This document shows, in pieces, positions 1 through 21,097 of a stretch of 21,097 nucleotides of DNA (position 1 is the first letter of the stretch; the number at the start of each line of letters is the position of its first letter). The position numbers and the translations under genes were made by a program. The stretch comes from Candidatus Wolframiiraptor gerlachensis (GTDB taxonomy: Archaea > Thermoproteota > Nitrososphaeria_A > Caldarchaeales > Wolframiiraptoraceae), in assembly GCA_021323375.2 (NCBI GenBank), contig JAJPCT020000011.1:1-21097 (forward strand). The letters are read 5' to 3'. The notes under the pieces were generated by a model. The model had not been told where the DNA came from. It worked only from the letters and a program-made list of their open reading frames with translations, and made no database searches.

Positions 1-2
1 CT

Positions 3-737
3 AAGGCCGGCATACCCGCCGTTGAGAGGCTAGTATCCAGAAAGAGGATCGATCTGGTTGCGAAGGCCACCGGGGCTAGGCCAGTAGTAAAGCTATCAGA
101 TCTAAAGGAGGAGGATCTCGGCTGGGCCGAGCTCGTGGAGGAGCGGAGGATAGGAAACTACCAAGTCATAGTAGTGGAGGGTGGCGAGAGATCGCAAGTC
201 GCCACAATAATTCTTAGAAGCAGCTCAGAGAAGTTGCTAGATGAGGCGGAGCACGCGCTAAGGGATATTGTGACAACCTTCTCAGTGCTTGCGAAGACTC
301 CCGCATATGTCCCAGGCGGCGGGGCGACCGAGGAGGCAATCTCATTCTACTTGACCAAGGAAGCGGAGAAGCATGAGGGATGGAGGCAGATGGCGATATA
401 CGCTTTTGCAAGCGCCCTCGAGCAGATCCCGATATCCCTCGCCATTAACTCTGGGATGGATCCCGCAGACGCGTTGACAGAACTCAGATCAAAGCACGCC
501 AATTCCCTCCACCATTATGGTATAGACATGTACTCGAGGCGTGTAGCAGACATGTATGAGGCGGGCATAATAGACCCGTTGCCGGTGAAGGAGCATATAC
601 TAAAGACCGCATACGAGATTGCGGCGATGATCCTGAGAGTAGATGAGATAATAGATCGGAGAGGCGCTAAAAGATACGCAGAGGATCACGTGAGGGAAAT
701 AAGGGAGAAAAAGTACGAGATTAAAATCCCTGATTAA
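3..737 (+). CDS. Group II chaperonin (thermosome-like subunit), C-terminal part; 5' end lies outside the window
   Basis: The frame is open from position 3 (KAGIPAVERL...AKATGA...DLGWAELVEER). Thermosome motifs: ATIILR, DEAEHALRD, PGGGATE, FASALEQIP..LA.NSG.D, GIIDPL.VK, A.MILRVDEII. Confidence 0.92.
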   Translation, partial: KAGIPAVERLVSRKRIDLVAKATGARPVVKLSDLKEEDLGWAELVEERRIGNYQVIVVEGGERSQVATIILRSSSEKLLDEAEHALRDIVTTFSVLAKTPAYVPGGGATEEAISFYLTKEAEKHEGWRQMAIYAFASALEQIPISLAINSGMDPADALTELRSKHANSLHHYGIDMYSRRVADMYEAGIIDPLPVKEHILKTAYEIAAMILRVDEIIDRRGAKRYAEDHVREIREKKYEIKIPD

Positions 738-746
738 CCTCGATCA

Positions 747-1241
747 CTAGAGCACTATCTTGATGGGCGGCTTAATCTCCCTGATATCGAGATCCTTTTC
801 TATAGTCTCCGCGCTCAGTATTACGGCGAAGGTGGCCGTCTCAGTCAATGGGAATGGTGGCCAATGCCATGCACCCTTCTTGAATACTATGCCCTTGCTT
901 CCATCAAGTAGGAATGCCTCGATCTCATTTAACGGGACCTCCGCCCTGGGGTTCTCAACATTCCTTGGAGGTGCTACGGGGAATACGCTCACGCCCTCGA
1001 GGGGGATAAATACCTCGGTTATTCTAATATGCCTCTCGATTCTATCTAATGAGAACTCCCGCCTCTTTACCTTAAGAAAGCTCACTTGTGGACTCTCTAT
1101 ATCGAGGTCGGCTATACCACCCCAGTAATCTAGGACAGCATCGGAGATCGTTGGCTTAGCCTCAGGAGCCTCGATCAAAGTTCCATAAGGCTCGAAATTC
1201 TCCCTCGTCAAGGGTTTTACCTTTATCCCCCTAGCGCTCAT
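747..1241 (-). CDS. Ureidoglycolate lyase (AllA)-like cupin protein
   Basis: PLTRENFEPYG N-terminus, ERH...EVFIPL and G..WH motifs typical of the AllA family. Start moved to the ATG at 1241 (MSARGIKV), about 28 nt downstream of a minus-strand AATATAAG box. Confidence 0.75.
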   Translation of the reverse strand: MSARGIKVKPLTRENFEPYGTLIEAPEAKPTISDAVLDYWGGIADLDIESPQVSFLKVKRREFSLDRIERHIRITEVFIPLEGVSVFPVAPPRNVENPRAEVPLNEIEAFLLDGSKGIVFKKGAWHWPPFPLTETATFAVILSAETIEKDLDIREIKPPIKIVL

Positions 1242-1329
1242 AGTGCTAAATATTGTGACCACGGACTTATATTGCTTTACAACATTCATTCGAAATGGTT
1301 AAAAGTAGACGTGTGACTAGCTTATTGGC

Positions 1330-2139
1330 ATGGTGGAAGCTTTAAGCACACGCAGTGAGTTCTACGAAAAAGGAGAAGTCCCATTCCTAAGAGCAGAGAA
1401 TATACACAAGTTCTATGGCTCGGTGCATGCTCTCAAGGGCGTGACGCTTGAGGTATGGAGAGGAGAAGTCGTGGGCCTCCTCGGGGATAATGGAGCCGGT
1501 AAATCAACTCTCGCCGGGATAATAGCTGGCGCGATACCGAAGACGGCTGGCAAGATCTATATAAAAGGGAGGGAAGTGGAGATAAACGGCGTCCAAGACG
1601 CGAGACGGTACGGTATAGAGATGGTTTATCAGGATCACGCTGTTGTTGACGTACTTGACGTGGCCCGAAACATTTTCTTAGGGAGGGAGCTGGTTAAACC
1701 TGGGCTGATAAAACTCTTAGACATGAATAGAATGAGGGCCGAGGCCGAGAAGGCCTTGAGAAACCTCGAGCTTAGGGTTCCACCAGACAGAGAGGTAAAA
1801 TTCCTATCCGGAGGAGAGAGGCAGGGCGTCGCGATCTCTAGGGCCATGTACTTCAAGGCGGAGCTCGTCATACTTGATGAGCCAACTGCCGCCCTCTCCG
1901 TAGCGGCCGCCAGAAAAGTCCTCGACTTCGTCAAGCAACTGAAAAACTCTGGAATAGCCTGCATAATCATCTCACACAACCTGCACCATGTTTACCCAGT
2001 GGCAGATAGGATCGTTGTCCTCAGCAGGGGAGTTAAGATAGCGGACATGAAGAAGGAGGAGACATCAATCGAGGAGCTGGAGGAGATACTGGTGACGGGG
2101 AAGGTTCCAAACTCTAACTCTAGGGGCGCATTATCCTGA
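1330..2139 (+). CDS. Sugar (CUT2-type) ABC transporter ATP-binding protein, single NBD
   Basis: Walker A GDNGAGKST, Q-loop VYQD, signature LSGGERQ, Walker B ILDEPTAAL, H-loop ISHN. Confidence 0.95.
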   Translation: MVEALSTRSEFYEKGEVPFLRAENIHKFYGSVHALKGVTLEVWRGEVVGLLGDNGAGKSTLAGIIAGAIPKTAGKIYIKGREVEINGVQDARRYGIEMVYQDHAVVDVLDVARNIFLGRELVKPGLIKLLDMNRMRAEAEKALRNLELRVPPDREVKFLSGGERQGVAISRAMYFKAELVILDEPTAALSVAAARKVLDFVKQLKNSGIACIIISHNLHHVYPVADRIVVLSRGVKIADMKKEETSIEELEEILVTGKVPNSNSRGALS

Positions 2140-2159
2140 GTTAACCCTTTTTTGTTTTT
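2140..2159 (+). terminator. Oligo-T archaeal terminator between convergent genes
   Basis: GTTAACCCTTTTTTGTTTTT directly after the stop codon of the ATPase gene. Confidence 0.55.
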
Positions 2160-3134
2160 CTAAGCAATTCGCATAAGGATTCTATCCCTTATCTTTTCCC
2201 TTAACATGTTCAATAGTATCCCTATAAGTATGAAGACCCCGACAACGGTCTGCCTTAGGTAGACGTTTATCCCGGTTATAGTCATGGCTAAGGTTAACGT
2301 TGACAAGAAAAACACCGACGCGAAGATATCCTCAATTCTCCCCCTCCCGCCGGTTAACGCCACTCCAGCAAAGATGGCCATAGCAAACCCATCGAAGAGA
2401 TTGAAGTCAAGCATTGCAGGTGTCGTCGCCCCATTGTATCCAACATATAGTATGCCGCTTAGCCCTGCGAGAATTCCTGCAATAACGTGAGCCCGGAATC
2501 TTATGCCATCAACATCTACCCCCATTAGTGCTGATGCTCTCGGATTGCCTCCCACGGCATAGATCCTCATCCCTGTTACTGTCATGTTCATGAATACCCA
2601 GAGCGCCGCTACCACCGAGATAAATATCACCGTAGAATAGCTTATCCCGGGGATTATCTGTCCACCACCAATCATGTTGATCATTTTATCCGGCATGCGC
2701 TCGGCTCCTTCGTAAAGCAGCTTCCTCGCGCCGATGAACACTATGTAAGTCGTAAGTGTGATCAGGAATGAATGGATCCTAATCTTCCTAATCAGAAATC
2801 CATTAAGAGCGCCGAGCCCAGCTCCGATTAATATTGCGAGCAATAGTATGATAGGCCAAGGTGTCCCAGGAAACCATCTGCTCGCGAAAAGTGTGGTGAA
2901 AACTCCCGCGAAGCCCGCAATAGCTGGGATGGAGTTATCAATCGACCCTGCTATAAGGCAGACCCCTATCCCGAGCGCAACAAGCCCCACAGAAACTCCG
3001 CTTCTAATCACGAAATCTATCGCGCCCAAGTCTAGGAAAACACCCGGCAAAATAGCTGCAAAGATTATGAAACCAGCTATCGCGATTAGCCATACAGTTC
3101 TTTCAACGAGAAAAAGTGAGATAGAGGATCTCAT
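2160..3134 (-). CDS. Sugar ABC transporter permease (RbsC-like)
   Basis: Multiple TM helices; motifs GSIDNS, GALNG...SFLITL, G.RIYAVGGNP.AS.LMGV, GVALTGGRG. SD-like GGAGG lies upstream on the minus strand. Confidence 0.93.
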   Translation of the reverse strand: MRSSISLFLVERTVWLIAIAGFIIFAAILPGVFLDLGAIDFVIRSGVSVGLVALGIGVCLIAGSIDNSIPAIAGFAGVFTTLFASRWFPGTPWPIILLLAILIGAGLGALNGFLIRKIRIHSFLITLTTYIVFIGARKLLYEGAERMPDKMINMIGGGQIIPGISYSTVIFISVVAALWVFMNMTVTGMRIYAVGGNPRASALMGVDVDGIRFRAHVIAGILAGLSGILYVGYNGATTPAMLDFNLFDGFAMAIFAGVALTGGRGRIEDIFASVFFLSTLTLAMTITGINVYLRQTVVGVFILIGILLNMLREKIRDRILMRIA

Positions 3135-3286
3135 ATCATCCTCAACCTCCTAGGCTTCTCCGCACTACCGGGCTTGATATTCTTGTTCAAGTCCCTATTT
3201 TAAAGTTTGTCGAGGGTGTAAAATTGCGGCTAATATGCATAAGCAACCATTATATGCGGGCTATATGTGAACTATTCGTTGAGAAT

Positions 3287-4597
3287 ATGTCGGGGGAGCA
3301 GAAAACTGCGGAGCAAAAAGTAAGCAGGAGGCGTTTCATAGGTTATATCGCCGCAGCTGCTGTTGTTGCTGGAGCCGCTGCAGCTGGAGCAACATACTAT
3401 CTTGCTAGACCACCTACACCGACCGCGACCGCCCCTCCAGCCGGTTATGTTAAGAAGTGGCCGACACCTAAGCTCGACTTGAAGAAAGATATCCCATATG
3501 TATGCGCAGCTTTCATAGGTCTAGCTAACCCATGGGATGAATTAAACAGAATTGGAGCAGAGTGGTATTGTAAGGATGTACTTGGATGGAATTTAGAGAT
3601 AGTCTGGCCTGAGGCAGATGTTAAGAGGGAAAATGATGGTGTTGAGATGGCGATTAAGAAGGGCGTGGATGGAATAGTCGCCTGCCCACTTGACAGCCTA
3701 GCAAACGCAAAGATAGGGGAGATGGCAATGAATGCCGATATACCGCTAGTAGAATTCGGAATAGATATGTATCACAGCTGGCCTTTAGCGATGTATCAGC
3801 GAGACGATTATGATAGTGGAAAATTCTGCGCACTCTTTGCCGTGGATGAACTCGTAAGAATGTATGGCAAGGCAGAGGGCAAGGCATTACATATTCACGG
3901 CTATAGGGGATCTATGTCCGACTTCCTCCGAAGCGGAGGATGGATTGACGTGATAAGCCAGTATCCAGATATTCAAAATATTGAGGTTGCAAACTCTTGG
4001 GTTGCCACGGCGGAGTATCCGAAGATCAAGGCAGCCATGGCGGCCAACCCGGATCTGCGAGTAGCTTACGAGGAGATGGGAGGATTCCATGAGTGCGTGG
4101 TAACGGGAGCGAGAGAACTCGGCTGGCCGGAGAAGAAGATACAGGATCTAATCTGCGTGAACTGTGACTTGTTCCCAGTGAATATTATCGGATATGAGGA
4201 GGGTACACAGGATTATTGCCACATGATGCCAACTGGTCCTGATATGCTGACAGAGTGCTTTGAGCAGCTTAGGGAGTTCTGGAAGAAGGGTGCCCCGGAT
4301 TGCATACCGCCAATAGGCGAACCGTTCACGTTTGAGAAATACCTGCCTGAAATGCAGTGGGATGCTGAAGTTGATGGATTCAAGCCGCTTCAGTTCCTGA
4401 AAGACCCCGTCTGGGGCATTGCTGGATCAAAGACGACAAACAAGCAGTATGGCTACTGTCCAGTTAAACCAGCGCCATGTGGCGGGCCCGAGACATCGTG
4501 GGTCGTTATACCCGATAGAATCATCACTAGAGAGGACTACAAGGAACTCTGCATCTACTGGAACTGGCCAATCTGGGGGCTAAAGGCCTGGAAGTAA
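3287..4597 (+). CDS. Sugar ABC transporter substrate-binding protein (Peripla_BP type I) with Tat signal
   Basis: SRRRFIG twin-arginine motif, hydrophobic stretch and Pro/Thr linker, followed by an RbsB-like core (NPW, GVDGIVACP.D, DDY.SG, R..G). Start placed at ATG 3287. Confidence 0.85.
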   Translation: MSGEQKTAEQKVSRRRFIGYIAAAAVVAGAAAAGATYYLARPPTPTATAPPAGYVKKWPTPKLDLKKDIPYVCAAFIGLANPWDELNRIGAEWYCKDVLGWNLEIVWPEADVKRENDGVEMAIKKGVDGIVACPLDSLANAKIGEMAMNADIPLVEFGIDMYHSWPLAMYQRDDYDSGKFCALFAVDELVRMYGKAEGKALHIHGYRGSMSDFLRSGGWIDVISQYPDIQNIEVANSWVATAEYPKIKAAMAANPDLRVAYEEMGGFHECVVTGARELGWPEKKIQDLICVNCDLFPVNIIGYEEGTQDYCHMMPTGPDMLTECFEQLREFWKKGAPDCIPPIGEPFTFEKYLPEMQWDAEVDGFKPLQFLKDPVWGIAGSKTTNKQYGYCPVKPAPCGGPETSWVVIPDRIITREDYKELCIYWNWPIWGLKAWK

Positions 4598-4674
4598 GAA
4601 AACTCGGCGATAAAGCCTCCAATCCACCTCCACCCCCAATTTTTATTTAGCTGCGACCGCTGGGGGAATGTTGC

Positions 4675-5676
4675 ATGGATAAAGATAGGATCGCATTATT
4701 CTGTATAGATAATCTCGTGTGGTTCCTAGTTATAGTTACCTTTGTTATTTTCGCGGCTTTCGTCCCAGCCTTTTACACGCCAGCCGTGATCTTTGCCATA
4801 CTTCAGATTGCCGCTTTCGTCGGCCCCTTGGCCATCGGCTTATACCTCTGCGTCCTCGCAGGGGACTTCGATCTTTCTCTGGAGCAGATAGCGGGCTTGG
4901 CAGCAGTCCTAGTGTGCTGGTTTGTCGAGATCTCGGGGTGGAATCTGCCATACTATGTCGTCTTGACAGTACCCTTCATCGTCGCCCTACTCATCGGGCT
5001 TTCCCAAGGCATGCTCATCGGGAGATTCGGGCTAAACCCATTCCTCATAACCCTCGCCGGCTGGATAATCTGGAGAAGCGTGAAACAATATTTTGGTGGG
5101 GGTCACTACTTCAGCGTAACCAAGCCCGAGTACATCTTCCTCGGCTATGCGAGGATCGCTAACACAATACACGTCTCAACAACGATATTCCTCATTCTAG
5201 CAGTCCTCATCTGGTTCCTTCTTAGATTCACTAAGCTGGGCACTTGGATATCTGCCGTCGGAGCTGCCCCGGGCACCGCCAGCAGACTCGGCGTCAGCCC
5301 TGGAAAGATCAAGATACTAGTCCACACCGTGGCCGCCGTATTAGCAGCCCTAACCGGGATATTCTATGTGGGACAGTTGAGGGGATTCATCCAGCCGAAT
5401 GTCGCCGACTGGGACATCTTCAAGGCATTCATAGCAATAGCCGTGGCCGGTGTCGATATCATGGGAGGCAGAGGCAGGATCTCAAACGTGGTGGGAGGCG
5501 TGATATTCTACGCCATAGTCCTCCAAGGATCTCAGATGCTTGGACTTCCATGGCCCTTCTCCGAGTACATCCTGCCCGGAGGACTAACCCTCCTAGCAGT
5601 TGCGCTCCTTCATAGACTAGACTTCTTCAGGGATATGATAATAGCCCGGAGAGTTAAGGCCGAGCTAGGCTCCTAA
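4675..5676 (+). CDS. Sugar ABC transporter permease (RbsC-like), second subunit
   Basis: Hydrophobic protein with GDFDLS, G.LIGRFGLNPFLITL, G.WI.AVG and GVDIMGGRG motifs. Confidence 0.93.
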   Translation: MDKDRIALFCIDNLVWFLVIVTFVIFAAFVPAFYTPAVIFAILQIAAFVGPLAIGLYLCVLAGDFDLSLEQIAGLAAVLVCWFVEISGWNLPYYVVLTVPFIVALLIGLSQGMLIGRFGLNPFLITLAGWIIWRSVKQYFGGGHYFSVTKPEYIFLGYARIANTIHVSTTIFLILAVLIWFLLRFTKLGTWISAVGAAPGTASRLGVSPGKIKILVHTVAAVLAALTGIFYVGQLRGFIQPNVADWDIFKAFIAIAVAGVDIMGGRGRISNVVGGVIFYAIVLQGSQMLGLPWPFSEYILPGGLTLLAVALLHRLDFFRDMIIARRVKAELGS

Positions 5677-5727
5677 AAATGACGGCCTCTACAAAGATTT
5701 ATTTCGCCGGCCCTCCACAGCTAATCT

Positions 5728-7053
5728 ATGCCCATCTTCCCCATTTACAAGCTTCGTGAGACCTCGGAAAATGATCTCAGGCGTATTTTTGAGAGATCTA
5801 AGATAGATATTAGCAAGGTTGAGGCTGATGTTCGGCGGATAATCGAGGATGTCAGGGCACGTGGTGATGAGGCGATAGCAGAGTTCCTCTCGAGCCAGGT
5901 TGGTAGGACTGTTAGGCCGGAGGAGATCGTTGTAAAGGATGAGGATGTTGGCCGGGCGTATAAGGAGGTGGATCAAAGGGTTCTCAGAGCGATAAGGCAT
6001 ATGGTTAGAAATGTTAGGAGGTTTCATCGAAAGCAGCTTCCAAGGAGCTGGGTGATGAGGGTTGAGGAGGGTGTTTACGCGGGTCAGCTCGTGATCCCGC
6101 TGGAGTCGGCCGGCCTCTACGTCCCATCCGGCAAGGCGACATACCCATCGGTGGCCGTCATGGTTACTATTCCAGCAAGCGTCGCCGGCGTCCCGAGGAT
6201 AGCCGTGGCCTCGCCACCATATCAGAATGAGATGAGGATGGATCCCGCAACGCTTGTCGCAGCCCACCTATCCGGAGCGAATGAGTTCTATATCATGGGT
6301 GGGGCGCACGCGATCGCAGCATTCGCATATGGGACTAAGCTCGTTAAACCGGTCGAGGTCATCGCGGGGCCAGGAGGTCCATACACGTATGCGGCGAAGC
6401 TCATGGTTCGGGATATCGTTAGGATAGACATGCCGGCTGGGCCTAGTGAGGCCCTCGTCTACGCCGATGGAACACTTCCACCTGAGTGGGTTGCATGGGA
6501 CTTTCTTAACGAGGCTGAGCATGGGCCCGACTCCGCCGCAATCCTCCTCACAACCTCGATGGATTATGCTGAGCGCGTCTCACAGGAGCTGGATAAGGCT
6601 GTTGAGATGCTCCCGGAGCCTAGGAGGAGCTATGTCTTAGAGAATGCCGGCAAGTATAGCGCGATAATCGTCGTAGAGAGCTTGGAGGAGGCCGTAGATT
6701 TCATGAATAGATATGCGCCAGAGCACCTTCTCATAGACAGCAGAAACGCTCGGAGCATATTCAGAAGGATTAGAGATAAGCTGAGGAATTTTGGGACGCT
6801 CTGCCTCAACACGCCGATCTCAGCCGGGAACTATGGGGTCGGGCCGAATGCAACCCTGCCAACCGGGGGGTATGCGAGGCTATACTCAGGCTTGAATGTC
6901 GACGTCTTCCTGAAGAAGCCCACGGTCGAGGAGGTTAGGGGGAGGAGGGGCTTCAAGAGGATGCTTGAGACCGTGACGGCGCTCGCCGAGTATGAGGGGT
7001 TCCCCGCTCACGCCAAATCCATGGAGGTCAGGATTAAGAGTAAGAGTAGTTAG
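5728..7053 (+). CDS. hisD: Histidinol dehydrogenase family protein with a variant active site
   Basis: GLYVPSG.A.YPS, GGAHAIAA.AYGT, IDMPAGPSE, AEH, APEHL, LPTGG, EG..AH motifs; located in the his cluster. Confidence 0.88.
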   Translation: MPIFPIYKLRETSENDLRRIFERSKIDISKVEADVRRIIEDVRARGDEAIAEFLSSQVGRTVRPEEIVVKDEDVGRAYKEVDQRVLRAIRHMVRNVRRFHRKQLPRSWVMRVEEGVYAGQLVIPLESAGLYVPSGKATYPSVAVMVTIPASVAGVPRIAVASPPYQNEMRMDPATLVAAHLSGANEFYIMGGAHAIAAFAYGTKLVKPVEVIAGPGGPYTYAAKLMVRDIVRIDMPAGPSEALVYADGTLPPEWVAWDFLNEAEHGPDSAAILLTTSMDYAERVSQELDKAVEMLPEPRRSYVLENAGKYSAIIVVESLEEAVDFMNRYAPEHLLIDSRNARSIFRRIRDKLRNFGTLCLNTPISAGNYGVGPNATLPTGGYARLYSGLNVDVFLKKPTVEEVRGRRGFKRMLETVTALAEYEGFPAHAKSMEVRIKSKSS

Positions 7054-7724
7054 TCGGGCGTCTCCTTCACACCGGCTATGCTCCCTCTCCTCCACTCATC
7101 CCTGCTGAGGAGCATTCTTAGAGCATTTCCGAATGCCCTGAATGCGGATTCCCAATGGTGGTGTGGGTCCTCGCCCCTCTTGAGCTCTAGCTGGATTGTG
7201 GCGCCCATTCCCTGTGAGAAGCCCTGGAAGAATGCTGCGAGAAAGCTCTCCTCAATACCCTCGACTAGGCCGAATCTCTCGATCTCCGGATTCTTGTGAA
7301 TGTAACAGCCGGCCCGTCCCTCAAATGATATTCTGGCCTCTGAGGCAGCCTCATCCAGCATCCCTTGGCTGAAGCCGAATCCCATTATGCCATGCTCCTC
7401 GATCCTCTTGAGCGCCATGGCCCGCATCGCCCTGCCGAGCGTTATCCCGGCATCTTCGGCCACCGTATGCTGGAGCCTTCGCCCAGACCTCACCTCAAGA
7501 TCTATGTTCAACCCCGAGTAAAAGGCTAGGATCTCGATCATGTGGTCGAGGAAGTCCATGCCCGTGTTTATCCTCCACTCCCTCCTTGGCCCAGCCTCAA
7601 TCCTACAAGTGATCTCGGTCTCCCTAGTCCTCCTAAGAACCTCGGCGCAATTTACATCCACCCGAAGAACCTTTACCCCAAGATCGTCCCTTCCCCCAGA
7701 CATCAAGGCCGACTCCGCATCCAT
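7050..7724 (-). CDS. hisB: Imidazoleglycerol-phosphate dehydratase (divergent)
   Basis: R.TRETEI, TG..FLDHMI, EDAGITLG, LDEA and HH..E..F.A motifs. Its stop codon overlaps the hisD stop. Confidence 0.85.
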   Translation of the reverse strand: MDAESALMSGGRDDLGVKVLRVDVNCAEVLRRTRETEITCRIEAGPRREWRINTGMDFLDHMIEILAFYSGLNIDLEVRSGRRLQHTVAEDAGITLGRAMRAMALKRIEEHGIMGFGFSQGMLDEAASEARISFEGRAGCYIHKNPEIERFGLVEGIEESFLAAFFQGFSQGMGATIQLELKRGEDPHHHWESAFRAFGNALRMLLSRDEWRRGSIAGVKETPD

Positions 7725-7769
7725 CTATGACCTAGATAAGAATTGCCTTCCAACCCGGCCGCATGAATG

Positions 7770-7910
7770 TTTAAAGCTCTCCGAGATACGGGTTAGGCCG
7801 CTGGGAGAGGGGTTGGTGATGGAATTCCAACATATCTCCCGAGCCCGGTGAATGGGCTCAACCCTGACATATGCCGTCCATCACGGAGCATATCTCGTGA
7901 AGCAGCTTTT
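7770..7910 (+). promoter_or_regulatory. TATA box plus a structured leader or sRNA candidate upstream of hisG
   Basis: TTTAAA at 7770-7775, three hairpins within 7803-7893, a T-run at 7907-7910, then SD-like GGAGGTG/AGGAGG. Confidence 0.45.
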
Positions 7911-7930
7911 ATGGGAGGTGTTAGGAGGCT

Positions 7931-8824
7931 ATGAGCGAGTATAGCTTGAGCTCCAGTGTTGTCAGGCTCGCGATCCCGAATAAGGGCAGGCTTAGGGAGC
8001 CCGTGATGGATCTACTTGAGAGAGCTGGGGTCAAGGTGCTTGTCAAGGACGAGAAGATCCTCTCATCGCCGACATCTAGGCCGGATATCCATGCCTTCTT
8101 CCTGAGGGCTGAGGATATCCCGACGATGGTTGAGCTCGGCGCGGCTGATGCAGGGATAACGGGGCTGGACATGATACTGGAGAGGGGCGCGGATGTAGAG
8201 GAGCTCCTAGACCTGAGGGTCGGCGCGGCCGAGGTCGTTCTCGCGGTCTCCAGCCGCTCGGGGATAAAATCTGTTAATGATCTCCCGGATGGCGCTAGGA
8301 TAGCGACCAGATACGTGAATCTCGCGAGAAAGTTTCTTGGTGAGAGGGCTCCGGGCAAGCGCTTCAGGATAATCGAGGTTGGTGGAGCCGCGGAGATAAT
8401 GCCGGCGCTCGGCATCGCGGACGCGATCGTGGATGTCAGGTCCACGGGGATGACGCTGAGAAGCCATGGCCTCGAGGCGATCGAGGTGATCCTGAGGACA
8501 TCTGCGAGGCTGATAACATGCAGGGATCTCTCGGGGGAGAAGCGGGATGCCGTCGAGAAGCTTAGGCTGATGCTCGAGGGGGTCCTGAACGCGGAGAAGA
8601 GGAAGATGGTGATGATGAATGTTCCGGATAGGTGCTTGAGGGCCGTGCTGGAGGTCATACCCTCCATGGGAGGGCCGACGATAGCCAAAGTAGAGGCGAA
8701 GGAGCCGATGTGGGAGGTCTATGCGGTCATGAGCGAGGACCAGGTCTACGATGTCGTCGTGGAGGCCAAGAAGAGGGGAGCCCGAGATATCGTGATACTG
8801 GATGTCGAGAAGATAATACCATGA
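7931..8824 (+). CDS. hisG: ATP phosphoribosyltransferase, long form
   Basis: AIPNKGRL, RAEDIP, D.GITG.D, IATRY, GAAE..P..GIADAIVD..STG.TL motifs, plus the C-terminal regulatory domain (PT+...GARDIV). Confidence 0.96.
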   Translation: MSEYSLSSSVVRLAIPNKGRLREPVMDLLERAGVKVLVKDEKILSSPTSRPDIHAFFLRAEDIPTMVELGAADAGITGLDMILERGADVEELLDLRVGAAEVVLAVSSRSGIKSVNDLPDGARIATRYVNLARKFLGERAPGKRFRIIEVGGAAEIMPALGIADAIVDVRSTGMTLRSHGLEAIEVILRTSARLITCRDLSGEKRDAVEKLRLMLEGVLNAEKRKMVMMNVPDRCLRAVLEVIPSMGGPTIAKVEAKEPMWEVYAVMSEDQVYDVVVEAKKRGARDIVILDVEKIIP

Positions 8825-8843
8825 GCATGGGGGCGCTTGGAGG

Positions 8844-9560
8844 GTGGAGGTAATCCCGTCGGTTGACATATTTCGTGGGAGCTGTGTTAAGAGGATCCGC
8901 GGGGTCGAGGGGACGGGGCTGGATCTTGGAGGCCCGGTTAGCTGGGCGCTTAGATGGGAGGGTGAGGGCGCTAGGAGGCTCCATGTCGTCGATCTTGATG
9001 GAGCCGCGGAGGGTAGGCCCGTGAACATCGAGCTGATCCGGGAGATTATTCGCAGGGTCTCGATACCTGTTCAGGTTGGCGGTGGCGTGAGGGATGTTGA
9101 GGCGGCTTCCGCCTATCTCGATGCCGGAGCGCGCTGGATAATCATCGGAACTACTGTCGTCGAGGAGCCCGAGATCTTCGATGATATCCTGAGCCATGTT
9201 GGCGCGGGAAGGGTGATCGCCGCCCTTGACTATGATGAGCATGGGAGGATTGTCGTGAGGGGCTGGAAGGCCAAGACCGGCAGGATGCTCCTCGATGAGG
9301 CTGCTAGGCTTGATCGCCTCGGGCTCGCCGCATTCCTCTGCACATATACGCCTCTTGAGGGCACGCTTGGCGGCGTGGACTCCGAGACCATGAGAAGGCT
9401 GGTCAAGCACGTCGCGACGCCCGTGATCTATGCGGGCGGGATAAGAAGCCTCGAGGACCTGCTCGCTCTCAGGGATGCCGGGGTCTATGGAGCGGTCATC
9501 GGCATGGCGCTTTATAGGGGTGAGATAAGCCTAAGAGAAGCCATAAATCTGTGTCGCTGA
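8844..9560 (+). CDS. hisA: ProFAR isomerase
   Basis: [39 protein letters not shown] motifs; GTG start with an SD-like GGAGG. Confidence 0.95.
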
Positions 9561-9575
9561 TGCGGAGGTTCTGGG

Positions 9576-10337
9576 ATGCCGTTGGTCAAGAGGATAATCC
9601 CATGCCTCGACGTCCATGCTGGGAGGGTAGTCAAGGGGATACAGTTCAGGAATCTCAGGCTCGCCGGGGACCCTCCAAGGCTCGCGAGGCTATATGAGGA
9701 TCAGGGCGCGGATGAGATAGTCTTCCTCGATATAAGCGCCTCAGCCGAGAACCGCAAGATACTGCTGGACGTGGTTAGGAGAACCGCCGAGGAGATCTCG
9801 ATACCATTCTCGGTGGGCGGCGGCATAAGGACGCTACAAGATATCGAGGAGGTTTTATGCAGCGGCGCCGACAAGATCTCGATAAACACCGCAGCCGTGA
9901 AAAATCCGGAGCTGATCAGGGAGGCAGCAGACATCTTTGGAAGCCAATGCATAATCGTCGCGATAGATGCTAAGCGGAGGGATGGATGGTGGGAGGTCTA
10001 TATCTATGGTGGTAGAGAGCCGACGGGGCTCGACGCGGTTGAGTGGGCTAGGAGGGTTGAGAGCCTCGGAGCTGGCGAGATCCTCCTAACAAGCATGGAT
10101 AAGGATGGGACGAACACGGGCTATGACCTTGAGCTGACTAGGACTGTAGCCGAGGCCGTGAATATACCGGTCATCGCGAGCGGCGGCGCTGGAAACCCGG
10201 AGCACATATATCAAGCCCTAACAGTGGGCAAAGCGGATGCTGCTCTAGCAGCCTCAATATTCCACTACGGCATATACACGGTCAAGGATGTCAAGGAATA
10301 CTTGAGGGAGAGAGGTGTCCCGGTAAGGCTCGACTAG
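9576..10337 (+). CDS. hisF: Imidazole glycerol phosphate synthase, cyclase subunit
   Basis: [55 protein letters not shown]. Confidence 0.98.
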
Positions 10338-10345
10338 GGTGATTC

Positions 10346-10648
10346 ATGATGAGCCTTGAGATCTTGAGGGAGCTATATGAGATTGTCAGGGATCGGAAAA
10401 GCAACCCGGTTGAGGGATCATACACGTGTAAGCTCTTCGCGGAGGGGCTTGACGAGATCTTGAAGAAGGTTGGGGAGGAGGCTGTCGAGCTCGTGATCGC
10501 TGGGAAGTCCCGCGATAGGGGCCAGGTGATCTATGAGGCAGCAGACCTACTCTATCACATGATGGTCCTGCTAGTCCATGAGGGGATAGGGTTGGAGGAG
10601 GTGCTCGAGGAGCTTGAGCGGAGGAGGGGTAAGCGTCGCGATCATTAA
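10346..10648 (+). CDS. hisE: Phosphoribosyl-ATP pyrophosphohydrolase
   Basis: SYT..L, KKVGEEAVE, EAADLLYH, EL.RR. Confidence 0.96.
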   Translation: MMSLEILRELYEIVRDRKSNPVEGSYTCKLFAEGLDEILKKVGEEAVELVIAGKSRDRGQVIYEAADLLYHMMVLLVHEGIGLEEVLEELERRRGKRRDH

Positions 10649-11252
10649 CTATGGTGTTGGAAACCTCCTAAGCATCTACACGGCATTCAAGAGGGCTGGG
10701 GCATCGCCAAGGATAGTTGAGGATCTTCGGGAGGCCTATGAGCATGATGCAATAGTCTTTCCCGGCGTCGGGGCCTTCAAACCCGTGATAAGAAAGCTTC
10801 AGGAGAATCGGGATCATATATCCAAACTCCTCGAGGAGAAGCCGATCCTAGGGATATGTCTTGGAATGCAGTTACTCTATGAGCGGAGTGAGGAGGGCTG
10901 CCCTCCGGGCGAATACCTTCAGGGGCTTGGGATATTCCGTGGGGATGTCAGGAGATTTCCGGCAAATGTCAAGATACCGCAGATGGGCTGGAATACTCTC
11001 AGGATCATTAGGAGGGGGTGCCCGCTCCTCTCCGGGATACCGGATGGTGCCTACGTCTATTACGCAAACTCCTATGCGCCCGGCCTCTCCGAGGATGCCG
11101 TGGCCGTGACGGCGTATGGTGTCGAGTTTACGGCGGTGGCTCAGCGGGGCATGATCTTTGGGACCCAGTTCCACCCGGAGAAGAGCGGGAGATGGGGGCT
11201 CAGGATGATCGAGAACTTCATCAAGCTCGTGGAGGGTGAGAAGGGGAGATGA
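10614..11252 (+). CDS. hisH: Imidazole glycerol phosphate synthase, glutaminase subunit
   Basis: YG.GN..S, PGVGAF, GICLGMQ (catalytic Cys), P.MGWN, QFHPEKS. Confidence 0.96.
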   Translation: MSGGGVSVAIINYGVGNLLSIYTAFKRAGASPRIVEDLREAYEHDAIVFPGVGAFKPVIRKLQENRDHISKLLEEKPILGICLGMQLLYERSEEGCPPGEYLQGLGIFRGDVRRFPANVKIPQMGWNTLRIIRRGCPLLSGIPDGAYVYYANSYAPGLSEDAVAVTAYGVEFTAVAQRGMIFGTQFHPEKSGRWGLRMIENFIKLVEGEKGR

Positions 11253-11617
11253 GGCTGAGTAGGGATGAGGCTGAGAAGCTCGCGGACAGGCTCCTGTATA
11301 GGAATGTGAATGAGACCGTGATCGCGGTAGCCCAAGATCATGAAACCCGCGAGGTCCTCATGGTTGCATACATGAATCGGGAGGCTTTCGTGAAAACCCT
11401 CACAACCGGGTTCATGCACTACTGGAGCCTAAGCAGGAGGAGGATCTGGATGAAGGGTGAGACCTCGGGGAACATACAGGAGGTCGTGGATGCCTACATA
11501 GATTGCGACGGCGACGCGGTCTTATTCCTAGTGAGGCAGAAGGGCGTAGCCTGCCATGAGGGATACAAGTCATGCTTCCACAATAGGATAGCCTGCTCCG
11601 GGGAATGCGGGGATTAG
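11249..11617 (+). CDS. hisI: Phosphoribosyl-AMP cyclohydrolase
   Basis: QD..T.EVLM.AYMN, W.KGETSGN.Q, DCDGD, ACH.G..SCF. Confidence 0.97.
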   Translation: MRLSRDEAEKLADRLLYRNVNETVIAVAQDHETREVLMVAYMNREAFVKTLTTGFMHYWSLSRRRIWMKGETSGNIQEVVDAYIDCDGDAVLFLVRQKGVACHEGYKSCFHNRIACSGECGD

Positions 11618-11671
11618 ATGCTCTAAAAAGATTAATAAGGCCTCTTGGGGAGTATATCATGTAGTGGGATC

Positions 11672-12244
11672 ATGTCTTGGGAGAGATGGTGGAGGAGGAG
11701 ATCACCCTTCGAGAGGATTTTCGAGGAGATGGAGCGGATGATGCGCGAGCTTGATGAGATGTTCTCGAGATCATTTGAGGAGCTTGAGCGCGAGATCCCG
11801 AGAAGCCTGATCAGGGAGAAGAGGACTGATCGCGGCTATATCAGGGAGATAGGGCCGATAGTCTACGGCTACTCGATCACGATAGGCCCTGATGGCAAGC
11901 CGATAGTGAGGGAGTTTGGTAACATTAGGCCTGGCAGGGGGCCTGAGATCGTCGAGGTGAGCGAGGCTAGAGAGCCCTTGGTAGACGTCTTCGAGGAGGA
12001 GGATGTCGTGAAGGTCGTGGCCGAGGTTCCCGGGGTGGAGAAGGATGACATAAACCTGAATGCAACCGAGAGGAAGCTGGTAATCAAGGTTGATACACCT
12101 CAGAGGAAATACTATAAGGAGGTTGATCTGCCAGCCGAGGTTGATCCACAGTCCGCGAAAGCCACCTACAAGAATGGGGTCCTCGAGGTCGTCCTGAAGA
12201 AGGTTGGTAAGGGGGAGACCGGGGTAAAGATCAGGGTAGAGTGA
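11672..12244 (+). CDS. hsp20: Archaeal small heat shock protein Hsp20
   Basis: GP.VYGYSITIGPDGKP.VREFGN, REPLVDV, AEVPGV.K, A.YKNGVLEV and a C-terminal I-x-V motif. Start placed at ATG 11672; AAAAGATTAATAA promoter-like box at ~11626-11638. Confidence 0.94.
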   Translation: MSWERWWRRRSPFERIFEEMERMMRELDEMFSRSFEELEREIPRSLIREKRTDRGYIREIGPIVYGYSITIGPDGKPIVREFGNIRPGRGPEIVEVSEAREPLVDVFEEEDVVKVVAEVPGVEKDDINLNATERKLVIKVDTPQRKYYKEVDLPAEVDPQSAKATYKNGVLEVVLKKVGKGETGVKIRVE

Positions 12245-12253
12245 GAGTATACT

Positions 12254-14134
12254 TCACATGATCTCGAGCCTCGGCACGCCCAATAGATCCAGCACTATCG
12301 AGAATACTATCGTAAATGCTTTTACTATTGCGAGCCTGAAGGCGCGCTCACCACCCCCAGCCCTGATGACGGGAACCCTTTCATAGAAGGCGTTGAACTC
12401 TGACGCGAGGTTGTATGCGTAGTCCGCGATCGGCTTTATCAGCATGCTCGAGTGGAATTCGTCGAGCAGGATCGGGAGATACGCCATCCTCCTGAGCAGG
12501 ATCTTCTCCGGCTCACTGGGCTCGGCTGGGGGGCTGGTTGAGAGCTCGGAGTCCGCCTTCTCCAGTATTCTCAGGGCTCTTGCATAGGTGTATTGGAGGT
12601 ACGGGCCTGTATCGCCCTCAAGGCGCATAATCTCGTCAGTATCCACGACTATCATCTTATCAGTATCCTGCTTCACCAGTGCGTATCTAAGCGCTGCGAT
12701 CGCAATTTTCTCGCTCGTCTCCAAGACCTTTTCATCGCTCCAGTCGGGATGCCTTTCGCGAACCTCCCTCGCCGCCCTCTCCCTCAACATATCCAAGAGC
12801 TGATTCACCTTGATGTATAGCCCTCTCCTACCGCTCATATGGATAATCCTCTGGCCCGGCTCCGGGCTATAGCCAAGCCTCTCCGCATCCTTCCTGCTCA
12901 ACGCGACAACCTCATAGCCATAATGGATGTATTTCTCGGCATCCAAGCCCAGAAGCTTGAGAGCATACTTCACTATCTCCTGCGGCCTCCTCTGCCTAAC
13001 ATCAATCACATTTATCACCCTCACCGCGCCTGAGACCGGAATCCTCACATCACCCCTCTCAGAGGTTACATAGATCCTTGATCCATCAGGGTTCTCCCCG
13101 AAGGCCTCATATGAGAAGTCCCTCGATGATGCGCCGAGCTTCCACACGGCATATGCTATATCCCTAGCGATATACGTCGTCGTCCCATCACTCTTGATGA
13201 GAACCTCATCGCCCTCCTTCGAGAGAACGGGATGTCCTGAGAGGTCTAGGAGCCAGCAGCCAGCCTTCGGCCCACTATCAGCATAATAGACTGCGCCGAC
13301 GGCCCTCAGCTTCTCAAAAACCTCATCCCAGAGGCCATAAGTGAGGATATCGCTCTCCATGTTGAGCACATCATATCTCGCGCCAAGCCTCCAGCATGTC
13401 CTAAGCTGATCCCTTAAAACCCTTGAGACTATCATCCTGTTAAGCTCGAACGCCCTGCCACTCCTCGACTCTATCTCCCTCGTTATCCGCCTCCTCTTCT
13501 CGGCCAGCTCCGGGTCGGATTCAGCCCTCTTAACAGCCTCCACATAAACCACATCCCCACAATATTCATCAAAGCTCATGCCGGGCGGCGGCTCAAGATT
13601 ATACCCGAGCTCCATGAAGCCAAGGACGACATCAGCCATCTGCGTCCCACTATCATCAATATAGTTCAAGACTAGGACATCATATCCGAGGAACTTGTAG
13701 AGCCTCGCGAGCGTGTCGCCGAGGCAGACATTCCTAGCATGCCCAACATGAAGAGCCTTATTCGGATTCACGCTCGTATGCTCGATTATGATCCGCCTCC
13801 CAGCACCCACGCCGGATGAGCCATACCGCTCACCACTTGCTAAGATCTCCTCGAGTATAGCCCGCGAGTAGCTCACCCAATTCGGCCTAAAATTCACATA
13901 ACCATTAACGGCCTCGACCGAGCTAATCAGCTCAGACCCTGAGACATCTATCCTAGACGCAATCTCCTCCGCAATTATTATCGGGTTCTTCCCAAGACTT
14001 CTAGCAAGCTGGAAAGCCGCCGTAGAGGAGATCTCGCCGAAGCTAGGATCCTTATTCACCTGGATTGATGGCTCCTCTATACCCGTGGATCTGAGAAGCT
14101 TTTCCGCCTCCGCGATCAGGCGCTTGAGCCCCAT
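12254..14134 (-). CDS. argS: Arginine--tRNA ligase
   Basis: EHTSVNPNKALHVGH.RN (HIGH), MSGRRG (KMSKS-like), G.TGPYLQY.YARA..IL, FY...PV, terminal M. Confidence 0.97.
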   Translation of the reverse strand: MGLKRLIAEAEKLLRSTGIEEPSIQVNKDPSFGEISSTAAFQLARSLGKNPIIIAEEIASRIDVSGSELISSVEAVNGYVNFRPNWVSYSRAILEEILASGERYGSSGVGAGRRIIIEHTSVNPNKALHVGHARNVCLGDTLARLYKFLGYDVLVLNYIDDSGTQMADVVLGFMELGYNLEPPPGMSFDEYCGDVVYVEAVKRAESDPELAEKRRRITREIESRSGRAFELNRMIVSRVLRDQLRTCWRLGARYDVLNMESDILTYGLWDEVFEKLRAVGAVYYADSGPKAGCWLLDLSGHPVLSKEGDEVLIKSDGTTTYIARDIAYAVWKLGASSRDFSYEAFGENPDGSRIYVTSERGDVRIPVSGAVRVINVIDVRQRRPQEIVKYALKLLGLDAEKYIHYGYEVVALSRKDAERLGYSPEPGQRIIHMSGRRGLYIKVNQLLDMLRERAAREVRERHPDWSDEKVLETSEKIAIAALRYALVKQDTDKMIVVDTDEIMRLEGDTGPYLQYTYARALRILEKADSELSTSPPAEPSEPEKILLRRMAYLPILLDEFHSSMLIKPIADYAYNLASEFNAFYERVPVIRAGGGERAFRLAIVKAFTIVFSIVLDLLGVPRLEIM

Positions 14135-14228
14135 CTCCTAGACCCGGAGAAAGGCCGAGAGTCTTAAAGATTGTCCAGAAGATGGCCGCGATCATTTATT
14201 AGTTAAGCCTAGGACAGATGGTTCTAGG

Positions 14229-15380
14229 ATGCCCGCCAACCTGCCGGCTGAGGCTGAGAAGGCGCTGGCGAAGTATCAGGCGGCTAGGACTATTGAGGAG
14301 AAGATTAGGGCGCTTGAGGAGGCTCTTAGCCTGATACCTGATCATAAGGGGACTGAGAAGCTTAGGGGGAGGATTAAGCGGAGGATAGCTGAGCTTAGGA
14401 GGGAGGCTGAGCGCAAGGCATCCCTGAGAGCCGTCAGAAGGGATTATTTTCACGTTCCTAAGGAGGGTGCCGCTCAAGTGGCCTTGATCGGTGCAGCGAA
14501 CTCCGGCAAGTCAAGCCTTCTCAGGGCCTTAACGAATGCGAAGCCCCAGGTCTCGAGCTATCCGCTCACTACAACCATGCCCGTCCCAGGGATGATGATA
14601 TATGAGGATGTTGAGATCCAGCTCGTCGAGCTTCCCGCGATCCTGACTGAGGGCTTGGAGGAGACACAGTTCACGAATAGGTCGATTGGATTCTCGAAGA
14701 ACGCGGACCTGATATTGATTGTGCTCGACGGGGCGCGGGATCCGGCAAGCCAGCTCGAGAGAATACTTGAGATATATGATGAGTCCGGTGTCAGCTTTAG
14801 GCGGAAGAGGTGTGAGATCGAGATCGAGAAGAAGGATAGCGGTGGGATAAGGCTTGTCGTTTTCGGAAGTCTCAGGGCTAATGTGAGGGAGGTGGAGGAT
14901 CTGCTTAGATCTGTTGGGATAAGGAATGCCGTGGTCAGGGTTCACGGCGAGGCCAGCATCGAGGACTTCGAGGAGGTCGTGATAAGGGAGATGACTCATA
15001 AGAGAGCTCTGATAGTTGTGAATAAGATTGATCTGGCGGCTGCTGATGATCTCGAAGAGGTTAAGAGCATTGCTGGCGAGATTCCGGTGGTGGCGGTCTC
15101 GGCCGAGGGCGGCGCCGGGCTCGAAGATCTTAAGAGGCAGATCTTCAACTCGCTTGACCTGATAAGGGTCTATACGAGGAAGGCGGGCATCACCTCGGAT
15201 AAGCCGATAATCCTCCCCAGAAACTCGACGATAAGGGATCTGGCCGAGATAATTCACAGGGACTTTGCCGAGAAGATGAAGTATGCAAAGGTTTGGGGAT
15301 CATCTGTCAAGGTTCAGGGCCAGAGGGTTGGCCCGGATCATGTCCTCGAGGATGGCGATATTGTGGAGATAAAGATCTAG
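14229..15380 (+). CDS. OBG/DRG-family GTPase with C-terminal TGS domain
   Basis: P.HKGTEKL, G1 GAANSGKSS, G2 YPLTT, G4 NKID, TGS motifs (IH.DF, AKVWG.S, GQRVG..HVLEDGDIVEI). Confidence 0.93.
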   Translation: MPANLPAEAEKALAKYQAARTIEEKIRALEEALSLIPDHKGTEKLRGRIKRRIAELRREAERKASLRAVRRDYFHVPKEGAAQVALIGAANSGKSSLLRALTNAKPQVSSYPLTTTMPVPGMMIYEDVEIQLVELPAILTEGLEETQFTNRSIGFSKNADLILIVLDGARDPASQLERILEIYDESGVSFRRKRCEIEIEKKDSGGIRLVVFGSLRANVREVEDLLRSVGIRNAVVRVHGEASIEDFEEVVIREMTHKRALIVVNKIDLAAADDLEEVKSIAGEIPVVAVSAEGGAGLEDLKRQIFNSLDLIRVYTRKAGITSDKPIILPRNSTIRDLAEIIHRDFAEKMKYAKVWGSSVKVQGQRVGPDHVLEDGDIVEIKI

Positions 15381-15400
15381 GCTGGGGATGATCTGAGCAG

Positions 15401-16549
15401 TTGAGGTTCGAGTGCTTCGCGACTACGATCATGGGGCTTGAGGATGTCGCGGCGCGGGAGTGTAGGGAGATTATCGGGGTGGAGGCGAGACCCGATATCG
15501 GAAAGATATTTTTCGAGGCGGATGAGGGCGATATCATAAGGCTGAACCTCGCCTCTAGGACTATCCACAGGGTCTTCGTGCTCCTATCCCGATCCAAGGC
15601 GGAGGTTTTAGACGATGTTTACAGGGCTGCAAGAAGCGTTGATTACACGGAGTTCATCGGAGCTGATCAGGCATTCGCTGTTAAGGGCGAGAGGCACTCG
15701 AAGGACAAGCCATTCACGAGCATGGATATGGCCGCCGCCGTCGGCAGGGCTGTAATAGAGAGCTTTAGAGAGAGGACGGGCGTGAGGCTCAGGGTTAACC
15801 TAGATAATCCCGATGTCCGGCTCTACTGCCTCATCAGGGACTCGGAGCTCCTGATAGGCCTAGACACGACCGGGAAATCGCTCCATAGGAGATATTACAG
15901 GGTTTATCATCATAGAGCCGCGCTTCAGCCGAGTATAGCCGCGGGCATGTTAATGCTCTCGGGGTGGAGGAGGGAAGAGGCTCTCCTAGACCCCATGTGC
16001 GGCGGCGGGACAATACCGATAGAGGCGGCTCTAATGGCGCTCAAGATACCTCCGGGTGCACGAAGGCTCAGCGACCTAGCTCTAAACAAGCTCAAGTTCA
16101 TAGATGGGGAGAGGATAAGGGAGATCGCGGAGGAGCTTGAGGCCGAGGCTGATCTCGGATTCAGGCCTAGAATCATCGGCTCCGATGCATCGCCGAAGAG
16201 TATTAGGGGCGCGGTCGCGAATGCCGAGGCAGCAGGCGTCCTGAACGCCGTCAAGCTCGTGGTCGGAGATGTGCTGAGGCTTGGCGAGTGGCTCGATGAA
16301 AGGCCCAGTCATATCATTATGAACCCGCCTTACGGGATAAGGATGGGGGTAAGAAAGATAGAGGAGTTTTATCAGAAAGTCTGCACATCAATACGCAGTG
16401 CAGCTCCTGATGCAAGGCTGACCGCGATAGTCTCGAAGCCCGTGATCTTTGGGAGGGCTCTTGAGTCGGCTGGATATGTTATCGAGTCGAGGAGGCAGAT
16501 AATATATGGGAGGCTTAACGCCTTTATAGTTATGGCCACACCCGGGTGA
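15401..16549 (+). CDS. trm14: THUMP-domain tRNA guanine-N2 methyltransferase (Trm14-like)
   Basis: TT..GLE, THUMP region (V.LDNPD), G.DTTG.SLHRR.YR, DPMCGGGTI.IEAA, NPPYG.R. Confidence 0.8.
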   Translation: MRFECFATTIMGLEDVAARECREIIGVEARPDIGKIFFEADEGDIIRLNLASRTIHRVFVLLSRSKAEVLDDVYRAARSVDYTEFIGADQAFAVKGERHSKDKPFTSMDMAAAVGRAVIESFRERTGVRLRVNLDNPDVRLYCLIRDSELLIGLDTTGKSLHRRYYRVYHHRAALQPSIAAGMLMLSGWRREEALLDPMCGGGTIPIEAALMALKIPPGARRLSDLALNKLKFIDGERIREIAEELEAEADLGFRPRIIGSDASPKSIRGAVANAEAAGVLNAVKLVVGDVLRLGEWLDERPSHIIMNPPYGIRMGVRKIEEFYQKVCTSIRSAAPDARLTAIVSKPVIFGRALESAGYVIESRRQIIYGRLNAFIVMATPG

Positions 16550-16626
16550 GGCGCCTCTAGCAGCCACAGCCCGCATCCAATGGCCGCGGTAGGTTAATTA
16601 TTTCCCGTAACCCGCCCGGCGCCAGA

Positions 16627-17334
16627 ATGGACGCCTTCGAGGAGGATGTGAGGACCGCTCAAAGGCTTCTAGAGGAGAGGTATGGCCCAAGCATCAGGCG
16701 GAGGATCGGCGAGATCGCGGAGAGGCTGATATCGCTTCACAGGGAGAATAGAATAAAGATAAACCACTCGATAATGGAGTATGTCCTTGCAGCGCATCTC
16801 GCGAGCAAGGGCTATAGGGTTGAGCTCGAGTATCCCCTCGCCAACGACCTAGTAGCGGACGTGATGGCCTGGAGAGATGGAAAGAGCCTGATAATCGAGG
16901 TTGAGACCGGGTTCACATCGCCCGAGAATGCTCTCGACCCTCAAGCATATCTCACCGCGAGGGCTATTAGCAAGATCGCGAGATATAGCCCCCATGCCGA
17001 TAGATTCAGCCTGGCGACACCAGCCCACAACATACTCCAGATACCAAGAACCCTCCTGAAGCCGGCAAGCGCTAGGAGGCCCGCCGAGATACAGCTTCTC
17101 AAAAGCCTCTGCGACCAATACTATAGGACGCCCGAGATCGCAGTCGAGAAGCTCTCGAAGATGAGGCTACACGCGATCTACGTGATAAACGTCGACCTCT
17201 TAGAGGTTGTTAGGCTTAGCCCGAGAAAGTACCTAGAGAAATATGGCGACCTCTGCCCAAGCCTTCAACAGATAAGAAAATATGTTGAGGCTGGCCCTCG
17301 GAGGCGCGTGGCTTGTGAGCATCCCACCGCGTGA
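16627..17334 (+). CDS. Hypothetical protein with a PD-(D/E)XK restriction-endonuclease-like motif
   Basis: H...E helix, G(Y)RVELEY, ADV, IIEVETG pattern (E...D...E-x-E). A TATA-like TTAATTATT lies ~30 nt upstream. The fold call rests on motif pattern only. Confidence 0.6.
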   Translation: MDAFEEDVRTAQRLLEERYGPSIRRRIGEIAERLISLHRENRIKINHSIMEYVLAAHLASKGYRVELEYPLANDLVADVMAWRDGKSLIIEVETGFTSPENALDPQAYLTARAISKIARYSPHADRFSLATPAHNILQIPRTLLKPASARRPAEIQLLKSLCDQYYRTPEIAVEKLSKMRLHAIYVINVDLLEVVRLSPRKYLEKYGDLCPSLQQIRKYVEAGPRRRVACEHPTA

Positions 17335-17505
17335 GCTTTTCCCCGAGGTGGGACGCCCCTTCAGCCACACCGCACACGTAGCCTTCGGGGGCCGCTTACG
17401 CGGCGCTCACGGGCCGGCATGCGGTGCTCCATGAGGACGGCTTTCCGGGGCACCCCCCGGCAGCCCTCCTCTATGGGCGCGCGCTCCTGTTCCGGCCAGC
17501 CTCGC
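17287..17505 (-). ncRNA. Candidate structured ncRNA of unknown family (~220 nt, four-way junction with loop-loop pseudoknots)
   Basis: Perfect 10-bp terminal inverted repeat (17287-17296/17494-17503) and three internal arms. G-U pairs and a GUAA tetraloop favour the minus strand. BRE/TATA-like CGAAAGCCTTATT at 17540-17528. Confidence 0.72.
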
Positions 17506-17601
17506 TAGATTGTATTCATTGGGGGCGAATAAGGCTTTCGCAAAACCCACACGCCCAGTCATACTCAGGGATTTAAACGGTATTTATCCAAGTGGAAGCT
17601 T

Positions 17602-19509
17602 CTACTCGCGAGCAAGCCTTCTAGCAAGATTCTCTACAAATTTCTCATAAACCTCGGCGAATGTCCTGTATGTTCTTCTCCCGAGCCTGTATATTGTTAT
17701 GAGGAAGAGTATGGCGGCTGCTGCCATCACTATCTTTGAGACGAGACCCCCAATCACGGGTATAGATGCGAAGCTCATCGAATAGCACCAAGCTATTAAG
17801 CCGAGAGCTGCGTATAGAAGGTCGATAAAGATCCTTCTAAGGATCTCCTTGGTTGCTCCAATCCTACTTACAAGCCTTACCGCGATAAGGTCTAAAAGCC
17901 TCTTCATCGAAGAGATTATCATATAGCCGAAGCCGATAACGAGAGCGGCCTCCAAGATTAATATGATGTGCTCTGCGAGCAGGAGCTCTCCATTAATCCC
18001 AAGAACCGGGAAATCGAAGAAGATCGGGCCAATCAACCTGAGGATTAACAGGGCCAGGATCAGCTTCAAGATTCTTCCAATGAGCTTGGAGATCACGGCC
18101 TTTACAGGGTCTATTGGATGCAATATCCTGGGCCAGGGCTCTCTCCCCCCAATAACAACGGGGCGCGACCCGATAATCTGGTGACGGGCGGCTAAGATCA
18201 GGCCAGCCGTATAGTATGCTAGGGGGATAAAAGCTATGTAAAGCAACGCGATGAGAGGCATCCCGAGAATAGCGGCCAAGAATACCATGAAGAGCCTAAC
18301 ATCACGCGTAACCGGAATAAACCTGATCTGTGATATATCGATTCCGCTTCCTTGGAGGAGATGGGTTAGGTAGCTCACTAGGATTATGTTTGCTGATGCG
18401 AGAATTGAGATGATGCCGATGATCTGGTCGAGGGGCCATAGCGCGATAATAAGCCCCATTATCACGGAGAGATCGGCCAGCCTATCTAGAAAAGAGTCCA
18501 GCAATGCCCCGAAGCTCGATACCCTCCTAAAGAGCCTTGCAAGCTCGCCATCCACGCCATCAATTATTGATGATGCTTGGATCAGCAGGCCGCCCATGAG
18601 AAAGCTTTGGAGGGCGAGAAAAATGGCTCCGCAAACACAAATCAGGAATGAGATTATGGATATGATGTTTGGATTGATATAGAGCCTCCGCCTATAGAGT
18701 GATATCGAGATCCTTGATGAGATCTGCCTATTGAGATATCGTGATACAAGCCCATCACTCGGTCTCGTAAGCTCCCTTCCTAATATCCGCCAGTAAAGCT
18801 TCCTCGCCTTCTCAAGATCCTTGGGCGTATCCACATCCTTCCAAAGCAGCCCAGTAACATCAACAAAACCCACTTGATTCTCGGCGGCAGCGAGGTTCAA
18901 CGCATCCTTTATCGCCGCCTTCGAGCCCCTTAACCTGATAGCCTCCTCGATATACTTCCTAGCATGGGGATTACAATAGATGATCCCGGTATCGATCCCG
19001 TAGAGGGGCTTAAGCGACTTATCAGCCTCGACCACTCTCCCATTCAATAGCATCAGCTTCAAGCCCTCCTCAGCCTCGATAACCGAGGGCTCCCTATCCA
19101 GACATAGCATGAACGCTTCCCGCGCCTTAACCGCCTCACTCAAGACCCTTTTCAACAGCTCATACTCGAAGATATGATCTGACATTAAGACCAGAAAGCT
19201 CCCATCAACCCTGCCCACAGCCGCCCAGAGGCTATAAAGATTCTCAAAGGAATCAAGATCCAACTCTACAAGCTCAACATCGTTAGGGAGCCTCGCTCGA
19301 ATAGAATGCGAGAATTCACGCCTAGTGACCACGATGATCCTCCTTAGGCCGGCTCGCCTAACCCTCTCAAGGATAAAATCGAGAATACTTACCCCAGGCT
19401 CGAGCTCCATCAAGCACTTGGGGGAGGCCTCGGAAAAGGGCTTAAGCCTACTCCCAATACCAGCGGCCAGAATTATCACTGAAACATCCTCCGAATGAGG
19501 TAAAGACAT
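17602..19509 (-). CDS. Bifunctional IPCT/DIPPS-like enzyme (NTP transferase + CDP-alcohol phosphotransferase) with an additional C-terminal membrane domain
   Basis: ILAAG.GSRL...PKCL, MSDH, DTG, W.DVDT..DL; then DG.VSRYLNR.IS, PN.IS and DGVDGELAR...GA.LDS.LDR.AD. Start placed at ATG 19509, ~30 nt from minus-strand TTATAT; ATG 19521 is an alternative. Confidence 0.85.
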   Translation of the reverse strand: MSLPHSEDVSVIILAAGIGSRLKPFSEASPKCLMELEPGVSILDFILERVRRAGLRRIIVVTRREFSHSIRARLPNDVELVELDLDSFENLYSLWAAVGRVDGSFLVLMSDHIFEYELLKRVLSEAVKAREAFMLCLDREPSVIEAEEGLKLMLLNGRVVEADKSLKPLYGIDTGIIYCNPHARKYIEEAIRLRGSKAAIKDALNLAAAENQVGFVDVTGLLWKDVDTPKDLEKARKLYWRILGRELTRPSDGLVSRYLNRQISSRISISLYRRRLYINPNIISIISFLICVCGAIFLALQSFLMGGLLIQASSIIDGVDGELARLFRRVSSFGALLDSFLDRLADLSVIMGLIIALWPLDQIIGIISILASANIILVSYLTHLLQGSGIDISQIRFIPVTRDVRLFMVFLAAILGMPLIALLYIAFIPLAYYTAGLILAARHQIIGSRPVVIGGREPWPRILHPIDPVKAVISKLIGRILKLILALLILRLIGPIFFDFPVLGINGELLLAEHIILILEAALVIGFGYMIISSMKRLLDLIAVRLVSRIGATKEILRRIFIDLLYAALGLIAWCYSMSFASIPVIGGLVSKIVMAAAAILFLITIYRLGRRTYRTFAEVYEKFVENLARRLARE

Positions 19510-19574
19510 GCTCCAAACCATCAGTCCAAGGATGAGATATAAGTCTTGGGAGCGCTACCGCTCGAGAAGTAACT

Positions 19575-19788
19575 GCGACAGGTTTTTATCCAAGAGGCAC
19601 CACACATACTATTGGCTGGCGGCGACGGCGGTACCGCCCACGAAACGCCCCGGGCCGCTGACCCGGCCCGCCCATGTGTGGGCGGCCTCCTCCGCCAGCC
19701 ACAAGATGGGGACCTAAGCACATGATCACGCTTAGGTCTTACGCGGGGCCCCCGTAAAACCCCGCCTGGAAGCGCGCCCCAGGCGGCG
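19575..19788 (+). promoter_or_regulatory. rRNA promoter and 5' external transcribed leader
   Basis: TTTTTAT at 19583-19589 followed by a GC-rich leader with stems 19613-19622/19692-19701, 19711-19719/19730-19738 and 19762-19769/19779-19786. Confidence 0.6.

Positions 19789-21097
<1,309 letters not shown>

What the first reader, a model, noticed from the sequence alone, without database searches (positions are those of the whole stretch)
17287..17540. Unannotated ~220-nt RNA with a four-way junction and a double loop-loop pseudoknot
Seen in sequence (minus strand, folded by hand). P1 is GAGGCUGGCC/GGCCAGCCUC (17503-17494/17296-17287). P2 is GGAGCGCG/CGCG(C)CUCC. Arm A spans 17476-17429 (CCAU-GAGGA.GGCU-CCGGGG...CCCCGG-AGCC.UCCUC-AUGG). 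Arm B spans 17426-17368 (CACCGCAUGC/GUGUGCGGUG, capped by GCCGC-GUAA-GCGGC). Arm C spans 17367-17309 (UGGCU/AGCCA plus GGGCGUCCCACC/GGUGGGAUGCUC). The arm C loop, UCGGGG-AAAA-GCUCACG, is perfectly complementary to both strands of the arm B internal loop: CGUGAGC (17411-17405, 7 bp) and CCCCGA (17390-17385, 6 bp). Nearly every base is accounted for, G-U pairs in arms B and C work only on the minus strand, and a BRE/TATA-like CGAAAGCCTTATT sits ~25-30 nt upstream of the P1 5' end. I could not find the hallmark motifs of RNase P RNA, SRP RNA, group I introns or common riboswitches, and no same-strand gene lies downstream. Inference: a stand-alone RNA with a complex tertiary fold (ribozyme, RNP scaffold or conformational switch), possibly an undescribed class.
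Basis: partly seen in the sequence, partly recalled or inferred. Interest (0 to 1): 0.9.

Follow-up and report, generated by a model that had tools for sequence, protein, structure and literature searches.

The report
Gene for a circular, knotted archaeal RNA
This hot-spring archaeon carries a small stand-alone gene whose transcript appears to be cut out by the tRNA-splicing machinery and sealed into a roughly 190-nucleotide circle with a tightly knotted four-armed fold. The RNA matches no described RNA family and its job is still unknown.

Summary
It has its own conserved BRE/TATA and a T-rich stop. Rfam gives no hit even at E<=10.

Homologues occur in 29 of 34 other genomes of the same Aigarchaeota family, in a sister family, and in one outlier genome. 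Covariation is very strong: 92.9% of cells pair against 70.5% in shuffles, and 58 of 68 pairs change on both sides. Both loop-loop helices covary between genera.

The central helix has 4/4 pairs in 33 of 40 sequences, and the bulges are A-N-A and A-R-N. Metatranscriptome contigs of close relatives join position 207 to position 16, exactly the predicted cut sites. This gives a 192-nt circle in which ligation creates a GAAA/GAGA tetraloop on P2. The genome has two EndA paralogues and RtcB.

RNase P, SRP and 5S RNAs lie elsewhere. A PD-(D/E)XK-fold gene is convergent in most genomes but unlinked in one genus.

Function is unknown. My best guess is a stable circular scaffold for a ribonucleoprotein. 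I read it as a new RNA class made by a known pathway.

The parts
17527..17540 (-). BRE/TATA-like promoter element, about 24-37 nt upstream of the first base of the terminal stem
   Evidence: It is conserved in sequence and distance in the 11 same-genus relatives with readable upstream sequence (one more is masked by N). TATA-like boxes sit at the same distance in genera g4, g5, g3, g6, g14, g9 and in the outlier G101.
17495..17503 (-). 5' strand of the outer (exon-side) helix of the BHB motif (RNA positions 1-9); removed from the mature RNA
   Evidence: It pairs with 17287-17295. Seven of these nine pairs show compensatory changes. The RNA contigs do not cover it and join across it.
17491..17494 (-). 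5' strand of the central 4-bp BHB helix (positions 10-13, CGGA)
   Evidence: It pairs with 17299-17302 (UCCG). The helix has 4/4 pairs in 33 of 40 sequences and 3/4 in 7. The pair 13-202 occurs as A-U, G-C, C-G and U-A.
17488..17490 (-). BHB bulge 1 (positions 14-16, A-N-A); predicted 5' cut between 17489 and 17488
   Evidence: It is A-N-A in 40 of 40 sequences. The circular junction starts at 17488.
17297..17488 (-). Predicted mature circular RNA, 192 nt (positions 16-207)
   Evidence: A 222-nt RNA contig in X19 joins 17298 plus one letter to 17488, and loose ends in X20 show the same junction. The circular fold is -120.5 kcal/mol, z -7.6, and keeps all four arms.
17479..17487 (-). 5' strand of P2 (positions 17-25), pairing with 17300-17307; after ligation it is capped by the tetraloop G205-A206-R207-A16
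   Evidence: Pairs were counted. Position 202 covaries with both position 19 (P2) and position 13 (BHB helix). The post-ligation loop is GAAA in 36, GAGA in 2 and GACA in 2 of 40 sequences.
17429..17476 (-). Arm A, a long hairpin whose tip (G-rich stem plus GNNG loop) is the most sequence-conserved part
   Evidence: All 12 lower pairs and 3 of the 6 tip pairs change on both sides; the other tip pairs are nearly invariant. The tip is kept in family f2 and in the outlier.
17368..17426 (-). Arm B: 10-bp stem, internal loop, and an inner hairpin capped by a GNRA or UUCG tetraloop
   Evidence: 10 of 10 outer pairs and 4 of 5 inner pairs show compensatory changes.
17309..17367 (-). Arm C: 5-bp stem, internal loop, 12-bp stem and an 18-nt loop
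   Evidence: 4 of 5 and 11 of 12 pairs show compensatory changes.
17405..17411 (-). Pseudoknot helix 1, 5' partner (arm B internal loop, CGUGAGC), pairing with 17330-17336 in the arm C loop
   Evidence: Swap test: native duplex energies are -10.5, -12.9, -7.6 and -8.6 kcal/mol in four genera, against -2.4 to -6.0 for loops taken from another genus.
17385..17390 (-). Pseudoknot helix 2, 5' partner (arm B internal loop, CCCCGA), pairing with 17341-17346 in the arm C loop
   Evidence: Native pairing is best in genera g1, g4 and g3 but not in g5. Within the genus CCUCGA pairs with UCGAGG. Genus g9 has GCCGC/GCGGC at about -12 kcal/mol.
17296..17298 (-). BHB bulge 2 (positions 206-208); predicted 3' cut between 17297 and 17296
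   Evidence: The first bulge base is A in 40 of 40 sequences and the third is free (A 20, U 10, G 8, C 2). The junction ends at position 207.
17287..17295 (-). 3' strand of the outer BHB helix (positions 209-217); removed from the mature RNA
17271..17282 (-). T-rich tract right after the stem, a likely archaeal terminator; it lies inside the 3' end of the convergent gene
   Evidence: It is conserved in all 13 aligned sequences of genus g1. T-runs occur in g4, g5, g3, g6 and G101. They are weak in g9.
16627..17334 (+). Convergent gene for a 235-aa protein with a PD-(D/E)XK nuclease fold and no family assignment; its last 48 nt overlap the RNA gene
   Evidence: It is adjacent and convergent in 27 of 28 loci. 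Pfam and NCBIfam give no hit. AlphaFold2 pLDDT is 93.1. Foldseek finds XisH 2inb at E 4.2e-4 and VIA finds 2okf at Z 8.2 over residues 47-199. The overlapping tail is disordered and not conserved between genera.

Best explanation
This is a dedicated gene for a circular, highly structured non-coding RNA.

Shown: a conserved BRE/TATA drives a precursor of about 217 nt that ends at a T-rich tract.

Shown by sequence, covariation and RNA contigs of close relatives: the ends of the precursor form a canonical archaeal bulge-helix-bulge motif. It has a 9-bp outer helix, a 4-bp central helix CGGA/UCCG, and 3-nt bulges A-N-A and A-R-N. The RNA is cut after the second base of each bulge, and position 207 is joined to position 16.

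Inferred: the tRNA-splicing endonuclease (two EndA paralogues) makes the cuts and RtcB seals the circle.

In the 192-nt circle the strand UCC(G) switches partner from the BHB helix to P2, and the ligation itself builds a GAAA/GAGA tetraloop that caps P2. The circle is a four-way junction (P2 and arms A, B, C). The 18-nt loop of arm C pairs with both strands of the internal loop of arm B (7 bp plus 6 bp), locking arms B and C together.

Function (inferred, about 40%): an exonuclease-proof, heat-stable scaffold that binds one or more proteins, with the conserved tip of arm A as the likeliest contact.
For: - Fold: z -7.75 for the linear form and -7.6 for the circle.
- Homologues, all full length. 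R1 finds them in 27 of 35 family genomes. R2 finds them in 32 of 76 class genomes, including 29 of 34 in family f1. There are further finds in f2: 5 of 8 loci with filters off and 3 of 5 genus-g9 genomes. One outlier genome, G101, also has it.
- Covariation: 92.9% of cells paired against 70.5% in shuffles and 36-42% with slid partners; 58 of 68 pairs change on both sides. Across families the figures are 91.4% against 62.4%, and 59 of 68.
- The pseudoknot swap test supports helix 1 in 4 of 4 genera and helix 2 in 3 of 4.
- BHB motif: central helix 4/4 in 33 of 40 sequences, bulge 1 A-N-A in 40 of 40, and the first base of bulge 2 is A in 40 of 40. Positions 13, 19 and 202 covary as A/A/U, G/G/C, C/U/G and U/U/A.
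- Circular junction: an X19 contig goes back 191 nt from 17488 to 17298 with one letter between. Two X20 loose ends show the same junction. No RNA contig covers 17490-17506.
- The cut positions match the canonical rule, which I took from passages of PMC4090602 together with textbook knowledge of introns at position 37/38.
- The genome has two EndA genes and RtcB.
- Rfam finds no family, and RNase P, SRP and 5S RNAs lie elsewhere.
Against: - The circular junction was seen only in assembled contigs of two runs from one study. These come from relatives about 95% identical, not from this organism.
- The nearest-neighbour model favours the P2 conformer of the precursor over the BHB conformer by 8 kcal/mol at 37 C (-147.0 against -138.9).
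- The intron-side helix next to bulge 1 is short. G17-C201 is present in 28 of 30 sequences and the second pair is variable, so the motif is partly relaxed. Genus g5 has an A.G mismatch in the central helix.
- Nothing here shows a function or a protein partner.
- Covariation cannot tell whether the loop-loop helices form within one molecule or between molecules.
- Depth in contigs is a poor measure of abundance.
Confidence: 0.8

Rival explanations
1. The functional molecule is the linear RNA with P1 intact. The circle is a minor by-product or a decay intermediate.
For: The P2 conformer with P1 is 8 kcal/mol more stable than the BHB conformer in the model. P1 is conserved as a helix with compensatory changes. 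Circular forms of otherwise linear RNAs are reported in Sulfolobus (abstract and passages of PMC3326292).
Against: No RNA contig covers the 5' strand of P1, while one contig joins across it. P1 varies freely in sequence, whereas the BHB helix and bulges are almost invariant. The tenth P1 pair is not kept. The ligation product is a GNRA tetraloop in 38 of 40 sequences, which looks selected.
Confidence: 0.08
2. It is an orphan or domesticated archaeal BHB intron, a selfish or relic element that now sits in its own tiny transcription unit. The circle has no cellular role.
For: Archaeal rRNA and tRNA introns are excised at BHB motifs and form stable circles (passages of PMC3326292 and PMC4090602). 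Distribution is patchy outside the class: 1 of 14 genomes in the order of G101. A decayed second copy lies in the same genome.
Against: It is single-copy and follows genus boundaries across two families. It has a conserved dedicated promoter. Strong purifying selection acts on the whole fold, including the pseudoknots. The exons are only about 15 and about 10 nt plus trailer, and ARAGORN finds no tRNA in the window. No homing endonuclease lies inside it.
Confidence: 0.1
3. It works with, or on, the convergent PD-(D/E)XK gene. It could be an RNA subunit, a guide or an inhibitor of that nuclease, or a cis-antisense regulator of its mRNA 3' end.
For: The two genes are convergent neighbours in 27 of 28 loci across four genera, and also in genera g6 and g14 of family f2. 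Their 3' ends overlap by 48 nt here. Within family f1 the two are present or absent together, except in G004.
Against: In genus g9 the RNA and the protein gene lie on different contigs in 3 of 3 genomes that have both. In G101 no such gene lies within 1.5 kb. The protein family is far wider than the RNA: 561 of 598 candidate stretches in genome contigs, including ammonia oxidisers and Bathyarchaeia. There is no RNA match next to it in 65 of the 80 loci kept, and one more (L159) has only a weak, wrong-strand hit. The 12 downstream gaps that were folded show no fold signal. Loss of both genes together is expected for neighbours anyway. In genus g3 the coding regions do not overlap.
Confidence: 0.12
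4. It is a self-cleaving or otherwise catalytic RNA.
For: It has a compact junction with a double pseudoknot and few free nucleotides, as many ribozymes do. The fold is strongly conserved.
Against: No ribozyme family of Rfam matches. The observed ends fit protein-made BHB cuts, not self-cleavage. Few unpaired nucleotides are invariant apart from the BHB region and the tip of arm A.
Confidence: 0.06
5. It is a circularly permuted copy of a known RNA that linear models miss, as with the permuted SRP RNA gene of Thermoproteus.
For: The processing route is the same as the one described for Thermoproteus SRP RNA (search listing and abstract of PMC4731332).
Against: The genome has full-length RNase P RNA (141 bits), SRP RNA (91.1 bits, model positions 1-317) and 5S rRNA (94.7 bits) elsewhere. 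Infernal finds no local match to any of 4227 families at E<=10.
Confidence: 0.03

Closest known systems
Circular SRP RNA from permuted genes in Thermoproteus (PMC4731332; I saw the search listing and abstract only)
   Same: A stand-alone non-coding RNA gene whose transcript is matured by a BHB cut and ligation into a functional circle.
   Different: That RNA is a known universal RNA whose gene is permuted. Here the gene is not a rearranged SRP RNA, the genome has an ordinary SRP RNA, and the circle matches no known family.
Excised archaeal tRNA and rRNA introns and circular pre-rRNA intermediates (passages of PMC4090602, PMC7714728, PMC12558985, PMC3326292)
   Same: It has the hBHB motif with a 4-bp helix and two 3-nt bulges, cuts after the second bulge base, and circular products. 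The enzymes are EndA plus a ligase.
   Different: Those circles are by-products or intermediates of making a tRNA or rRNA. Here the flanks are only a processing stem with no tRNA or rRNA, and the circle is the conserved, covarying product.
Large structured non-coding RNAs of unknown function found by comparative genomics in bacteria (raiA, OLE, ROOL, GOLLD; names recalled, no call)
   Same: Size class, dense covariation-supported tertiary structure with pseudoknots, stand-alone genes, unknown function.
   Different: Those are bacterial or phage RNAs and linear. None matches here in Rfam. This one is archaeal and circular.
RNase P RNA, including the minimal type T of Thermoproteaceae (Rfam RF00373, RF02357)
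   Same: About 200 nt, a terminal stem, a multi-helix junction and a long-range pseudoknot.
   Different: No match at the locus. RF02357 gives only 13.3 bits, elsewhere in the genome. A normal archaeal RNase P RNA scores 141 bits on contig C16.

Membership tests
Archaeal BHB (hBHBh') substrates of the splicing endonuclease | Central helix of 4 base pairs | tested here: met
   C10-G205, G11-C204, G12-C203, A13-U202. The helix has 4/4 pairs in 33 of 40 sequences and 3/4 in 7 (genus g5). The pair 13-202 occurs as A-U, G-C, C-G and U-A.
Archaeal BHB (hBHBh') substrates of the splicing endonuclease | Two 3-nt bulges on opposite strands, one at each end of the central helix | tested here: met
   Bulge 1 (positions 14-16) is A-N-A in 40 of 40 sequences. 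Bulge 2 (206-208) is A, then A/G/C, then any base. Position 208 does not pair with position 10 in 18 of 30 sequences.
Archaeal BHB (hBHBh') substrates of the splicing endonuclease | Flanking helices of at least 2 Watson-Crick pairs on the exon side and the intron side (definition read in a footnote of PMC7714728) | tested here: inconclusive
   The exon-side helix has 9 bp, complete in 28 of 40 sequences and with one mismatch in 9. On the intron side, G17-C201 is present in 28 of 30 sequences. The second pair forms in the window (G18-C200) but not in all genera, so the motif may be the relaxed hBH form.
Archaeal BHB (hBHBh') substrates of the splicing endonuclease | Cleavage in both bulges and ligation of the excised part into a circle | tested here: met
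   RNA contigs of close relatives join position 207 to position 16: an X19 joint and X20 loose ends. The evidence is two runs of one study, as contigs, not from this organism.
Archaeal BHB (hBHBh') substrates of the splicing endonuclease | Enzymes present in the genome | tested here: met
   Two tRNA_int_endo genes score 94 and 78.8 bits. RtcB scores 581 bits.
Archaeal BHB (hBHBh') substrates of the splicing endonuclease | Cut by purified endonuclease in vitro | not testable with these tools
   This needs a bench assay.
tRNA or rRNA intron | Flanked by exons of a tRNA or rRNA gene | tested here: not met
   ARAGORN finds 0 tRNA genes in the window. The only Rfam hit in the window is 16S rRNA at 19789-21097 on the other strand. 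The promoter lies about 25 nt before the stem.
RNase P RNA (RF00373, RF02357) | Match to the family covariance model | tested here: not met
   No hit at E<=10 in 17100-17700. The genome's RNase P RNA is at C16:5336-5638 with 141.1 bits.
Archaeal SRP RNA (RF01857) | Match to the family covariance model | tested here: not met
   No hit at the locus. A full-length match of 91.1 bits lies at C25:74183-74498.
Riboswitch or other cis-regulatory leader | Lies upstream of a regulated gene on the same strand | tested here: not met
   A T-rich stop follows the RNA, and then the 3' end of a convergent gene. The upstream and downstream genes differ between genera.
Any family of Rfam 15 | Match at the gathering score or at a lax E-value | tested here: not met
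   Searches covered the window. One search covered six homologue loci from genera g4, g5, g3, g6, g14 and g9 at E<=1.

The most novel reading that the evidence does not exclude
Aigarchaeota, and perhaps further TACK archaea, encode a previously unseen class of obligately circular, pseudoknot-locked non-coding RNA. Its sole biogenesis route is the tRNA-splicing machinery, which here acts as a dedicated maturation pathway for a functional RNA: ligation itself builds a structural tetraloop. The circle would be the RNA core of an unknown ribonucleoprotein or a catalyst. Its loop-loop helices might even link molecules into higher-order assemblies.
Probability: 0.5. Interest if true: 0.9.

Novelty: categorically new. 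Interest (0 to 1): 0.85.

Why it matters
Apart from the permuted SRP RNA of Thermoproteus, the BHB-made circular RNAs I found described in archaea are splicing by-products and processing intermediates. This locus looks like a gene whose intended product is a circle. Its fold only becomes complete after ligation, which creates the tetraloop that caps P2.

It gives a clean, testable case of a conformational hand-over. One strand pairs in the BHB helix before cutting and in P2 afterwards, and four covarying triplets support both pairings. It also adds a new substrate class for EndA and RtcB.

The RNA is compact (150-195 nt), rich in covariation, and comes from hyperthermophiles. That makes it a good target for structure determination and a natural scaffold for stable circular RNA designs.

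Its function is an open question. The RNA appears in hot-spring metatranscriptome assemblies, and short contigs with high word depth hint weakly at abundance, so the question is approachable.

Tried and rejected
**Known RNA families.** Rfam gave no hit at the locus at the gathering score or at E<=10, and none at E<=1 on six homologue loci. RF02357 gave only 13.3 bits, elsewhere in the genome.

**tRNA or intron reading.** ARAGORN found nothing in the window.

**omegaRNA or guide RNA of the upstream gene.** The upstream 639-aa ORF is a nucleotidyl-transferase plus CDP-alcohol phosphatidyltransferase fusion, not a nuclease.

**K-turn, loop E and C/D boxes.** I looked by eye only. I found no convincing conserved motif and did not test this formally.

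**RNA next to the PD-(D/E)XK gene in other TACK lineages.** R2 gave expected-strand hits in 14 of the 80 loci, all Aigarchaeota, plus one weak wrong-strand hit in L159 at 23.2 bits. Simple motif scans of 26 loci were negative outside Aigarchaeota. Folding of 12 downstream gaps gave z no better than -3.3 (the script hit the time limit before the thirteenth gap). A regex hit in two Calditenuis loci was purine-rich coding sequence.

**Wider homologue search.** A third, broader covariance model could not be built. Absence outside the class therefore rests on R2 with strict filters: among the 132 genomes outside the class in the sample of 151, none matched; 1 of 41 in the smaller sample; 1 of 14 in the order of G101. 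This is weak evidence.

**Pseudoknots in family f2.** Automatic extraction of the pseudoknot segments failed for genera g6 and g14 because the model alignment is poor there. In g6 the pseudoknot is possible but competes with a local stem, so it stays undecided.

**Abundance.** Short X20 contigs have word depths of about 3,471-4,292. The only contig on the neighbouring gene has 43, but it differs at 24 of 177 positions, so it comes from a more distant organism. This is only a hint. The lack of cover over 17490-17650 in RNA contigs is likewise only a hint, except where the X19 contig joins across it.

**A coding circle.** The circle is 192 nt here but 151-194 nt elsewhere, and the lengths are not kept in multiples of three. 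I dropped this idea.

**Literature.** Four searches found no description of this RNA.
Full report
**1. The observation.**
Read on the minus strand, window 17503..17287 is a 217-nt, 72% G+C stretch. RNAfold returns the same four-way junction at -147 kcal/mol, z -7.75, with 0 of 200 shuffles as good. The plus strand folds less well, at z -5.26. Rfam finds only the 16S rRNA at 19789-21097 in the whole window. It finds nothing in 17100-17700 even at E<=10.

**2. It is a conserved gene.**
- A DNA search of the window's genome and 60 relatives found matches in 13 of the 61 genomes. Of the 13 other genomes of the genus, 11 matched, at 66-97% identity. One match outside the genus was a spurious 19-nt hit. 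A second copy, 90% identical, lies in the window's own genome.
- Homology starts at the first base of the terminal stem and runs about 15 nt past its end.
- The alignment shows a conserved CGAAAGCCTTATTC about 25-37 nt upstream and a conserved T-rich tract just downstream. Other genera have TATA-like boxes at the same distance.
- A covariance model built from one genus (R1) found full-length matches in 27 of 35 family genomes. By genus, not counting the window's own genome: g1 12/13, g4 3/3, g5 6/8, g3 5/7, g2 0/3.
- A model built from four genera (R2) found matches in 32 of 76 genomes of the class: f1 29/34, f2 2/19, f3 0/4, f4 0/18, under strict filters.
- With filters off, 5 of 8 f2 loci held a shorter version of 180-202 nt. 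In genus g9, 3 of 5 genomes held a 176-179-nt version. Nothing was found in 3 f3 and 2 f4 genomes.
- Record titles place the family among Aigarchaeota; Geocrenenecus, Terraquivivens and Calditenuis are named.
- Outside the class, one genome (G101) has a 227-nt version with all the hallmarks. It is the only hit among the 14 genomes searched in its order. These wider searches used strict filters, so absence elsewhere is not shown.

**3. The structure is under selection.**
On 30 family sequences, 92.9% of cells pair, against 70.5% in column shuffles and 36-42% when partners are slid. Of 68 pairs, 58 change on both sides. On 19 sequences spanning both families and the outlier the figures are 91.4% against 62.4%, and 59 of 68. 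These alignments were fitted to the model, which favours it. However, a plain MAFFT alignment of one genus already gave 17 compensatory pairs.

I tested the two loop-loop helices with a swap control. Each internal-loop segment was duplexed with the arm C loop of its own molecule or of a molecule from another genus.
- Helix 1: native energies are -10.5, -12.9, -7.6 and -8.6 kcal/mol, against -2.4 to -6.0 across genera. It is supported in 4 of 4 genera.
- Helix 2: the native duplex is best in g1, g4 and g3. In g5 only 3 bp remain and the native duplex is not best.
- The partner sequences differ completely between genera. Examples are CGUGAGC/GCUCACG, ACGGGC/GCCCGU and CACAAC/GUUGUG for helix 1, and CCCCGA/UCGGGG, CCUCGA/UCGAGG and AACCAA/UUGGUU for helix 2.
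- Genus g9 has CCAG/CUGG and GCCGC/GCGGC.
- G101 has GCGUGG/CCACGC and UCCG/CGGA, read by eye.

The double pseudoknot is therefore real. Covariation cannot say whether it forms within one molecule or between molecules.

**4. What the terminal stem really is.**
Positions 10-13 (CGGA) can instead pair with 202-205 (UCCG). That leaves two 3-nt bulges, 14-16 (A-N-A) and 206-208 (A-R-N), on opposite strands at either end of a 4-bp helix, next to a 9-bp outer helix. This is the bulge-helix-bulge motif that the archaeal splicing endonuclease recognises, as defined in passages of PMC4090602 and a footnote of PMC7714728.

Over 40 sequences:
- The central helix has 4/4 pairs in 33 and 3/4 in 7.
- Bulge 1 is A-N-A in 40.
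- Bulge 2 starts with A in 40.
- Position 202 covaries with both position 13 (BHB helix) and position 19 (P2). The triplets are A/A/U, G/G/C, C/U/G and U/U/A.

Both pairings are therefore selected, although they exclude each other.

**5. RNA evidence.**
Two metatranscriptome runs of one study hold part of the stretch. When they were laid on the window:
- One 222-nt contig of X19 runs 17358 to 17298, then one extra letter, then 17488 to 17330. This is a joint that goes back 191 nt. The roughly 30-nt overlap at the contig ends is what an assembler gives for a circle.
- Two loose ends in X20 show the same junction.
- The extra letter corresponds to position 207, which is A in most relatives and G here.
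- The RNA therefore joins position 207 to position 16, a circle of 192 nt.
- These are exactly the sites after the second base of each bulge. That is the canonical cut rule, which follows from PMC4090602 (the first two anticodon bases lie in the central helix) together with the textbook intron position 37/38.
- No RNA contig covers the 5' strand of the outer helix.

The limits are that these are contigs, from one study, from relatives about 95% identical, with no DNA control.

The genome has two EndA paralogues. PMC4090602 links the two-subunit type to broad substrate range. The genome also has RtcB.

**6. The mature form.**
In the circle...CUCC-G205-A206-R207 is joined to A16-GGAG..., so P2 becomes a hairpin capped by GAAA (36 of 40), GAGA (2, including the window) or GACA (2). 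The circular fold keeps P2 and arms A, B and C at -120.5 kcal/mol, z -7.6. Predicted circle sizes are 182-194 nt in family f1, 151-181 nt in f2 and about 200 nt in G101.

One caveat: in the precursor the model prefers the P2 conformer by 8 kcal/mol over the BHB conformer. The enzyme would have to capture a minor or co-transcriptional state.

**7. What it is not.**
RNase P RNA (141 bits), SRP RNA (91.1 bits, full length) and 5S rRNA (94.7 bits) are encoded elsewhere. ARAGORN finds no tRNA in the window. No same-strand gene follows. The upstream same-strand gene is a nucleotidyl-transferase plus CDP-alcohol phosphatidyltransferase fusion in this genus and a different gene in others.

**8. The neighbour.**
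The 235-aa ORF at 16627-17334 is convergent with the RNA in 27 of 28 loci and overlaps the RNA gene by 48 nt.
- It has no Pfam or NCBIfam match and no sequence match in the PDB.
- The AlphaFold2 model is confident (pLDDT 93.1) except for the last 9 residues.
- Foldseek and VIA place residues 47-199 in the PD-(D/E)XK nuclease fold: XisH 2inb at E 4.2e-4, 2okf at Z 8.2, and also AF1548, NucS and SfsA.
- The overlapping tail differs between genera.
- The protein occurs in 48 of 76 class genomes and widely in TACK archaea. 561 of 598 candidate stretches encode a relative, including Nitrosotalea, Nitrosopumilus and Bathyarchaeia.
- In those other lineages no RNA of this kind lies next to it.
- In genus g9 and in G101 the RNA is unlinked to it.

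A functional tie is therefore possible but not required.

**9. Reading and novelty.**
What is shown:
- a stand-alone, promoter-driven, strongly covarying RNA family that is absent from Rfam;
- a canonical BHB motif at its ends;
- a circular junction at the predicted sites in RNA of close relatives.

What is inferred:
- EndA and RtcB do the work;
- the circle is the functional form;
- the RNA acts as a stable protein-binding scaffold. This last point is a guess, with the conserved tip of arm A as the likeliest contact.

The nearest precedent is the circular SRP RNA of Thermoproteus (PMC4731332, abstract only). That case is a rearranged gene for a known RNA. The papers I read list tRNA and rRNA circles, one 5'-UTR intron, small circular sRNAs and circular omegaRNAs (passages of PMC3326292, PMC7714728 and PMC12558985). 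None resembles this RNA. Four literature searches found no description of it; supplements were not seen.

I rate it a new RNA class made by a known pathway, and of high interest.

Noticed in passing
G000 contig C26:63587-64465 (loci L020, L049): A second, decayed copy of the whole locus lies in the same assembly. The RNA is 90% identical with deletions in P2, the tip of arm A and the hairpin of arm B (145 bits with R1, 118.6 with R2). The PD-(D/E)XK gene has several stop codons, and there are fragments of the upstream transferase gene. It is either a pseudogenised duplication or a badly assembled strain variant in this MAG.
   Followed up: partly
window 16627-17334 (+): This is a protein family with no Pfam or NCBIfam model and a confident PD-(D/E)XK-fold prediction. 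Invariant residues include E68, D78, E91, E93, T94 and G95, and it has an N-terminal three-helix bundle. It is widespread in TACK archaea (Aigarchaeota, ammonia-oxidising Nitrososphaeria, Bathyarchaeia, Brockarchaeota, Thermoprotei) and everywhere annotated as hypothetical.
   Followed up: partly
locus L042 (G004:C65:2488-2704): One same-genus genome has a divergent copy of the RNA (76.8 bits with R1). The conserved G-rich tip of arm A is replaced by a 12-nt loop, and no PD-(D/E)XK gene is found in that genome (74-76% complete). The next gene follows directly.
   Followed up: no
window 17602-19521 (-) and 15401-16549 (+): The flanking genes are a fusion of a nucleotidyl-transferase and a CDP-alcohol phosphatidyltransferase, and a THUMP/UPF0020 methyltransferase. 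From recall, the fusion has the architecture of the di-myo-inositol-phosphate synthesis enzymes of hyperthermophiles. A 16S rRNA gene starts at 19789 and runs off the window.
   Followed up: no
G000:C25:74183-74498: The genome's SRP RNA matches the archaeal Rfam model over its full length but scores 91.1 bits, just under the gathering score of 96.5. Standard annotation would miss it.
   Followed up: no
locus L159:2143-2366 (+), a Nitrososphaerales MAG: R2 gives a weak hit (23.2 bits) in the gap after the PD-(D/E)XK gene. It is on the same strand as the gene, and the gap folds at z -3.3. I did not examine it. It may be chance or an unrelated RNA.
   Followed up: no
locus L014 (G003), upstream of the RNA: The roughly 50 bases upstream of the RNA read as N (a withheld or masked stretch), so the promoter could not be compared in that genome.
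   Followed up: no
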